Source: Candidatus Micrarchaeia archaeon
GTDB taxonomy: Archaea; Micrarchaeota; Micrarchaeia; CAILAH01
DNA length: 64,000 nucleotides
Assembly: GCA_038874595.1 (NCBI GenBank)
Contig: JAVZCB010000006.1
Coordinates: forward strand, 1 to 64,000
Reading direction: 5' to 3'
Under the pieces are notes generated by a model. The model had not been told where the DNA came from. It did not search any database and worked only from the letters and a program-made list of their open reading frames with translations. This document shows positions 1 through 64,000 of the stretch, piece after piece. Every line of letters begins with the position of its first letter. The first letter of the stretch is position 1. Made by a program: the position numbers and the translations under genes.

Positions 1-364
1 AATTTATCTAGTATGGAGAAATTTGGATAGTGCTACTGGTAAAATAAATTATAAAGAGCTAGTAAACACAGTCCTCACAAAAGATCATTTGTTTGTTGAG
101 GAGGTAAGAATGGATGACGATTTTATCTACGTTACCGTAGGTAGCACAGGTTCATATAGCGGGAAACCATTCATAAAAACCATAAAGATAAGCAAAGAAG
201 AACTAATTGAGCAAGAAGATCCACCTATTTTGAAACTACCTGAATATCTGAGAGATATTCAACGTATGAAAGAAGGGCAGGCGTGCTTTAATAATTACCT
301 TTCTAACAATAATCCCTTTTATCTAACAATAATGGGTGAGAGTAATAATGAGGATAATAAGTGA
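1..364 (+). CDS. Hypothetical protein, 3' part (frame open to the left window edge)
   Basis: No in-frame stop between position 2 and the TGA at 362-364; AT-rich; no recognisable motif. Confidence 0.55.
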   Translation, partial: IYLVWRNLDSATGKINYKELVNTVLTKDHLFVEEVRMDDDFIYVTVGSTGSYSGKPFIKTIKISKEELIEQEDPPILKLPEYLRDIQRMKEGQACFNNYLSNNNPFYLTIMGESNNEDNK

Positions 365-424
365 TTAATGATTTTTTACCATTTTATTATTTTAGTTAAA
401 TAAGAGAGGTTTTACAATACTAAT

Positions 425-1450
425 TTAGATATGTAACACCACACTTGCAAGTGCTAGCAGGCCCGCAACTATTTGTATCCCAATTAGCATCAAAACGAGC
501 TGTACTTCTGTGGGCTTGAACATTTTCATTAGCAGGTGCGTAAGCGAGTGCGTAGGCCCTGTATAAGTGAGCCGGCCGTTTACAGGTGTCCCATAATTCT
601 CAGCCTTGAACAGTGATAGAGCTTTCAGGAAGAACTCAGCAATTTGTGGCAGCATCAGGATAACCCCGGCCTTCTCAATATTTGCAATTATCACAATTGC
701 AGCAATAGCCGCACCTATCAAATAGGTTGTAATATTGCCAGGGAATATTTGTGCAGGGTACCAATTAAACATTAGAAATGCGAGGAGTGCACCCAGCAGT
801 GCAACCGCCAGGAAAAGTGCGGTTGTATGTGCAGGTCCCTTATCATTTATTGAGAGCAGGATTAGTATTAGGAAAACGCATATTACCGCTCCGGTACCAG
901 CCTCAAGGCCATTAAACCCAGCCAGGATATTGATGAGGTTTGAGCACGCAATCACGCCGAGCGGTATAAGAACCAGCACATATATGTTAAGCCCGACCGG
1001 CCCAAGGAACGGCAGAATGATTGTCCCAAGTGATAAGCTTACATTTCCGATGAAAGGCAGCGACATTGAAGAGACGCCTACCTTAACTAGCATTAACGGT
1101 AATGCAGCGAACAGTGGTAATATTATCCTATATATCTCAGGTATATCAAGCAAATCGTCAGCCAGGCCGAGGAATGCAATCAGCGATACAGATAGCGCGG
1201 CTGCAAGAAGCGCCTCTGGCGCAATACTGTTTTGTGTTAATTGCAGGGGCAATAGGAACGCAACGATAAATCCCAGGAATACAGCAATCCCACCAATTTT
1301 GGCAACTTTTGGATTGCCCTCCTTGTTCATATCACCTGACACAATTCCTTTGCTCTTTAATCTTCTGATGAGTGGCGGCAGTGCTATGAGCGTAAGTGCG
1401 AATGCCACTACCCACACAATAACCAGCGCATATGCGATATCAATATTCAT
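425..1450 (-). CDS. UDP-GlcNAc:dolichyl-phosphate GlcNAc-1-phosphotransferase (glycosyltransferase family 4, AglH/DPAGT1-like)
   Basis: Polytopic membrane protein with GxxDD, NxxAGFNGLE and FNWYPAQIFPGN motifs; likely ATG at 1450 (MNIDIAY...). Confidence 0.9.
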   Translation of the reverse strand: MNIDIAYALVIVWVVAFALTLIALPPLIRRLKSKGIVSGDMNKEGNPKVAKIGGIAVFLGFIVAFLLPLQLTQNSIAPEALLAAALSVSLIAFLGLADDLLDIPEIYRIILPLFAALPLMLVKVGVSSMSLPFIGNVSLSLGTIILPFLGPVGLNIYVLVLIPLGVIACSNLINILAGFNGLEAGTGAVICVFLILILLSINDKGPAHTTALFLAVALLGALLAFLMFNWYPAQIFPGNITTYLIGAAIAAIVIIANIEKAGVILMLPQIAEFFLKALSLFKAENYGTPVNGRLTYTGPTHSLTHLLMKMFKPTEVQLVLMLIGIQIVAGLLALASVVLHI

Positions 1451-1480
1451 ATGTTTTAATTTTTTGGGGGGAATATTTAT

Positions 1481-2137
1481 ATGATGAAGGTTGAGATGCA
1501 CGCACATACCCACTATTCTTCCGATGGTCTAATCACATTGAGCGAAGCCAGGAAAGCAATAAAGAGTGGCAAGGTTGATGTTATAGCCATAACAGACCAC
1601 GATACGGTTGCAGGGTGGCGCGAGTTTAAGGGGAAAGAATTCATCAAAGGCATTGAAAAGACCATTGAGGAGGATGACGGAAGTAAGTTCCATCTTCTCA
1701 TCTATTTTCTTAATTCGGATATACCACACAAGAAGTTTTATGAAGTTATAGATGATGCGCGCGACCAGGATGCGTTTGTTGCGATTGCACATCCATACGA
1801 CACATTGAGGAAAGCACCAAACCCAGAGAAGCTTGATGAGTACGGCAGGTACGTTGATGGTGTGGAATGCATCAACGCGAGGATGTGCATCCCGCGTGGC
1901 AACAAGAAAGCGCTCGAGTTTGCATCCCGGCACAATCTCATCAAGATTGCCGGTTCTGATGCACATCACTGGAGTGAAATCGGCACTGCATACGTTGAAG
2001 CCAACGCCGGGAGTGTTGAGGAGTTTAGGAAGATGCTCAAGCTAGGCAGGGTTGAGATTAAGGGCGGCCTTTCACCGATATACGTGCATACCTTTTCAAC
2101 ATTAAGAAAGCACAAGATACTACATCCAAAAAAATAG
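1481..2137 (+). CDS. PHP-domain metal-dependent phosphoesterase
   Basis: HAHTHYSSDG, ITDHD, AHP and GSDAH motifs. Confidence 0.9.
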   Translation: MMKVEMHAHTHYSSDGLITLSEARKAIKSGKVDVIAITDHDTVAGWREFKGKEFIKGIEKTIEEDDGSKFHLLIYFLNSDIPHKKFYEVIDDARDQDAFVAIAHPYDTLRKAPNPEKLDEYGRYVDGVECINARMCIPRGNKKALEFASRHNLIKIAGSDAHHWSEIGTAYVEANAGSVEEFRKMLKLGRVEIKGGLSPIYVHTFSTLRKHKILHPKK

Positions 2138-2144
2138 CCGGAAA

Positions 2145-2274
2145 TGGAGGGGAAGGGATTTGAACCCTCGAACCCGCTAGGGGACCAAGCTTTCCACACG
2201 TTTTTGGTGCAGTTTTGATGCATCCAAAGAAAGTGCCCTGAACCTGGCGCGTTTGACCACTCCGCCACCCCTCC
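2145..2274 (-). tRNA. tRNA-Leu(CAG) with a 46-nt intron at 37/38 (intron 2191-2236)
   Basis: GGAGGGG/CCCCTCC acceptor stem, CCAGG-TT-CAG-G anticodon arm, long variable arm, TTCAAAT T-loop, discriminator A; clean bulge-helix-bulge (TTCA/TGGA, then CAC/GTG). Confidence 0.93.
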
Positions 2275-2362
2275 ATATAGGCATATCCACCCAATATGCT
2301 TGCCGGGAGTTTTCTGGCAAGCCCAGGAACCTCCAGGAGAAACTTAGCGGCGAAAATAGGAG

Positions 2363-2436
2363 CGGGCCCAGAGGGATTTGAACCCTCGACCATCAGATTA
2401 AGAGTCTGCCGCTCTACCAAGCTGAGCTATGGGCCC
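2363..2436 (-). tRNA. tRNA-Lys(CTT), intronless
   Basis: GGGCCCA/TGGGCCC acceptor stem, CT-CTT-AA anticodon loop, GAGGG-TTCAAAT-CCCTC T arm; no encoded CCA. Confidence 0.96.
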
Positions 2437-2533
2437 AGATGGTATTTTTAAAAAAGAAATATTTTTTAAATGTGCCATGTCTAATGCATGGAGCTGCTTT
2501 CTGCTACACATATCCAAGGATTAATTTTTATAA

Positions 2534-3073
2534 CTAGAGAAGTGCTGCCATAGCCAGGTATCCCATATACGCAAACACCGCAACCTTGATTATTTTACCG
2601 AGGGCACACGCAATGAAATATTTCCACCAGGGATACTTGATAGCACCAGCGGCAATTCCTGCAATATCAAACAGCGGGTTTGGGATAAGCGCCAGGAAAA
2701 ATATCATTGCAAACGCGCGGTCCTTCTCAGTAAGCTTGCTTTTCATTCTCTCATATTCCTGCATTTTCCCATTAATAACATCAACACCACCATACCCTGC
2801 CAGGTAACCTGTGAATTCACCGAGTGCACTTCCAAGCCCACCGGCAATACCTACGAGCAACGGGTTTGCGAACGCACCCGCTACTGTTGCAACTGCCAGC
2901 CCAGGAACAGGAAGTATCACAGTAGCACTCGTAATAAGCATAACTACAAAGACACCGAGGTATCCGAGAGTGCCCCACTCATATTCAGAGAGTATATGCT
3001 GGTTTGCAATGATTAGGATAGGTATGGCAAGTGCAAGTGCCAGTATGATGAGCCCCCTCACTTTTTTATTCAC
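2534..3073 (-). CDS. DedA/VTT (SNARE-associated) family membrane protein
   Basis: LPVP, GxxLGExxGYxxG and PNPLFDIAGIAAG motifs; start uncertain (GTG 3073 or 3103). Confidence 0.85.
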   Translation of the reverse strand: MNKKVRGLIILALALAIPILIIANQHILSEYEWGTLGYLGVFVVMLITSATVILPVPGLAVATVAGAFANPLLVGIAGGLGSALGEFTGYLAGYGGVDVINGKMQEYERMKSKLTEKDRAFAMIFFLALIPNPLFDIAGIAAGAIKYPWWKYFIACALGKIIKVAVFAYMGYLAMAALL

Positions 3074-3077
3074 AGGA

Positions 3078-4178
3078 TTACCTCTTACCAAAGTAATATG
3101 CAAGCGAATTTAATATAATGCTGCCCATTAGTGTTGTCCTGTGCGCACTCATAATAAGTGCTAGCACACCAACAGCAGTGGCAGCCCCAAGAACAAGCAG
3201 GCCAGTAGCACCGGTTGTAAGAAACACCAGCATAACCAGGTAACTGCCAAGCACGAGTTTCATTGATGAATGCGTGAATGTTGCGAAGAACTCAATCGCC
3301 GTGCGCAGGTTACGGATAATTACGAGTGCGGTTATCCCGAACGCCGCAGCACCGAGCAGTGCAATCATAAAATCACCGAACAGGAAGGTACGGTACATCT
3401 CCTGTGCGATTATTGCAGTGCCAACACGCGCCTTCCCGATTATGTCAATCATCACAATCGAGAATATGAGCGTTGATGCGTTGATTGCACCGAGCGCAGT
3501 AACGAACTCATCCTCGCGTATCTTCGTGAACAGGCCAGCCATAACAACAATTATTGTAGGTGTGGCTATACCCGGAACCAGGTATGCAAGTGCTGTAAGA
3601 ACCACCGCAACAAAAGGGACCCATAACCGTATACTCACCTTAAATTTCTCCTCGGCTTGCAGTACACGCGTTTTGAGCATTAGCATTGGCAGTGTGAAGA
3701 ACCCTACAAACATAGGGAAGACGAGGTTCTGTTGTGTGCTGTCCCCAAGCACGAGCATCCCGAGCAGGCCAGCAACTGCAAACGCAATCACATTGGCGAT
3801 GCTAAAACTGCTGAGCAGGAGCAGTGAGACAATGAAAAGTAGGACCAGGAACATGTTTTCCTGAAAGAAAGGTATTAGGATAGGCATCAGCACAGCCAAG
3901 AAAGGGATGAGAACGATACATATGCCAACCGCTATTATCCCTCCCATCAGGTACGAGTAGACGCCTTTCCCCACCTCGCCTTTCGCTGATAACTGTTGTG
4001 CCGCTGTGGGCGCAATCCCTGTTGCACCATCAGGTATGTTGATAGCTATCGAGTAAATAGAATCAAGCGCAACAGAAATCCCATATAAAACGTAAAGCAT
4101 TGCTGCCCCCGTAACCCCCCCAACACCAAAATGGTACATAATTTCTGCAACGGTGTTGATGTGGATTCCGGGTATCAT
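3078..4178 (-). CDS. TctA-like / DUF112 tripartite tricarboxylate transporter permease family
   Basis: IPGIHINT signature, polytopic membrane protein, GKARxG motif. Confidence 0.75.
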   Translation of the reverse strand: MIPGIHINTVAEIMYHFGVGGVTGAAMLYVLYGISVALDSIYSIAINIPDGATGIAPTAAQQLSAKGEVGKGVYSYLMGGIIAVGICIVLIPFLAVLMPILIPFFQENMFLVLLFIVSLLLLSSFSIANVIAFAVAGLLGMLVLGDSTQQNLVFPMFVGFFTLPMLMLKTRVLQAEEKFKVSIRLWVPFVAVVLTALAYLVPGIATPTIIVVMAGLFTKIREDEFVTALGAINASTLIFSIVMIDIIGKARVGTAIIAQEMYRTFLFGDFMIALLGAAAFGITALVIIRNLRTAIEFFATFTHSSMKLVLGSYLVMLVFLTTGATGLLVLGAATAVGVLALIMSAHRTTLMGSIILNSLAYYFGKR

Positions 4179-4255
4179 ATAAACACATCATATGGGTGCA
4201 GCCAAGCGCCTTTTATTACGTCTTATGCTGTGAGGCATACCAATATGCACGCACG

Positions 4256-6625
4256 CTAAGCGGTGGTTACTTTTACGTTCTCGCCTTCGGTGAACTCAAT
4301 TTTGCCAACCTTGCCTATGTGCTCTGCCTCTGCAGATATCTGCTGTGCATATCCCATCTTGTCTTTTGGTACTGTGATTGTAAGCAAGGGCACTTCATCC
4401 TTGAGCGACATCTTCCTGGTGCTCTTATATTTCCTTATCTCGCCAACAACAAGCTCAAGCAGGTTGCCTGCACTCTCGCTTTCATCATCAAGCCGGTCTG
4501 GCTCATTTTTAGGCCATGTGCACAAGTGTATGCTCTCGCATTTCTCACTTTTAGCAAACAGCTGCGAGTAAATCTCCTCGGTGGTGAACGCCATCACGGG
4601 TGCGAGCAGCTTGAGCGACTCGTTAAGCACCGTTAGGAGCGTTTTCTGTGCACCGCGCTTGCTCTTCTCATCCGTCCCATAAATTCTATACTTTATGAAT
4701 TCTAAGTAGTTGTCACAGAAATCGTGCCAGAAGAAGTTCTGGAGCTCGCTTATCGCATTGAAATAGTCATACTCCTCGTAATGTTTCGAAGCGCTCTCCT
4801 TCACACGCTCAAACTTGCTGAGTATCCACTTATCAGAGATTGTATATTCAACCGGCCCATCACCGTAATCTTTGCACGCGCCTTCAACAAACCTGGATGC
4901 ATTCCATACCTTATTGATGAATGACTGTGCAAACTTCATATCCTGGTAATTGAACGGCCGGTCATGCGTTGATGCACCGCTCATTGCAACCCAGATACGC
5001 ACCGCATCCGCAGAATACTTGTCAATGAGCTCGAGCGGGTCCACAATATTCCCGAGCGATTTGCTCATCTTCTTGTTATCCGGCCCCAGCACGTTACCGT
5101 TCAGCAAAAGCTCTCTGAACGGTGCCTTCCCTGTAAGCATAAGGCACCTGTAAATCGTATAGAACGCCCATGAGCGTATGATTTCAATGCCCTGCGGTCT
5201 CAGTGTTGCGGGGTAATACTTCTCCCACCCTTTCTCAGGCCAGCCCGCAATTATAAGTGGTGTTATTGAAGAATCAACCCAGCAATCGCACGTGCTCTGT
5301 TCCGGCACCATATCAGCACCGCATTTGCATTTTACGCCTTTTCGTGCGGTTTCAGGCCTGAACGGGAGCTCACTCTCCTCGGCAGCCCTGCTCGCACCGC
5401 ACTTCGGGCATACGTAGAAAGGCAACGGCGTGCCGAAATACCTCTGCCTTGAAATTACCCAGTCCCACTCAACAAAATTTGTCCAGTCAACCAAGTATTG
5501 CAGCGTGAACTCAGGAATCCATCTCATCTCCTTTGCGGCTTTGATAATGTCGCGCTGGAACCCGTCAACCTTGCAGAACCACTGGTCAGAGTTGATAAGC
5601 TCAATCGGCTTCTTGCACCTGTCATGCACTTTAACAACCTGCCTGAGTGGTTCAACCTTTACAACCTTGCCTTCAGCCTCCAGTTTTTCCATTATCTTCT
5701 TCCTTGCTTCGTGCAGTGTTAAGCCGTTGAACTCTCCAGCATTAACAAGCCTACCGGAGCTATCAATCGCATTTATTATTGGCAGGTTATGCCTGTACGC
5801 CCATACTACATCCTGCTTATCACCAAACGTGCATACCATTACAATACCGCTCCCAAACTCCTTGTCCACATCAACATCCGATATTACCTTCACTTTCTTC
5901 CCAAGCGGCGTGATGATATCCTTCCCTATAAGGTGCGCATTCCTCTCATCATCAGGATGCACAAAAACCGCAACACAGGCGTGCAGGTACTCGGGCCGCG
6001 TGGTTGCAATTATCACATCGGTCCCATCCTCAAGCGTGAATTTGATATGGTTGAGCTTTGTCTCACGCTCAACATCCTCAGTCTCGGATTTTGCGATTGC
6101 ACTCTTACAGTCAACGCACCAAAATACCGGATGCGTGCCCTTATATACAAGATTCTGTTCGTACATTTTGAGCAATGACAGCTGTACTTTTTTATGGTAC
6201 TCTGGTGTCATTGTGATGTATTCACGTTTCCAATCAGCAGAGAACCCCATCCGTTTCATCTGGCTGCGCATCACGTCTATATACTCATAAGTCCACTCAA
6301 CACACCGTTTCACGAACTCTTCCCGCGGAAGGCCCTTCCCGAACTTTGCCTCCACTTTAACTTCGGTTGGGAACCCTTGCGTATCCCACCCTTGCGGGTA
6401 TAGCACATTAAACCCATTCATCCTCTTGAACCGCGCAGCAAAATCAAACAGCGAATATGAGAGCACGTGGCCCATATGTAATTTTCCTGATGTGAATGGT
6501 GGGGGCGTATCTATAATATAAAGAGGCCTCCCAGGCAATTCTTTATACTCGTAAATATTTGTTGAATACCATTTTTGAACCCATTTCTCTTCCAATTTCT
6601 TATCGTAAGCATCCATCTTTTGCAC
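4256..6625 (-). CDS. valS: Valyl-tRNA synthetase
   Basis: DTPPP, HMGH, ATTRPE, WxISRQR and KMSKS motifs; start 6625 or ATG 6616. Confidence 0.96.
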   Translation of the reverse strand: MQKMDAYDKKLEEKWVQKWYSTNIYEYKELPGRPLYIIDTPPPFTSGKLHMGHVLSYSLFDFAARFKRMNGFNVLYPQGWDTQGFPTEVKVEAKFGKGLPREEFVKRCVEWTYEYIDVMRSQMKRMGFSADWKREYITMTPEYHKKVQLSLLKMYEQNLVYKGTHPVFWCVDCKSAIAKSETEDVERETKLNHIKFTLEDGTDVIIATTRPEYLHACVAVFVHPDDERNAHLIGKDIITPLGKKVKVISDVDVDKEFGSGIVMVCTFGDKQDVVWAYRHNLPIINAIDSSGRLVNAGEFNGLTLHEARKKIMEKLEAEGKVVKVEPLRQVVKVHDRCKKPIELINSDQWFCKVDGFQRDIIKAAKEMRWIPEFTLQYLVDWTNFVEWDWVISRQRYFGTPLPFYVCPKCGASRAAEESELPFRPETARKGVKCKCGADMVPEQSTCDCWVDSSITPLIIAGWPEKGWEKYYPATLRPQGIEIIRSWAFYTIYRCLMLTGKAPFRELLLNGNVLGPDNKKMSKSLGNIVDPLELIDKYSADAVRIWVAMSGASTHDRPFNYQDMKFAQSFINKVWNASRFVEGACKDYGDGPVEYTISDKWILSKFERVKESASKHYEEYDYFNAISELQNFFWHDFCDNYLEFIKYRIYGTDEKSKRGAQKTLLTVLNESLKLLAPVMAFTTEEIYSQLFAKSEKCESIHLCTWPKNEPDRLDDESESAGNLLELVVGEIRKYKSTRKMSLKDEVPLLTITVPKDKMGYAQQISAEAEHIGKVGKIEFTEGENVKVTTA

Positions 6626-6684
6626 CTTGTAGTGTATATTTGGATGGGAAAAACATTTTTAACCTAATATGCGTAAATACGTTT

Positions 6685-7113
6685 ATGCATTTCAGAGGGC
6701 AAGCGAGTACGGAAGCACTCATCGTGATGGGGTTTGCAGTTGTCCTGGTATTTGTGCTCATATATGCGGTGCTACCTGTAATGGCCGATTTTTCGCAGTT
6801 CTCTGAATCGGCACAGGCTGAGCGCTCGCTTTCAAGGATTGCAGGCACTATTGATGCTGCAAGCTCGTACGGGCCTGGGACAAACACCACGTTATATGTA
6901 TATCTCCCGCGCGGCACGCTGAGCTATAATGATAAAGTGCTCAGCTTCAAAATAGAAAGCAGTAAGACCCAGGTGGTAAAGAAAGTTGTTGCAAACGTTG
7001 AGCTGAAGAACAATGCAGCCAACCCCGGGACCGGCATCTCGGATGCTGGCACAAAGCGCGTTTCAATAGCCTCTAAGGATGACTTAAGCGGTGTCCGCGT
7101 AGTTATTGACTAA
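6685..7113 (+). CDS. Type IV pilin-like protein (class III signal peptide)
   Basis: MHFRG/QASTE followed by a hydrophobic helix; ATG at 6685. Confidence 0.8.
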   Translation: MHFRGQASTEALIVMGFAVVLVFVLIYAVLPVMADFSQFSESAQAERSLSRIAGTIDAASSYGPGTNTTLYVYLPRGTLSYNDKVLSFKIESSKTQVVKKVVANVELKNNAANPGTGISDAGTKRVSIASKDDLSGVRVVID

Positions 7114-7126
7114 TTTAATCAAACAC

Positions 7127-8221
7127 CTACTCCCTTCTTTTATCCCTTTCGCGCTCTTTTGCAATATCCCTGGTCTTTGTATGGGTCTTTTTTATTACAG
7201 TGATGAGCTCCTGGACTGCACCCTGCGTGGCGCTCCTGATATCCCAATCTGCGTTTGATACTGAGATTGTCTTATCTCCTTTCGCGCGCACTTTGACCTC
7301 ATACCTGCTCCTCAATCCCTTATACCTGAGCTTCTTGTAATGTATCGCAACATACTCAATCCTTGCAAAGTTCTCTATCTTCTCCAGTGCTTTCTCAACC
7401 GTAGACTTTATCTCAGGAAGGTACTCTTCATCAGCACGGTCAAGCCCGCTGAAGTAAACACGCTCCTCCTCTTTCTTTGCAGCAACAATCTCAAACAAGT
7501 CTCTTACACTCACTATTCCAATCGGCCGAGTGCCTTCAGCGATTACAACTGATGATGCATCAGTATCCTGCAATAGCTGCACGGCATCTGAAACTAGCGC
7601 GAGCGGTGATAGCGTGTGCACCTCTGTGTTCATATAATCACGTATCGGCTGCCTGTCAGAACTCACTTTATCCTTAACGAAAGGCGGCCTATCCTTTTTT
7701 GACTCTGCTATGACAAGCAGGTCACGCATTGCAACAATCCCTGCAAGCTTACTGCCTTCAGTTACAACAACCCTCCTCACATGGTTCTTGCGCATGATTT
7801 CCTTTGCCTTCCCAACAGTTTCCTTGTGGTCCACGGTGTAGAGCGGCACGGTCATTATCTCCCCTAGCTTTACATTAGGCAGGAGATTCTGCTTTAGCAG
7901 GTATTTGAGGAACTTGTTCCTGCGTATTATCTTCCACCCATCCTTTGTTCTTATGGGCAGCGCCTTATACCTGCCGTCAAGGAATGTCCGGACAGCCTCC
8001 CGCGCATCTGCACCCTCACTGAGCAGCGGCGCTTTCTCGCACACTGTCCCAAGCTTCTCTTTTGAAGTGTCTATAACCTCATTAACGTTAATATCACTGA
8101 ACACGCCCATATATTCCCCGTTTTTTGTAACAATAACGCACGGCTCACCTTTCATTATCTTCCCAATAGCTGAAGATACTGGCTCATTTGCATCCATAAC
8201 AACTGCATCCTCAAACTCCAT
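7127..8221 (-). CDS. Four-CBS-domain protein with a C-terminal HPF/RaiA-like domain (probable ribosome hibernation factor)
   Basis: Tandem CBS repeats, then a beta/alpha domain (EKALEKI...RYEVKVR...WDIRSATQGAVQEL) and a basic tail. Confidence 0.75.
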   Translation of the reverse strand: MEFEDAVVMDANEPVSSAIGKIMKGEPCVIVTKNGEYMGVFSDINVNEVIDTSKEKLGTVCEKAPLLSEGADAREAVRTFLDGRYKALPIRTKDGWKIIRRNKFLKYLLKQNLLPNVKLGEIMTVPLYTVDHKETVGKAKEIMRKNHVRRVVVTEGSKLAGIVAMRDLLVIAESKKDRPPFVKDKVSSDRQPIRDYMNTEVHTLSPLALVSDAVQLLQDTDASSVVIAEGTRPIGIVSVRDLFEIVAAKKEEERVYFSGLDRADEEYLPEIKSTVEKALEKIENFARIEYVAIHYKKLRYKGLRSRYEVKVRAKGDKTISVSNADWDIRSATQGAVQELITVIKKTHTKTRDIAKERERDKRRE

Positions 8222-8237
8222 ACGCTCACCTTTTTGT

Positions 8238-8561
8238 TTACCTCCTGCCTACCTTTGCAGACAGGAACTTATAATCCTCATCATTCATAATGAGTGTCAT
8301 CTCCATCGTGTTCCCCATAAAGTTGTAATACTTAATCAAAACTTCAAATTTTGACTGTGCAAGCGCTCTCTGCACACTTATCCCTTCAATAAAAGACCTG
8401 TGCAACGGCATCTTAAAATTACCCTGCTCAAAAACAAGGCCATCATCAAAAACGGTTATTTCTCCGTGTTTCTCGTGCGAGTCACCGGAGTAAATAGGCA
8501 TCCTCCTAAGCTCATTTCCGAAAGTGTGCGCCATGCCGTACCACCATTTATACTTCCTCAA
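8238..8561 (-). CDS. Hypothetical protein (beta-rich with C-terminal helix, possibly PH-like)
   Basis: ORF fills the gap, co-oriented with the CBS gene. Confidence 0.65.
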   Translation of the reverse strand: MRKYKWWYGMAHTFGNELRRMPIYSGDSHEKHGEITVFDDGLVFEQGNFKMPLHRSFIEGISVQRALAQSKFEVLIKYYNFMGNTMEMTLIMNDEDYKFLSAKVGRR

Positions 8562-8597
8562 TATAGGTTTATTAATTTATAATCCATATTCTCATAT

Positions 8598-9065
8598 ATG
8601 AGTTGCAAGCGCGCACAGTCTTCTGTTGAATACCTTATGACCTACGGTTGGGCGTTCATAATACTCCTTGCTGTGATAGCAATACTATACTCGTTTGGAG
8701 TGTTTAACCCACAGCAGTATATGGCGGAGGAGTGCCTATTTCAACCAAGCTTACAGTGCAAATCAATGAGCTTATCAACAAGGGGCGATTTCTCGCTTGT
8801 CCTTACTAACGGGCTGGGATACAGGATACGCATTAATGAAGTGTCGCTTGATATGCTCAGCACTGGCCAGAAAGGCGTTAAGGGGCAGGCAAGTGCATTT
8901 GCTGACCCAAACGGCCAGATTACAATTAACGCAAAATTCGATGATAAGGGGACTTTCCGCACATCAACACTTGAGAAAGTGAAGGTTACACTGACATACC
9001 AGATAGATGGGAGCAGTGATGTTTATACAACAAGCGGTGTCGTTGCGGTGCGCACCGGTGCGTAA
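8598..9065 (+). CDS. Type IV pilin-like protein (class III signal peptide)
   Basis: KRA/QSSVEYLMTYGWA. Confidence 0.88.
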   Translation: MSCKRAQSSVEYLMTYGWAFIILLAVIAILYSFGVFNPQQYMAEECLFQPSLQCKSMSLSTRGDFSLVLTNGLGYRIRINEVSLDMLSTGQKGVKGQASAFADPNGQITINAKFDDKGTFRTSTLEKVKVTLTYQIDGSSDVYTTSGVVAVRTGA

Positions 9066-9102
9066 AACAACAAAATGTGCAACTGCGCAACACATGCATA
9101 CA

Positions 9103-10344
9103 TCATGCGCTTTCTTTTTTTAGCATTCTAATAGCGTCATCCATCTTGTAGTTTCTCTGCTCACCGCTCCGTAAGTCTTTTATCGTGATCTCGCCAGCAT
9201 TGGCTTCCTTATCCCCTACAATCCCAGCAAAAGGCACACCGAGCGATGATGCATAATCAAGCTGCTTCTTCATGTTTCGGCACATTAAATCAACCCGTGT
9301 GGGGATACCGTTCTTCCTAAACTGCTGCGCGTATTCAATGCACTTTTTGATATTCTCATCTCTTACATTAACGAGCACTATCCGCGTATATGTCCTTTTT
9401 GCGTTTGTGCCTTTGAGCAGCGCGGCCATCCTGTCAACACCAAACGAAATCCCAACCGCAGGCACCTCCTGACCTGCATATATCCCTATAAGCCCGTCAT
9501 ACCTGCCACCTGCAGCTATCGTGCCTAGCTGCTTATCCCGGCTTTTTATCTCATATATAGGGCCTGTGTAATATCCTAGCCCGCGCGCAATGCTCGGGTC
9601 AAACACCCAGTTCTTAACACCGTATGCTTCAAGAAGTGCGAACAGCTCCTTAAGCTCGCTTACAGCTTCCTGGCAGCTGCTTATTTTTTCGTAATATTCT
9701 ATGTCTTTGGTGAACGCATCAACAATCTCTTTTCCGTTTTTTATCCCGTTCAGCTCAAGCTCTTTGATAACCTCAGCTTTATCCTTCTTATCAAGCTTGT
9801 CAATGCATCTTATTGCAGCATCTATTTTGCCAGCTTCAACACCAACGTGCCTCAGCACGTTTTCCATCAGTTTCCGGTTGTTTATGTGCACCTCATACCC
9901 AGTTACTCCGAGCTCATCAAGGACATCACACGCGCATGCAATCAGCTCCGCCTCACACCTGACACTCTTGCTCCCCAATATGTCTGCATCAGCCTGTGTA
10001 AACTCCCTATACCTCCCATACTGCGGCTCCTCACGCCTCCACGATTGGCCTATGGTGTATCTCTTGAACGGCATTGGAAGCGATAAGTTCTCAGAATACA
10101 TCCGTGCAAGCGATACTGTAAGGTCAAACCTTAACCCTAACTCCTCATCGTTGAACCTGAAAATCTCACTCTTGATGCCTTCCCCGCTCTTTGCCTCCAA
10201 TACGTCAAGCCTCTCGATTGCGGGATGTGCAACAGGGTCAAACCCATACTCTTGGTATTTTCGCTCAATTACAGAAATAATGTGCTTGCGTGTTATCTCA
10301 TCCTCAGGCAGTATGTCACGCATACCTCTCGCACGTCGAATCAT
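9103..10344 (-). CDS. hisS: Histidyl-tRNA synthetase
   Basis: RGMRD, LRFDLT, GRYREFTQ, RGLGYYTG and GGRYD motifs. Confidence 0.96.
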   Translation of the reverse strand: MIRRARGMRDILPEDEITRKHIISVIERKYQEYGFDPVAHPAIERLDVLEAKSGEGIKSEIFRFNDEELGLRFDLTVSLARMYSENLSLPMPFKRYTIGQSWRREEPQYGRYREFTQADADILGSKSVRCEAELIACACDVLDELGVTGYEVHINNRKLMENVLRHVGVEAGKIDAAIRCIDKLDKKDKAEVIKELELNGIKNGKEIVDAFTKDIEYYEKISSCQEAVSELKELFALLEAYGVKNWVFDPSIARGLGYYTGPIYEIKSRDKQLGTIAAGGRYDGLIGIYAGQEVPAVGISFGVDRMAALLKGTNAKRTYTRIVLVNVRDENIKKCIEYAQQFRKNGIPTRVDLMCRNMKKQLDYASSLGVPFAGIVGDKEANAGEITIKDLRSGEQRNYKMDDAIRMLKKESA

Positions 10345-10405
10345 GCACCTATTACAATAACAACATATTTAAATTATTTGCCAGCAAATCCCTATTGTGA
10401 TATTA

Positions 10406-11263
10406 ATGTCTTCAACGGAAAGCCAGCAGCCATCAATGAAGAAAGAGAGGGTTAACGCATTTGTTGATAAGATTGGCTCATTTTTCCCTGACCTCAGGAA
10501 GAAGCTCAGGATTGCAAAGATGAGCAAGGGGCAGGAGGCATATATCCGTGATGCAATTGTCTATACTGCGCTTGTATCTGTTACGCTATTCCTGATTTAC
10601 CTTCTCATATTCATCACTGCATACATTAGCCTTCTCTGGCTGATAATCCTGTTCCCGCTCACTGCACTTGCAGTGTTCCTGTTCTTTATGAAACGCGTTG
10701 ATGTAGTGATATCATCGCGCGAGCGCAGCATTGATAAGGACCTGCTGTTCGCCGGCAGGCAGCTGCTCATTGAGGTTCGTGGCGGTATCCCACTGTACGA
10801 TGCGATAACGCATCTCACAAAGGATTACGGCGAGGTCAGCAAGGTGTTCAAGGAGATAATTGATAAGACCAACCTGGGTGTCCCGCTTGATGTTGCAATG
10901 GAAGATGTTGCTGAGGAGACGCCATCAAAGCCGTTCAAGCGCCTTATCCTGCAGATAGTCAACTCAATCCGCTCCGGTTCCGATATTGCAGTATCGCTTG
11001 AGACGATTTTGGACCAGATGTCGCAGGAGCAGATAATAGAGATTAAGGCGTATGGGCAGAAGCTTAACCCGCTTGGCATGTTTTACTTGCTGTTTGGCAT
11101 TATAGTGCCATCTCTTGGCATAACGCTCGCAGTAACATTGCTCACGTTTACGGGCGTATCTTTTGGAAATGTTATGCTATGGGGTGCGCTTATAGTGATA
11201 ATGCTTATCCAGTACATATTCCTAACAATGATTGAAAGCTCAAGACCGAGGTTTGAAGTATGA
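10406..11263 (+). CDS. Type II/IV secretion membrane platform protein (TadC/FlaJ-like)
   Basis: T2SSF-like organisation: two TM helices, cytoplasmic GxPL...YGEVS...SG domain, C-terminal TM helices. Confidence 0.85.
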   Translation: MSSTESQQPSMKKERVNAFVDKIGSFFPDLRKKLRIAKMSKGQEAYIRDAIVYTALVSVTLFLIYLLIFITAYISLLWLIILFPLTALAVFLFFMKRVDVVISSRERSIDKDLLFAGRQLLIEVRGGIPLYDAITHLTKDYGEVSKVFKEIIDKTNLGVPLDVAMEDVAEETPSKPFKRLILQIVNSIRSGSDIAVSLETILDQMSQEQIIEIKAYGQKLNPLGMFYLLFGIIVPSLGITLAVTLLTFTGVSFGNVMLWGALIVIMLIQYIFLTMIESSRPRFEV

Positions 11264-12303
11264 GCAGGTTAACACAAATAGGGCGTTCATTCCCGAGAAA
11301 TATTGTACACACCGTTACCAAGTACATTGATATGGCCGGTATCAAGGAAGAGGCCGAATGGGTGCTTGGTGGCGCGGTGGTGTTTGCAGTCGGTTTTGGC
11401 CTTCTGGTATTCATAATTGCGCTGTTCGGCACGAGCTGGATATCTGCATTCTCGGCACCGCTAAGCGGCCTTGGGGATTTCGCATCGCAGTTTATAGGCG
11501 GGCTGCTGATGTTCGTCTCAATCGAGCTCGCATCGGTGGTTGCAGTAGCAATCGTAATTTATGCATACCTGCTCGTGCAGATGGATGCGAGGCGGCGCGA
11601 GATTGAAAGCGTGCTCCCCGATTTCTTACAGTTATCAGCAGCTAACGTGCGTGCCGGTCTGCCGGTCGAGCAGGCGCTATGGCGCGCAGCCACACCAGAG
11701 TTTGGTGTGCTTTCAAAAGAAGTCCAAATTGCAATGAAAAGGACTTTTAGCGGTGAATCGCTCTCAGATTCCTTAACATACCTGGCAAACAGGTTCAATT
11801 CAAAGTACCTTATGAGGACGGTAAGCGTGCTCAAGTTTGGCATTGCGTCCGGTGGGGAGATTGGCGAGATAATGGAACGCACCGCAGCAGACCTGCGCAA
11901 GATGCAAATTCTCTACAAGGAAGCAAGCTCATCAATGATAATGTATGTCATATTCATATCATTTGCGGCACTTATAGGTGCACCATTCCTGTTTGCAATA
12001 TCATACAAGCTTATTGCAACACTGAGCGCTGTGTGGGCGCACCTGCCCCCAACCCAGGATTACTCATCGTTCGGTCTTGTATCATTCTCACCGCCGCAGA
12101 TAACACCCGATGATTTCAAGCTGTTTGCCATACTATCCATTATGGTAACTTCGGTGTTCGCATCGTTTATACTTGCAGTGATACAGAGCGGCTCGCCGCG
12201 TGATGGCCTAAAGCTCCTCCCATTCTTCCTGATTGCAGGTATTGGGCTGCTGCTTATATTCATGGGTGTTATTAACAGCCTGCTTTCCAGCTTATTTATT
12301 TAA
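11260..12303 (+). CDS. Type II/IV secretion membrane platform protein (TadC/FlaJ-like)
   Basis: LPDFLQL..ANVRAG...AL....EFGxLSKE; ATGA overlap with the previous gene. Confidence 0.85.
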   Translation: MSRLTQIGRSFPRNIVHTVTKYIDMAGIKEEAEWVLGGAVVFAVGFGLLVFIIALFGTSWISAFSAPLSGLGDFASQFIGGLLMFVSIELASVVAVAIVIYAYLLVQMDARRREIESVLPDFLQLSAANVRAGLPVEQALWRAATPEFGVLSKEVQIAMKRTFSGESLSDSLTYLANRFNSKYLMRTVSVLKFGIASGGEIGEIMERTAADLRKMQILYKEASSSMIMYVIFISFAALIGAPFLFAISYKLIATLSAVWAHLPPTQDYSSFGLVSFSPPQITPDDFKLFAILSIMVTSVFASFILAVIQSGSPRDGLKLLPFFLIAGIGLLLIFMGVINSLLSSLFI

Positions 12304-12340
12304 ATTTTCTTATTCTGAATTCCCCAAAGGCCAGCCGCGT

Positions 12341-12451
12341 GCCTCCGTAGCTCAGTGGTAGAGCGCTCGCCTTGTAAGCGAGAGGTCGTGGGTTCAAATG
12401 CGCTGCTGAACGTGGTAAAATTCAGCAACGCTGGATTTCCCACCGGGGGCT
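12341..12451 (+). tRNA. tRNA-Thr(TGT) with a 39-nt T-loop intron at 59/60 (intron 12399-12437)
   Basis: GCCTCCG/CGGGGGC acceptor stem, CT-TGT-AA loop; T-loop interrupted by a hairpin with a BHB (TTCA/TGGA, bulges AAT and TTT, GCG/CGC). Confidence 0.93.
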
Positions 12452-12464
12452 CTCTCTTTTCCTT

Positions 12465-12755
12465 TTAATAATACCTTATATCAAAATTCGTGTAGTTTCC
12501 TATCTGTATTGCCCTTTTCTCAACCACACTTATCTCACTTACATAAATGCCATCATCTTCCTTAATGTTGATCGCCTCGCAAAGCTCGCGCAATTCTTTC
12601 TCTGAATTGCATTCACATACAATCTCAACCTTATCCCTCTCAGGAAGGTTTCGTACATATCCGTGCACACCTATCCTTTTTGCAATGTCCCTTACAGCAG
12701 CCCTGTAAAATACGCCCTGTACCCTGCCACGTGCAATGATACGCGCATAAATCAT
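12465..12755 (-). CDS. acyP: Acylphosphatase
   Basis: GRVQGVFYR and GYVRN motifs. Confidence 0.93.
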   Translation of the reverse strand: MIYARIIARGRVQGVFYRAAVRDIAKRIGVHGYVRNLPERDKVEIVCECNSEKELRELCEAINIKEDDGIYVSEISVVEKRAIQIGNYTNFDIRYY

Positions 12756-12770
12756 GCAGACACCTGCCGC

Positions 12771-13904
12771 CTACTCAAAATGTTTCTCCCACATCGCCGC
12801 AGCGAGCTTGCCGGTGCGCATAAATTTCTCAGCATCCACCTTCTCACGGCTTTTCCTGTGTGCATCCAGGAACGTGTTTATCTTATCAATAAGTATCGCT
12901 TTGAGCTCACCGCTGAGCAGCGCACCGCTCTCATAATCCGCCTTTATTTTTGCAAGCTTTGAGTCGTCAGGCTCAAAAAATATGCTGAGCCACTGGTAGG
13001 ATACATCAATACTGGTATCGCCGCCAAGCCTGCGGTGCTCCTCAACAGTTTCCCTGCCACCCGAGAATGCATACTTATTGATTTTTCTTTTCACGGTATT
13101 CTCGTCATCAGTGAGCCACAGAGCACTCTCTGGAATGCTCGAGCTCATCTTCCCTTCCGCCCCTGTAAGCGGGGGCAGGAATTTTGAATGTATCGCAGCC
13201 GTTTTTAGATAACCCAACGATTCGGCAATGTCACGCTGGATGCGCCAGTAGGGGTCCTGGTCAATCGCGTTTGGGATGAGACATCTCTTCTTCTCAAAGA
13301 ACGTTGGCACGATCTGGTATGCAGGGTAGAATATTGAGCCGATATTTGTCTCATTTGTAAACCCAAAAACCGCCTTTGCAGTAGAGAATGTTATCCGCTT
13401 TGAAACCTTAAGGATTGCGGGGTATACATTCCTTACGTACTCGCTGTCCTTGAATATGAACGTCCTGTCCGGGTCAAACCCGACCGCTGCAATATCCAGG
13501 ATGTTATCATCAGAGTGTTTCTGCACATCTTTCCAGGAGAGGTCGCGCTTGAACACGAACTTCTCATCATCGGTTATCTCAATGTACACGTTTACTTTGA
13601 ACCGTTCCTGCAACCATTTCGTAAATATGAGCGGTATCAGGTGACCTATGTGCATCGGCCCGCTTGGCCCGCGCCCAGTATACAGGAAAAATCCCTTTCC
13701 ATTTTCGTAATCATCCAAAACAAGATTAAGGTCTCGATGTGAGAAAAAGAATTCCCTTCTTAGCATTACATTGTCATCTTTTGCCAGGCTGTTTAACCGT
13801 GCTTTCAGCTCGCCTGTTATTTTTTGTGTGCCAAACTCTTTCACAATCTTATCGTAATCCAGGTTCCCTACAACTTCCCACGGTGTAACCTTCTGTTCTG
13901 CCAT
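12771..13904 (-). CDS. trpS: Tryptophanyl-tRNA synthetase
   Basis: VTPWEV, YTGRGPS, HIGH, AIDQDPY and KMSSS motifs. Confidence 0.96.
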   Translation of the reverse strand: MAEQKVTPWEVVGNLDYDKIVKEFGTQKITGELKARLNSLAKDDNVMLRREFFFSHRDLNLVLDDYENGKGFFLYTGRGPSGPMHIGHLIPLIFTKWLQERFKVNVYIEITDDEKFVFKRDLSWKDVQKHSDDNILDIAAVGFDPDRTFIFKDSEYVRNVYPAILKVSKRITFSTAKAVFGFTNETNIGSIFYPAYQIVPTFFEKKRCLIPNAIDQDPYWRIQRDIAESLGYLKTAAIHSKFLPPLTGAEGKMSSSIPESALWLTDDENTVKRKINKYAFSGGRETVEEHRRLGGDTSIDVSYQWLSIFFEPDDSKLAKIKADYESGALLSGELKAILIDKINTFLDAHRKSREKVDAEKFMRTGKLAAAMWEKHFE

Positions 13905-13910
13905 TTGAAA

Positions 13911-14618
13911 TCACTCGCTTATCTCAAGCACCGAGTGCGGGTCAATCTCTATACCCTTTGGCCCGATGTGCATCTGGTGGACGAGTTGTGAATGTGCAGA
14001 GCCGCGCAGCTCGGCAACCTCAATCCCGCGCATCCTCCTCCCGCCTATGAGCTTGTTGTAAAGCCTGACCGATGCATCAGCTATCGCCTCAATACTGCTC
14101 GTGATATCAGTGGTCTGGTCGCGTGTCCCGCTAAGCATTAATGAAGTGCACCCCCATTTCCTGAGCTTATCCGTGAATTTCATAAGCCCGGCCTTGCGTG
14201 ACACGTTATCCTCAAAGTGCATTCCCATAATGCCAACCGGGTCGACAACAATCCTGCTCACACCAAACTTATCAATAAGATTGAGGAGCGTATCCTCCTG
14301 CTCAAAGAAGATGCCAACCTCGTGCGGCGGGTATTCAAGGAACACAATCTTCTGCGAATCCTCAAGTGCTTTTATATTCCACCCAAACTTGAGCATATTC
14401 CTATACATTATCTTCTTCGGCTCCTCAAAACATATGTACATCCCATTCTCATCGTACTCGGATGCGCCGTTGTACAGGAACTGCATCCCAAATATCGTCT
14501 TGCCCGTGCCGATGTCACCACTAACCGACACGATCGTATTGCGGATAATCCCCCCATCTGTAATCTCATCAAATCCGGGTATCCCGGACGCTACCCTATC
14601 AGCAGTTCTACCTCTCAT
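13911..14618 (-). CDS. KaiC/RAD55-family RecA-superfamily ATPase (single domain)
   Basis: SGIPGFD, Walker A GDIGTGKT, FEE and LRGSAH motifs. Confidence 0.88.
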   Translation of the reverse strand: MRGRTADRVASGIPGFDEITDGGIIRNTIVSVSGDIGTGKTIFGMQFLYNGASEYDENGMYICFEEPKKIMYRNMLKFGWNIKALEDSQKIVFLEYPPHEVGIFFEQEDTLLNLIDKFGVSRIVVDPVGIMGMHFEDNVSRKAGLMKFTDKLRKWGCTSLMLSGTRDQTTDITSSIEAIADASVRLYNKLIGGRRMRGIEVAELRGSAHSQLVHQMHIGPKGIEIDPHSVLEISE

Positions 14619-15118
14619 TTGTTAACACCCTTTTTCCTGAGCTCCTTGCCCAGCTGTTCCCTGAGCTTGATATTGTGTAGGAACGCCTGGAGCGCCTCAC
14701 CCTTGAGCGTGTTCCGTATTATGAATTGCGATAATGCATACGATGTCTGCGATGCATCATTCATTATGTCCTGTATCTCTGCAAACGTGATTATCCTTTT
14801 TTCCGGCTCAAGGACTTCACAGTGGACTGGACCGTACGCCATTGCAATCCTGACAGCGTTCCTGGCATCTTTCGTGAGCACTTTGATTGAGCCAGAGGTT
14901 GAGTAAATAACCTTCCCGTCAAACTCTTCCCTGATAGGCGGCTCAATCTCGCCTATGGCGTACACTACTCCATCCTCCTTTGTTATTTTTGCAAACAAGT
15001 CAGTAAGCCTGTTCTTAACACCTTCCTCATCATTTGCGTGTGAGTCAAAGTACATATTAAAAAGCAGGCCACCTTTGTTTATTATTTCTTCAGTAACTCT
15101 CTTGACATCTTTATGCAT
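14615..15118 (-). CDS. Hypothetical protein coupled to the KaiC-like gene
   Basis: 167-aa ORF with ATGA overlap; YGP..EVLEP motif. Confidence 0.75.
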   Translation of the reverse strand: MHKDVKRVTEEIINKGGLLFNMYFDSHANDEEGVKNRLTDLFAKITKEDGVVYAIGEIEPPIREEFDGKVIYSTSGSIKVLTKDARNAVRIAMAYGPVHCEVLEPEKRIITFAEIQDIMNDASQTSYALSQFIIRNTLKGEALQAFLHNIKLREQLGKELRKKGVNK

Positions 15119-15274
15119 AACATTCCATTAGTTACTTAATGAATAAAAAGGTATTCTGCACAAGTGCGCATATTTAAATTAAGATGCTATACCCGTACAT
15201 ATCTTTTGTCTTTAGCCCTGTATACTCCTCATATCCCTTGAGCGCTAAGCAAGCAATTTATTACACTATGGAGG

Positions 15275-15443
15275 TTATTCTTTTGCATCATTTTTTCTTA
15301 GCAGTTCTGCGAGCACAATATTACGTTTATCCAAAGCATACATAAGCACTTTAATCTTTTTCTTCTGATACTTTTAATTTGTTGAGATGTTTGAATTCAT
15401 ATTCTCTTTTTTCACATTTTTGCTATTACTATTTTTCTGTCAT
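15275..15443 (-). pseudogene. Probable degraded, internally deleted ankyrin-repeat gene
   Basis: Broken frames read EFKHLNKLKVSEEKD and VLMYALDKRNIVLAELLRKNDAKE*, resembling the N- and C-termini of the intact ankyrin protein at 24680. Confidence 0.5.
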
Positions 15444-15557
15444 CTTTGTGAAATGGTTTAAGTGCGAGCAATACGCTTAATGATCCTATGCTAAGAAGGT
15501 TTCCAGAGCTTTTTCAATAGAAATATTTAAATATAATAGTTTCTCCAAGAGCGCTGT

Positions 15558-17240
15558 ATGTCAAAAACCCTAAAAATAATAGGTGCTACTTCATTAGCGG
15601 TTGTAGCATTTGCAACATCCGCGGTTACTTATAATTCTCACTCGCACGTTTCACCTGCGATAGAGCAGCGCGCACCCGCAGCCAAGCTCTCAGATGAATT
15701 GCAGAAAGCGCGCAAAAAGGTAAGCATACCAGAAGACCAATGCAAATCTATAACGAAAAACGCAGTGGAAAAGTTCAATAACCTTAAAATACCACCAGAT
15801 GTGGTATACAGCAGCAGGGTTTGGTTTTACTCTTATTCGAACGACCAGAGGTGCGGATTTTTCTATCCCAAAGGACAGGGTTATACAGTGGTATCTTCTC
15901 GTGATGGGTGCGAGCGTGAATTGCTTCATGCAGATGCGCACAAGCTTTACAACAGCATATCGCGTTTCATAGAAAATGACCCCATAGCCAGAAAAAAGTT
16001 CTCAGAGATGCTCTTCAATATCATTGGGAAGAACCCTGATGTTGCAGGCAAGATTTATTTTGCCAATTTCAGCTACAACGGTAATGTCCCTTCAATAGGC
16101 CCGGCGTGGGGCGGGTGGCTCACAGGGCGCGCCAGAAAGGCAGAGGAAATTTATAAGGGGCTTGAATACCTTTTTGCCGCAGGTGCAAAAAGCGCCAGAG
16201 CGCCCGCAAGCACTGCCACTGGCGCACCGAATGATGCAGGTGCAGGCAATACCGTGGCAGACCGCGCTTTGTATAATGCGCAGCAATCAATTATCGGGAC
16301 AGGTTTTGTTGGCACTGGCACAGGCACGGACATCTCAGATTTGCAGCGTGATTACTTTGGTAAGTTTTTGAGGGCGCTTGAGGCTTCCGCACAGGCGGTG
16401 AGCGACCAGCGCACCTACAAAGAGCTCATGCGTGAGATTGGCAAACTTAAGGAAATATACGAATGGGCAAAAACAAACTATTCTGTGAAAAAGAATGAAA
16501 AACCCGCCGCTTTGGCTAAGAAGCCGCCTGTGGCCGTTGAAAAACAGTTCAAGGAAATGCGCAATAGTATGCAGAATGCACTGGACCTTCTCCGCAAGAG
16601 CTCCCCGGCAGCGGCAGCCTATCTTGGAGAGTGGCTTGCATCACAGGTAATGCCAGTGCTTATGGAAGAGATGTTTGCACGGCTCAATGAAGACCTGGCC
16701 CTGAAACGTAACAGTGCAATTATGGGTGGCAGTATACGAGGTCAACCTATGAAACGCAAAGATGCAAATGTAGGTGGAAATGCAAAAGGCGATGTTTCCA
16801 AGCGCAAAGATGCAATGGTTAATGAAAAAGCAATAGTGGATAAAGAATCACTTTCCACACTGCTTGAAATTGCCTCAATCATCCTTAATAAAGTTGAAGC
16901 AGGTGAGTACAAGGACAAGGAAGGTGCGCTTAAGGTAGCAACTCATATACGCCGCCTTGTAAATCATTATCTTAATGACAAGGCACAACCAGAAGACACA
17001 AAACAAGCTGCAGGCATAGGTTGGCAGGATGTATTAAAAGAGCCCAGATGTTTCAAGAACGCTGAGAGTGCAATAATCGCCGCTGAGCTTGATGAGGTGG
17101 AGCGCTTGCACAGGAGGAATATGGACATCCTGGCCCAACTGCCGGAAGAGAGAGTATTTTACCTAAGTTACCTGTTTTCGCTCTTTATGCTTGCCGGTGC
17201 AGGATATCTGGCATATACAGGCACTCGTAAGGAGGATTAG
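15558..17240 (+). CDS. Hypothetical exported protein with N-terminal signal/anchor and C-terminal TM helix
   Basis: 560-aa ORF, TATA-like TTTAAATA upstream, hydrophobic termini. Confidence 0.75.
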   Translation: MSKTLKIIGATSLAVVAFATSAVTYNSHSHVSPAIEQRAPAAKLSDELQKARKKVSIPEDQCKSITKNAVEKFNNLKIPPDVVYSSRVWFYSYSNDQRCGFFYPKGQGYTVVSSRDGCERELLHADAHKLYNSISRFIENDPIARKKFSEMLFNIIGKNPDVAGKIYFANFSYNGNVPSIGPAWGGWLTGRARKAEEIYKGLEYLFAAGAKSARAPASTATGAPNDAGAGNTVADRALYNAQQSIIGTGFVGTGTGTDISDLQRDYFGKFLRALEASAQAVSDQRTYKELMREIGKLKEIYEWAKTNYSVKKNEKPAALAKKPPVAVEKQFKEMRNSMQNALDLLRKSSPAAAAYLGEWLASQVMPVLMEEMFARLNEDLALKRNSAIMGGSIRGQPMKRKDANVGGNAKGDVSKRKDAMVNEKAIVDKESLSTLLEIASIILNKVEAGEYKDKEGALKVATHIRRLVNHYLNDKAQPEDTKQAAGIGWQDVLKEPRCFKNAESAIIAAELDEVERLHRRNMDILAQLPEERVFYLSYLFSLFMLAGAGYLAYTGTRKED

Positions 17241-17269
17241 GATTCTATCTTGCCAGCGGTAGCGTTAAC

Positions 17270-17277
17270 TTTATATA
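17270..17277 (+). promoter_or_regulatory. TATA box for the structured RNA / DUF167 operon
   Basis: TTTATATA about 25 nt before the GC-rich structured segment. Confidence 0.55.
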
Positions 17278-17297
17278 TAGTTTTATGCCTTAAATAA

Positions 17298-17556
17298 GCT
17301 GCTGCGCATGGATGGCCACAGGAGTATCGTAGCGCAATGATATGCCAGCCTGGCTCGCCAGGCGGGTGCGCCTCCCGTGAATGCGGCTGTGCGCATGGTC
17401 GACAGTGCGCAGCATAGCCTTTCTTCAAATACGAAGATGGCCGTATCAGGGCAACGCTTTGTACGGCGGGCTATAGCAGTATCCACTTGCAGGTGCTGGT
17501 GGGGACTGCATTAATGCTACGGAATAGGTGTTAACGGCCTATCATAAGCGGGGGCC
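17298..17556 (+). ncRNA. Unidentified highly structured RNA (or long structured 5' leader)
   Basis: GC-rich intergenic segment with at least seven nested helices and pairing 5' and 3' ends; no tRNA, 5S, SRP or RNase P signature seen. Confidence 0.65.
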
Positions 17557-17559
17557 AAA

Positions 17560-17811
17560 ATGAAAGTTGATGTCAAAGTGCATCCGCGCTCAAAAAGCGT
17601 TATGATAAAGGGCGGTGACGTGTGGGATGTTTATCTCACCGAGCCGGCCGAACACAACCGTGCGAACAGGCAGCTCCTGGATGTGCTTAAGCGCGCATTC
17701 GGCTGCGAAGTATCGCTCGTAAGCGGGCACACGAGCCGAAAAAAGACGGTGCTTCTGGGCCTTGGCGAGGAGGAATATAATGCGCTCAAGGAAAAGTACC
17801 GGCCTGGATAA
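17560..17811 (+). CDS. DUF167 / UPF0235 (YggU-like) protein
   Basis: VKVHPRS...PA..NRAN..L...SGHTSRKK. Confidence 0.88.
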   Translation: MKVDVKVHPRSKSVMIKGGDVWDVYLTEPAEHNRANRQLLDVLKRAFGCEVSLVSGHTSRKKTVLLGLGEEEYNALKEKYRPG

Positions 17812-18142
17812 TGCAATATCACGGCTGGTAACTGACCTGAACGACCGTCTGGTCATAGTTGAGGGCAAGCGCGATGTCGCAGCCCTTGGGAAGGTTGGTG
17901 TCCGTGCACACGTGCTAACGCTTGACAAGCTTCAGCATATGGAACGCATCACAGCAGATGAGGCAGTAATCCTGACCGATTTTGACCGTGCAGGTGAGGC
18001 AAAGCTCATGAAAGCTGAGTCGATCCTTATCGGGAAAGGTATCAGGATAGATACAGGCCTTAGGGAGCGTTTCAGGCGGATTTTTGGCATCACCACAATA
18101 GAGGATTTGCCCCGCGCTTTTGAGAAGCTGGCACACCAGTAA
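17780..18142 (+). CDS. Stand-alone TOPRIM domain protein (UPF0292 / RNase M5-like)
   Basis: IVEGKRD and LTDFDRAG motifs; GAGGAGG precedes ATG 17780. Confidence 0.88.
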   Translation: MRSRKSTGLDNAISRLVTDLNDRLVIVEGKRDVAALGKVGVRAHVLTLDKLQHMERITADEAVILTDFDRAGEAKLMKAESILIGKGIRIDTGLRERFRRIFGITTIEDLPRAFEKLAHQ

Positions 18143-18164
18143 GAAATAGGAAATGGTGATGTAA

Positions 18165-19589
18165 ATGGGAAAGATATACATAGATACTATCAAGTATATG
18201 GTGTATGCTGACTTTGAGATTAAAGGCCTTGTGGAGAAGCCGGATGTTGTAGGTGCAATTTTTGGCCAGACTGAAGGCCTGCTTGGTGACGAGCTTGACC
18301 TGCGTGAGATGCAGAAAAGCGGCAGGATAGGCAGGATAGAGGTTGAGCTGACACCACGCGACGGCAAGAGCATCGGTAAGATACTACTTCCGTCAAGCCT
18401 TGACATGGTCGAGACTTCAGTAATTGCAGCCGCAATTGAGAGTGTTGACAGGGTCGGCCCGTGTGAGGCACGGATAACCGTCTCCAAGATTGAGGATATG
18501 CGCAGTGTGAAGAGGAAACAGCTCGTCTCGCGTGCGAAATCCCTACTCAAGACACTCGTTACCGAGACGTTGCCGGAGAGCAAGGAAATCCTTGATATGG
18601 TCCGTGATGAGGTTAAGGCTTCCGGTGTGGTTGAATATGGTCCCGAGCGCCTTGTTGCAGGGCCAGATATTGATACATACGATTCTATAATCGTGGTTGA
18701 GGGCCGTGCAGATGTGATAAACCTGCTCAAGAATGACATAAAAAACGTAATTGCGCTCGGTGGCGCATCCGTGCCCAAGACGATTGTTGAGCTCAGCAAG
18801 AAGAAGGAAATAACACTATTTCTTGATGGAGACCGCGGGGGCGACATAATCCTGAAAGAGATGCTGGCAGTTGGTGATATCGATTTCGTTGCAAGGGCGC
18901 CGCCCGGGACAGAGGTTGAAGAGCTTTCGAGAAAAGAGCTGATAAAGGCTCTCAGGAGCAAGGTGCCCGTCGAGCAGGCAGAATCGCAATTCTATGGCCG
19001 CAGCAAGAGACCGCCCTCACGCGATTTCCGTGAAAGGAACAAGCGTCTTGGTGAAGATGAGGAAGTCCAGGCTGAAAAGTCATCATACAAACAACCCTCA
19101 TATGAGCAGCAGGAGCAGGTGGGAGCGCGCAGTGAATTGAGAAGGCAATCTTTCGTGCAGGAGCAGGATGAGCGTACAACTGCAGAGAGGCCGGCGGTAC
19201 GCCTTGAAAAGAGGGAGTTTGAGCGGTCGCAGCGTTATGAGCGCGCAGAGCAACAGCAGCCCGAGAAGGCCGCATCGCAGGATGATACCTCACAGGTGCC
19301 GGCTGTGATGCCGCAGGAGTTAAAGTTGCATCTTGATGAGCTGAACGGCACACTGAGGGCGCGGCTGCTTGGCCCTGCAAACGAGCTCATTAAAGAGCTG
19401 CCGGTGCGTGATTTGATAACTGAGCTTAATAGCAGCGAGTCTGCACCAGCATCAGTTGTGCTTGATGGGATAATAACACAGCGCCTGCTTGACCTTGCTG
19501 CAAGCAAGAAAATAAAAAGCATTGCAGGAATTAAGGTAGGCAGCATAACAAAGAGGCCTGCAGGGGTTGCCATATTCACATCACAGTAG
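18165..19589 (+). CDS. dnaG: Archaeal DnaG (exosome-associated TOPRIM protein)
   Basis: VEKPDVVGAIFGQTEGLLG, VEGRADV, DGDRGG and DGIITQRL motifs. Confidence 0.96.
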   Translation: MGKIYIDTIKYMVYADFEIKGLVEKPDVVGAIFGQTEGLLGDELDLREMQKSGRIGRIEVELTPRDGKSIGKILLPSSLDMVETSVIAAAIESVDRVGPCEARITVSKIEDMRSVKRKQLVSRAKSLLKTLVTETLPESKEILDMVRDEVKASGVVEYGPERLVAGPDIDTYDSIIVVEGRADVINLLKNDIKNVIALGGASVPKTIVELSKKKEITLFLDGDRGGDIILKEMLAVGDIDFVARAPPGTEVEELSRKELIKALRSKVPVEQAESQFYGRSKRPPSRDFRERNKRLGEDEEVQAEKSSYKQPSYEQQEQVGARSELRRQSFVQEQDERTTAERPAVRLEKREFERSQRYERAEQQQPEKAASQDDTSQVPAVMPQELKLHLDELNGTLRARLLGPANELIKELPVRDLITELNSSESAPASVVLDGIITQRLLDLAASKKIKSIAGIKVGSITKRPAGVAIFTSQ

Positions 19590-19595
19590 TAAGGT

Positions 19596-20150
19596 GTGTT
19601 TTTGAGGATTTATTTTATTACCTCAAATGTGCACAAGTTCCGTGAGGTCCGTGACATTGCAGAGCCTTACGGCGCTCATATAATCCAGGTACGAATGGAA
19701 TACCCGGAGGTTCGTGCTGATACCTGCAAAGAAGTTGTGGAGAATGCTATTCATAGCCTAAAAAGGATGAAAGGGCTGAAGCGCCCGTTCATCGTTGAGG
19801 ATTCAGGCCTGTTTATCGATGCGCTCAACGGTTTTCCAGGCCCATATTCGAAATGGGCCTATAATAAAATCGGCCTTGATGGGGTACTGGCACTCCTGAA
19901 AGGAGCTAAAAAAAGGGATGCGCACTTTATGTGTGCAATCGGATATTATGATGGCAAAGAGCCGCTGGTGTTCACAGGCAGTGTAGATGGCACGATCGCC
20001 ACGAGAATAAGGGGTGAAAGCGGGTTTGCGTACGACCCGCTCTTTATTCCAAAGGGTTATAAATTTACCTTTGCTGAAAATATGACGCTCAAATCGACGT
20101 TGTCCCATAGGGCACGGGCTGTCGAGCTGATGCTAAAATCAATAATATAG
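19596..20150 (+). CDS. rdgB: Non-canonical purine NTP pyrophosphatase (HAM1/RdgB)
   Basis: TSNxHK, EDSGL, FPGPYS, FAYDPLF and SHRARA motifs. Confidence 0.94.
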   Translation: MFLRIYFITSNVHKFREVRDIAEPYGAHIIQVRMEYPEVRADTCKEVVENAIHSLKRMKGLKRPFIVEDSGLFIDALNGFPGPYSKWAYNKIGLDGVLALLKGAKKRDAHFMCAIGYYDGKEPLVFTGSVDGTIATRIRGESGFAYDPLFIPKGYKFTFAENMTLKSTLSHRARAVELMLKSII

Positions 20151-20163
20151 ATGAAGTGATAGG

Positions 20164-20619
20164 ATGGTAAGGTTACATACACGAAAGGCCGGTAAGGCGA
20201 AGCGTTCAAAGAAGCACTACCCGCGTGAAGCACCTTCGTGGTCTGACACCACCAGGGAGCAGATTGCGGATATGGCTGTTAAGCTTGCAAAAGAAGGGAA
20301 AGACCCTGCGCAGATTGGTGTTATACTGCGCGATACGCACGCAGTGCCAGATGTCAAGGCGATGACTGGTAAGAAGCTCACGAAACTGCTTGAAGAGAAG
20401 GGTGTGCGCAAGGAGTACCCGGCAGACCTCCTTGACCTGATTAAGAGGGCTGCAAGGATGAGGAAGCACCTTAGCGAAAATCATGCTGATAAGCACAACA
20501 GGACACGGCTTCTCAGGGTCGAATCAAAAATCAGGAGGCTCGTTTCATATTACAACAAGACAGGTCGGCTTAACAACTGGAAATATGACCCGGAGCAGGC
20601 GGCATTATTGGTAAGGTGA
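20164..20619 (+). CDS. rps15: 30S ribosomal protein uS15 (S15P/S13e)
   Basis: QIGVILRD and ESKIRRLVSYY motifs. Confidence 0.96.
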   Translation: MVRLHTRKAGKAKRSKKHYPREAPSWSDTTREQIADMAVKLAKEGKDPAQIGVILRDTHAVPDVKAMTGKKLTKLLEEKGVRKEYPADLLDLIKRAARMRKHLSENHADKHNRTRLLRVESKIRRLVSYYNKTGRLNNWKYDPEQAALLVR

Positions 20620-20624
20620 CGTGA

Positions 20625-21257
20625 ATGGCAAAGTCTGACAAGTTCAAACTTAAATCCTGGTATGGTGTCATTGCACCAAAGATATTTGATGAGAAGAAGG
20701 TCGGCGAAATTGTAGGCCTTGATGATGAGAGCATTCTCGGCAGGGTAATAATTGCAAACCTTGCAGAGCTCACAGGCGAGATGCCACATAGTTATACGCG
20801 CATCAGCCTGAAAGTGCGAGATATAAAGGGAAAAACTGCATATACAAAGCTGATTGGTCACGAGCTGCTTCGCAGTTATCTTAGAACGATTGTGCGCAGG
20901 AGAATGTCTCTTGTTGATGATGTAGTGAAGGTCCGCACAAAAGATGGTATTGATGTTGCTGTTAAGACTGCAATTGTAACAGCAAACAGGGTAAGCCAGC
21001 CAACTCGTGTGACACTCCGCAAGATTGCTGAGGAAATAATACGCGAGAAGGCCTCAAAATTGGATTATGATTCCTTTATGCAGGAAATCCTGTTCAAGAA
21101 ACTCGCATCCGCGATTTATAACAAGGCCAAGGTTATCGTACCTATTAAGCGCATTGAGATAATCAAGACCGAGCTTATAGAGCAAAAGAAGAAGGCACAG
21201 AAGGCAGCGGATGCTGAGAAAACAGAGGCTCCAGATGCGGCGGTTTCTGCTGCATAA
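20625..21257 (+). CDS. rps3ae: 30S ribosomal protein eS1 (S3Ae)
   Basis: KxKxWYxVxAP and YLRTIVRR motifs. Confidence 0.95.
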   Translation: MAKSDKFKLKSWYGVIAPKIFDEKKVGEIVGLDDESILGRVIIANLAELTGEMPHSYTRISLKVRDIKGKTAYTKLIGHELLRSYLRTIVRRRMSLVDDVVKVRTKDGIDVAVKTAIVTANRVSQPTRVTLRKIAEEIIREKASKLDYDSFMQEILFKKLASAIYNKAKVIVPIKRIEIIKTELIEQKKKAQKAADAEKTEAPDAAVSAA

Positions 21258-21269
21258 CTCTTTTTCATT

Positions 21270-21932
21270 TTAAAATAAGCTAAGCCAGTTCACTTTTACT
21301 TCTGATTTATCCTTACTTATATATGCAAGCTGGATTTCAGCCGCTTCACCTTTCTTTGCAGGCCCGAGCTTGACAATGTTTGTATTCCCAACTTTCATAT
21401 GCCCCTTATGCTCATGCACATGCCCGCATACCAGGAGGAACGGCTCGCACGCGTGCATAAGCTTCAGGATGCTCCGAGACCCTATATGCACATCCATCCC
21501 AACATCATCAAAATACCCGAACGGTGGCGTGTGCGATAACACAATTGCCGGGGGTGTGAGCTCTACATCCTTAAGTTTGGGCCACAGTTCATCATCATAG
21601 TACTCATATGGGGTGTAAAAAGGCCCTCTAAGGCCTCCTCCGATACCAAAAATTGAATATTTCATTGTAAATTTTGCAGTTTTTTGTTCTACATATCCAG
21701 GGAAACTGGAGAGTACCCTCCGGACAGCCTCATCATCCATATTACCTGGTATTAAGTATGTTGGAACACTTTCAAGCATCTCAAGCACGCTCAATGCATA
21801 CGTGGCGTCTCCGTTATCTGCAATATCACCAGCTATGAAAACCACATCATACTTTTTTTTGGTTAGAAGGCTCCGGATACCATCCAGGACGCGCTGTTCG
21901 CTGTGCAAATCTGAGAGTGCAAGCGCTTTCAA
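21270..21932 (-). CDS. Calcineurin-like metallophosphoesterase
   Basis: SDLH, GD, GNMD, HTPP and GHVHE motifs. Confidence 0.9.
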   Translation of the reverse strand: MKALALSDLHSEQRVLDGIRSLLTKKKYDVVFIAGDIADNGDATYALSVLEMLESVPTYLIPGNMDDEAVRRVLSSFPGYVEQKTAKFTMKYSIFGIGGGLRGPFYTPYEYYDDELWPKLKDVELTPPAIVLSHTPPFGYFDDVGMDVHIGSRSILKLMHACEPFLLVCGHVHEHKGHMKVGNTNIVKLGPAKKGEAAEIQLAYISKDKSEVKVNWLSLF

Positions 21933-21934
21933 GC

Positions 21935-22966
21935 TCAGAACCTCCCCCTACCACGTTTTGACCTGAACTTACCTCCCCTGCCAAACCCGCGCTCGCCACG
22001 TGATTCATTGCTGTTTCTCTCGAACCTCTCAACATCCCTGCGCTCACGCTTCTCAAACCTCTCGTGCTCTTTACCAGTAGGCCTGTTGCCTCTCTGGCCC
22101 CTGCCAGCATCGTGCTGTCTGCCGCGCTCAGCAAACCTCTGCCTGAACCTCTCCTCTTTCTCTTTCTGCTCCCTCTCAATGTCCTCCTTTGTGGCCACAC
22201 CTGATTTCTTTACAATCTCTGCAATCTTCCTGTCAAGGTCCTCCTTGAGCTTAGGCGCAATGAAGTTATGCGTGTATGTATCGGCCTTTGCAGCGATTGA
22301 TATCTTTGCAGCAAGGAGCCTTGCCACCTTGCCGCGGTCGGCTTTCTTAATCCCGCGCATTGCAGGGTGTAGGAATATGATACCGTGTTTTGGCGGTTTT
22401 GTATGCTTAATCAGATGCATAAACAGTGCTTTCTCAGCACCCATAACCTGTATGCTGCTTGCTGGGAGGACAGCAAGCCGTTTCAGGCCTTTTGCGCTGA
22501 CTATCAGCTTGGTTGCGAGTGTGTTACCTACCAGGTATGACAGGTTTGGTGCAATCTTCTGCACCGTCTTCTCAATGTAATCACTCAGGTAATCGCGCAC
22601 TTCATACATTCCCCTGAGGCTCCTTGCATACTCCTGCAATGCGTGCAGGTCCTCAACAGGTATGCTTGAGCCCATTGACTCACGCTTAGGCAGTAGCCGT
22701 GCGGCTTTCTCACTGAGCAGTTTCTCGGTTTCCGGTTGCTCTTTTATATACTTCTCAACAATCTCAAGGTATACCTTCCTATCCTCAGTATCAGGAAGCT
22801 CTGGCAGGTATATCTGGTACCAGTTTCTCACACTCTCGAACATCTCGTTCAGGACAGCATCTATCGTATCAACTGCGGCTGATGCATGCATCAGAAAATC
22901 CTCGGTTGAATATGACTTTTTCAAGTCAGACTTGACTTGCCTTAATAAGTCTTCCCTGCTAACCAT
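21935..22966 (-). CDS. nop5: Box C/D RNP protein Nop5 (Nop56/58) with a charged, RG-rich tail
   Basis: APNL, PASSIQVMGAEKALF and PPKHGIIF motifs. Confidence 0.94.
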   Translation of the reverse strand: MVSREDLLRQVKSDLKKSYSTEDFLMHASAAVDTIDAVLNEMFESVRNWYQIYLPELPDTEDRKVYLEIVEKYIKEQPETEKLLSEKAARLLPKRESMGSSIPVEDLHALQEYARSLRGMYEVRDYLSDYIEKTVQKIAPNLSYLVGNTLATKLIVSAKGLKRLAVLPASSIQVMGAEKALFMHLIKHTKPPKHGIIFLHPAMRGIKKADRGKVARLLAAKISIAAKADTYTHNFIAPKLKEDLDRKIAEIVKKSGVATKEDIEREQKEKEERFRQRFAERGRQHDAGRGQRGNRPTGKEHERFEKRERRDVERFERNSNESRGERGFGRGGKFRSKRGRGRF

Positions 22967-23045
22967 TACATCACTCTCATTTACCTCGTGTTTTAAAGGA
23001 TTATGGGGGACAAATTAATTAACTTTGTGCCGCATAAGTTTTCCC

Positions 23046-24578
23046 ATGCATGAGAAGCTATTCAACATGATGGCGCGCCGCGCCGTTATAATACCCACAG
23101 CAGAGATTTACAACCCGGTCGCGGGGTTCTACGACTACGGGCCAATAGGGCTGCTCATAAAAAGAAAGATAGTTGATATATGGCGTGAGATATTCATTAA
23201 AGAGTGCGGGTTCCTTGAGATTGACGGCTCAACGCTGCTTCCGGAGATTGCACTGAAAGCGTCCGGTCACGTTGACCATTTCAATGACCCGTTAACGGAG
23301 TGCAAGAAGTGCCACAGGAGATATCGTGCAGACCATCTTCTTGAGGATGCAAAGATTGACGCGTCGCATATGACAAATGAGCAGATGACTGTGGCAATTG
23401 CAGCTAATAATATAAAATGCAGTGCGTGCGGTGGCGACCTTGATGAGGTTAAGCCGTTCAATTTGATGTTCAAGACATCTGTTGGTGCTGTTGACGGCAG
23501 TTCCGCCACGATATATTTGCGCCCTGAAACTGCCCAGAATATTTTTATGGACTTCAATAAGCTGTTCAACACATATGGTGCAAAGCTGCCTATGGGCATA
23601 GGCCAGGTTGGGCGGACGTACAGGAATGAGATTGCACCGCGCCAGGGGTTAATTCGTGTAAGGGAATTTGAGCAGATGGAGCTTGAGTATTTCTTTGACC
23701 CGCAAGATGATGATTCCGCATATCTTGAGCAGGTCAAAGATATAGTAGTGCCGTTGCAAACACGTGAGCAGCAGCGGAAAAAGGAAAACTTTGATTTTGT
23801 ATCTCTGGGAGATGCTTATGAAAGCGGTGATATCCCGGTGCGTACTGTCGCATATTTTATGGCCAAGGAGCAGAAGCTCCTGAATGCGCTCGGCATAACA
23901 AATTTCAGGTTCAGGCATCTTATGGAGGATGAGACGCCGCATTACTCAGGCGGCAATTTTGATGTTGAGATACCAACAAAGGTTGGTTGGATGGAAGTTA
24001 TCAGCCTAGCTTACAGGACAAATTATGACCTAGCAAGGCATAAGGAGTTTTCAGGCAAGAACCTTGAGGTCACGTTTAATGATAAGAAGGTGCTCCCCCA
24101 CGTTATCGAGCCGTCCATTGGCCTGGGTCGCCTATTCTGGTGTGCCCTTGAGCACGCGTATGTTGAGGATAAGGAGCGCGGCTGGGATTGGCTTAACCTG
24201 CCGCCCAGGATTGCACCGTATGATGCGTACATATTGCCTTTGATGAAAAAGGACGGTATGCCAGAGAAGGCAAAGGAGATTTATGCGCAGCTGCTTACGA
24301 TGTTTGATGTATACTATGATGCAAGCGGCAGTGTAGGTCGCAGGTATGCAAAGGCCGATGAGATAGGTGTACCGTATTGCATCACGGTGGATTACCAGAC
24401 GTTTGAGGACGGGACTGTAACGGTGCGGTTCAGGAACGATGGCAAGCAAGCTCGTATCCCTCTTGATATCCTATCAACCGAGCTTATGCGGTTCAAATAT
24501 AACGGTGTTGTTGAAGGCGCGAAGAGCGGGCTGCCTCTTATATCAGAACAGCCTAAGGAGCCGGCATCAAAAGAATAA
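23046..24578 (+). CDS. glyS: Glycyl-tRNA synthetase (homodimeric type)
   Basis: DYGP, SGH, LRPETAQ, RNEI.PR, REFEQMELE and IEPS.G motifs. Confidence 0.96.
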   Translation: MHEKLFNMMARRAVIIPTAEIYNPVAGFYDYGPIGLLIKRKIVDIWREIFIKECGFLEIDGSTLLPEIALKASGHVDHFNDPLTECKKCHRRYRADHLLEDAKIDASHMTNEQMTVAIAANNIKCSACGGDLDEVKPFNLMFKTSVGAVDGSSATIYLRPETAQNIFMDFNKLFNTYGAKLPMGIGQVGRTYRNEIAPRQGLIRVREFEQMELEYFFDPQDDDSAYLEQVKDIVVPLQTREQQRKKENFDFVSLGDAYESGDIPVRTVAYFMAKEQKLLNALGITNFRFRHLMEDETPHYSGGNFDVEIPTKVGWMEVISLAYRTNYDLARHKEFSGKNLEVTFNDKKVLPHVIEPSIGLGRLFWCALEHAYVEDKERGWDWLNLPPRIAPYDAYILPLMKKDGMPEKAKEIYAQLLTMFDVYYDASGSVGRRYAKADEIGVPYCITVDYQTFEDGTVTVRFRNDGKQARIPLDILSTELMRFKYNGVVEGAKSGLPLISEQPKEPASKE

Positions 24579-24679
24579 GCAGTGGAACTTATGGTTTTTA
24601 GGGGTTTTGGCCCTGGCAGGATATATAATAGAAATGTTTATCAGTGTTATCCCTTTCCAATAATACGCAAGGTGCTTGT

Positions 24680-25486
24680 ATGGCCAGCAATGGGAAGATG
24701 CATTATAACGGCACAAAATCAAAAAATGGTAATGACGAGGGGTTTAAGCAGTTAAGCCCGCTCACTGAAAAGGAGAAGGCCTATCTCAGGGATAAGTTTT
24801 GGGTTGGCATCCGCTGTGGCTCAAAACTGTTTGTAGCATCTGCGGTTGAGAATGGTATTAGTGTAAACAGTACTGATGAGCACGGTTCTCCTGCAATAAT
24901 AACAGCGATAATGCACAATCATAATCATATAGTAGATTACCTTATTGACAATAATGCGGATGTTAATTGTGTATATAGAGGCGAAACGCCGCTCATAGTT
25001 GCTGTTAGGGTTATGAATGCTGAAATCATAGATATGCTATTAAAGCGTAATGTGGATGTGAACTTCAGGGATGCGCACGGGTTTATTGCGCTCTCATATG
25101 CAATCACGTTTGGCAGCGAGAGTATTATCAGGCGCCTTGTTGATAATGGCTCTGACATAAACAGCAGCTCAAATATAGGGATGACACCACTTGCGCTGGC
25201 ATTATCGGCACGAAAGGTAAGCATTGCAAAGTATCTCATCAGTAAAGGTGCAGATGTGCTTAAAGCAGATAATCAGGGCATAACACCACTAATGCGCGCA
25301 GCAGTAATTCCTGAGTACCTTGAACCTGCTGAGCTAATAACTGAAATCATATCGCGTGGTGCAGATGTTAATGCAGTGGACAATGCGGGGAGGACAGCAT
25401 ACTATTATGCACGGCAGTATGAGTGTTTTTCAAATGCAAAATTGCTCAGGAAACACGGTGCAAAGATAGGATTTCTTTGGTGGTAA
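24680..25486 (+). CDS. Ankyrin-repeat protein
   Basis: Repeated G-T-P-L...L...GADVN units. Confidence 0.92.
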   Translation: MASNGKMHYNGTKSKNGNDEGFKQLSPLTEKEKAYLRDKFWVGIRCGSKLFVASAVENGISVNSTDEHGSPAIITAIMHNHNHIVDYLIDNNADVNCVYRGETPLIVAVRVMNAEIIDMLLKRNVDVNFRDAHGFIALSYAITFGSESIIRRLVDNGSDINSSSNIGMTPLALALSARKVSIAKYLISKGADVLKADNQGITPLMRAAVIPEYLEPAELITEIISRGADVNAVDNAGRTAYYYARQYECFSNAKLLRKHGAKIGFLWW

Positions 25487-25501
25487 TAAAGGAATTTATT
25501 T

Positions 25502-26116
25502 TCAAGAAAGCTTTACAAACTGTACTGGCATCAACCGCATTAATTCAATATTTCCATTCTTTTTTATGCCCTTAAACAGCCACTGGAACATATCACCCAT
25601 AGGCAATATAATTATGCCTCCATCACGAAGCTGCTTTTCCCATGCCGGATAAACTTTATCACACGCAGCACTTACAATTATCCTATCGTAAGGCGCATGC
25701 TTATCATAGCCGTTCTTCCCATCTGCGTTTATTAATTCAATATTCTTTATGTTAAGCTTATCAAGCAGATCTTTTGCGCAATCAGAAAATTTCTTTATTT
25801 TATCTATGCTTACAACGCGCCCTTCTTTACCCACCAGCTCGGAAATGAGCGCGGTCTGCCACGCACATCCCGTCCCTATCTCTAATACAGTATGCCCTTT
25901 TTTCAAGCCGAGAAGTGAGAGCATTGTAGCAACCATGCTCGGTGCAGAGCACGTCTGCCCTTCACCGATTGGGACCGGAAGGTCATAGTATGCATTCTGT
26001 ATCTCTTCCAGCGGTAAAAACAATTCGCGCGGGTATTTGAGCATTGCAGCCGCAACCTCCGGTGCCGCAATACCCATCTGAAGAAGCTCTTTTACGAGCT
26101 CTTCATTGGTTCGCAT
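25502..26116 (-). CDS. pcm: Protein-L-isoaspartate O-methyltransferase
   Basis: PRELF, IGEGQT.SAP, LEIGTG and APYDRI motifs. Confidence 0.93.
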   Translation of the reverse strand: MRTNEELVKELLQMGIAAPEVAAAMLKYPRELFLPLEEIQNAYYDLPVPIGEGQTCSAPSMVATMLSLLGLKKGHTVLEIGTGCAWQTALISELVGKEGRVVSIDKIKKFSDCAKDLLDKLNIKNIELINADGKNGYDKHAPYDRIIVSAACDKVYPAWEKQLRDGGIIILPMGDMFQWLFKGIKKNGNIELMRLMPVQFVKLS

Positions 26117-26122
26117 ATGATA

Positions 26123-26437
26123 TCAGCCGAAAATGGAGCCGAACCCGCTCTGTGCAGCCTCTTCCTCCTCGTTAACCCTCTTAACTATCTCAGACGTCTT
26201 CTCCTGCGGTAGCACCTCAAGCCCTACTACCTCTTTGAGCTTCAGGTCAGCCTCCTTTTTGAACTCTTCACTAACGTTTCTTATTATCAGCAGTGTTTTC
26301 CCGGGCAGGCCGTAATCTGTCCCGTCCTTCTGCACAAACCCGCGCGTCGCAAATGCGAGCGGACCGAACTTATCCCCTTCAACTATTGACATTGCCTTTG
26401 CCTTTTCAGTGTTTGGGAATGAGTAAACGATATCCAT
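26123..26437 (-). CDS. Hypothetical protein with a ribosomal-stalk-like C-terminus
   Basis: 104-aa ORF in operon, ends EEEEAAQSGFGSIFG. Confidence 0.8.
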   Translation of the reverse strand: MDIVYSFPNTEKAKAMSIVEGDKFGPLAFATRGFVQKDGTDYGLPGKTLLIIRNVSEEFKKEADLKLKEVVGLEVLPQEKTSEIVKRVNEEEEAAQSGFGSIFG

Positions 26438-26438
26438 C

Positions 26439-27209
26439 TCATACCACCTTTGCCATAATTCTGCTCAGTTCATTATATAAACTTGGTGAGCATACCACAA
26501 TATTTTCATCTTCAGGCTCTTTGCTGTGCAAACCGCCAGATATACACCCGCTTTCCTGTGCTATGAGCAGGCCAGCTTTGAAATCCCACGGTTTCAGCCC
26601 TATTCCAATGAACGCATCTGCACGACCGGATGCAGTATAGCAAAGCTCAAGCGCTGCACTACCGAGCTTTCGCATATCAAACGCCTCGCGCTTGAACACG
26701 TCCATAAACTTTAAGAACATCCTGATATCCTCTTCCTTTGGGCTGTGGCACGAAGTAATGAATGCTTTCTTCATATCACTATTTTGTGAAGGAGATATCT
26801 TGTTTCCATTCAGAAATGCACCCTTTCCTTTTTCTGCGTAGAACATCTCATCAATCACGGGGTTGTATACTGCACCGCATATGATATTGCCTTCCTGCTC
26901 AAGCGCAATTGATACGTTGAAGTACGGAATATGATGGAAAAAATTAGTTGTCCCATCTAACGGGTCAATGTACCACGTAAATTCGCTATTATCGCCACCA
27001 ATCGTACCGCTCTCCTCTGCAACAATCCTGTGCCCTTTGAATGTTTCTGATAAGTATTCTATGATAATCTGCTCTGCACCCTTATCCGCCTGTGTAACAA
27101 TATCCCTCTCACCCTTATACTGTGCACTTACATTACGGGATACAAACATCTCACGCAAAAATTCGCCTGCAATCTTTGCGGTATAAACAGCCTCATTCAG
27201 GTAATTCAT
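26439..27209 (-). CDS. suhB: Inositol monophosphatase family protein
   Basis: WYIDPLDGTTNF, GSAALEL and PWD.KAG motifs. Confidence 0.92.
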   Translation of the reverse strand: MNYLNEAVYTAKIAGEFLREMFVSRNVSAQYKGERDIVTQADKGAEQIIIEYLSETFKGHRIVAEESGTIGGDNSEFTWYIDPLDGTTNFFHHIPYFNVSIALEQEGNIICGAVYNPVIDEMFYAEKGKGAFLNGNKISPSQNSDMKKAFITSCHSPKEEDIRMFLKFMDVFKREAFDMRKLGSAALELCYTASGRADAFIGIGLKPWDFKAGLLIAQESGCISGGLHSKEPEDENIVVCSPSLYNELSRIMAKVV

Positions 27210-27210
27210 C

Positions 27211-28266
27211 TTATCTCCTATTTGCATATTCTTGTATGCTGATGCCTTTCGCAAGCATATACTCTGCAGTTTTGCCAGTGATTACGATGCTTGCGCGCCC
27301 CAGCTCTTCAATATTCCGTGAGTTTGTGAGCATCATTGCGCGCTTAAGGTATACCTCCCACTGCTTTAACTCTGCATCAAGCCTCTTTTTGTAGTATGCG
27401 CGAATGAAAGGGCTGGCAGCACCAGCAATATCCGCACCAAGCGCAATCGCCTTTGCAGCGTCTAGGCCGTTCCTGATACCGCCGCTTGCAATTGTGAACA
27501 CTCCTAATTCTGAGACCTCAGCAATACATACTGGTGTGGGGTTACCCCATTCGGCAAACGGCCCGGCATCACCACCGCGCACCTCCTCCACTTTACTCCA
27601 CGAAGTACCACCCCTACCCGCAACATCAAACCCCGCAACCTTGCTGAATACGCTGTTGAACACCTCAGCGGTCTCCCAACCTATCCCCGCACCGGTTTCC
27701 TTAAGTATAACAGGGAACTCAATCTCGTGCACGAGCGCATCTATCCTCTCCTTCACGCCAGCAAACTTCCTGTCCCCCTCAGGCTGTACAAGCTCCTGCA
27801 GCGTATTAAGATGCACTGCAAGGTAATCCGCCTCAACGCTCTTGAGCATATCATTGATTTGCGTGCTATTATAATTGAGCAATTGTGCCGCTCCAATGTT
27901 CCCAACTATAGGTATGCTGGGCGCAACGTCCCTTACATAATAAGTCTCTTTAAGGGCCGGGTTCTCAATCATTGCACGCTGTGAGCCTAGGCCGAACGCG
28001 ATACCGTGCTCTTCACATGCAGTTGCAAGTGCCCTGTTTATTGCTTTTGCCTCCGGGTACCCGCCTGTCATCCCCGTTATCATAAACGGCAGTTTAAGCT
28101 TGTGCTTGATGAATGAAGCGTGCGTATCCACGTCATCATAATCAAAAGCTGTAAGTGCCTTGTGCACAAATTCTATGTCATCCAGCCAGTTATATGCATA
28201 GGCAACATCTTTTTTTACGCAGATGCTGACGTGCTCGCCTTTACGCTTTTTTGTTTGCGTATTCAT
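27211..28266 (-). CDS. fni: Type 2 isopentenyl-diphosphate isomerase
   Basis: RK.EH, GMTGG, GSQR, HLN.LQE.VQPEGD, KETG.G and GGTSW motifs. Confidence 0.96.
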   Translation of the reverse strand: MNTQTKKRKGEHVSICVKKDVAYAYNWLDDIEFVHKALTAFDYDDVDTHASFIKHKLKLPFMITGMTGGYPEAKAINRALATACEEHGIAFGLGSQRAMIENPALKETYYVRDVAPSIPIVGNIGAAQLLNYNSTQINDMLKSVEADYLAVHLNTLQELVQPEGDRKFAGVKERIDALVHEIEFPVILKETGAGIGWETAEVFNSVFSKVAGFDVAGRGGTSWSKVEEVRGGDAGPFAEWGNPTPVCIAEVSELGVFTIASGGIRNGLDAAKAIALGADIAGAASPFIRAYYKKRLDAELKQWEVYLKRAMMLTNSRNIEELGRASIVITGKTAEYMLAKGISIQEYANRR

Positions 28267-28314
28267 AAGGCAATTATCGCAGTTTACATTTATAAAAGAA
28301 GCGATTACAGTTTG

Positions 28315-28694
28315 CTGCTTTTAAAATAAATATCTACGCCCGAGACGCAAAAGCAGAAGAAGTTGTTCAAAGGAAGAAAACTGCTTTTAAAATAAATATC
28401 TACGTCCTAGACAGGATCGAGCAAATGCGTAGAATTTGCGAGAGTTGTGGAGGGCAACGCCCGAGACAGGATCGAGCAAATGCGTAGAATTTGCGAGAGT
28501 TGTGGAGGGCAACGCCCGAGACAGGATCGAGCACTGATGGGGGCTTAGCCCCCCTCGTGTGGTCTACACCCCCCAATTTACGATTTTTCTAAATAACTGA
28601 TGGTTTTAAGTAATTAAGAGATAACGTCCTAGACAGGATCGAGCAAATGCGTAGAATTTGCGAGAGTTGTGGAGGGCAACGCCCGAGACAGGAT
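28315..28694 (-). repeat. tRNA-Asn-linked repeat array (copies of the tRNA 3' end separated by inserts)
   Basis: cg(c/t)cc(g/t)agacaggat at 28403, 28458, 28513, 28625 and 28680 (the tRNA itself), partial copy at 28337; a 55-bp unit occurs three times. Confidence 0.9.
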
Positions 28695-28798
28695 TTGAAC
28701 CTGTGACCTTCCGATTTCAGCCGTTTCCGGTGCAGTTTTTCGTGTATCCAGATATATTGGCTAACAGTCGGACGCTCCACCAGCTGAGCTACTCGGGC
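28680..28798 (-). tRNA. tRNA-Asn(GTT) with a 46-nt intron at about 37/38 (intron 28716-28761)
   Basis: GCCCGAG/CTCGGGC acceptor stem, TCCGA-CT-GTT-A...A-TCGGA, ACAGG-TTCAAAT-CCTGT, discriminator G. Confidence 0.93.
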
Positions 28799-28927
28799 AT
28801 AATGTGTTTTTATTGAAAAAGCTAATTATTTTAAACCTCGCCTCGCACAACGCACAGGCCGAAAGTGCAGTTTAATGTGCAAAAGCCATTTTTAAGCTTT
28901 TATACAGAATAAAATCCAGTGATATAT

Positions 28928-29308
28928 ATGGCAGATGAAAAGAAAAACGTGCAGAAAGATACTGATGACTCGCGGCTATTGGGTGCAATCTCTTATATAT
29001 TAGGGATTCTTGCACTTCTGTTCTTCCTGATAAAGAAGGAGGACAAATTTGTTAAATTCCACGCTATGCAAGCGGCACTGCTGAATGTTTTGTGGTTCTT
29101 GGTGTTTATAGTGTTGATGGTAATAAGCTTCGCCCTAGCAGTTGTTACAATCCCGCTCGGTGGTGTAGGTGCAATGGCCTGGATATGTATCCTTCCGCTT
29201 GGCCTTGTAATGCTTGTTGCAATACTTTTCGGTGCGTGGAAGGCGTTCCAGGGTGAGATGTACAAGATGCCTCTCATCGGCGACCTCTCTGATAAGTATT
29301 CAAATTAA
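28928..29308 (+). CDS. DUF4870 family membrane protein
   Basis: SY, FVKFHAMQA and KA.QGE.YK.P.IG motifs. Confidence 0.88.
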   Translation: MADEKKNVQKDTDDSRLLGAISYILGILALLFFLIKKEDKFVKFHAMQAALLNVLWFLVFIVLMVISFALAVVTIPLGGVGAMAWICILPLGLVMLVAILFGAWKAFQGEMYKMPLIGDLSDKYSN

Positions 29309-29388
29309 GTTGCCAGTTTCTCATTTTAATCTTTCCTCTTTTTCTACCTGCAAATTAAGTATTTAAATATTCCATCTGATTGTATAGC

Positions 29389-29844
29389 ATGCGAAGAGGG
29401 CAAGGTTCAATTGAGTACCTTCTTATACTAGGCGTAGTTATCGTTCTCGTTCTCATCATAATCGGTGTCATAGTTGGGTTCCAAAGCAGCGTGACATCAG
29501 TTTCAAAACAGCAGAGTGATACATACTGGGCAGGTGCAGATATAGGTATTCTCCCAGACCATCTTGTAAATTCAAGCGCTGCTTATATTACTGTAAAAAA
29601 TAACAGGCCTTTCCGCGTCAAGATAATGGAAATAAAGTTCATTGATGATACTGGGAGCAAAGGTAACCTCCCAGCAACGTTTACACTATCACCTGGTGCA
29701 TCGGCAAATGTTGAGCTGCAGGGTGTATCCTGTATAGCCGGTACAGATTACTCATATACAGTACAAATAAAATATTCCGAGCCATCCTCTGGCAGGATAT
29801 TCACATTTACAGGTGAAACCCCACTCATAGGAAAGTGCCAGTAA
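29389..29844 (+). CDS. Type IV pilin-like protein (class III signal peptide)
   Basis: MRRG/QGSIEYLLILG. Confidence 0.87.
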   Translation: MRRGQGSIEYLLILGVVIVLVLIIIGVIVGFQSSVTSVSKQQSDTYWAGADIGILPDHLVNSSAAYITVKNNRPFRVKIMEIKFIDDTGSKGNLPATFTLSPGASANVELQGVSCIAGTDYSYTVQIKYSEPSSGRIFTFTGETPLIGKCQ

Positions 29845-29889
29845 CCTAACAGCCAGGGCACAATTTGTTTATTTGATACTTCCTTTTAG

Positions 29890-30564
29890 TCATATCCTAT
29901 ACCGTATATTATTTCTCTCTATATAACCCTCGCTTGCTATGTTGCAGTTATTATATATTTTCTGTGAGAATTTGCAATTCCCTCTAATTTCAAGCTCTCC
30001 ATTTTCCAGCGTGATGGTGATAAGGTTACCTTCATCATCGGCCAGTTGTATCTGGTTATTTAGCGTTTCATTGATATACCCTTCCTCATCAAGCAGGGTT
30101 ACACCGTTTGCATTTTGTATGATAAGCTGCATTTGGATACCGTTTTCAGCCCAGGCCCAATTTTTTGATATTATAACTGCATTTTTCTCTGTCCTGAGTG
30201 ACATTTTTGTCTTATGCATTATTTCAGTATTCCACGAGCTGCCATCAAACCCAGAGAACCACATATGAGTATCACCGCACCTAAACCGCGGCGTAAGCTC
30301 AACCTTAACTCCGGCATTCCTAATCGCATTATAATTACTTATAACCCGCTTAAATTCATCAATTCTTATTTGTTTTCCGATTTTACCATTTATAGTATTG
30401 CCATAAATTTCAATACCATAAAGTGCACGTGCACTTTCCCTAAGTTCCTGTGCTATACGATCCTCAGCAGGTAGAGGTGGTAGAGAATTCTGTACAAAAA
30501 TGACATACATAAACGAAGTTGCAATAATGAGCACAATCAAGGTATACAGGAACCCTTTCATCAT
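29890..30564 (-). CDS. Minor pilin-like protein
   Basis: MMKG/FLYT followed by a hydrophobic helix. Confidence 0.7.
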   Translation of the reverse strand: MMKGFLYTLIVLIIATSFMYVIFVQNSLPPLPAEDRIAQELRESARALYGIEIYGNTINGKIGKQIRIDEFKRVISNYNAIRNAGVKVELTPRFRCGDTHMWFSGFDGSSWNTEIMHKTKMSLRTEKNAVIISKNWAWAENGIQMQLIIQNANGVTLLDEEGYINETLNNQIQLADDEGNLITITLENGELEIRGNCKFSQKIYNNCNIASEGYIERNNIRYRI

Positions 30565-30565
30565 A

Positions 30566-30940
30566 TCACCTCATACTCCTGCACACCTTTATCTCTGCAA
30601 GAAACGGCGTGCCATCTTCATCAACATATACATACGTGTATGTGGATTGATTATTGCAAATGCACGTTCTCTCATTGTATATAACATCCATTTTCTCATT
30701 GTAGAGTATGTACTCACCGCACATCCCTGCCAGGTGTCTTATTAGTTCTGTTGGTTTTGTGTGTGTCTGCTTATGCAGTGCCGCCACACTTGCCTCAGTT
30801 GCAAGCGAGCGGTAATCATCACTCCAGACAGAAACCGGTATTGAGAGTATCAGGAACGCAAATAATAGTGCCATTATTGAATCTATTGTGAATATGAACC
30901 CTTTCCTGCTTTTTTGTGTGTAGGTGCATTGATTAATCAT
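30566..30940 (-). CDS. Minor pilin-like protein
   Basis: RKG/FIFTID followed by a hydrophobic helix. Confidence 0.75.
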   Translation of the reverse strand: MINQCTYTQKSRKGFIFTIDSIMALLFAFLILSIPVSVWSDDYRSLATEASVAALHKQTHTKPTELIRHLAGMCGEYILYNEKMDVIYNERTCICNNQSTYTYVYVDEDGTPFLAEIKVCRSMR

Positions 30941-30944
30941 ATGT

Positions 30945-31409
30945 TCACCTTATGCCTGCAAACACATCCACACTGCACACTTTACCGCTGATTAACACCA
31001 ATATGCTTTTCTTAAGTACAGTTTCACCCTTTTTCCCTCCGGTTACATGCGTTCCATCCTCACACATCACATCAAGCACAACATCATAGGCTACACTTTC
31101 CCTACTGAGTGCCATCTCCTCCCTAAATCTTTCGTACGAATCCTCATTATTAAGTGATCTAACAAATCCAATAAACCCATAATTTACAACAAACGGTTTT
31201 GCGGTGTTGAATTCGTATTCACCAGCGACAAATAGCTTATCAATCACCCTATCCATCACAGCCTGCATATGTGTTGACCGTACAGCCTTTTCAAACTGCG
31301 CATTATTGAAATTGATGAACGCCATCAATGAGAGAATTGTTATTATGGAGATGGCAAGCGAAACGCTCACATCCTGTATGAAAATCTGCCCCCTCCCCAT
31401 AACCAACAA
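30945..31409 (-). CDS. Minor pilin-like protein
   Basis: GRG/QIFIQD followed by a hydrophobic helix; start probably at the internal Met. Confidence 0.72.
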   Translation of the reverse strand: MLVMGRGQIFIQDVSVSLAISIITILSLMAFINFNNAQFEKAVRSTHMQAVMDRVIDKLFVAGEYEFNTAKPFVVNYGFIGFVRSLNNEDSYERFREEMALSRESVAYDVVLDVMCEDGTHVTGGKKGETVLKKSILVLISGKVCSVDVFAGIR

Positions 31410-31457
31410 TTCAGCAGTTATTCTTAAATATTAAATAACAAATGTAACCTAAAAAAA

Positions 31458-31811
31458 TTAGCCGTTCTTGAACACAGTTGCTTCAAGGTACTCCATCTTC
31501 TTTATGCCACCATCGAACACTTTCATGTCTTTTATCTCATTGTTATCAACTGTGAGGTAGTATACCTTTGAATTATCACTCATAAGTACCTTGCCGTAAA
31601 GCTTATTCCCTCTCATCTTCAATTGCGAAGTATCTATCCTAACCTCGCGCGGGAGCTCGGCCATCTTTACATTTGCAAGCGTTGCTTTTATATTATCAAG
31701 CGATGCCTTTGCATCCTTGTATACCTTACTGCTTGGGTCGAGCTGTGGGAGAAGCTCTTCAAGATTGCTTTTTATTTCGCTGAGCCGTTTGAGTATTATA
31801 AGCCGCATCAT
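31458..31811 (-). CDS. Hypothetical protein
   Basis: 117-aa ORF, ATGA-coupled to the upstream ORF. Confidence 0.65.
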   Translation of the reverse strand: MMRLIILKRLSEIKSNLEELLPQLDPSSKVYKDAKASLDNIKATLANVKMAELPREVRIDTSQLKMRGNKLYGKVLMSDNSKVYYLTVDNNEIKDMKVFDGGIKKMEYLEATVFKNG

Positions 31812-32068
31812 GCCAATCCCCTTTCATTTATTTTTTTAGGCACTTTATCAAGCGTCTTCCCCTCTTCTTTATTATTTGTTGTAATCTTCAGCAAATTACA
31901 AAGAAGTTTCCCTTGCTCTGTTAAATTTTTTGCCTGGTTTCCTGCAATAGATTCTTGTAATCTGTTCAACGCGTAAGCATTTTCAATCTGTTTATTAATC
32001 TCTTCTTCCTTTCTTTTAGTTCCGAGCGCACCCACCATTCTCCCACCAAATACTATATTCCCAGCCAC
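31808..32068 (-). CDS. Hypothetical protein
   Basis: 86-aa ORF, start uncertain. Confidence 0.5.
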   Translation of the reverse strand: MAGNIVFGGRMVGALGTKRKEEEINKQIENAYALNRLQESIAGNQAKNLTEQGKLLCNLLKITTNNKEEGKTLDKVPKKINERGLA

Positions 32069-32125
32069 ATATATAAATGTTGCCTTATAGCAATCCCTTG
32101 CTCGTATAAAAGGCCGCTGTTTAGT

Positions 32126-34990
32126 TTAATCCCTGACAACTTGGATGCCTATCACTACTTTATCACTGTATAGTGTTATCTCCTTGGCCTCGCCCTCAAC
32201 CTCGCCGAATAAAATCTCATCTGCCTGAACAGCCTCCGCGATCTCTTTCATATGCTCTTTAATGCTCCTCACGACCTCCTCGTTTTGTGTCTTAACCGTT
32301 AGTATAATCCTGTCATCTATCGTAAAGTTAAGCTCTTTCCTGAAATTGTTAATCTTTCTGATAGCATCACGTGCAATACCCTCCCTCACAAGCTCGGGTG
32401 TAAGTGTTGTATCAAGCGTTACTGATATCTCCTGCCCTTCAGCAGTCTCAATTTTCTTTGAGTTTACTTCTGCGCGTATTATCTCGAGGAACTCATCACC
32501 GAGCCTTGGCGATGTGATTTTTATCAAAGGTATAACCTGGCGTATCGGGATTTGTGCCTTCTCACGCATCTCAAGCGCTTTGCTCACTATTTGGCGTGTC
32601 AGCTCCATTTTAGTAAGCAGCTCTTTATCTATCTTATCCTCGGCGAGAACTGGCCACAGCTCAAGATGCACAGATTCCTGCAAAGCATTGTTTGCCTCCC
32701 TTAACGACTGGTGCACATACTCTGTTATGAACGGCGCAACAGGCGCCATGATACGCGATAGGTTATGCAGCACATATGCGAGTGTCCTTATCGCTTCTGC
32801 TGAAACCTTCTCATCCGCGCTCTTGAACCTCTCCCTGCTTCTTCTGACATACCACGTTGACAGGTCTTCTATAAACAATCCCAGCTCTTTTGTATAAGTT
32901 ACGGTGTCATACCTATCAAGCGCTTCAGTTGCATTCTTTCCAAGCACATGCAACCGTGCAATTATCCACCTGTCCATAATGTTTTGTGATGATGCATCAT
33001 CCAGCACAGCATTCTTCTTTGAGAACAGGTTATAGAAATTGAGCACATTGGTGAGCAGCAGGACGTTCTTTCTGTACACTTCCGCAAGCGCCTCCTCCTT
33101 GAAGTTAAGGTCCTGTGCCTGCATCGTGACTGAGGACATCAGGTAAAGCCGCAGCGCATCCGCACCGTACTTGTCAAATATTAGGTTCGGGTCAGGGAAA
33201 TTCTTCTTTGATTTTGACATTTTGGAGCCGTCCTCTGCAAGTATGTTCCCTGTAACTACGACGTTCTTGAACGGTGGCTTATCCATTAACAGGACACCTA
33301 TCACGTGCATGTAATAGAACCACGCACGTACCTGCCCAACATATTCAGAGACAAAATCACACGGGAAATTCTTCTCCATCCAGTCCTTGTTTTCAAATGG
33401 GTAATGCTTTGCAGCATACGGCATTGCGGCAGACTCAACCCAACAGTCTATAACTTCAGGTATCCTGGACATCCTGTTCCCGCATTTATCACATTTAAGG
33501 TGTATATTATCAACAACGTGCTTGTGCAGGTCAACATCATCTGCCACGTTTTCTATTGCATTCTGCTGCAGCTCTTTTACGCTGCCTATCACCTTTATTG
33601 AATTACAGGCCTTATTATCGCATTTCCATACAGGTATTGCAGTTGCCCAGAACCTATTCCGTGATATGCTCCAATCCGGTGCAGTCTCAAGTATATTCCT
33701 GAACCGCCCTTCCTTGATATGCTCCGGGTACCAATTAATATCCTTATTCTTCTCTATAAGCCGCGCTTTTATTTTTTGTATATCTATGAACCACGAGTTG
33801 ATTGCATCGTAAAACAGCGGCGTTTCGCACCTGTAGCAGAATGGGTACGAGTGGGTATGGTCATGGACACTAAAAAGCAAACCGCGATTATCCAAATCTT
33901 CTATAACCTCATGGTCAAGGTCCTTGAACCATTTACCGAGCCACTGCTCAGGCCCGCTTATTAACTTGCCATCTCTCCCGATATGCTGCACACGCGGCAG
34001 GTCATACTTCTTAATCATCCTATAGTCGAAATCACCGTACAGTGCCATGTGCACGATACCCGTACCTTCAAGTGCCGAGACCTCATCACCACCATCAATA
34101 ACATAAAACGCTTTCTTGCCCTGCTCATCTATCTTGTATAACGGCTCGTACTCTTTTCCAACAAGCTTTTCACCGTCAACTTCCTCAATAACTGTAACGT
34201 TTCCTTCAATGACCTTCTCAAGAAGTTCTTTTGCGAGTATATAATTCTCCCGCCCGGCGTTTACCTTTACATATTTGAGTTTTGGATTTATTGCAAGCGC
34301 AACGTTGCCGATGAGCGTCCACGGGGTTGTTGTCCATGCAAGTATATACGTGTTCTCCTTACCTTTAAGCCTGAACTTTACAGTGATTGTCCTTTCAGTT
34401 ATATCCTTATAGCTGTTATCCATTGCGATTTCTGCATTCGATAATGGGGTTTCACAGCGCGGGCAGTAAAGCAAGATTTTCTTATCCTCATAAATATAAC
34501 CACGCTCATACAGGTACTTGAATATGTACCACACAGTCTCCATATAATCTCGGTCCATTGTCTTGTACGCATTCTCAAACTCAATCCACTTGCCCATTCT
34601 CCTTACAGTCTTGCCCCACTCATTTGCAAAGAAAAGCACTTTCGAGCGGCAGAACTCATTGAACTTGTCTACACCCATTACTTCAATCTCTTTCTTCTTC
34701 TTTATGCCGAGTTCTTTCTCTGCGATGTTCTCTATGGGTAGGCCGTGGCAGTCCCACCCCCACCTGCGCTCGCACCTGTACCCTTTCATTGTCCAGTACC
34801 TCGGGAATAGGTCTTTGCTTGTCAGCCCGAGGATATGCCCGTAATGCGGCAGCCCGGTTGCAAACGGCGGCCCATCGTAGAATACATACTGCTTATCCGC
34901 AGGCCTCTGTTGCACAGATTTTTCAAATATCTTGTTTTCCTCCCAAAAATCGGCCATCTTCAGCTCTATTTCCTGAGTATCCATCTTCAT
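32126..34990 (-). CDS. ileS: Isoleucyl-tRNA synthetase (HYGH type)
   Basis: DGPPFATGLPHYGH, WDCHGLP, WTTTPWTL, SRNRFW and KMSKS motifs. Confidence 0.96.
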   Translation of the reverse strand: MKMDTQEIELKMADFWEENKIFEKSVQQRPADKQYVFYDGPPFATGLPHYGHILGLTSKDLFPRYWTMKGYRCERRWGWDCHGLPIENIAEKELGIKKKKEIEVMGVDKFNEFCRSKVLFFANEWGKTVRRMGKWIEFENAYKTMDRDYMETVWYIFKYLYERGYIYEDKKILLYCPRCETPLSNAEIAMDNSYKDITERTITVKFRLKGKENTYILAWTTTPWTLIGNVALAINPKLKYVKVNAGRENYILAKELLEKVIEGNVTVIEEVDGEKLVGKEYEPLYKIDEQGKKAFYVIDGGDEVSALEGTGIVHMALYGDFDYRMIKKYDLPRVQHIGRDGKLISGPEQWLGKWFKDLDHEVIEDLDNRGLLFSVHDHTHSYPFCYRCETPLFYDAINSWFIDIQKIKARLIEKNKDINWYPEHIKEGRFRNILETAPDWSISRNRFWATAIPVWKCDNKACNSIKVIGSVKELQQNAIENVADDVDLHKHVVDNIHLKCDKCGNRMSRIPEVIDCWVESAAMPYAAKHYPFENKDWMEKNFPCDFVSEYVGQVRAWFYYMHVIGVLLMDKPPFKNVVVTGNILAEDGSKMSKSKKNFPDPNLIFDKYGADALRLYLMSSVTMQAQDLNFKEEALAEVYRKNVLLLTNVLNFYNLFSKKNAVLDDASSQNIMDRWIIARLHVLGKNATEALDRYDTVTYTKELGLFIEDLSTWYVRRSRERFKSADEKVSAEAIRTLAYVLHNLSRIMAPVAPFITEYVHQSLREANNALQESVHLELWPVLAEDKIDKELLTKMELTRQIVSKALEMREKAQIPIRQVIPLIKITSPRLGDEFLEIIRAEVNSKKIETAEGQEISVTLDTTLTPELVREGIARDAIRKINNFRKELNFTIDDRIILTVKTQNEEVVRSIKEHMKEIAEAVQADEILFGEVEGEAKEITLYSDKVVIGIQVVRD

Positions 34991-35066
34991 CCCTTTTTTT
35001 TGTGATTTGAGTGCATATTTAAAGCAAAGAGTGTTTTTATTTCTTTATTAGTTTTGAAAAAAAGGA

Positions 35067-35300
35067 TGCGGCTGCCGGGATTTTCACACAGCTTTCTTTT
35101 GGATATGCCTAAGAAAGCTGGCAAAGAAGACTCAATTGTTTCTTTTTGCCAACTTTAATCATCCAAGGAAATGGCTGTTTTGAACCCGGATCCTAGGCTT
35201 TTTCTGCTGCCAGGTTTTCTTTGGATATTCGCGCTGTGCGCGAAACCGAAAGAAAAACTGTTGGGAAGCCCATGTCCTAACCAGGTTAGACTACAGCCGC
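35067..35300 (-). tRNA. tRNA-Gly(CCC) with two introns: 62 nt at 37/38 (35200-35261) and 98 nt at 59/60 (35081-35178)
   Basis: GCGGCTG/CAGCCGC acceptor stem, TGGGC-TT-CCC-A...A-GCCTA, CCGGG-TTCAAA...T-CCCGG; TTCA/TGAA central helix at the T-loop intron. Confidence 0.9.
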
Positions 35301-35366
35301 ACCTGTGGTTGTTTTTAAGGAAAATAAAATTAAAAACCTGTATGCAACCCGATAAAAAAGAAGGAA

Positions 35367-35672
35367 TTAGACGAGGCTAATTTCAATATGTACGGTATCA
35401 GGCACGCGTACACGCATTATTTGCTTGAGCACGCGCTCATCGCCCTCAACGAGGAGCATCCTCTTATGGATACGCATCTCCCACTTCTCGTAAGTGTCTG
35501 AGCCGTCACCACAAGGTGTCCTTCTTGTAGGGAGGATAAGCCTCTTGCGTGGCAATGGTATCGGGCCGCGGATAGGGATACCGCCCATCTTTGCGATATC
35601 CACAATCTGCTTTGCAACACCATCAACTTCCTCGTATGACTTTCCGACGAGTTTTATGCGTGCAGATACCAT
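35367..35672 (-). CDS. rps10: 30S ribosomal protein uS10
   Basis: GPIPLP, RRTPCGDGSDT and WEMRIHKR motifs. Confidence 0.97.
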   Translation of the reverse strand: MVSARIKLVGKSYEEVDGVAKQIVDIAKMGGIPIRGPIPLPRKRLILPTRRTPCGDGSDTYEKWEMRIHKRMLLVEGDERVLKQIMRVRVPDTVHIEISLV

Positions 35673-35684
35673 TCAAACCACTGC

Positions 35685-36956
35685 TTACTGCGTTTTTGCC
35701 TCAGTCACTTCCAGCACGACACCTGCAGCAACCGTTGAGCCCATATCACGGATTGCAAACCTGCCAAGTGCCGGGAAGTCAGAATACTTCTCAATCACAA
35801 CCGGCTTGAGCGGCTTAATCTTAACCACTGCAATATCACCGGTCTTGAGGAAGTCTGGCTTACCAGCTGACTGGCCAGTCTTCGGGTCCTTTTTCTCTAT
35901 GAGCTCTACAAACTGCCCTGCAAACTGTGACGTGTGTATGTGGAACACGGGTGTATACCCAACAGAAATCGCGGTTGGGTGCTGGAGAACGACCACCTGT
36001 GCCTTGAACTCAGCCGCAACCTTAGGTGGCGAGTTCGGGTCACCGATAACGTCACCTCTCTTCATATCCTTCTTTTCAATACCCTTTATGTTAAACCCGA
36101 TATTGTCACCCGGGACTGCCTGTGCAATTTCCTGGTGATGCATCTCAATCCTCTTAACCTCACCTTTTGCACCTGATGGCATCACAACCACGGTCTGGCC
36201 AGGCTTAAGTGTACCTGACTCAACACGACCTACCGGCACGGTACCGTGGCCGGTGATTGAGAACACGTCCTGTACGGGAATCCTCAACGGCTTATCCATT
36301 GGCTTAGGAGGTACCTTGAACGAGTCGAGCGCCTCAACAATCGTTGGGCCAGTGTACCACGGAGTCTCACTACCTTTCTTTACAATGTTGACACCGTTAT
36401 AAGCGGATATCGGGATAAACGGTATTTCCTCTATCTTATAGCCGATACCCTTAAGCATCGCAACTACCTGTGTTTTTACATCTTCGAACTTAACACGGTC
36501 ATAGTTTACAGCATCCATCTTGTTCATTGCAACTATGAACTGCTGTATACCAAGCACCTTTGCAAGGAATGCGTGCTCTTTTGTCTGTGGCTGTATACCA
36601 TCTTTAACTGAAACAACTAGCACAGCCGCATCTGCCTGCGACGCACCAGTAATCATGTTCTTAACGAAGTCCCTGTGCCCAGGGGCATCAATAATCGTGA
36701 AGTGGTACTTCTGCGTCTTAAACTCCTTATGGGAGATATCGATGGTAACACCACGCTCACGCTCTTCTTTTTGCTCGTCCATCACGAACGCAAATTCAAA
36801 CGTTGGCTTACCAACCCTTTCTGCCTCTTCTCTGAGCTTCTTAAGTTCCTGCTCAGGGATTGCCCCAGTATCGAACAGAAGCCTTCCGACAGTCGTCGAT
36901 TTACCTGCATCGACGTGGCCGATGAAGACTATGTTCATGTGCTCAAGCTTTGCCAT
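35685..36956 (-). CDS. tuf: Translation elongation factor EF-1alpha
   Basis: [21 protein letters not shown] and LGRFAIRDM motifs. Confidence 0.98.
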
Positions 36957-37037
36957 TCATTTTCACCTCTAAGCTAAAGTGCTATATTAAAATACGTTAA
37001 TTTTAAAATCCTTTTGACTCACACGCATGAGCAAATC

Positions 37038-37571
37038 TCACAGTTCCTTTGCAATATCAACCCAAGGTGCGAGCAGTCTGTTTCTGGTATCCTTTTCGGT
37101 GATTATAACCTCCGCATCCGCAATCGTCTCCTCTATCGGCTTATCGGTAAGTATCTCATATATCTCCGTGCCCTTTTCCTTGTATTTCCTTATCGCACGC
37201 TCGGTACAGTAATCCAAGAGCTCAGAATAGATATTGGCCTTTACCTTCTCATCCTCATACCCTCTCTCCTTAAGGCGTTTTTCAAGGGATTTTATGGGTG
37301 TCCTTAATATGATAAGCTTGTCAAGCTCCAGGCCGAACTCACATACAAGGTGCCCCTCAACAATGCAATCCTCTGGCAACGCTTCCAGCTCTCGCTTCAG
37401 TGCGGCCATATTAACTATGAGTGCATCGTCGTTTGGGTCTATTTTCGTCCAGAGCTTCTTTTCCTTGACAAGTGCATTAACATCTATAAGAGTGAGCTTA
37501 TACTTCTCTGCAAGATGTTTTGCAAGTGTAGTCTTACCTACCCCTGGAACCCCAGTAATCCCAATTCTCAT
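37038..37571 (-). CDS. Adenylate kinase AK6/Fap7 family
   Basis: ITGVPGVGKT, VEGH and RL..RGY...KV..N motifs. Confidence 0.9.
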   Translation of the reverse strand: MRIGITGVPGVGKTTLAKHLAEKYKLTLIDVNALVKEKKLWTKIDPNDDALIVNMAALKRELEALPEDCIVEGHLVCEFGLELDKLIILRTPIKSLEKRLKERGYEDEKVKANIYSELLDYCTERAIRKYKEKGTEIYEILTDKPIEETIADAEVIITEKDTRNRLLAPWVDIAKEL

Positions 37572-37760
37572 ATGGTTAGCATTTGAGAATGAGTTGTTAT
37601 AAACCTTTTTATCTGCCATCTGAAAATAGAGCAACAAAACCATTAATTATATCACACGTCCTACAAAAGGAGGTAGATTTACAGCATAGGATAGGTATTC
37701 TACTCTAGGAGACGGCATCGTGCCCGTCTACATAACCACAGCACATATACATCTTATTAT

Positions 37761-38288
37761 TTATTGCGTAGGATTCCTACCCGCCCTATCTGTGATATGC
37801 CCAGCTACTCTATACCCCAAATCAAATGCTACTATATACAGAAGATATGACACATCCAGCACAGCAAACGCAAGCGCCGTGATTGGCGTTACGAGCCTGG
37901 CCTGGAGTATGGCCTTTCGGTTCCCAACGGCCTTATTGCTCAAATCGTGCAGCTTCTCATCAGCAAACGCGGCAATCACAAATGCAAACAGGATAGCAGG
38001 ATTAACTGTTGCGCCAAGCATACCAGCATACACTGCAAACGCGAGTATTACCATTACGCCGATGTAATGCTCAATTTTATCTATTTTCAGTGCAAGCGTG
38101 TTGCCTAAGACAACACCTCCAATAAGTGGTAGGAGCGTGTTATTCAGAAGACTGCTTATCCCTATCGCACATCCATATATCACACCCAGTGGTGCAGATA
38201 TGAGTATGCTTTTCCTTTTTCTCTCGGAATAGCTGTCAGCAACCTTTGTAAGAAACCCTGCTATGAGCGCAAACACAACATATATCAT
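37761..38288 (-). CDS. Hypothetical membrane protein
   Basis: Multiple TM helices; K.AD, KID..EH and FDLGY motifs. Confidence 0.75.
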   Translation of the reverse strand: MIYVVFALIAGFLTKVADSYSERKRKSILISAPLGVIYGCAIGISSLLNNTLLPLIGGVVLGNTLALKIDKIEHYIGVMVILAFAVYAGMLGATVNPAILFAFVIAAFADEKLHDLSNKAVGNRKAILQARLVTPITALAFAVLDVSYLLYIVAFDLGYRVAGHITDRAGRNPTQ

Positions 38289-38312
38289 ACAATCACTCAG
38301 CTTTGCCTGCCG

Positions 38313-39110
38313 CTAATACCCTTCAAGGTATATGATTGATTTCATTATGAACTTTGCCACGGTGATATCACAGAAGTGGAACCCATCCTGTGGCCTCAGC
38401 TCAACGAAATCCAAACCTATAACATTCTTTTCCCTGCATACTGCTTCAATAATCCTGGTCGCATCCACCCAGCCAATCCCACCTGGCTCAGGCGTTCCGG
38501 TTGCAGGCATCACCGATGGGTCAAGCACATCAACATCAAATGTTATGTAAACATCATCACCGAGGTCATGAAGTATCGCGTCTATATTCTTATAATTTGC
38601 AAGCACGTTATTGAATTTCCTGGCGTTCTCAAGCTCCTCTTCACACCCGCTCCTTGTACCTACATGCACCACCGAATGCGCCTTGCTTGCCTCATATAGC
38701 GCGCACGCGTGCGAATTCCTGTTCCCCACGTATTCCTCCCTCATATCAAGATGCGCATCCAAATGCAGGATTGAAACATCTTCTGGGAGTGCGGTCAATA
38801 TAGGTATTGAGATGCTATGGTCGCCGCCGATGCATATAGGTATCTTGCCAAGCTGCATTGCCTTTTCGGTTGTGGCGCGTATCCTTTCATACTCAATCGG
38901 CTCGATGGTTGCAAACCGCGCATCAGACACGTTCACACCAGTTTCGAAATCATAGTGCTCAAGCTCCTCAGAAGCCCTAAAAACCGCCTCGGGTGCACCC
39001 GCAGCACCACGCAGCCAGGAAACGTTTGAATCGTGTGGTACGGGCACAATGACATAATCTGCGGATTCGTATGATGCCGAATCTGTACCCATAAATTTCC
39101 TAAACACCAT
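38313..39110 (-). CDS. speB: Agmatinase (ureohydrolase family)
   Basis: GGDHS, DAHLD and DVDVLDP...GTPEPGG motifs; ATG 39110 preferred. Confidence 0.92.
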   Translation of the reverse strand: MVFRKFMGTDSASYESADYVIVPVPHDSNVSWLRGAAGAPEAVFRASEELEHYDFETGVNVSDARFATIEPIEYERIRATTEKAMQLGKIPICIGGDHSISIPILTALPEDVSILHLDAHLDMREEYVGNRNSHACALYEASKAHSVVHVGTRSGCEEELENARKFNNVLANYKNIDAILHDLGDDVYITFDVDVLDPSVMPATGTPEPGGIGWVDATRIIEAVCREKNVIGLDFVELRPQDGFHFCDITVAKFIMKSIIYLEGY

Positions 39111-39137
39111 ATATTTGTTTGCATCCCATTGTTTTAT

Positions 39138-39761
39138 ATGGGTTATGACATCCAATCACTCCGCGCCATACAGCAACGCCTTGCTGGCAGTGTTATTCTT
39201 GAAGACAGGTTCGGAGAAATACGGCTGATTGGTGGCATAGACATTGCATATAAAGGAGATAACGCAGCCTGTGCAATCGTTCTGTTTGACTATGAAGATA
39301 TGAAGATGGCTGATTCAGCATATGTATGTGGTAAAGTGAAGTTCCCGTATATCCCAGGGCTGCTAAGTTTTCGTGAAGGGCCCATAATGAAAAAAGCATA
39401 CGCACATCTTAACAAAAAGCCGGACCTGCTTCTAGTGAACGGCAATGGTATCCTGCACCCGCGTTTTATTGGGATAGCATCACACCTCGGTGTTGAGCTT
39501 GGCGCACCGACGATAGGTGTTACACAGCACCTGTTATGTGGGCAGGTCGGGGAGGACGGGAAGATATACATAGATGGCAGGCACGTGGGATACTCTTACA
39601 CAAGTAAGAAAGGTTGTGCACCTATCTACATTTCTCCGGGGCACATGGTTTCTTTACAGGCCTCACTTGAAATCGTAAAGAGATGCATTCTGGGGCATAA
39701 GCTCCCCGAGCCATTACATCTTGCTGATAAATTATCAAAAAAATACGCTAAATTGTGTTGA
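39138..39761 (+). CDS. nfi: Endonuclease V
   Basis: FPYIPGLLSFRE, NGNGILHPR, ISPGH and PEP...AD motifs. Confidence 0.93.
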   Translation: MGYDIQSLRAIQQRLAGSVILEDRFGEIRLIGGIDIAYKGDNAACAIVLFDYEDMKMADSAYVCGKVKFPYIPGLLSFREGPIMKKAYAHLNKKPDLLLVNGNGILHPRFIGIASHLGVELGAPTIGVTQHLLCGQVGEDGKIYIDGRHVGYSYTSKKGCAPIYISPGHMVSLQASLEIVKRCILGHKLPEPLHLADKLSKKYAKLC

Positions 39762-39805
39762 CCAGTTTACTAACTGTGTGTGCTTTTAAGAGCATTTTTA
39801 TGCAA

Positions 39806-40456
39806 TCACTTTATGTTATAATTCTGGAGCATTGCAAGTGACACAATGGCACATATGAATAACACTATCCCTGCAATACACCCCTTTTCAGCACCGCTTT
39901 TGGATATATCGTCAACAGATTCATTTTTTGGTAAGCTTGAATTTCCGTGGCTAATCGTGTTATCAGATATGGCTTTCTCATCACCAGCTTTATTTTGCTC
40001 TTGTGTGAGGTATGCATAGACCTTTACGCTCACTGTAAGATTCCCTATGTTATCCACATAATTTGTGTAAGTGGAGCCTTTCGGCTCATAAATCCCAAGC
40101 GCCAGCCTGCCCCTATTTGTTGCATATCCTTCCCAGTGGCTGCCGATTGGAAACACATCACCATCACCAAACTTGCCTTGCAGCATCCCAGGCTTGAACG
40201 TCGTGAACACGTTTGAAAGCCCGTCCGGCCCGGTCTCGAACTGCGGCCGCGGGTCATACCTCCATTTTCCGGAGGCATCCACTACTACATACTGCCCGGG
40301 CTCAACATATACAGTTTCTGAGAATTGCACATTTGCAGGTATCTGGAACGTCCCGCTTTTCACAAGTGTCAAGTTGGCCGGTGGCGCGGCAAGCACCAGC
40401 GATGATATGAGAACTAATACGAATAGTGCTTTTGTATAAGTGCTATGTGATCCCAT
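39806..40456 (-). CDS. Exported protein with a LecA/PA-IL-like domain and C-terminal anchor
   Basis: Signal peptide; ASGKW...GPDG...GMLQGKFG...FPIG...G.L.L...YVDNIG.L.V; Cys-containing TM tail. Confidence 0.65.
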   Translation of the reverse strand: MGSHSTYTKALFVLVLISSLVLAAPPANLTLVKSGTFQIPANVQFSETVYVEPGQYVVVDASGKWRYDPRPQFETGPDGLSNVFTTFKPGMLQGKFGDGDVFPIGSHWEGYATNRGRLALGIYEPKGSTYTNYVDNIGNLTVSVKVYAYLTQEQNKAGDEKAISDNTISHGNSSLPKNESVDDISKSGAEKGCIAGIVLFICAIVSLAMLQNYNIK

Positions 40457-40514
40457 GGTAAATAATTACCGAAAGTGTATTTAAGCTTAACAGCTATAAT
40501 CACTCGGTGATTTT

Positions 40515-41102
40515 ATGCCGGAATTAAAGACGATAGATAACCTTGCAAAGGCGTTTATTGGGGAAAGCATGGCCCGGAACAGGTATACGATGTATGCGAG
40601 CATTGCGCGAAAGGAGGGATACCTTCAGATAGCTGATATATTCTTGCTTACTGCTGAGAATGAGAAAGAGCACGCTGAATGGAACATGCATATGCTTAAT
40701 GATTTGGTTGCAAAGACGGGTGTACATAAGGAAATCAACGTTGATAGTGAAGTCCCACGCACCGCGATGACCACGTTGGAAAACCTGAAGGCTGCAATCG
40801 CAGGTGAAAATTACGAATTCACAAAGATGTACCCTGAGTTTGCAGATGTTGCTGAGAAGGAAGGGTTCCCTGAGATTGCAAGCAGGCTGCGTGCCATTGC
40901 AAAGGCTGAGAGCCATCACGAGGAGCGGTACAGGAAGCTCCTTGAGGTTGTTGAGAAGGGTGAGGTGTTCAAGAAGGGCACAAAAGTCCAGTGGGTGTGC
41001 TCAAAATGCGGCTATGTGCACGAGGGCAACACGCCGCCTGCACGGTGCCCATCCTGCGACCACGAGATGAACTACTTTACAGTGAAATGCGAGACGTATT
41101 AA
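40515..41102 (+). CDS. rbr: Rubrerythrin
   Basis: AF.GES.A..RY, ExxH pairs, C-terminal CxxC/CPxC rubredoxin domain. Confidence 0.95.
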
Positions 41103-41818
41103 CGAAGTGTAAAATAAATCCTCTTATTTTCTTTTCCCTTGTTTTCGAGTTTTAGCACTATTAGCTCCCCAATCTCTTGTGTGTTTTTTACGTGTGTCCC
41201 GCCATCCGCTTGTATGTCAACATCAGGGATTTCAACAATACGCAGGACGGCGAGCGATGGCGGCAACGCATTGGCAAGCTTGACAATTCCCTCAATCTTA
41301 AGTGCATCATCGCGTGGGAGCGAATACACTTTAACCTCAATGCTCTTTTTGAATATCTCATTTGCTTTCCTTACGTATTCCTCCATTTTTTCCCTGTCAA
41401 ACCCATCCATTGAGAAATCAAACCTGCTCTTGTCAACATCCAGCTGGTTACCGGTAATCTGCGCACCGCCTTCCTTGTAGAATATGCTTGCTAGTATATG
41501 CGCAGCAGTGTGCATTCTCATAAGCGCGTACCTTCTCTGCCAGTCTAACACACACCTTACCAAATCACCAGGTAAAAAGCCAGGGGCATTAACTTCGTGC
41601 ACAGCTTCCCCGTTCTCTTTTTTCACGGATACAACAACAAACTCCCTACCATCCTTTAACCGTATGATTTTTCCCTTATCGCTCGGCTGGCCGCCACCGC
41701 TCGGGTAGAATATAGTCTTATCAAGCACAATATGCCTGCCGTCACCAACTGATATTACAGAACTTTCGCACTCTTTCAGATAAGAATCATCCAGGTAGAG
41801 GAATTTCTGCCCGCCCAT
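41099..41818 (-). CDS. alaX: AlaX-M alanyl-tRNA editing protein
   Basis: [18 protein letters not shown] and DGGTHV motifs. Confidence 0.92.
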
Positions 41819-41834
41819 ATCACCACAAGAAACT

Positions 41835-43112
41835 TTAGTTAATTTTAAGTGTTTTAATCCCAAACCACCAGGCGTGCGGGTCCATCTTGGCAAGCGCACG
41901 TGCCCATTTCTGTGCAGTAGCAGTTTTCAGCTTTGTCTGTATGCGCTTGACCCATTCGCGTGCGTGCACGTATCCCTTGAACTCATACTCGCGTGCAGTC
42001 ACAAGGTTTTCCAAAAGGTCTGCGTCCATACATATATCAGCAATCTCCTTCTTGCCGAAGCAATCAAGCGCTTCAAGAACTTTCTTTTTCTTCTTTTCAT
42101 CTAAGCGCTCGGCCATATCATTGGCAGCCACTCTCTCAGAATCCTTCTTGTTCTCCCAGTACTTTGATGTGATTTTATTTATGTCACCTATCCTACACTC
42201 GCCAAGCTCGTGCATCACAACTGCACTTGTGCATTTGTGAGGGTCTTTCCCCTCTTCAATAGCTAGCAGGTATGCAATCACTGATGCCCTAAACACGTGC
42301 TCTGCAACAGTCTCCGGAGAATCAACTTGGATGTGCGCCCACCCGGAACGCTGCGTATATTTCAGAACCCCGGTTTCATAAATGAATTTCATTTGCTCAA
42401 ACGGGCTCTTCTTCTCGCTGGTTTCTACTTTATCGATAACCTCAAGCAAATTATTACCATCAGCTATCCATAAGTCATTTTCTTTGGCATACCTTGCAAG
42501 ATCTGGTTTTGGATTTAGCGCGATTGGGTATGCAACACTTTCAAGCAGAGGTATATCGTGGATTGTATCGCCAAGTGCAAATGATTTTGAAGTGTCAATC
42601 CCATTCTTTGTTATGATATCCGCTACGGCGCCAGCCTTGCCACTTTCAGGCTCGTGCAGTGCAGTGAGTATTTTTCCAGTGTATACTTCATTTATCACTT
42701 CCAGCTCGGTTGCAATAAAATCGTAAATCCCGATGTGCTCAAGCACAAGTTTTGATGGTATAGCAGGTGATACAGTGATTGCAAATATCCTATACCCCTT
42801 ATCCCTGAAATGCTTTACGAGCTGGAACGAGTATTCAGGAATGGTTTTTGAGAACGCAGAAAAAAACCTCCTTGCATACCTTATAAGCTCGCTTTCATTC
42901 TTCCCTCTGATGGCCGCACCATACACAGCAACCCATTCGTGTGCAAAGTTTGGGTGGTCTATCAACCCGCTTTCGTATGCCTCAACTAGGTTTTCATGCT
43001 GGTTAAAAATTGATTCATCAATAATCTGGTTTGCGCCAAGGTATCTCATCCACGCAATACCTATCGAATCGCATAAAGTCCCGTCAACATCAGTTATTAG
43101 AGCCTTGCACAT
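41835..43112 (-). CDS. HAD-IB phosphatase fused to an HD-family (YfbR/HDDC2-like) 5'-deoxynucleotidase domain
   Basis: DVDGT and GDTIHD (HAD); R.GW....ETVAEH.FR, HE..E..IGDI and DAD.LE (HD). Confidence 0.85.
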   Translation of the reverse strand: MCKALITDVDGTLCDSIGIAWMRYLGANQIIDESIFNQHENLVEAYESGLIDHPNFAHEWVAVYGAAIRGKNESELIRYARRFFSAFSKTIPEYSFQLVKHFRDKGYRIFAITVSPAIPSKLVLEHIGIYDFIATELEVINEVYTGKILTALHEPESGKAGAVADIITKNGIDTSKSFALGDTIHDIPLLESVAYPIALNPKPDLARYAKENDLWIADGNNLLEVIDKVETSEKKSPFEQMKFIYETGVLKYTQRSGWAHIQVDSPETVAEHVFRASVIAYLLAIEEGKDPHKCTSAVVMHELGECRIGDINKITSKYWENKKDSERVAANDMAERLDEKKKKKVLEALDCFGKKEIADICMDADLLENLVTAREYEFKGYVHAREWVKRIQTKLKTATAQKWARALAKMDPHAWWFGIKTLKIN

Positions 43113-43155
43113 ATAACCACTAAAAAGAAAATTAGGTGTAAACTTTTAAAACTAG

Positions 43156-43668
43156 TCACTGCTTCCTGGCAATCTTACCAAATTTTGCATATGGCTTTTC
43201 AGTTGGGGACTCTAGCCGTTCAAAGTATACTTGAGATACCCGCTCACCCGCATACAGCTTAAGTGTGAATGGTGACAGGTTGGCAATCTCAAGTATCTGG
43301 TGGTTGTTTGAGCCCGGCTGTATAACTGCACTTGTCACGTGCACGGTCATTCCGAGCCGTGCAAACCTGCTCCTGCCCCCCAGTATCCCAATTATTGAGT
43401 TTGAAACACGTATCCTCTCCGCAGTTCTTGCAAGGCAGAACTCCTGTGGCCTGAGCACAACGGATTTTGCAATTACCTTTTTCATTAGTTTGTGCGGCTC
43501 CACCTTCTCAACAACATCAACTTCGCCGCGCACTTTCCGCGGGATATAAAACTCGTTTGAGAGCGCCAGGTCATATGACGCCTGGCTGATATATCTCTCA
43601 TCAAAAGGGGATATCTCAATATTCCCTTTTGCAATCTCCTTTAGTATATCATTACCTGACAAGTACAT
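43156..43668 (-). CDS. dcd: dCTP deaminase
   Basis: ASYDL.L, GRSRFARLG, LEI.N and Q..F motifs. Confidence 0.9.
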   Translation of the reverse strand: MYLSGNDILKEIAKGNIEISPFDERYISQASYDLALSNEFYIPRKVRGEVDVVEKVEPHKLMKKVIAKSVVLRPQEFCLARTAERIRVSNSIIGILGGRSRFARLGMTVHVTSAVIQPGSNNHQILEIANLSPFTLKLYAGERVSQVYFERLESPTEKPYAKFGKIARKQ

Positions 43669-43688
43669 GGTTGCACCCGCAGATATGC

Positions 43689-43976
43689 TTATGCTTTCTC
43701 AATCTTCCCGCTCTTGCCTGCTGATAATTGTTTTGTCCCTTTAAACTCTGAAACCCAGCCATTCGTAAATACTACCTTATCCCCTACCTTAAACTTGCCG
43801 GCATCGTCGTTCCAGAGCGATATCTTGATTTCACCGCTGTCATCCTTGATAGTTCCTGATGCAACCTTCATCTTTACGCCATACTTGTTCATTACCTCGC
43901 GCGGGCTCTCAAGGTCGATAATCTCACCCCTAATCTCACCCGTAACCGCTCCAACCTTTAATTCTGATATTTTCAT
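43689..43976 (-). CDS. Single-OB-fold ssDNA-binding protein (SSB/RPA)
   Basis: MKISELK, DDSGEI...LW and NGWV.EFKG motifs. Confidence 0.9.
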   Translation of the reverse strand: MKISELKVGAVTGEIRGEIIDLESPREVMNKYGVKMKVASGTIKDDSGEIKISLWNDDAGKFKVGDKVVFTNGWVSEFKGTKQLSAGKSGKIEKA

Positions 43977-44082
43977 TTACACACCTTTGGCCTTTTGTGG
44001 CTGGTGTGCAATTAGCAGGCAAAGATTAAAAACAATTTGATGGTTTGTTTCCAAAAAAATGGAAAAATAAGTGTATCTTGCG

Positions 44083-44601
44083 TTACTGTACCTGGCTCAC
44101 CTTAGCGGTGTAAGACCCTTTAACGTACTTGTCTGCACCGTCATTATACTTGAGCATCACTTCACCGCTTGATACTTCGCCAATCTGTTTTGTGCTGCTG
44201 AACAGCTTGTTGTTACCGCCGGGGCAAGTGAACTCCTTAGATTCGCCAGGTGCGAGTGTTTGTGCACTCGAGAAAGGCGCATTCGTATCTATCCCACTAC
44301 CTTCCTTGCACGCAATCGCCAAGCTTGAGAGGGATATCGCCTGCTGGTTTGTTATCTTGAGTTTCAGGACACCATCCTGTGTAAGCCCTGCAACCTCACA
44401 CTTAAATCCTATCGGGAGGTTGCACGTATCCTGCAGCCTGCTTTGTGGGTTGAGCACGTTCAGGTATATCAGCGCACCGAGCACAAGCACAATCACAAGC
44501 AGTGCCCAGCCGTATGTCATTAAGTATTCCATTGCCGCCTGCCCGCGTAGGCCACGTGCCTGAATAGAGCTTCTTTCATTCTTAATCATGTAATACACCA
44601 C
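44083..44601 (-). CDS. Type IV pilin-like protein (class III signal peptide)
   Basis: RG/QAAMEYLMTYGWALL. Confidence 0.9.
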   Translation of the reverse strand: MVYYMIKNERSSIQARGLRGQAAMEYLMTYGWALLVIVLVLGALIYLNVLNPQSRLQDTCNLPIGFKCEVAGLTQDGVLKLKITNQQAISLSSLAIACKEGSGIDTNAPFSSAQTLAPGESKEFTCPGGNNKLFSSTKQIGEVSSGEVMLKYNDGADKYVKGSYTAKVSQVQ

Positions 44602-44650
44602 TATTGAATGGGTAAAAAACCTTAAAAAGGTTGAACGGGCCTAAGCATTT

Positions 44651-45322
44651 ATGGGATTACTAAAAAGCAAAACCACTTATGATGCTCAAGATGCACAGGT
44701 ATCAAGACACCGCAGATTTATTGGTGTTGCCGTTGCTATTGGCATAACCGCCGGTTCATTTTTATCACAGGGCGTGCTTGCAGAGAATGCGTACACGTGC
44801 AAGCATAACCCTGCTAAGGATGAGATAGTATATACATACAATGGCAAGTCACGGGCCGCTGGCATCTCGCATTTCTCTGGCCAGTTTGGCAAGCTGGTTT
44901 CATATTACTGCTCTGAGGATAGCACGTTCCTGCTGTTTGAGAAAGGGCTGGTGCGTGCCGGTGGCGGTGCACGGGTTATTAAAACAGGTGAGCTTTCAAT
45001 GCCATTCCCAGGTGACCCGACAAAAGTTATTGAAGGAAGCGTGCTTGACATCTTTGAAGGCACCGCTGTGAAAGGCAGGATAGAATGGGGCACGGTAGCA
45101 GTGGTCATTCTTGATTCAAAATCCATACTCGTGATAAAAAGAATAAATGAGCGGAAAGCCTCACAGCTGCAGACCCCCGTATTTCCTGATATTGACCTTA
45201 AAAGCTGTGAAATCTCCGTGACTGGTGATCTCCAATCAACTAAGGTAGGTATAACTTCAAAAGGGTTTAGCAAGACACTCATCATTGAAGGCACAACTTC
45301 AGAAAATATGGTATGGAAATAA
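44651..45322 (+). CDS. Hypothetical exported protein
   Basis: Basic n-region (RHRRF) plus hydrophobic segment; beta-rich body. Confidence 0.7.
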   Translation: MGLLKSKTTYDAQDAQVSRHRRFIGVAVAIGITAGSFLSQGVLAENAYTCKHNPAKDEIVYTYNGKSRAAGISHFSGQFGKLVSYYCSEDSTFLLFEKGLVRAGGGARVIKTGELSMPFPGDPTKVIEGSVLDIFEGTAVKGRIEWGTVAVVILDSKSILVIKRINERKASQLQTPVFPDIDLKSCEISVTGDLQSTKVGITSKGFSKTLIIEGTTSENMVWK

Positions 45323-45348
45323 AAAACAAGGAATAAAATAAAGCAAAA

Positions 45349-46287
45349 CTATGCGCGCAAGCGCGCAAGCGCCAGGCCTCCAATCACAGCAATCAGGAGT
45401 GCACCAACAGGGCACGTGTTCCCGGCAGGTTTTGGTATATTCTCAACACCAGGCACTATACCTGTATTCTTACCATCATAGCCGCCTGCTGGACCAGTTG
45501 CCCCAGTGTCGTGGTTCTCCTGCTCTACATTCTCTTCTCTATTATTTTCTGTTTCTGCCTGTGTTTCCTGTGCCTGCTGTGGCTCACACTTAATTGCACC
45601 CATTTGTGCAACTGCATTGTCAGCCATATTCTTCACATCAATGAACTGGTTTTCTATATTCTGGAAGCTGCACTGCGCGACACGCAGCTTCAATGAGTTA
45701 AGCAGCCTTTCACACTCCATTACAGTTGCGGTGTATCCCTTGTCAGCACAGCACGGGCACGCCGCAAGTGCCGCTTTTGCATTACTCACGCTTTTCTCTG
45801 CATCGTACACCTTAGGCATCAGCTTCTTCTCAAACTGTGTCTCAGTGTGTATAATCTTTAGTGGCATATTGTAAACCAGCTGTTCCTGTGATTTCCTGCA
45901 CACTGCCCTGAACACCGCCCACTTATCGAGCTCTTCAGTGCCGCTGCCTTTCCCACCGAACAAGATATTGAACGTTAGCTTGCAATCATCATTGCCACTG
46001 ATGGAGCACGCGAACTTTTCATCAGTGTATGTCCCCGTTGAGAAGTCGTAGTAGGAATAATACACATCCATCTGGCCAGTGCACGTGCTTGGATAATTCA
46101 TTCTCATAGTTATAGGTGTCACTTGAATTTCAAGCGGCATATCGCAGTTTCCTATATCGAGAACCGTGTTATCACTTATCATCCTACCCCTTGCACCATC
46201 AATCCCCTTGATTGATACGGTGAACGTGGTCCCAGCTGCACCAAGCGTTATTAGGAGCAGCAGCATTGCACACACATATGTATCCAT
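45349..46287 (-). CDS. Hypothetical exported Cys-containing protein with C-terminal anchor
   Basis: Signal peptide, acidic linker, CPVG + TM + RLRA; start uncertain. Confidence 0.75.
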   Translation of the reverse strand: MDTYVCAMLLLLITLGAAGTTFTVSIKGIDGARGRMISDNTVLDIGNCDMPLEIQVTPITMRMNYPSTCTGQMDVYYSYYDFSTGTYTDEKFACSISGNDDCKLTFNILFGGKGSGTEELDKWAVFRAVCRKSQEQLVYNMPLKIIHTETQFEKKLMPKVYDAEKSVSNAKAALAACPCCADKGYTATVMECERLLNSLKLRVAQCSFQNIENQFIDVKNMADNAVAQMGAIKCEPQQAQETQAETENNREENVEQENHDTGATGPAGGYDGKNTGIVPGVENIPKPAGNTCPVGALLIAVIGGLALARLRA

Positions 46288-46331
46288 AACACCTTGTTTA
46301 ATATCCAATTTCAAGTCTCGACCTTAACCTT

Positions 46332-47570
46332 TTACTCTGGCAGGCCGTAAACTGCCTTATTGCCAAGCAGGTGCTCAATCTCAAGCAGCCTGTTATATTT
46401 GGCTAGCCGTTCACCTCTGCACGGTGCACCTGCCTTTATCATACCACAATCAAGCGCAACCGCCAGGTCTGCAATGAACGGGTCGCAGGTCTCACCAGAC
46501 CTGTGGCTTACAACAACACCGCACTTGTTATTTTTACAGAGTGTTGCAGCATCAATTGCCTCTGTAAGTGTCCCTACCTGGTTAACCTTGAGCAGCAGTG
46601 TATCTATTGCACCCTTGTTAATGGCAGTTTCTATACGGCTTACATTTGTAACCGTAAGGTCATCACCTATTACCCTGCATTTGCATTCCTTTTTGAGTGC
46701 CGCGAACGATTCAAAATCCTCCTCATCAAACGGGTCCTCAATGCTAAATATAGGATACTCACTGAGCAATGAGAGGTAATACTCAAGCAGCTTTGGTTTT
46801 GTTAATGATTTTCCATCAATCTTATACTTGCCCTTTGCAAAAAATGACGATGCTGCACAGTCAAGAGATACCTTGACCTCACGTGCATACCCGCTTTTTT
46901 CAATCGCTTTCACTATTAGGTCCAGTGCCTCGCGTGTTTTCCTGATACGCGGTGCAAACCCTCCTTCATCACCTACAGAAGTTGCAGGTTTTCCATATTT
47001 GGCTTCAATGATTTCTTTGAGTGTATGGTATATCTCAGTGCCCATTCGCATAGCCTCAGAGAAGCTTTTTGCACCCACAGGCACGACCATGAATTCCTGG
47101 ATTGCAAGCCCGCTACCGGCATGCTTGCCCCCGTTAATGATATTCATCATAGGGATTGGTAGCCTTGATGCTCCCGGGCATATGCTATCAAACAGCTCTT
47201 TCCCTGTGCATACCGCAGCAGCTCTCGCAACTGCAAGTGATACTGCAGTTGTGGTGTTTGCACCCAGTTTTGACTTGTTTGGTGTCCCATCAAGAGCAAT
47301 AAGTGTTTGGTCGATTTTCTTCTGGTCAGTGCATTCAATCCCACGGATGGCATCACTCACCGCTCGCACATTCTCGATCGCCTTGCTCACACCTTTCCCG
47401 TGGTATGCTGTACCGCCATCGCGCAGCTCGATTGCCTCGTGCTTGCCGGTTGATGCACCGCTTGGCGCATCGGCCCACCCGCTTCCTTCTGGTGTGAGCA
47501 CTGTGACGCGCAGTGTAGGGTTACCTCTTGAATCAAAAATCATTCTTGCAGATGCCTCTTTTATTTGCAC
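46332..47570 (-). CDS. eno: Enolase
   Basis: DSRGNPT, PSGASTG, GDEGG, LLKVNQ.G and SHRSGET motifs. Confidence 0.97.
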   Translation of the reverse strand: MQIKEASARMIFDSRGNPTLRVTVLTPEGSGWADAPSGASTGKHEAIELRDGGTAYHGKGVSKAIENVRAVSDAIRGIECTDQKKIDQTLIALDGTPNKSKLGANTTTAVSLAVARAAAVCTGKELFDSICPGASRLPIPMMNIINGGKHAGSGLAIQEFMVVPVGAKSFSEAMRMGTEIYHTLKEIIEAKYGKPATSVGDEGGFAPRIRKTREALDLIVKAIEKSGYAREVKVSLDCAASSFFAKGKYKIDGKSLTKPKLLEYYLSLLSEYPIFSIEDPFDEEDFESFAALKKECKCRVIGDDLTVTNVSRIETAINKGAIDTLLLKVNQVGTLTEAIDAATLCKNNKCGVVVSHRSGETCDPFIADLAVALDCGMIKAGAPCRGERLAKYNRLLEIEHLLGNKAVYGLPE

Positions 47571-47631
47571 ATCAACACCGGTTAAAATAGCCTCACAATT
47601 CTTTTAATGCTTAGCATCCCTATTAAGCGGG

Positions 47632-47826
47632 ATGAAGGTTATAATTGATGGGAAGCCGTTCAGGAAAAGCGTGCGCTCCGTTAAGACGGTTGCAGAGCTG
47701 CTTGAGGAAGTGGGAGTTTCACGTGAGAATGCGGTTATCATAATAGATGGTAAGATTGTTACTGAATTTGATTCGGTCGGCCAGGCATCTCGCGTCGAGA
47801 TAATAAGGGTATCATCAGGTGGGTAA
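47632..47826 (+). CDS. ThiS/MoaD/SAMP ubiquitin-like sulfur carrier
   Basis: 64 aa ending VSSGG, next to NcsA. Confidence 0.9.
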   Translation: MKVIIDGKPFRKSVRSVKTVAELLEEVGVSRENAVIIIDGKIVTEFDSVGQASRVEIIRVSSGG

Positions 47827-47827
47827 T

Positions 47828-48748
47828 ATGGCAAAATGTTCGTTTTGTGATCAGGATGCAATCATCTACCAGCCATACTCCTGCAAGCTGTTCTGCGGCA
47901 AGCACCTCTCAGACCTCACAGAGAAGAGGGTCGGCAGCAATATGCGCAAGTATGGGATGGTGCGCAACCGCTCGCGTATAGGTGTGGCGGTTTCAGGTGG
48001 GAAGGATAGCCTTACAATGCTTTACATAATGCACAGGCTACTCAGGAAGGACAGGTCACGCAGGTTAATTGCAATAACTGTTGATGAGGGGATACGCCAG
48101 TATAGGGAGAAGGGTATTGAATGTACACGTGAGCTGTGCGATAAGCTCGGTGTGGAACATCACGTATACTCTTTCTCGGATTTTGCAGTCGAAATGGATA
48201 TACTGATGCGCGAGCCCCGGGCAGACCCTTGTAGTTACTGTGGCGTTTTCAGGAGATGGGTGCTTAATCATGTGGCAAAAGAGCATAGGCTTGATGCAAT
48301 CGCAATCGGGCACAACCTTGATGATGTGGTGCAAACTTTTCAGATGAATATAATGCGCAATGAGCCAGTCAGGATTGCAAGGTATAAGCCCAACGGCGGT
48401 CTTGTGTCATGTGATGAGTTCGTGCCGCGTATCCGCCCATTATTTAGTATACCAGAACGCGAGATTATCACGTATGCCCTCCATAATAAAATAAAATTCC
48501 ATCGGGATAGGTGCCCGTATGCAGGGTTTGCGCTGCGCAACCCCGTACGGGAATTCATAAATATGATGGAGGAGAAATATCCAGGCACCAAGTTTAGGAT
48601 GCTCAACACCTATCTTTCCCTAATAGACAAATTGCCGGTAGAGGAATATAAGGCACTGGTTAAATGCAATAAGTGTGGGGAACCGTCATCAACAAAAACG
48701 TGCAAGAGGTGCACGTTGTTATCTTCTATTTCTAAGAAAAACATGTAA
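47828..48748 (+). CDS. ncsA: tRNA 2-thiolation protein NcsA/TtuA family
   Basis: N- and C-terminal Zn fingers, SGGKDS, CSYCGVFRR, GHNLDD and CPY motifs. Confidence 0.92.
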   Translation: MAKCSFCDQDAIIYQPYSCKLFCGKHLSDLTEKRVGSNMRKYGMVRNRSRIGVAVSGGKDSLTMLYIMHRLLRKDRSRRLIAITVDEGIRQYREKGIECTRELCDKLGVEHHVYSFSDFAVEMDILMREPRADPCSYCGVFRRWVLNHVAKEHRLDAIAIGHNLDDVVQTFQMNIMRNEPVRIARYKPNGGLVSCDEFVPRIRPLFSIPEREIITYALHNKIKFHRDRCPYAGFALRNPVREFINMMEEKYPGTKFRMLNTYLSLIDKLPVEEYKALVKCNKCGEPSSTKTCKRCTLLSSISKKNM

Positions 48749-48942
48749 TGAAAACATATAGGAAAACACATAAATGAAAACATTTAAAGAGAGTACATTA
48801 TTATCTTCTACTTGTACTAAGTAAAGTGTAGAATGGATGCAGGCTAATACACATAGCCGCAAAAGGATTGTTCGCAGCCTATCACGTTTTTATATGTTTT
48901 GCATTTTAATAGTGCATTGGTATTCTATTATATAGGTGATAT

Positions 48943-49677
48943 ATGATGTATCCGGTTTCTCCGCAGGCATATGACCGCGCCATTACGGTGTTCAGCCCAG
49001 ACGGCCGCCTGTTCCAGGTGGAGTATGCAAAAGAGGCAGTGAAAAGGGGCAGCACTGCAGTTGGCCTGGTTTGCAAGGATGGTGTGGCACTTGTTGCAAA
49101 CAGGTTTGTGCAGAACGACCTGCTTGTTCTTGATTCAGTGAGGAAGATACACGTGATTGATGATAATATTATTGCAACCTCCTCAGGCCTTGCTGCTGAT
49201 GCTAGGAGGCTTATTGATATGGCACGTGTGGAAGCGCAGAAGCACCGCATTACGTATTCAGAGCCGATAAGCGTGCTTGACCTGAGCAGGAGGATTGCAG
49301 ATACAATACAAATTTACACACAGTATGGTGGGATTAGGCCATTTGGAGTTTCAATGCTGTTCACCGGCGTAAATGATAATGCAGCCACACTTTACGAGGT
49401 AGAGCCGAGCGGTGCATACACAGGTTACTATGCTGCAGGTGTAGGCTCAAACAAAGAGGGTGTTGAGAAGTTCTTTGCTGAGAACTATAACCAAAACATA
49501 TCCGTGGATGAAGGTATTGTATTGGCACTTAAGGCATTATTGCAAAACACGAGCGGTGACGAGTCAAAGCATTTCAACGAGAATTCGCTTGATGTTGCAG
49601 TAGTTTATAAGAAAGAAAAGAAAGCGCGCTACCTTGCACCCGGTGACTTGAAAAAGTACTTGGCCAAGGTGAAGTAA
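48943..49677 (+). CDS. psmA: Proteasome alpha subunit
   Basis: [20 protein letters not shown] and RPFGVS motifs. Confidence 0.97.
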
Positions 49678-49681
49678 AAGT

Positions 49682-50380
49682 ATGGTTTCATTGGATAATG
49701 CCGTGATATTACGGCTTGAGAAAAACGGCGAGCGGTTTGAGATTTTCGCAGACCCGGTTAAGGTGGTTGAGTACCGTAAGGGTGCTCAGATACCGCTTAA
49801 CGAAGTGCTTGCAGCGTTTGAAGTGTTTAAGGATGGAAGGAAGGGAGATACGCAGTCTGATGAGGTGCTGAAACGCAATTTTGGTACCACCGCGTTTGAG
49901 GCGATTGCAAAAGAGATACTGCTCAAGGGCGAGCTGCATTTAACAACCGAGCAGAAACGAAAACAGCTTGAGGAGAAGCGTGCCAAGGTTATACAGTATA
50001 TTGCACAGAATTATATTGACCCGCGCACGAACGCACCTCACCCTGTTAAAAGGATTGAGCTTGCAATGGAAGAGGCAAAGGTTCACATAGATGCGGGCAA
50101 GAGTGCAGAGGCGCAGATTGAGGATGTGCTCAAGAAGCTGCGTCCAATCCTCCCGTTAAAGTTTGAGGTTGTACGCATCGCTGTCAAGGTGCCACCCGCA
50201 CATGCGCACCACGCGTATGGTGTAATAAAGGAGTTCAGCCCAAAGAAAGAAGAATGGCTTAATGACGGCTCGCTCATTGCGCTTATTGAAATCCCACCTG
50301 GAATGCAGAGTGTCTTGTTTGATAAGCTGAATAAGATTACGCACGGTGATGTCCAGACAAAAATCCTGGATAAGCAATGA
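49682..50380 (+). CDS. Ribosome maturation factor SBDS/Sdo1
   Basis: GERFEI, FGT and DPRT.APHP..RIE motifs. Confidence 0.95.
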
Positions 50381-50396
50381 TTATGAAGGTGAATTT

Positions 50397-51008
50397 ATGA
50401 GGAAATTGGTTTTCCCGGGCGATTTGCTCTTTGATGGGCAGCTGCGCACACGGGGTGTATATGTTGAGAATGGAAAAAGCTACGCATCCCTCATAGGGCT
50501 ATATGATGACAGCACGAAAGCGTTTATACCTCTTGAGGGTGCTTATGAGCCGCAAGAGGGCGACCTTTTGATAGGTGTTGTCAGCGATGTAAGGCCAAAT
50601 GGCTATTATATTGATGCAGGGATGCCAAACGAATCTTTTCTATCAAGTAAGGATTACAAAGAGCCTCTTGAGGTTGGTGATATAATAATTGCGAAGGTAC
50701 GCGGTGTTGATGAGGTGAGGAGTGTTACCATTTCAGACCCCGCAGTGTTGCGTGGCGGTAATATAATCCACGTCTCACCTGTTAAGATACCCAGGATAAT
50801 TGGGAAGAAAGGGTCAATGCTGATGCAGATTAAAGAAGCAACAAAATCCAAGATTGTGGTTGGCAAGAATGGCTGGATATGGATAAGTGGCGGTGACACG
50901 TATCTTGCAACCAAGGCAATACTTAAGATAGAGTCTGAGGCGCATACGAGCGGGCTCACTGAGAAGATTGCTGAGTTTTTGAAAAAAGGTGGTAAGAATG
51001 TCGAGTGA
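50397..51008 (+). CDS. rrp4: Exosome RNA-binding subunit Rrp4
   Basis: PLEG.Y.P, S1 and KH domains (PRIIGKKGSM), EAHTSGLT. Confidence 0.94.
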   Translation: MRKLVFPGDLLFDGQLRTRGVYVENGKSYASLIGLYDDSTKAFIPLEGAYEPQEGDLLIGVVSDVRPNGYYIDAGMPNESFLSSKDYKEPLEVGDIIIAKVRGVDEVRSVTISDPAVLRGGNIIHVSPVKIPRIIGKKGSMLMQIKEATKSKIVVGKNGWIWISGGDTYLATKAILKIESEAHTSGLTEKIAEFLKKGGKNVE

Positions 51009-51774
51009 TGAGAATATTGAGGCAAAAGAGGTAGGTTCACACGCAGAGATTAAGCTGCTTGTTGACGGGCGCAGGGTTGATGGCAGGGCGTTGGATGAGA
51101 TGCGGCCGCTAAAGATACAGGCAGGGTTGTTGCACAAGGCAGACGGTTCTGCGCTTGTTGAGTGGGGCGGCAATAAGGTGCTTGCAGCAGTATACGGGCC
51201 GCGTGTATGCCTGCCGAAACGTGAGAGCAGCCCGTACCGTGCAAAACTATCCTGCAGGTATCTCATGTCACCGTTTGCATCTAAAGATGAGCACGGCAAG
51301 GCGGGACCAAACAGGAGGTCAATCGAGCTATCCATGGTGCTAAGGCAGGCGCTTGAAAATGTTGTTATGCTTGAGATGTACCCACAATCGATGATTGATG
51401 TGTTTATAGAGGTGTTGCAGGCATCTGGTGGTACGCGGTGCGCATCACTTGTTGCAGCTTCAGTTGCACTTGCAAATGCAGGCATTCCAATGAAGGACAT
51501 GCCGGTTGCGGTTGCTGCTGGCAAGATTGAAAATGAGATATGCCTGGATGTAGGCAAGGAGGAGGATAACTATGGGCAGGCAGATGTGCCGATAGGCTTA
51601 TGCCCACGCAATAAGGATATAATTCTCCTGCAAATGGATGGCCGGCTGACAAAGGACGAAGTAATGAAAGCTCTGGATTATGCAGAGCGTGCAGCACCTA
51701 TTATTCATGCTGCACAGGTGAAGGCGCTTGAGGAGGCGTACAGCCAGAGCGGCAGTGAAGAGGAGGAAGGGTGA
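50998..51774 (+). CDS. rrp41: Exosome exonuclease Rrp41
   Basis: R.DGR...E.RP, ADGSA, VYGPR, GGTRC and D..KEED motifs. Confidence 0.95.
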   Translation: MSSDENIEAKEVGSHAEIKLLVDGRRVDGRALDEMRPLKIQAGLLHKADGSALVEWGGNKVLAAVYGPRVCLPKRESSPYRAKLSCRYLMSPFASKDEHGKAGPNRRSIELSMVLRQALENVVMLEMYPQSMIDVFIEVLQASGGTRCASLVAASVALANAGIPMKDMPVAVAAGKIENEICLDVGKEEDNYGQADVPIGLCPRNKDIILLQMDGRLTKDEVMKALDYAERAAPIIHAAQVKALEEAYSQSGSEEEEG

Positions 51775-52550
51775 TATTAATGGAAGCAATAGATGAAATG
51801 ACAAAATCTTATGTTGAGGTCCTTCTGAGTAAAGGTGAGCGTGCTGACAGGCGCGGTGCGTTTGAGATACGCCCGATAGAAGTGAAGAAAGGCATAATTG
51901 AGAGCTCAGATGGGTCTGCGTGGGTCAAATGGGGTGAGACGCAGGTGCTTGCATCCGTTAAGTTTGATATCGCAACACCTTTCCCTGACAGGCCGACTGA
52001 AGGTGTCTTATCAACAACTGCTGAGTTGCTGCCCATGGCAAACCCGCGGTTTGAGCCTGGGCCTCCCGATGAGCGTGCTATTGAGCTTGCGCGTGTTGTT
52101 GACCGTGCAATACGTAGTGCAGAGATAATCGATTTGAAGTCAATGTTTATTGAGGAAGGCAGAGTGTATGCAGTTTACATAGACATATACGTGCTCGATT
52201 ATGACGGCAATTACATAGATGCGGCATCTCTTGCTGCAATGGCAGCGCTCAGGGATGCGCGCGTGCCGCCTGTAAAAGATGGCAAGCTTAACCGTGAAGA
52301 GAAAGGAGTTCCGTTAAAGCTCTCTGGCAACGCGTTGGAGTTTACATTTGTGAAGGTAGGGAACCATCTCATTCTCGACCCGTCTCTTGATGAGGAGCGC
52401 GCGCTTGATACCCGTATAACTATAGGTGTGTGCGGTGATTTGGTGTGCTCAATACAAAAAACCGGGAGAGGCGCAATTACACGAGCGGAACTTGATAAGA
52501 TGATAGATGTCTCTTTTGGAAAGTTTAAGGAGCTTGAGAAATATCTTTGA
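51771..52550 (+). CDS. rrp42: Exosome subunit Rrp42
   Basis: PFPD.P.EG, FEPGPPDE.AIELARVVDR and DGN..DA motifs. Confidence 0.95.
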   Translation: MILMEAIDEMTKSYVEVLLSKGERADRRGAFEIRPIEVKKGIIESSDGSAWVKWGETQVLASVKFDIATPFPDRPTEGVLSTTAELLPMANPRFEPGPPDERAIELARVVDRAIRSAEIIDLKSMFIEEGRVYAVYIDIYVLDYDGNYIDAASLAAMAALRDARVPPVKDGKLNREEKGVPLKLSGNALEFTFVKVGNHLILDPSLDEERALDTRITIGVCGDLVCSIQKTGRGAITRAELDKMIDVSFGKFKELEKYL

Positions 52551-52574
52551 ACAACCTTTTTCCACTCTAATAAA

Positions 52575-53561
52575 TTACTTTTTTGTCAGTTTCTCTTTAA
52601 GGAGCTTTATCTCATCATCATTCATATGCGCCCCGTGCTCCTTAAGCAGGCTTGCAATCTCCTTGTTTCTCTTTACAATCCGTGCAAAAAACAGCGGGCT
52701 CATACAGCTTGCGGTGGATAGGTTTACGTTTGCACCTTTGTTTATGAGCAGTTTTATTACATCGTAAAGCTCGTAGTTTATTGCTACAAATAATGCAGTT
52801 GTGCCATCAGCCGCCTGATAGTTTACATTTGCATTCTTCTCTAGTAATAATTTCGTAATATGTATATTTCGTGTTGCAATCGCGTACATCAATGCAGTTC
52901 TACCTTCAACGGTGTGTGCGTCCAGCTCGCACCCAAGATGGATAAGCTGTTCCGCAAATGTATCATACCCTTTCTCAATCGCAAATATAAGCGGGGTTAT
53001 GTTTTGGCTCATGCGTGCATTGATATTTGCGCCGCTTTTTACCAGCTCATCAAAAACATCGCTGTGCTCATACTCAATAGAAATAAAGATTGGTGTCTTT
53101 CCGTCAGGTAGTCTTGGTTCAAGGTAACACCCGCTATCAATAAGTTTTCTTACAATGTTCTTATCCCCCTTTTTCGTAGCAATTGCAAGTGCAGTCCACC
53201 CGTCATCCCGCGCAATCGATGTGCTAGCACCGTTCTTAAGCAAAATTTCCATAACATCTAAACTTCTTCTCTCAATTGCAGTTATAAGTGCAGTGTTACC
53301 TTCAAATCCTTTTGAGTTTATGTCTGCACCACTAGCTAACGCTCTCCGCAGCATCTTGACATTGTTTGTTTCAGCTGCTCTATGAAGCAACTCATTTGCA
53401 ACCTTCCACCTCTCCATAGCGTTGCTTTCATTATTATCGTGATGTGGCAATATCTTGCGAAAAGCATCACCTATAAATTTTACAGCTTGCTTAGGAAATG
53501 ATGCTTTTTCATCTGAGTTTGTCTTCTCATGATCATCTTTAAAATTATTTTTTGCGGCCAT
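52575..53561 (-). CDS. Ankyrin-repeat protein
   Basis: About eight ankyrin repeats (GNTAL, GWTAL, GKTPI, GRTALMYA...). Confidence 0.93.
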   Translation of the reverse strand: MAAKNNFKDDHEKTNSDEKASFPKQAVKFIGDAFRKILPHHDNNESNAMERWKVANELLHRAAETNNVKMLRRALASGADINSKGFEGNTALITAIERRSLDVMEILLKNGASTSIARDDGWTALAIATKKGDKNIVRKLIDSGCYLEPRLPDGKTPIFISIEYEHSDVFDELVKSGANINARMSQNITPLIFAIEKGYDTFAEQLIHLGCELDAHTVEGRTALMYAIATRNIHITKLLLEKNANVNYQAADGTTALFVAINYELYDVIKLLINKGANVNLSTASCMSPLFFARIVKRNKEIASLLKEHGAHMNDDEIKLLKEKLTKK

Positions 53562-53915
53562 ATCTTTTTTTCATGATTTTGTTTTAATAAATGTTATGTT
53601 TTAGCGTTTCTTGGATAATTTGCATGTGCATCGCCAGCGTAACAAATGCAAAATTGTTATTCACAAACATTGTTTCATCAATTTACGTGCGCCCTCAACC
53701 ACAAAGCCTCAATGCTTGTTTTTGTTTGAAATCACCACGTCGACAGGCCAATTTGATTTCCTTGCAATTTTAGGCTTCCATTTTATGAGATCAGCATAGT
53801 CACACCGTCTCTTATTGCATAAACGCACTAAGCTTTTGGCACGCTGCTTGCCACGGCTTCACAATAACTTTTCGTGCATTTGTATGCTTATAAGTGTTTT
53901 TACATAACTAAAGTT

Positions 53916-55680
53916 ATGAAACCCATCAAGCAGGTATTGTTTTTTTTGTTGATTTATACCACGGTTGCTTTTTCGTACATTAATGAGGCATACCAGTGCC
54001 CAGGGTTACCTGAGGGCAGTCACGAGCGTGAGTATGATTGCATAATGGTTGGTGGAATGCCTTGCATGGCAACAACCATCCCTGGTGTATGCGAAGGCGA
54101 GCCGGACCCTAACCATCCTGAATGGGGGCCGGTTGCGTGGTGGAGTGTTTCTGATGGCACTGAGAAATGCAACTGCCCATATACGCTTGCAAACAAGTGC
54201 TACGGCAAGTATGATGATCCTAATTTTTGCCCAAGAACAGTTTGCATTGGCACGACAATAAAGAAAAACGGTAGATGCGACCCTAAAACTGGGGGCTGCG
54301 CTTATGATGAAGGGTACTGTGAATTTGGGTGCAATGCGGAAGGGACAGATTGTGCATTGGAAAAGCCAGCTAAACCATCTGAAGCTTACCAGAAAGGTGA
54401 TGGCATATGCTCAATCACCTTGGGTGAAAGGTGTGATAATAGCCCGCAGGATTGTATTTGTATAGGTGGCAAGTCGTGCAAGCCGAACGCCCAGGATGCG
54501 GATGATGCTGGGTGCGCACGTGATATAAATAGCGAATGTGGTGACGAGTACCATTACTGCGATACAGCTGCTGGTGAGAATTGTGCAACGTGCAGTTCTG
54601 ACTGCAAATGTGATGCCGGCTATGTGTGCAACCCAACCTCTGCGGATGCAAATTATATGGGCTGTGCAAGGATAGAAGCGAAAACGGAGGAGGGGGGAGA
54701 TCGTATGTGGCAGTGAAGTATGCAAAAGGTTCTGCCTTAAGGATTACAGGTATGACATAAAAAGCGGCCAGTTGGTTCCTGCGGATTATTCAATGGTCCC
54801 TGTTAGATGCACTGAAGGAGTACGGTGTACTTATGCGCCGGCAATGTACTGCAAGACGGGTTGCAATAGCAATACAGGCAAGTGCCTGCCAGAAACTGCA
54901 AGTGCAGATGGGTGCATTGAGGACGGTGAATATGTAATCCAGTCAAGTTCTGGTAAATTGCCGGTAAAGCGTGTAATCAACAGGGATGGTGCATCTGAAA
55001 TAACAACATTACAGCTGCTAAACCACGCCAAGCACTGCGTTGGAGATTACATATCAACTGATGCGGATACGAAAGTTTGGATAAGGCACAAGAATGGCAT
55101 GATTTCTTACATAGGGCCGGGCTCGCAGTATATTGACGGTGCGCGCGGCAAGAATGTTATAGAGGCAAAAGGCAAGGTGCAAGTAAAAAACCCAGGCGCA
55201 CCAACCGAGGAGGAAAAAGGTATTGTTACGCTAGTTCCTCTGCAAATTGCCGCTGAGATACAACAAGGAACTGATTATGGTACTGTTTCCCATATTCATC
55301 CTGACTTGAGAGATTTCTACATAAAGAATACATTAAAGGGAGGTCCTATTGACATATGGATATATAACCAGCACTCTAACGTTATATACGAGATATATGA
55401 TGACTACGAAACTGTAACTGTGCTTGAAGGAGAAGTTGTTGCAATAGACCTGAAAACAAAGAAACAGTTTTCAATTACAGCCGGAAAACAGCTAACACAC
55501 AAGCTCGGGCAAGAGGTTGGGCCAAACGTCGAGGAAAACATTAAAGATGTAGATTTAAATAAGATTGAAGATAACTCAACACCTCCAGAGCAAGGAGTAA
55601 GCACGAGCGGTGGTATATGTACAATTGGGTTGAGTATGGTCTTGATTTTGGGAGGTCTCTATATAATAAAAAAGGATTGA
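53916..55680 (+). pseudogene. Cys-rich surface protein with FecR-like domain and C-terminal anchor, split by a frameshift at the G-run 54692-54697 (ORFs 53916-54716 and 54772-55680)
   Basis: Removing one G joins ...KTEEG to EIVCGSEVCKRFC..., open to 55680; the 5' ORF has the signal peptide and the 3' ORF has the anchor. Confidence 0.7.
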
Positions 55681-55698
55681 TTAAACAAAAACTTAATT

Positions 55699-55998
55699 TC
55701 ACTTTTTTATTAAAATGAGCAATAGCAAGGTCCCTAGTATAAACGCACCTATTTTACATTCAATTGGATTTTTGATATCGCTCTTATCGATATGCCCTGA
55801 GTATTTATTAATGGTTTCAGCCGTGCAGTTTGAAACACATTCATTATAGCCTGGCTGTGGTTTCCAGCACCTGTCCCATTCCTTATCCCATTTTCCCTTG
55901 TAATCTTTGCAGCATTGCACCTCGCAATTTGTGCCTGCAAAAAGAAGGCCTGCAAGCAATACAAGTATCAGTATTGTTTTAAGCATATTATCCCCCAT
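55699..55998 (-). CDS. Small exported Cys-rich protein with C-terminal anchor
   Basis: Signal peptide MLKTILILVLLAG, six-Cys domain, CKIG + TM + KK. Confidence 0.75.
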   Translation of the reverse strand: MGDNMLKTILILVLLAGLLFAGTNCEVQCCKDYKGKWDKEWDRCWKPQPGYNECVSNCTAETINKYSGHIDKSDIKNPIECKIGAFILGTLLLLILIKK

Positions 55999-56044
55999 AA
56001 TAATATCTCTATTAATTTTAAAACAGGAAGCACGCATATTTAAT

Positions 56045-58738
56045 TTATAATCCAAACAGCTGCTTGGCCAGGTCAAACAAGTAATTGAAGATTCCTTTAA
56101 AGAAATCTAGCACCTGCTCGATAAATCCGGTTTTTTGGCCGCTTCCACCAGTTATGGTTGACGATTGTGATTCAACAATTGTTGAGAGTGTATACACGTC
56201 TAGCTTCCCTTTTTTATACTCACCATAGTACATTCCGGTTTCAGTGGCTTCCATACCCAACGGCATAACCTGCGAAAAACTACTCGCCTCAACAAGTGGA
56301 TAACTTCTATCATAAATCTTTATTCCCATAGGCTCGTGCAACTCCATTACGTATCTCCCGCCAGGGGAAACAGATACATAGGTTAAATCCTTATTTGCAT
56401 AATGGCGCATCTTCCAATTCTCATAATACGTTATGGTATTGTATTTCCATGCAACAAAATCATCAGAATCAACGTAATCTCCCAGGACAATTTCATCATT
56501 ATATAGAATGCCTTCATTATCTTTATGGCCCATATGCTGCAAGAGATGATATGTTGGTGAATTAAGCGTGTAAACACAGAACAAATTATTGCATTCGCCA
56601 GCAACACGATTTCTGGAAACACCCAACTTTCTTATAGTAGTATTATGTGTTCCCCCTTTACAGTCATCATATGCCGAAAGCATACACCCATCAATGTACC
56701 CATACCCAGGTGCGTAAAACCTGCCTGAGGAGGCTATAACATCAAGCAGCTCGGTCGCTGAAGAGTCAGTTAAACTTTCAGCATACTCCGGCCATTCCCA
56801 CATCTCAATTACGTTTCCGTTTTGGTCAAAGAGGTATCCCTTAGGTGTTGTATCCCCTCTTTTTGCACTCTTTCTTGCTGCAATGCCCGCATACAACTTC
56901 GAGCCATCATATGCAGGTATAAGAGTTGATGCTTGCTTTCCTAAGCATATGCTATTTGTTCGGTATGAATATATCTCATTGCCGTTTGAAAGGTCATATG
57001 CATAAATCTTGCAGAACAAGTCTGTTTTATCTACTGTTAAAACGTATGCATATTTGCCATTCTTGCTGAATTTGATTATGTGCGGTACTTCATTCTGGTA
57101 AGTTTTCGACCATAAAAGATTGGATTTGTTAAGCAGTACATAATCATCTATGGTGTCTGGTCTTAGGCATTTTATTTCCTGTGGAGGTAACCTGATATCA
57201 AATGCGCTCTCGCTTGTTGTAAAATTCCTTATGAGTGCAGTACAATTTTGGGAGGTTATCACAATCGTGCCGCGCGTGCCTTTTATAGGCGCACTTATTA
57301 TCCCTTTTGCACTTTCTTCATTTGTCCCATTAATATTACCATACACCCCCCTATACTGCCCTTTATCGGTTAGGATATTGTACCATCCTTTTGATGGATA
57401 GCCAACATATATATCTTTGGGCTTTTCAACAAGTACAAAATCAACATACTTATAGATATAATGAGCGTGCGTTATATCGCTTCTATTATAATTGAACTGT
57501 ATTGCTGTTGAGCTATCTAAGTAGCCTGTTTTGTGTGCTGTTAATGTATATTTACCCTCCATTGTAAATGGCCGCAGGTGCCTAAATGTATATGACCCAT
57601 CTGCACGTGTTGTTACAGGTGTTTTGCCATTATCTATGTAAACGCTTGCGTTTGGGATTGGGTTCCCAAGCTCATCAGTAACCTTTCCTTCAACGATCAG
57701 AAATTGCGGATTTAGGTAAACTGTTTTGTAGTCTATCAAATTATTATCTGCATCTGTTATTTCAATCCTAACATAGTCCGGGTATGCGTCCAGGCAGAGC
57801 ACTTCCGTGCTGAAAGGTATAGTTTCATTGGCGCTTATTGTGAAATCATTAAATGAATACCTCATATCCCCAAGGTAGTAGCTTATGTAATAATTGCCAG
57901 GTAGTTCACCGCGGTTTGTTACATTGACCTTAATTTCAAACTTATTTGTATACGGCTCAATACGACGATATATGATTGGGCCATCAAAAAATGCATCTGG
58001 TGGAAGTGGCAGGTCATCAACTATTAGCTTATAACTATTGTATGAAGAATGCTCATCACCGGCTTCAACAATGTTTGAGTCTGAAGGCTCAACAACAACT
58101 TTTACAACATTGAACATATCCTTCTGGTGCTCCCAGGGTATGCTGAAGCTCTTTTCGTACCAGCAATTAGGATATGGAACATATGCTGGGTTGTAAGGAG
58201 TTATGCATGTTAGTTTTTCTGTGTGTATTAGCCTCATAGGAGGGTCAAGATTAACTTTGTCATCATAACCAGCATAGATGTAAACGTCTGCACTGTCTAT
58301 ATAAGCAAAACCAGCATTGATTACACGGACATATAACCTCTTATCTTTCTCTATATATTTCACGGTGTCACTTGCAACAACCAAATCTGGTGCAAATGAT
58401 TTATCATCCAGTGCACATTCTTCTTCACATCTTTTTATGATAGGCACAATATATGCATTAATATCATGAGCGCATTGCAGCGATTTCATAACAGTCATAA
58501 AATCAGGCCCGCGAGTAACATAACTTGCCCATGCATTAACAATATCCAAAAACATATCCTTTGTACCGTATGAGCACCATTTAGTTATAAATACGTAAGC
58601 AGGGTTTTGCCTCCACGCCAACGTATATGCGGCACATTGTGAAACGCAAATATCGTATTGGCTCGCAGTAGCCGCAGCATAGTATGAGCTTAACAAAACG
58701 CAAAGTACAACTAGGATTTTGAAGTATCTCGCGGTCAT
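56045..58738 (-). CDS. Large exported multidomain protein (CARDB/Ig-like, carboxypeptidase-regulatory-like, probable beta-propeller)
   Basis: Signal peptide; PDLVV...V.NAG; GKVTDELGNPIPNASV...DGSY...GKY.L.A.K.GY; amphipathic C-terminus. Confidence 0.8.
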   Translation of the reverse strand: MTARYFKILVVLCVLLSSYYAAATASQYDICVSQCAAYTLAWRQNPAYVFITKWCSYGTKDMFLDIVNAWASYVTRGPDFMTVMKSLQCAHDINAYIVPIIKRCEEECALDDKSFAPDLVVASDTVKYIEKDKRLYVRVINAGFAYIDSADVYIYAGYDDKVNLDPPMRLIHTEKLTCITPYNPAYVPYPNCWYEKSFSIPWEHQKDMFNVVKVVVEPSDSNIVEAGDEHSSYNSYKLIVDDLPLPPDAFFDGPIIYRRIEPYTNKFEIKVNVTNRGELPGNYYISYYLGDMRYSFNDFTISANETIPFSTEVLCLDAYPDYVRIEITDADNNLIDYKTVYLNPQFLIVEGKVTDELGNPIPNASVYIDNGKTPVTTRADGSYTFRHLRPFTMEGKYTLTAHKTGYLDSSTAIQFNYNRSDITHAHYIYKYVDFVLVEKPKDIYVGYPSKGWYNILTDKGQYRGVYGNINGTNEESAKGIISAPIKGTRGTIVITSQNCTALIRNFTTSESAFDIRLPPQEIKCLRPDTIDDYVLLNKSNLLWSKTYQNEVPHIIKFSKNGKYAYVLTVDKTDLFCKIYAYDLSNGNEIYSYRTNSICLGKQASTLIPAYDGSKLYAGIAARKSAKRGDTTPKGYLFDQNGNVIEMWEWPEYAESLTDSSATELLDVIASSGRFYAPGYGYIDGCMLSAYDDCKGGTHNTTIRKLGVSRNRVAGECNNLFCVYTLNSPTYHLLQHMGHKDNEGILYNDEIVLGDYVDSDDFVAWKYNTITYYENWKMRHYANKDLTYVSVSPGGRYVMELHEPMGIKIYDRSYPLVEASSFSQVMPLGMEATETGMYYGEYKKGKLDVYTLSTIVESQSSTITGGSGQKTGFIEQVLDFFKGIFNYLFDLAKQLFGL

Positions 58739-58785
58739 GCTTTAGCATCTCCAAAAAAATTTAAGAATTTAAAATAAAGCAAAAG

Positions 58786-59751
58786 CTACATTACAATCGC
58801 CCTGTTCATTGGGAATGTTGTTCCGTGCTTTATGTCCGTTGACCCTACTACATATTGAATTACTCTGCTTAGCCCTATCCCGCAACCCGCATGCGGTACG
58901 TTCCCGTATACTTTAAGATGTTCTAAATACCAATCAAATGCCTTTATGCTACCGCCCTTGCTTTCAAGCCTCTTTAACATGGGCGATTCTCTTAATCTTC
59001 TGTATACGTTTTCATATGTGTACTCTCTTTCAGCAGCACCTACGCATTCACCACCAAGAGGTACTATTAAATCTGCACTGTTCACCAACTCTGGCCGGGC
59101 AGCATTCTCACGCATATTGAAGAATTTTATTGCTTTTGGGAAATGTGTTATGAAAGTTGGCAAATTATCGTATTGCTTAACAATGTATTGCTCATGCGCT
59201 GATTTTAAATCATCTCCCCATTTTAATCCAAATGGTTTTTCTAGCATGGTAATTGCATCGTCATAAGATATTCTCTGAAAATTGTCTATCGCCCTCTCTA
59301 ATTCGTTTGGATTGCCCCCAACCTTGATTATACTCTCTCTTGCACTATATAATACATTACTAAACATACTGCTAACGGTTGCTTCAATCTCCCTTAATAG
59401 CCCTTCAAAATCCGTCTCAAGCTCAATCTCAACAAGTGTAAATTCGGTCAGGTGCCTTTCATCAACCTCCGGTTCTGCCCTGAAACTTGGGCCTATTGTA
59501 TATGTCTTTTTTAATTGAGGAATAAGCGATTCAAGATACAGCTGCCCTGTCTGGCTGAGGTATGTTTTCTCTCCAAAGTAATCAACTTCAAAAAGGGTAT
59601 CTATGTTCTCACATGCCCCTGTTGCTCTAGTTATGTGAGGCACACTTACCTCATGATATCCTTTACGTGCGAAATACTGCCTCGCCCCATGCAGCATTGC
59701 AGACTCAATTCTTGCAATGTGTTCCGTTTTCCCATTCATTTTCCAGGACAT
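58786..59751 (-). CDS. AsnRS-like protein lacking the anticodon-binding domain (archaeal asparagine synthetase A type)
   Basis: YLSQTGQLYLE, GPSFRAE, RHLTEF, ERE and PHAG.GIG..R in only 321 aa. Confidence 0.85.
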   Translation of the reverse strand: MSWKMNGKTEHIARIESAMLHGARQYFARKGYHEVSVPHITRATGACENIDTLFEVDYFGEKTYLSQTGQLYLESLIPQLKKTYTIGPSFRAEPEVDERHLTEFTLVEIELETDFEGLLREIEATVSSMFSNVLYSARESIIKVGGNPNELERAIDNFQRISYDDAITMLEKPFGLKWGDDLKSAHEQYIVKQYDNLPTFITHFPKAIKFFNMRENAARPELVNSADLIVPLGGECVGAAEREYTYENVYRRLRESPMLKRLESKGGSIKAFDWYLEHLKVYGNVPHAGCGIGLSRVIQYVVGSTDIKHGTTFPMNRAIVM

Positions 59752-59872
59752 TATACCACCTGTTGGGATATTCCTGGAATTGTTGATACCTTTTTATGGA
59801 AAAATTCCTTACTTAAATGAAGTTTTATACATATGAGTAAACTTTTAAATTGGATTAATTAGAATATCTTCC

Positions 59873-61138
59873 ATGACAGTGGTGCAAATTCAATCCACAT
59901 CGAGTTGTGATTTGCAGGTTAAAGCGCTTTTATCATCCCTAAGGAAGAAAAATATAACTAGTGAGCAGGAAAAAGTTGTTCACGAAATAGCTCAATCATT
60001 AACTAGAAGCATAACGGATAAAGATATGCTGAAAGATGCCCTATCAACATTAGAAGAAATAGCCTTGAGTTCCAAGTTCAAATTTGAACAACTAGGTTTG
60101 TTGAAGTTCATTGTTGATAAAACATCTAACTATTCATGGAGTGCCCTTTATGCCCTTAGCTTCATAATTGAAAGCCCGCATTTTAATGAGAAGGAGTGGA
60201 ATGTTTTGGAGCAGCTACTTAAAAAAGCACCAGGAAATGTAGAGGCAGTTTTATGGGAGATTGAGTCTTCGGTTCGTTCCCCTGCGGGAAGGTCCTGGAA
60301 ACTTATCACATTTGTTCTTGAGAAATCACAGAAAGAGAATAATCCTTTAAAACTCTTAAAATCTCTGAACGCCATTGCTGAGAATAAGGATTTTAACATA
60401 AAAAGCGTACTTGAGATGTATAGTACTGGGGAGAAACTTGCAAGAGAGTTAGGAGCGTCATTTAACGATCCTTTGGTTTGTGTTAGTTTTGCTTATTCAA
60501 TATCTGTGATAGGCGAGAAGAAGACACGCGAGTTGTACTCAAAAACAGGTATCGAATACTTTGCCAGATACTCAAAGGATATGCTGAAGGAGGTATATTC
60601 AAATTTAAGTAAGGAAACAAAAGCACCCGTCCTTGTTGTTGCATTTAACAAGTATGATATTAATGGCGTATTCTATAAAGAAGGCAGGAGGCTGGACAGT
60701 TTTCTCAAAAGTAATTATAAGATTTTGATTTTTGAGTGCGCTTCTGAGAATGAGTTTTATAATAAAGTAGAGAGTTTTGCAAAAAATGGCAAAATACATA
60801 CATTAATAATAGGAGGGCACGGGGAGCCACATAAGATTATGCTTGGTGGTAACACGGACAGTGCCAGGTTGGACCTGGGCGATGAGAAGGAATTGATTAA
60901 GATAAAAAAACATTTTATCAAAAATCCAAAAATAATCTTAGTGGCATGTTCTACAGGCAAGGATAATAATTCTATGGGCGCAGTTATATCCCGTGTTATG
61001 GATGCAACAGTGTTTGCACCCCCAAAGCCAGATCATACTACCGAATATGTTATAGGCAAGGATGGCTTAATAAAAAACGTTAAATATACGGGGCCAACAA
61101 AGAAATTCCTAGGAAATATACCTAGAAAGAACGAATAA
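59873..61138 (+). CDS. Helical-repeat protein with C-terminal caspase-like (clan CD, DUF4347/CHAT-like) domain
   Basis: LIIGGHG and ILVACSTG His-Cys dyad motifs. Confidence 0.6.
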   Translation: MTVVQIQSTSSCDLQVKALLSSLRKKNITSEQEKVVHEIAQSLTRSITDKDMLKDALSTLEEIALSSKFKFEQLGLLKFIVDKTSNYSWSALYALSFIIESPHFNEKEWNVLEQLLKKAPGNVEAVLWEIESSVRSPAGRSWKLITFVLEKSQKENNPLKLLKSLNAIAENKDFNIKSVLEMYSTGEKLARELGASFNDPLVCVSFAYSISVIGEKKTRELYSKTGIEYFARYSKDMLKEVYSNLSKETKAPVLVVAFNKYDINGVFYKEGRRLDSFLKSNYKILIFECASENEFYNKVESFAKNGKIHTLIIGGHGEPHKIMLGGNTDSARLDLGDEKELIKIKKHFIKNPKIILVACSTGKDNNSMGAVISRVMDATVFAPPKPDHTTEYVIGKDGLIKNVKYTGPTKKFLGNIPRKNE

Positions 61139-61198
61139 TAAAATTAATTTCATGGAAATAACACAACATAAACAGTAGTACGTATTATTAATGGCTAT

Positions 61199-62965
61199 CT
61201 ACATGATAGCAGTATCGGTTCTAATGTTCATAGTATCATAAAGTTCCTGCAACAATTGAAGCTCCTTTTTCATATTATGATTTTTTGGGTTGTGCTTAAT
61301 GAACAGGCCCCCAAACTCTTCGATTATGCCGTCCTCATCTTTACGGTCTCCTATCATTATTACCTCGTTTAACTTTGCATATTTAGATAACTTCATGAAA
61401 GGCAGTTTGGTCTTCTTATCACCACCAACACTTTCGCTATCAATAATCTCAAAAATCATATCTTTGAAAGGGGACTTTGCCAGCTCTGCACGTAGTTTCT
61501 CCGTATTTGCATTGCTCACAACGATGTTTTTCATGCCAAGTGATTGCGAGAACCTGAATAAATCAAGGGCATCCTTATACTCAAGGTAATCAATTGAAAT
61601 GCTATGCATCTCTTTTGCAGTTGAAACTATCTCTTTATTATCAACATTTATACTCATCAGGTTAAGCAATTCCTTCTCAAATTCGCCCCACCTATGCCTT
61701 CTTATATCCCCATTGTAGCTACCTCTCATTTCTTTAACACGCCTATATAGCTCAAGATACTGCTGTGCGGTAATATTTGTATTAAATTTCTTGTTAAGAT
61801 ATTCCGCAAGCACGGTGGCACATTTGTTATAGCTTTTCTCAAAATCAACAAGCGTATTGCCCCAATCAATGCAAAGGGCAGTATATGGCCAATTATCCTT
61901 TTTAAATTTAAGATGTGTGGTTTTTTCTGAGATTTCTTTTATCCTATCAAGTAATGTGTAATCTGGCCCAAACGCATCGTTCCCAACTATGTTTAGTTTA
62001 GGATTGAAATCCTTATCCAGCAGCATAAGGTTTGCAAATGCACCCTCCTCTATGCGGGCATCCTCAAATACCCCGTATCCGCTTGTAATGCAAGCTTCTA
62101 CTTCTTCTAAGATAATGCCCTTTGCTTTACATAATATGCCCAGCTGCTTGTACTGCGAAAACGTTCTTCCTGTGGCCAAGCCATCAGTCGAGATGTTTAC
62201 CCTTATCTTATTTTCCAGGAGTTCTTCAATAGGCGGCAGCCTATTTTTCAACCATAAGCTTGATACAGGGGATATGGCGACAATAGCATTTGCCTTTTTA
62301 ATGAGCATAATCTCCTTATCTGTAAGATAATTGCAGTTTGCTAAAATTGTTTTTTCGGTTAAGAGGCCCGCCTCATACAATCTTTCAATAGGTGTTATCC
62401 CATAACGTTTGTAAGAGCTCTCAATTTCAGGTATTGTCTCGTTTATGTGTATAGTTAAGATTTTACCTTTAAGTGAACTGAGCTGTGTAATAGTATCCTC
62501 ATCAATCCTATCAAGTGAATGTACCCAAACGGCCTGGTAAGATTTTGACCTTTCTATGAAATTATTGAGATAACCTGACAATTTAGGTGAGTTCATAAGA
62601 GGGTATCCGCTTATCAGTGATAGCCTATTATTAGTAGAATAATAGATGCTGCGGCCAACCAACGCTGCGCGGATACCAAACCCTTCAGCCAGCTTCCCCG
62701 TCAGTATCTCGGTTTCCTTTCGGTATAAATCTGCATTTTTTAGGAAGTATTCATCACCATATTTTAGATATTCCGAAAGAGAGAGTGATGGCAAGTTTAG
62801 AAAAATAGACTCGCCAAGGTGCATATGCAGGTTTACCGTTCTTGGTTTTATGATTAAGTCTTTATTGTGGTTGAAAGGGGTAATCCTGGCAATAACACCA
62901 TTTTCATCTATAGATATTTTCACTTTTTCCTCTTCAAGTATCCCCTCAATATCCAAGCTATTCAC
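61199..62965 (-). CDS. Amidohydrolase (deaminase-like) fused to a HAD hydrolase
   Basis: HMH, HINE, STDG and GAFANL (amidohydrolase); DWGNTL, VSN and IGD...D (HAD). Confidence 0.8.
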   Translation of the reverse strand: MNSLDIEGILEEEKVKISIDENGVIARITPFNHNKDLIIKPRTVNLHMHLGESIFLNLPSLSLSEYLKYGDEYFLKNADLYRKETEILTGKLAEGFGIRAALVGRSIYYSTNNRLSLISGYPLMNSPKLSGYLNNFIERSKSYQAVWVHSLDRIDEDTITQLSSLKGKILTIHINETIPEIESSYKRYGITPIERLYEAGLLTEKTILANCNYLTDKEIMLIKKANAIVAISPVSSLWLKNRLPPIEELLENKIRVNISTDGLATGRTFSQYKQLGILCKAKGIILEEVEACITSGYGVFEDARIEEGAFANLMLLDKDFNPKLNIVGNDAFGPDYTLLDRIKEISEKTTHLKFKKDNWPYTALCIDWGNTLVDFEKSYNKCATVLAEYLNKKFNTNITAQQYLELYRRVKEMRGSYNGDIRRHRWGEFEKELLNLMSINVDNKEIVSTAKEMHSISIDYLEYKDALDLFRFSQSLGMKNIVVSNANTEKLRAELAKSPFKDMIFEIIDSESVGGDKKTKLPFMKLSKYAKLNEVIMIGDRKDEDGIIEEFGGLFIKHNPKNHNMKKELQLLQELYDTMNIRTDTAIM

Positions 62966-64000
62966 CTTGGTTTCAGGATGATTGTTGGTAAGTAATCTTC
63001 GTGAACAAAGGTATTATTTTTGCTAACATCATATACAATGTTTATATCATCAAAATAATTCAAGGCAATATTATTTAAGCTAGGACAGTAAGGGTCCCGT
63101 TCCAGCAGTGTCCTTCCCCATAATATGCGCCTGTCTATGGTACCCCCCATGCATTGGCTGGCCAAAGAGCATTTTGTACAGCGAACGGGTACTGGATTTT
63201 TCTCTAGTATTTCAAACTTGAACGCCCGCAGTGATATGTTATCAGTAAATATATTGCTTGTCCTCCATGTGGCATCGATAAGATATGTTGAGGGGGTTAT
63301 CTCACCATTTTCAAGAATGCGCATTGAAGATTTGCCCACAAAATCCCCTTTATACTTGTTTTCTCTTAATATTGATGAAAATAGCACATCTGATATTGAT
63401 ACAACATAAGTATTCTGTAATAACCATTTCATAACTTTGTAAAATTGCAACGGCTCCACAACGTATTTTTTAAGCCCGGGGTAGGTTGGCCTTAGGATAT
63501 TTATACGTATATTAGAGTTGTATTCACTGGCAAGCTTTAATATCAGTTCCATGTTATTTTCGTTAAAATTGATATTCATAGCAACCGTAACAATTGTTCT
63601 GCTTATGTTGTTGGAGTTGCATAAGTCAAGCGTGTCAACAGCGAGCTTCCACGCACCTTTAAATCCCCTGAAGTTATCATGGAGTTTGCTCTCACCAAAA
63701 TCAATGCTAACATCTACATCGTTTAGCTTTTTTATTAGCTCAACGTGCTGCACAAATTTAGCTAAACTTCCATTTGTTGTTAACCCTTGCAAAATGCCAG
63801 TTTCAGTGGCACAGAACTCAAAAAGCTTCCACCAGGTTTTATCCAGGACATTCTCACCAGTACCATAATTTATAGACTCAATGTATTGCTTGTTGCTCCT
63901 TATGAACATCTTGGCAAATTTAAGCTTGTTATCTTTTTGAATGGAAGTTTCACATCTAACCTTCTTGCTGTAACAATGGCCACAGTGCATATTGCAACTG
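62962..64000 (-). CDS. Radical SAM/SPASM protein, 5' end beyond the window
   Basis: CNMHCGHC read at the window edge; TTNG and S.D....HD..RG motifs; C-terminal CxxCx5C...DPYC. Confidence 0.9.
   Translation of the reverse strand, partial: SCNMHCGHCYSKKVRCETSIQKDNKLKFAKMFIRSNKQYIESINYGTGENVLDKTWWKLFEFCATETGILQGLTTNGSLAKFVQHVELIKKLNDVDVSIDFGESKLHDNFRGFKGAWKLAVDTLDLCNSNNISRTIVTVAMNINFNENNMELILKLASEYNSNIRINILRPTYPGLKKYVVEPLQFYKVMKWLLQNTYVVSISDVLFSSILRENKYKGDFVGKSSMRILENGEITPSTYLIDATWRTSNIFTDNISLRAFKFEILEKNPVPVRCTKCSLASQCMGGTIDRRILWGRTLLERDPYCPSLNNIALNYFDDINIVYDVSKNNTFVHEDYLPTIILKPR

Follow-up and report, generated by a model that had tools for sequence, protein, structure and literature searches.

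The region analyzed lies within a 64,000-nt stretch of contig JAVZCB010000006.1 from a Candidatus Micrarchaeia archaeon (hereafter, the window). Here, a noncoding block precedes genes for a DUF167 protein, a small Toprim-domain protein, and a DnaG-like protein. A preliminary description had proposed that this block encodes an unrecognized, ~250-nt multi-helix RNA with its own TATA box, either a new ncRNA class or a cis-regulatory leader, possibly linked to the proteins encoded downstream. We found that the conserved part is instead a 65- to 70-nt hairpin with features of an archaeal box H/ACA guide sRNA. The features of the locus are as follows.

17270–17279, + strand: TATA box TTTATATATA, 22 to 31 nt 5′ of the first base of the hairpin (read from the sequence)
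17301–17309, + strand: 5′ strand of the lower stem, GCUGCGCAU, 9 bp with 17405–17413
17310–17314, + strand: 5′ pocket (putative guide) strand GGAUG, complementary to CAUCC of the 23S A-loop hairpin
17315–17323, + strand: 5′ strand of the upper (GA) stem, comprising G6, CCACAG, and the K-turn GA; G6 closes as G·U with U17399
17324–17340, + strand: K-turn C-stem mini-hairpin GUAUCGUAGCGC, 3-nt bulge AAU, and second GA
17344–17396, + strand: 53 nt inserted into the upper stem's 3′ strand, with two extra hairpins
17397–17399, + strand: base of the 3′ strand of the upper stem, GGU (G-C, G-C, and closing U·G6)
17400–17404, + strand: 3′ pocket (putative guide) strand CGACA (CAACA outside the window's family)
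17405–17413, + strand: 3′ strand of the lower stem, GUGCGCAGC, paired with 17301–17309
17414–17416, + strand: ANA box, AUA here (ACA in most of the class), directly after the lower stem
17417–17559, + strand: structured, lineage-specific spacer (5′ leader) up to the DUF167 start
17560–17811, + strand: DUF167 (YggU family) gene (Pfam PF02594, 54.5 bits)
17762–18142, + strand: small Toprim-domain protein gene (Pfam Toprim_4, Toprim), overlapping the DUF167 ORF by 50 nt
18165–19589, + strand: DnaG-like Toprim protein gene (Pfam Toprim families)

Extent and surroundings of the conserved RNA

Much of what had been read from the block is borne out. The sequence TTTATATA is present at 17270 and supports a TATA box ahead of the noncoding RNA, and the helices found by hand occur where they had been placed (cgtagc 17328/gctacg 17516; gcctgg 17348/ccaggc 17358; gctgtgcgc 17386/gtgcgcagc 17405), as does the 5′ gctgcgca at 17301. 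The block is GC rich, with a GC fraction of 0.59 at 17300–17499 versus 0.32 to 0.34 in the spacer at 15000–15599. A 271-nt RNA of the + strand folds to −116.5 kcal/mol as against an average of −100.3 for 200 shuffles, one of which was equally good (z = −3.22); the z of the − strand is −2.16. RNAfold recovers the helices of the 17417–17559 spacer. Small ORFs within the block (45, 31, 63, and 67 aa) match no Pfam family and lie in a stretch absent in relatives. Nothing mapped on the stretch in one metatranscriptome run of a related study.

The block also lacks the signatures of RNase P RNA, SRP RNA, and tRNA, as had been stated. None of the Rfam 15 covariance models reaches its gathering score in 17150–17700; the best scores, 15.4 bits for PtaRNA1 (threshold 47) and 13.4 bits for SNORD39 (threshold 35), are noise (E ≤ 10). 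RNase P and SRP RNAs are both encoded on other contigs of the genome, and ARAGORN finds 0 tRNA genes between 16500 and 18500. An intron-containing tRNA was rejected, as the search for a cloverleaf gave 0 genes in that interval and at 11 related loci. By inspection, we rejected a C/D box sRNA (no RUGAUGA/CUGA boxes) and a basal K-turn (the 3′-strand GA is not adjacent to the terminal stem).

Comparison with relatives breaks the ~250-nt unit apart. Even within the genus, only positions 1 to 143 and 244/250 to 281 of the query interval 17280–17560 are conserved, and in other genera the conserved pieces 17301–17343 and 17397–17426 directly adjoin. Pairing of 17301–17309 with 17405–17413, previously regarded as an alternative fold, is in fact a conserved, covarying stem, whereas the long-range helices thought to close the ends (17311/17536 and 17328/17516) are without support outside the genus. 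The conserved hairpin thus comprises ~68 nt (17301–17343 plus 17397–17416); judged by sequence comparison, the remainder of the block is a genus-specific insertion and a variable leader. The multi-helix appearance of the 250 nt would arise in the window's genus from two hairpins that interrupt the upper stem and from the long, structured spacer behind it. That 17298–17556 forms one new multi-helix ncRNA class closed by long-range helices is very improbable. Such a class has in its favor the stability of the fold relative to shuffles, the lack of an Rfam match, and the fact that both other genomes of the genus also contain CUACG, the complement of the apical CGUAG. However, 17424–17529 is unconserved even within the genus, in other genera and families the locus consists of just the ~68-nt hairpin plus 20 to 60 nt to the ORF, and the end-closing helix 17311/17536 would use the invariant guide strand.

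The proposed linkage to the downstream genes stands. The first same-strand ORF after the hairpin encodes DUF167 at 44 of 78 loci and the small Toprim protein at 18, and is unassigned at the remaining 16. Where both DUF167 and Toprim are missing (L046, L055, L061, and L062; judged by eye), the hairpin lies directly ahead of DnaG, and the N-terminus of the window's DnaG-like protein resembles the ORFs that directly follow the RNA at these four loci. The gap between hairpin and ORF is mostly 20 to 60 nt, usually without a second TATA box, and the stretch from the hairpin to the start codon contains a recurrent CU-rich motif, YCCUNCUCAUUYU. Because the hairpin is positioned directly 5′ of DUF167, Toprim, or DnaG in nearly all genomes, its RNA is probably co-transcribed with these genes. 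A TATA-like box is located 26 to 30 nt 5′ of the stem in 44 of 87 distinct loci; approximately half of the loci have no TATA box, and the hairpin there follows an upstream gene. Such strict synteny with a single operon throughout the class is uncommon for a guide acting in trans and is in keeping with a cis role.

Architecture and covariation of the hairpin

Of 151 genomes from the class (Micrarchaeota), 65 have a match to the hairpin in a covariance model search (E ≤ 0.01), in single copy except in G001 (two contigs) and G043 (a weak second match). An exact-pattern scan of 185,579 species genomes returned 92 stretches; 75 of the 80 listed are titled as Micrarchaeota lineages, and the model recovers 79 of these 80 loci, the sole miss being a Streptomyces locus. 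In the window's own genome, a crude H/ACA descriptor, which recovers 15 of 22 positive-control loci, gave 9 weak AT-rich matches, each with 8 of 9 stem pairs.

Among 91 distinct homologs, all 9 lower-stem pairs form in 69 sequences and 8 of 9 form in 22. Positions 5, 7, 8, and 9 covary (C-G/U-A; A-U/G-C; U-A/A-U/C-G), and ~97.3 to 97.4% of lower-stem cells are paired versus 88.4% in shuffles, a value that 0 of 500 shuffles reach; with the partner slid, pairing is 17 to 42%. The upper stem averages 4.18 of 5 pairs versus 3.39 with shuffled partners (highest of 500 shuffles, 3.60; n = 85), and the two pairs at its foot are C-G in 81/81 and G·U in 79/81 sequences. The 5′ pocket strand GGAUG is invariant in the 82 parsed of 94 distinct sequences, an invariance to be read in light of GGAUGG having been required by the exact-pattern scan and used as the parsing anchor. 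Of the 12 unparsed sequences, 3 are reverse-strand matches; the other 9, on the + strand, have either an extra base or a K-turn variant. The 3′ pocket strand is CAACA in 75 and CGACA in 7 of the 82.

The upper stem carries a predicted K-turn. GGAUGG is separated by 6 nt from GA in all sequences with a standard GA (82 of 91, 77 of them with GAG); on the opposite strand, a bulge N-R/Y-U precedes GA, and a G-C pair lies beside GA in 74 of 82. The C-stem sequences covary among homologs. Following the lower stem, the box of the 91 distinct sequences is ACA in 51, AUA in 10, AAA in 4, UCA in 10, CCA in 1, and other in 15. ANA is thus found in 65, ANA or NCA in 76, and neither at the expected place in 15.

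As read from the sequence, the ANA box is located 14 nt from the closing G·U pair (a 5-nt 3′ strand plus a 9-nt stem). This distance falls inside the H/ACA rule of 14 to 15 (or 16) nt and the “10/5/9” fold family, both as given by Toffano-Nioche et al. 2015 (PMC4652768); it would be 15 nt if the C-G pair above closes the pocket and 13 nt if the G-C pair below does. The 9-bp lower stem is likewise within the archaeal H/ACA range of 7 to 9 bp. From the closing pair to the G·A pairs, the GA stem has 9 layers on the 5′ strand and, on the 3′ strand, 10 layers when this is 6 nt (28 sequences) or 11 when it is 7 nt (53 sequences), a count that varies with how the extra 3′-strand base is taken to stack. 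The GA stem thus comes only approximately to the ~10 layers of the H/ACA rule.

The pocket is small (5 + 5 nt), and its strands are partly self-complementary. Both RNAalifold and RNAfold close it by pairing UGGCC with GGUCG, with G·A and A·A mismatches below, leaving a 3 × 3 loop. The pocket thus departs from the open internal loop, without pairing between pocket strands, that is called for in PMC4652768. This closure lowers the strength of the H/ACA assignment and leaves it standing, because a hairpin target would force such complementarity on the guide strands. A pyrimidine-rich tract, CCUUUCUUC, begins the 17417–17559 spacer just 3′ of the ANA box.

Only the window's genus carries the 53-nt insertion (L004, L005), the 3′ end of which, GCUGUGCGCAU, is a near copy of the 5′ stem strand. 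One of its hairpins shows a compensatory change (CCUGG/CCAGG to CUUGG/CCAAG). In the minimum free energy structure predicted for the 116-nt RNA, the lower stem is retained, with the extra hairpins added as branches. Different insertions occupy the same site in other lineages (L061; G076/G092/G145). Hairpins may therefore be inserted inside a GA stem whose length is otherwise tightly constrained; the 53-nt insertion could also disturb the geometry of a guide. An archaeal bulge–helix–bulge intron (two 3-nt bulges with a 4-bp helix between) was rejected, as the motif is absent at the 17343/17344 and 17396/17397 borders; a scan found two weak motifs only, with 2-bp outer helices, neither at the insertion borders. 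The spacer that follows the hairpin is variable even among members of the genus except for its last ~35 nt, and its 3′ end forms a GGCC…GGGGGCC hairpin around the ribosome-binding site.

Partner proteins and the predicted 23S rRNA target

The window's genome encodes Cbf5 (274.4 bits; cut-off 238), L7Ae (99 bits), and Nop10 (54.2 bits), all above cut-off. Gar1, which is dispensable for RNA binding, was found above cut-off in 0 of 151 genomes. Nop10 is matched in 62 of the 65 RNA-bearing genomes, and families f5, f9, and f13 have neither Nop10 above cut-off nor the RNA (0/21, 0/13, and 0/2). In families f4, f7, and f11, Nop10 and a compatible A loop are present and the hairpin RNA was not detected; a more sensitive model search of five genomes of these families returned nothing below E = 0.86.

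The 8.2-kb rRNA operon contains a sole canonical X-U-N-Y site with at most one mismatch. This site, GGUUG-UU-CAUCC at LSU nt 2589, is the UGUUC A loop of helix 92. Guide–target pairing amounts to 9 bp (5 + 4), with the CRACA strand pairing with GUUG and ending beside the target U. The match is not significant by itself, because shuffled operons average 0.91 such matches. Functional archaeal guides are described in PMC11077068 as using duplexes of 3 to 10 bp, in one case 6 bp in all. The A-loop site, located in relatives by BLAST search, is compatible in 20 of 20 RNA-bearing genomes checked (13 families) and in 14 of 20 RNA-lacking genomes, and target compatibility therefore discriminates poorly. 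Lineages lacking Nop10 carry C at the target position or a GGGC/GCCC stem. From our own mapping of residues by sequence, we infer that the predicted target is the equivalent of E. coli U2554. By the same mapping, the homologous yeast residue is Ψ2923, made by the H/ACA snoRNA snR10 (PMC2879522).

Two other targets were considered and set aside. For 6 + 6-nt guides, there is no canonical target in the rRNAs, and the 3 genome-wide matches compare with an estimated ~3.5 expected; of these, C1:78441 alone has standard pairs at every position except one, and it is antisense to a membrane pyrophosphatase ORF. Both pocket strands are complementary, by hand pairing, to the peptidyl-transferase-centre strand (LSU ~2533–2560), but with a 6-nt gap, probably by chance.

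A probable pseudouridine guide and competing readings

On balance, it is likely that 17301–17416 encodes a single-hairpin box H/ACA guide sRNA for rRNA pseudouridine. L7Ae would bind the K-turn; GGAUG would pair with CAUCC and CRACA with GUUG, thereby opening the hairpin of 23S rRNA helix 92. U-N would be left unpaired, such that Cbf5 could convert the A-loop U (the E. coli U2554 equivalent) into pseudouridine. Transcription would be driven by the RNA's own TATA box, with the RNA at the head of the DUF167–Toprim–DnaG transcript; the RNA would either end at the pyrimidine-rich tract 3′ of the ANA box or be cut from the read-through transcript.

The hairpin resembles archaeal single-hairpin H/ACA sRNAs (Pyrococcus Pf9/Pab; Sulfolobus islandicus sR115 and sR435) in its 9-bp lower stem, an ANA box directly 3′ of the stem, an internal loop 14 nt from the box, a predicted upper-stem K-turn oriented alike (with GA in the 5′ strand and N-R-U-GA in the 3′ strand), and a genome encoding Cbf5, Nop10, and L7Ae. 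It differs from them in having no sequence similarity to any Rfam family, no detected Gar1, a pocket of only 5 + 5 nt that is partly self-complementary, a fixed place 5′ of one operon class-wide, and GA-stem insertions in several lineages. With the 3′ hairpin of yeast snR10 (25S Ψ2923) it shares a predicted target, the homologous helix-92 uridine, which is the residue after U-G of UGUUC; snR10 itself, a eukaryotic snoRNA, has two hairpins, H and ACA boxes, no K-turn, and no sequence homology with the hairpin. Nanoarchaeum equitans (Randau 2012, PMC3491384), likened here by description, is also a DPANN archaeon with a strongly reduced genome and a single identified H/ACA sRNA, which contains K-turns and comes with a box A promoter of its own and a terminator in the form of a pyrimidine stretch. 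Unlike the Micrarchaeota hairpin, that sRNA has two hairpins in 159 nt, and its neighbors on either side are a tRNA synthetase gene and a hypothetical gene. Neither Rfam 15 nor full-text literature searches on Micrarchaeota (for Cbf5 or pseudouridine) yielded a described H/ACA guide RNA from this group.

A purely cis-regulatory role, in which the RNA is a 5′ leader of the DUF167–Toprim–DnaG operon and guides no modification, seems to us unlikely. The K-turn hairpin would then be an operator for L7Ae or for an RNA-binding protein of the operon itself, and the bound protein would govern either read-through at the pyrimidine tract or, via the hairpin around the ribosome-binding site, translation. 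The same-strand position directly 5′ of DUF167, the small Toprim, or an unassigned ORF at the 78 loci, and of DnaG where the first two are missing, fits such a leader, as do the short gap, the usual lack of a second TATA box, the recurrent CU-rich motif, and the predicted closure of the pocket. What a leader leaves unexplained is the ANA box at a fixed distance of 14 nt, a 9-bp stem of exact H/ACA length, and the invariance of just the two pocket strands together with their canonical A-loop complementarity; the loci that lack a TATA box, where the hairpin follows an upstream gene, also count against it. Pocket closure also fits an H/ACA-like RNP on Cbf5–Nop10–L7Ae that is not a pseudouridylation guide, either a closed-pocket RNA like S. 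islandicus sR666 or a chaperone of rRNA folding or processing, like snR10 in its processing role or snR30. There is precedent in sR666, a K-turn hairpin without single-stranded guides that binds L7Ae and Cbf5–Nop10 and for which the text available to us (PMC11077068) reports no ANA box or target complementarity. The neighboring genes encode candidates for RNA processing (Toprim, DnaG), and hand pairing shows the pocket strands to be complementary to the genome's own peptidyl-transferase-centre strand, CGCUGUCGGCU…UCAUCC, across the 6-nt gap. However, this match loses two pairs with the class consensus CAACA, an 11-bp match is by our estimate expected somewhere by chance, and a canonical A-loop target exists; we regard a nonguide RNP as rather improbable.

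Guiding and acting as a leader are not mutually exclusive. Speculatively, and with a low likelihood in our estimation, an H/ACA particle assembled on the nascent DUF167–Toprim–DnaG leader might do two jobs, as A-loop guide and as a termination or processing switch. Under this scheme, these reduced genomes would have kept no canonical pseudouridine guide but the hairpin, and whether the transcript is terminated or processed at the pyrimidine tract 3′ of the ANA box would depend on occupancy of the hairpin by Cbf5–Nop10–L7Ae. Expression of the Toprim nuclease-like protein and DnaG would be coupled to the state of ribosome biogenesis, and lineage-specific GA-stem hairpins would tune the switch.

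If the guide assignment is correct, very small genomes keep Cbf5, Nop10, and L7Ae alongside a single, highly conserved guide. The target of this guide would lie in the A loop of the peptidyl transferase centre, at the residue that eukaryotes modify with snR10, which would argue that A-loop modification is old and important. The locus offers a clean case for studying co-transcription of archaeal sRNAs with mRNAs, and the covariance model for this single-copy RNA gene is now usable in annotating Micrarchaeota.

Conservation of a hairpin within the GC-rich block

The preliminary description treated the GC-rich block at 17298–17556 (+) as one multi-helix RNA of ~250 nt preceded by a TATA box. The TATA box (TTTATATA, at 17270), the helices at 17328/17516, 17348/17358 and 17386/17405, and the competing 5′ strand at 17301 were all found in the sequence, as was the high G+C content of the block (59% versus 32–34% in nearby spacer). 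The + strand of 17290–17560 folds with a minimum free energy of −116.5 kcal/mol, compared with a shuffle mean of −100.3 (z −3.22; 1 of 200 shuffles equal); the − strand fold has a z of −2.16. The single large RNA did not withstand comparison with relatives, which have only a hairpin in common: the ~250-nt structure is this conserved hairpin plus additions particular to the lineage. The parts are as follows.

15558–17240 (+): 560-aa ORF directly 5′ of the RNA, without a Pfam family at E ≤ 0.01
17301–17343 and 17397–17416 (+): conserved hairpin
17344–17396 (+): insertion of 53 nt, carried by the window's genus
17414–17416 (+): ANA box
17417–17559 (+): spacer or leader

The region 17280–17560 was compared by BLASTN with 60 relatives, and the matches were then re-mapped locally. 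Only query positions 1–143 and 244/250–281 are common to two other genomes of the same genus. In five genomes of other genera (same family) and two of other families, two short conserved pieces, 17301–17343 and 17397–17426, adjoin, and the conserved unit is therefore a hairpin of 64–71 nt. The 3′ part (17424–17529) is free to vary. A covariance model derived from 10 sequences (E ≤ 0.01) matches 65 of 151 genomes sampled from the class, or 46 of the 107 of high quality, and the hairpin is essentially single-copy; one unpublished genome (G085) enters these class tallies only. By family within the class, the RNA is present in f1 (7/8), f6 (10/10), f15 (16/18), f23 (6/6), and others, with no match in f4 (0/9), f5 (0/21), f9 (0/13), or f11 (0/5) and a single one in f7 (1/15).

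With an exact IUPAC pattern, 92 stretches were found in a search of 185,579 species genomes. Among the 80 matches listed, 75 carry titles of Micrarchaeota lineages (Micrarchaeia, Micrarchaeum, Fermentimicrarchaeum, Burarchaeum, Anstonellaceae, or Bilamarchaeaceae), three are titled "archaeon," one "ainarchaeum," and one Streptomyces; the covariance model matched every one of these loci except that from Streptomyces. The named records overlap the class genomes and related loci, and removal of duplicates left 91 distinct + strand homologs. The hairpin RNA is conserved in Micrarchaeota.

The proposed Rfam comparison was run: Rfam 15 has no family at the block and over the whole window finds only four tRNAs, all elsewhere, and at E ≤ 10 the block gives two noise matches, far under threshold. 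ARAGORN finds no tRNA at the block, and RNase P RNA and SRP RNA were both located on other contigs of the same genome (0.92 Mb, 7 contigs). Small ORFs within the block match no Pfam family. Two tRNA genes of the window, at 28680–28798 (−) and 2145–2274 (−), carry long inserts (47 and 50 nt) within or close to the anticodon arm; they score 59.8 and 44.2 bits. At 12341–12394 (+), a third match fits the whole model into just 54 nt (37.8 bits) and so may represent a tRNA that is truncated or unusual in some other way.

Hairpin architecture and comparison with archaeal H/ACA guides

The consensus reads GCUGYGCA-N / GGAUG / G / C-N5 / GA-G / small hairpin / N-R/Y-U-GA / 6–7 nt / G-U / CRACA / N-UGCRCAGY / ACA. 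All nine pairs of the lower stem form in 69 of 91 distinct sequences and eight in the other 22. Pairing is maintained across base changes at position 5 (C-G 26, U-A 64), position 8 (A-U 70, G-C 21), and position 9 (U·G 28, U-A 25, A-U 23, C-G 14). By an independent pair counter, 97.3% of lower-stem cells are paired, compared with 88.4% in shuffles (0/500 reach the observed value) and 17–42% with slid partners. The upper stem, whose 5′ strand is always 6 nt long and whose 3′ strand is 6 or 7 nt long, occurs with 51 different 5′ and 64 different 3′ sequences; on average, 4.18 of 5 pairs form in the best nested pairing, versus 3.39 with partners shuffled among sequences (highest of 500 shuffles, 3.60). 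The upper stem carries a K-turn signature, with GA after the spacer in 82 of 91 sequences (GAG in 77), N-R/Y-U-GA on the opposite strand, and, in 74 of 82, a G-C pair adjoining the GA. Covariation is also seen in the small apical hairpin (e.g., GCUUUAAGC, GGUAUAACC, and ACUUUAAGU). Between the stems, the 5′ pocket strand GGAUG is invariant in 82 strictly parsed sequences of 94 distinct, an invariance partly built in because GGAUGG belonged to the genome-scan pattern and anchored the parse; the 12 unparsed sequences comprise three reverse-strand matches and nine with a variant K-turn or an extra base. The 3′ pocket strand is CAACA in 75 of the 82 and CGACA in seven, the latter being the window's family. 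The three bases 3′ of the stem are ACA in 51 of 91, AUA in 10 (the window included), AAA in 4, UCA or CCA in 11, and others in 15.

Archaeal H/ACA guides are described as having a lower stem of 7–9 bp followed by an ANA box, a K-turn or K-loop in the upper stem, a distance of 14–15 nt between the pocket-closing pair and the box, ~10 stacked layers from the closing pair to the G·A pairs, and pocket strands unpaired with each other, in folds typically denoted 10/5/9 or 10/6/9 (Toffano-Nioche et al. 2015, PMC4652768). The hairpin resembles these guides in its 9-bp stem with the box directly after. With the invariant G·U as closing pair and a 3′ strand of 5 nt, the distance to the box is 14 nt. 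Counted on the 5′ strand, the stem reaching the GA has 9 layers, and counted on the 3′ strand 10–11; it thus conforms only approximately to 10 layers. Unlike the open pocket of known guides, that of the hairpin is closed in RNAalifold and RNAfold predictions, UGGCC pairing with GGUCG. Most probably, the RNA is a guide sRNA of the box H/ACA type, a new member of a kind already known.

Partner proteins encoded by the window's genome are Cbf5 (274 bits; cut-off 238), Nop10 (54 bits), and L7Ae (99 bits; C3:140860–141126). A second L7Ae-family match (C4:114237–114515, 61 bits) is possibly L30e or another paralog. Gar1 was above cut-off in 0 of 151 class genomes in a search that passed in only two of four archaeal control genomes. 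Of the 65 genomes bearing the RNA, 62 have a Nop10 match, as do 60 of the 86 others, an association confounded by phylogeny; the 29 genomes without a match belong to f5 (15), f9 (9), f13 (2), f1 (2, incomplete), and f23 (1), and the Nop10 matches listed for f5 and f9 fall under the cut-off. A crude descriptor scan of the window's genome, which recovered 15 of 22 positive controls, gave nine weak matches and no other convincing canonical H/ACA hairpin, so the hairpin may be its only canonical H/ACA RNA, as in N. equitans. We found no description of it in the searched literature on Micrarchaeota with Cbf5 or pseudouridine.

In the window, the RNA is enlarged to 116 nt (17301–17416; minimum free energy −58.2 kcal/mol). 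Its predicted fold retains the lower stem that is conserved elsewhere, and the inserted sequence adds two hairpins branching off the upper stem; in one of them, members of the genus differ by a compensatory change. At its 3′ end, the insertion is almost a copy of the 5′ stem strand (this is the helix at 17386/17405), which points to partial duplication as its origin. No bulge–helix–bulge motif flanks the insertion, and we therefore read it as an expansion rather than an intron. Other lineages carry other insertions at the same place (locus L061; longer matches in genomes G072, G076, G092, and G145).

Predicted target in the A loop of 23S rRNA

Guides of 6 + 6 nt gave no canonical site in the rRNAs, and their best genome-wide match was antisense to a pyrophosphatase gene. 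With a 5 + 5-nt pocket (14-nt fold), the 8.2-kb rRNA operon contains one site with at most one mismatch, GGUUG-UU-CAUCC at LSU nt 2589; shuffled operons yield 0.91 sites of the same quality. Its context, CCAAGGGUCGGGUUGUUCAUCCGUUAAAG, is helix 92 with the A loop UGUUC. The predicted target corresponds to U2554 in an alignment with the E. coli sequence. In this numbering, CGACA would pair with G2553, U2552, U2551, and G2550 (the pair at U2552 being G·U in the window's RNA and A-U in the class) and GGAUG with C2556–C2560, leaving U2554 and U2555 unpaired. Because the target is itself a hairpin stem, which forces partial complementarity of the guide strands, the closed pocket would be explained. 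The yeast A loop carries Um-Gm, numbered 2920/2921 in PMC1766470, one below the numbering used here, and ψ2923 in the A-loop region is made by the 3′ hairpin of snR10 (PMC2879522); the predicted target U would be equivalent to the ψ2923 residue. Archaeal guides are known to function with duplexes of 3–10 bp, in one case of 6 bp in total (PMC11077068).

The A-loop region was extracted from 40 of the 120 genomes that gave a match. All 20 of those bearing the RNA have a compatible site, as do 14 of the 20 that lack it; the remaining six belong to f5 (2), f9 (2), f16 (1), and f4 (1). Two of these six, G012 and G105 (families f5 and f9), have the A loop UGCUC in place of UGUUC, with C at the predicted target U, in lineages without an above-cut-off Nop10. 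Their helix-92 stem is GGGC/GCCC-like. An A-loop target is plausible but unproven.

The 16S rRNA match of the window's genome (C3:81098–83186) spans 2089 nt for a 1478-position model and hence holds ~600 nt of inserted sequence, probably one or more introns. In relatives, a gap near the position immediately 3′ of the A-loop region divides the 23S match; it measures ~100 nt in G091 and G120 and ~900–1000 nt in G080, G112, and G144.

Operon context and transcription

The RNA is embedded at the head of a DUF167-Toprim-DnaG operon. At 78 loci, the first ORF 3′ of the hairpin encodes DUF167 (44), a small Toprim protein (18), or a product without a family match (16; these are spurious ORFs of short length or N-terminal fragments truncated at the end of the 500-nt flank); judged by eye, DnaG itself comes first in four of a further 30 loci that overlap the 78. 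The gap to the ORF is mostly 20–60 nt. Of 87 distinct loci, 44 have a TATA-like box 26–30 nt 5′ of the stem, and at most loci lacking one the hairpin follows the stop codon of the upstream gene. In many lineages, a pyrimidine-rich motif, YCCUNCUCAUUYU, lies between hairpin and start codon (CCUUUCUUC at 17419–17426 in the window), 0–60 nt past the ANA box (e.g., loci L053, L047, L104, and L108) and sometimes after an extra inserted segment. The sRNA genes of N. equitans, including its single H/ACA sRNA, are described as terminating at pyrimidine stretches (Randau 2012, PMC3491384). We infer leaky termination or processing for the hairpin RNA, one promoter serving both it and the operon. The motif often contains CUCC, which could pair with a downstream ribosome-binding site GGAG. 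In the window, the DUF167 ORF overlaps the small Toprim ORF as called (TTG start) by 50 nt in a different frame (17762–17811), and the true start of the Toprim protein may lie further downstream.
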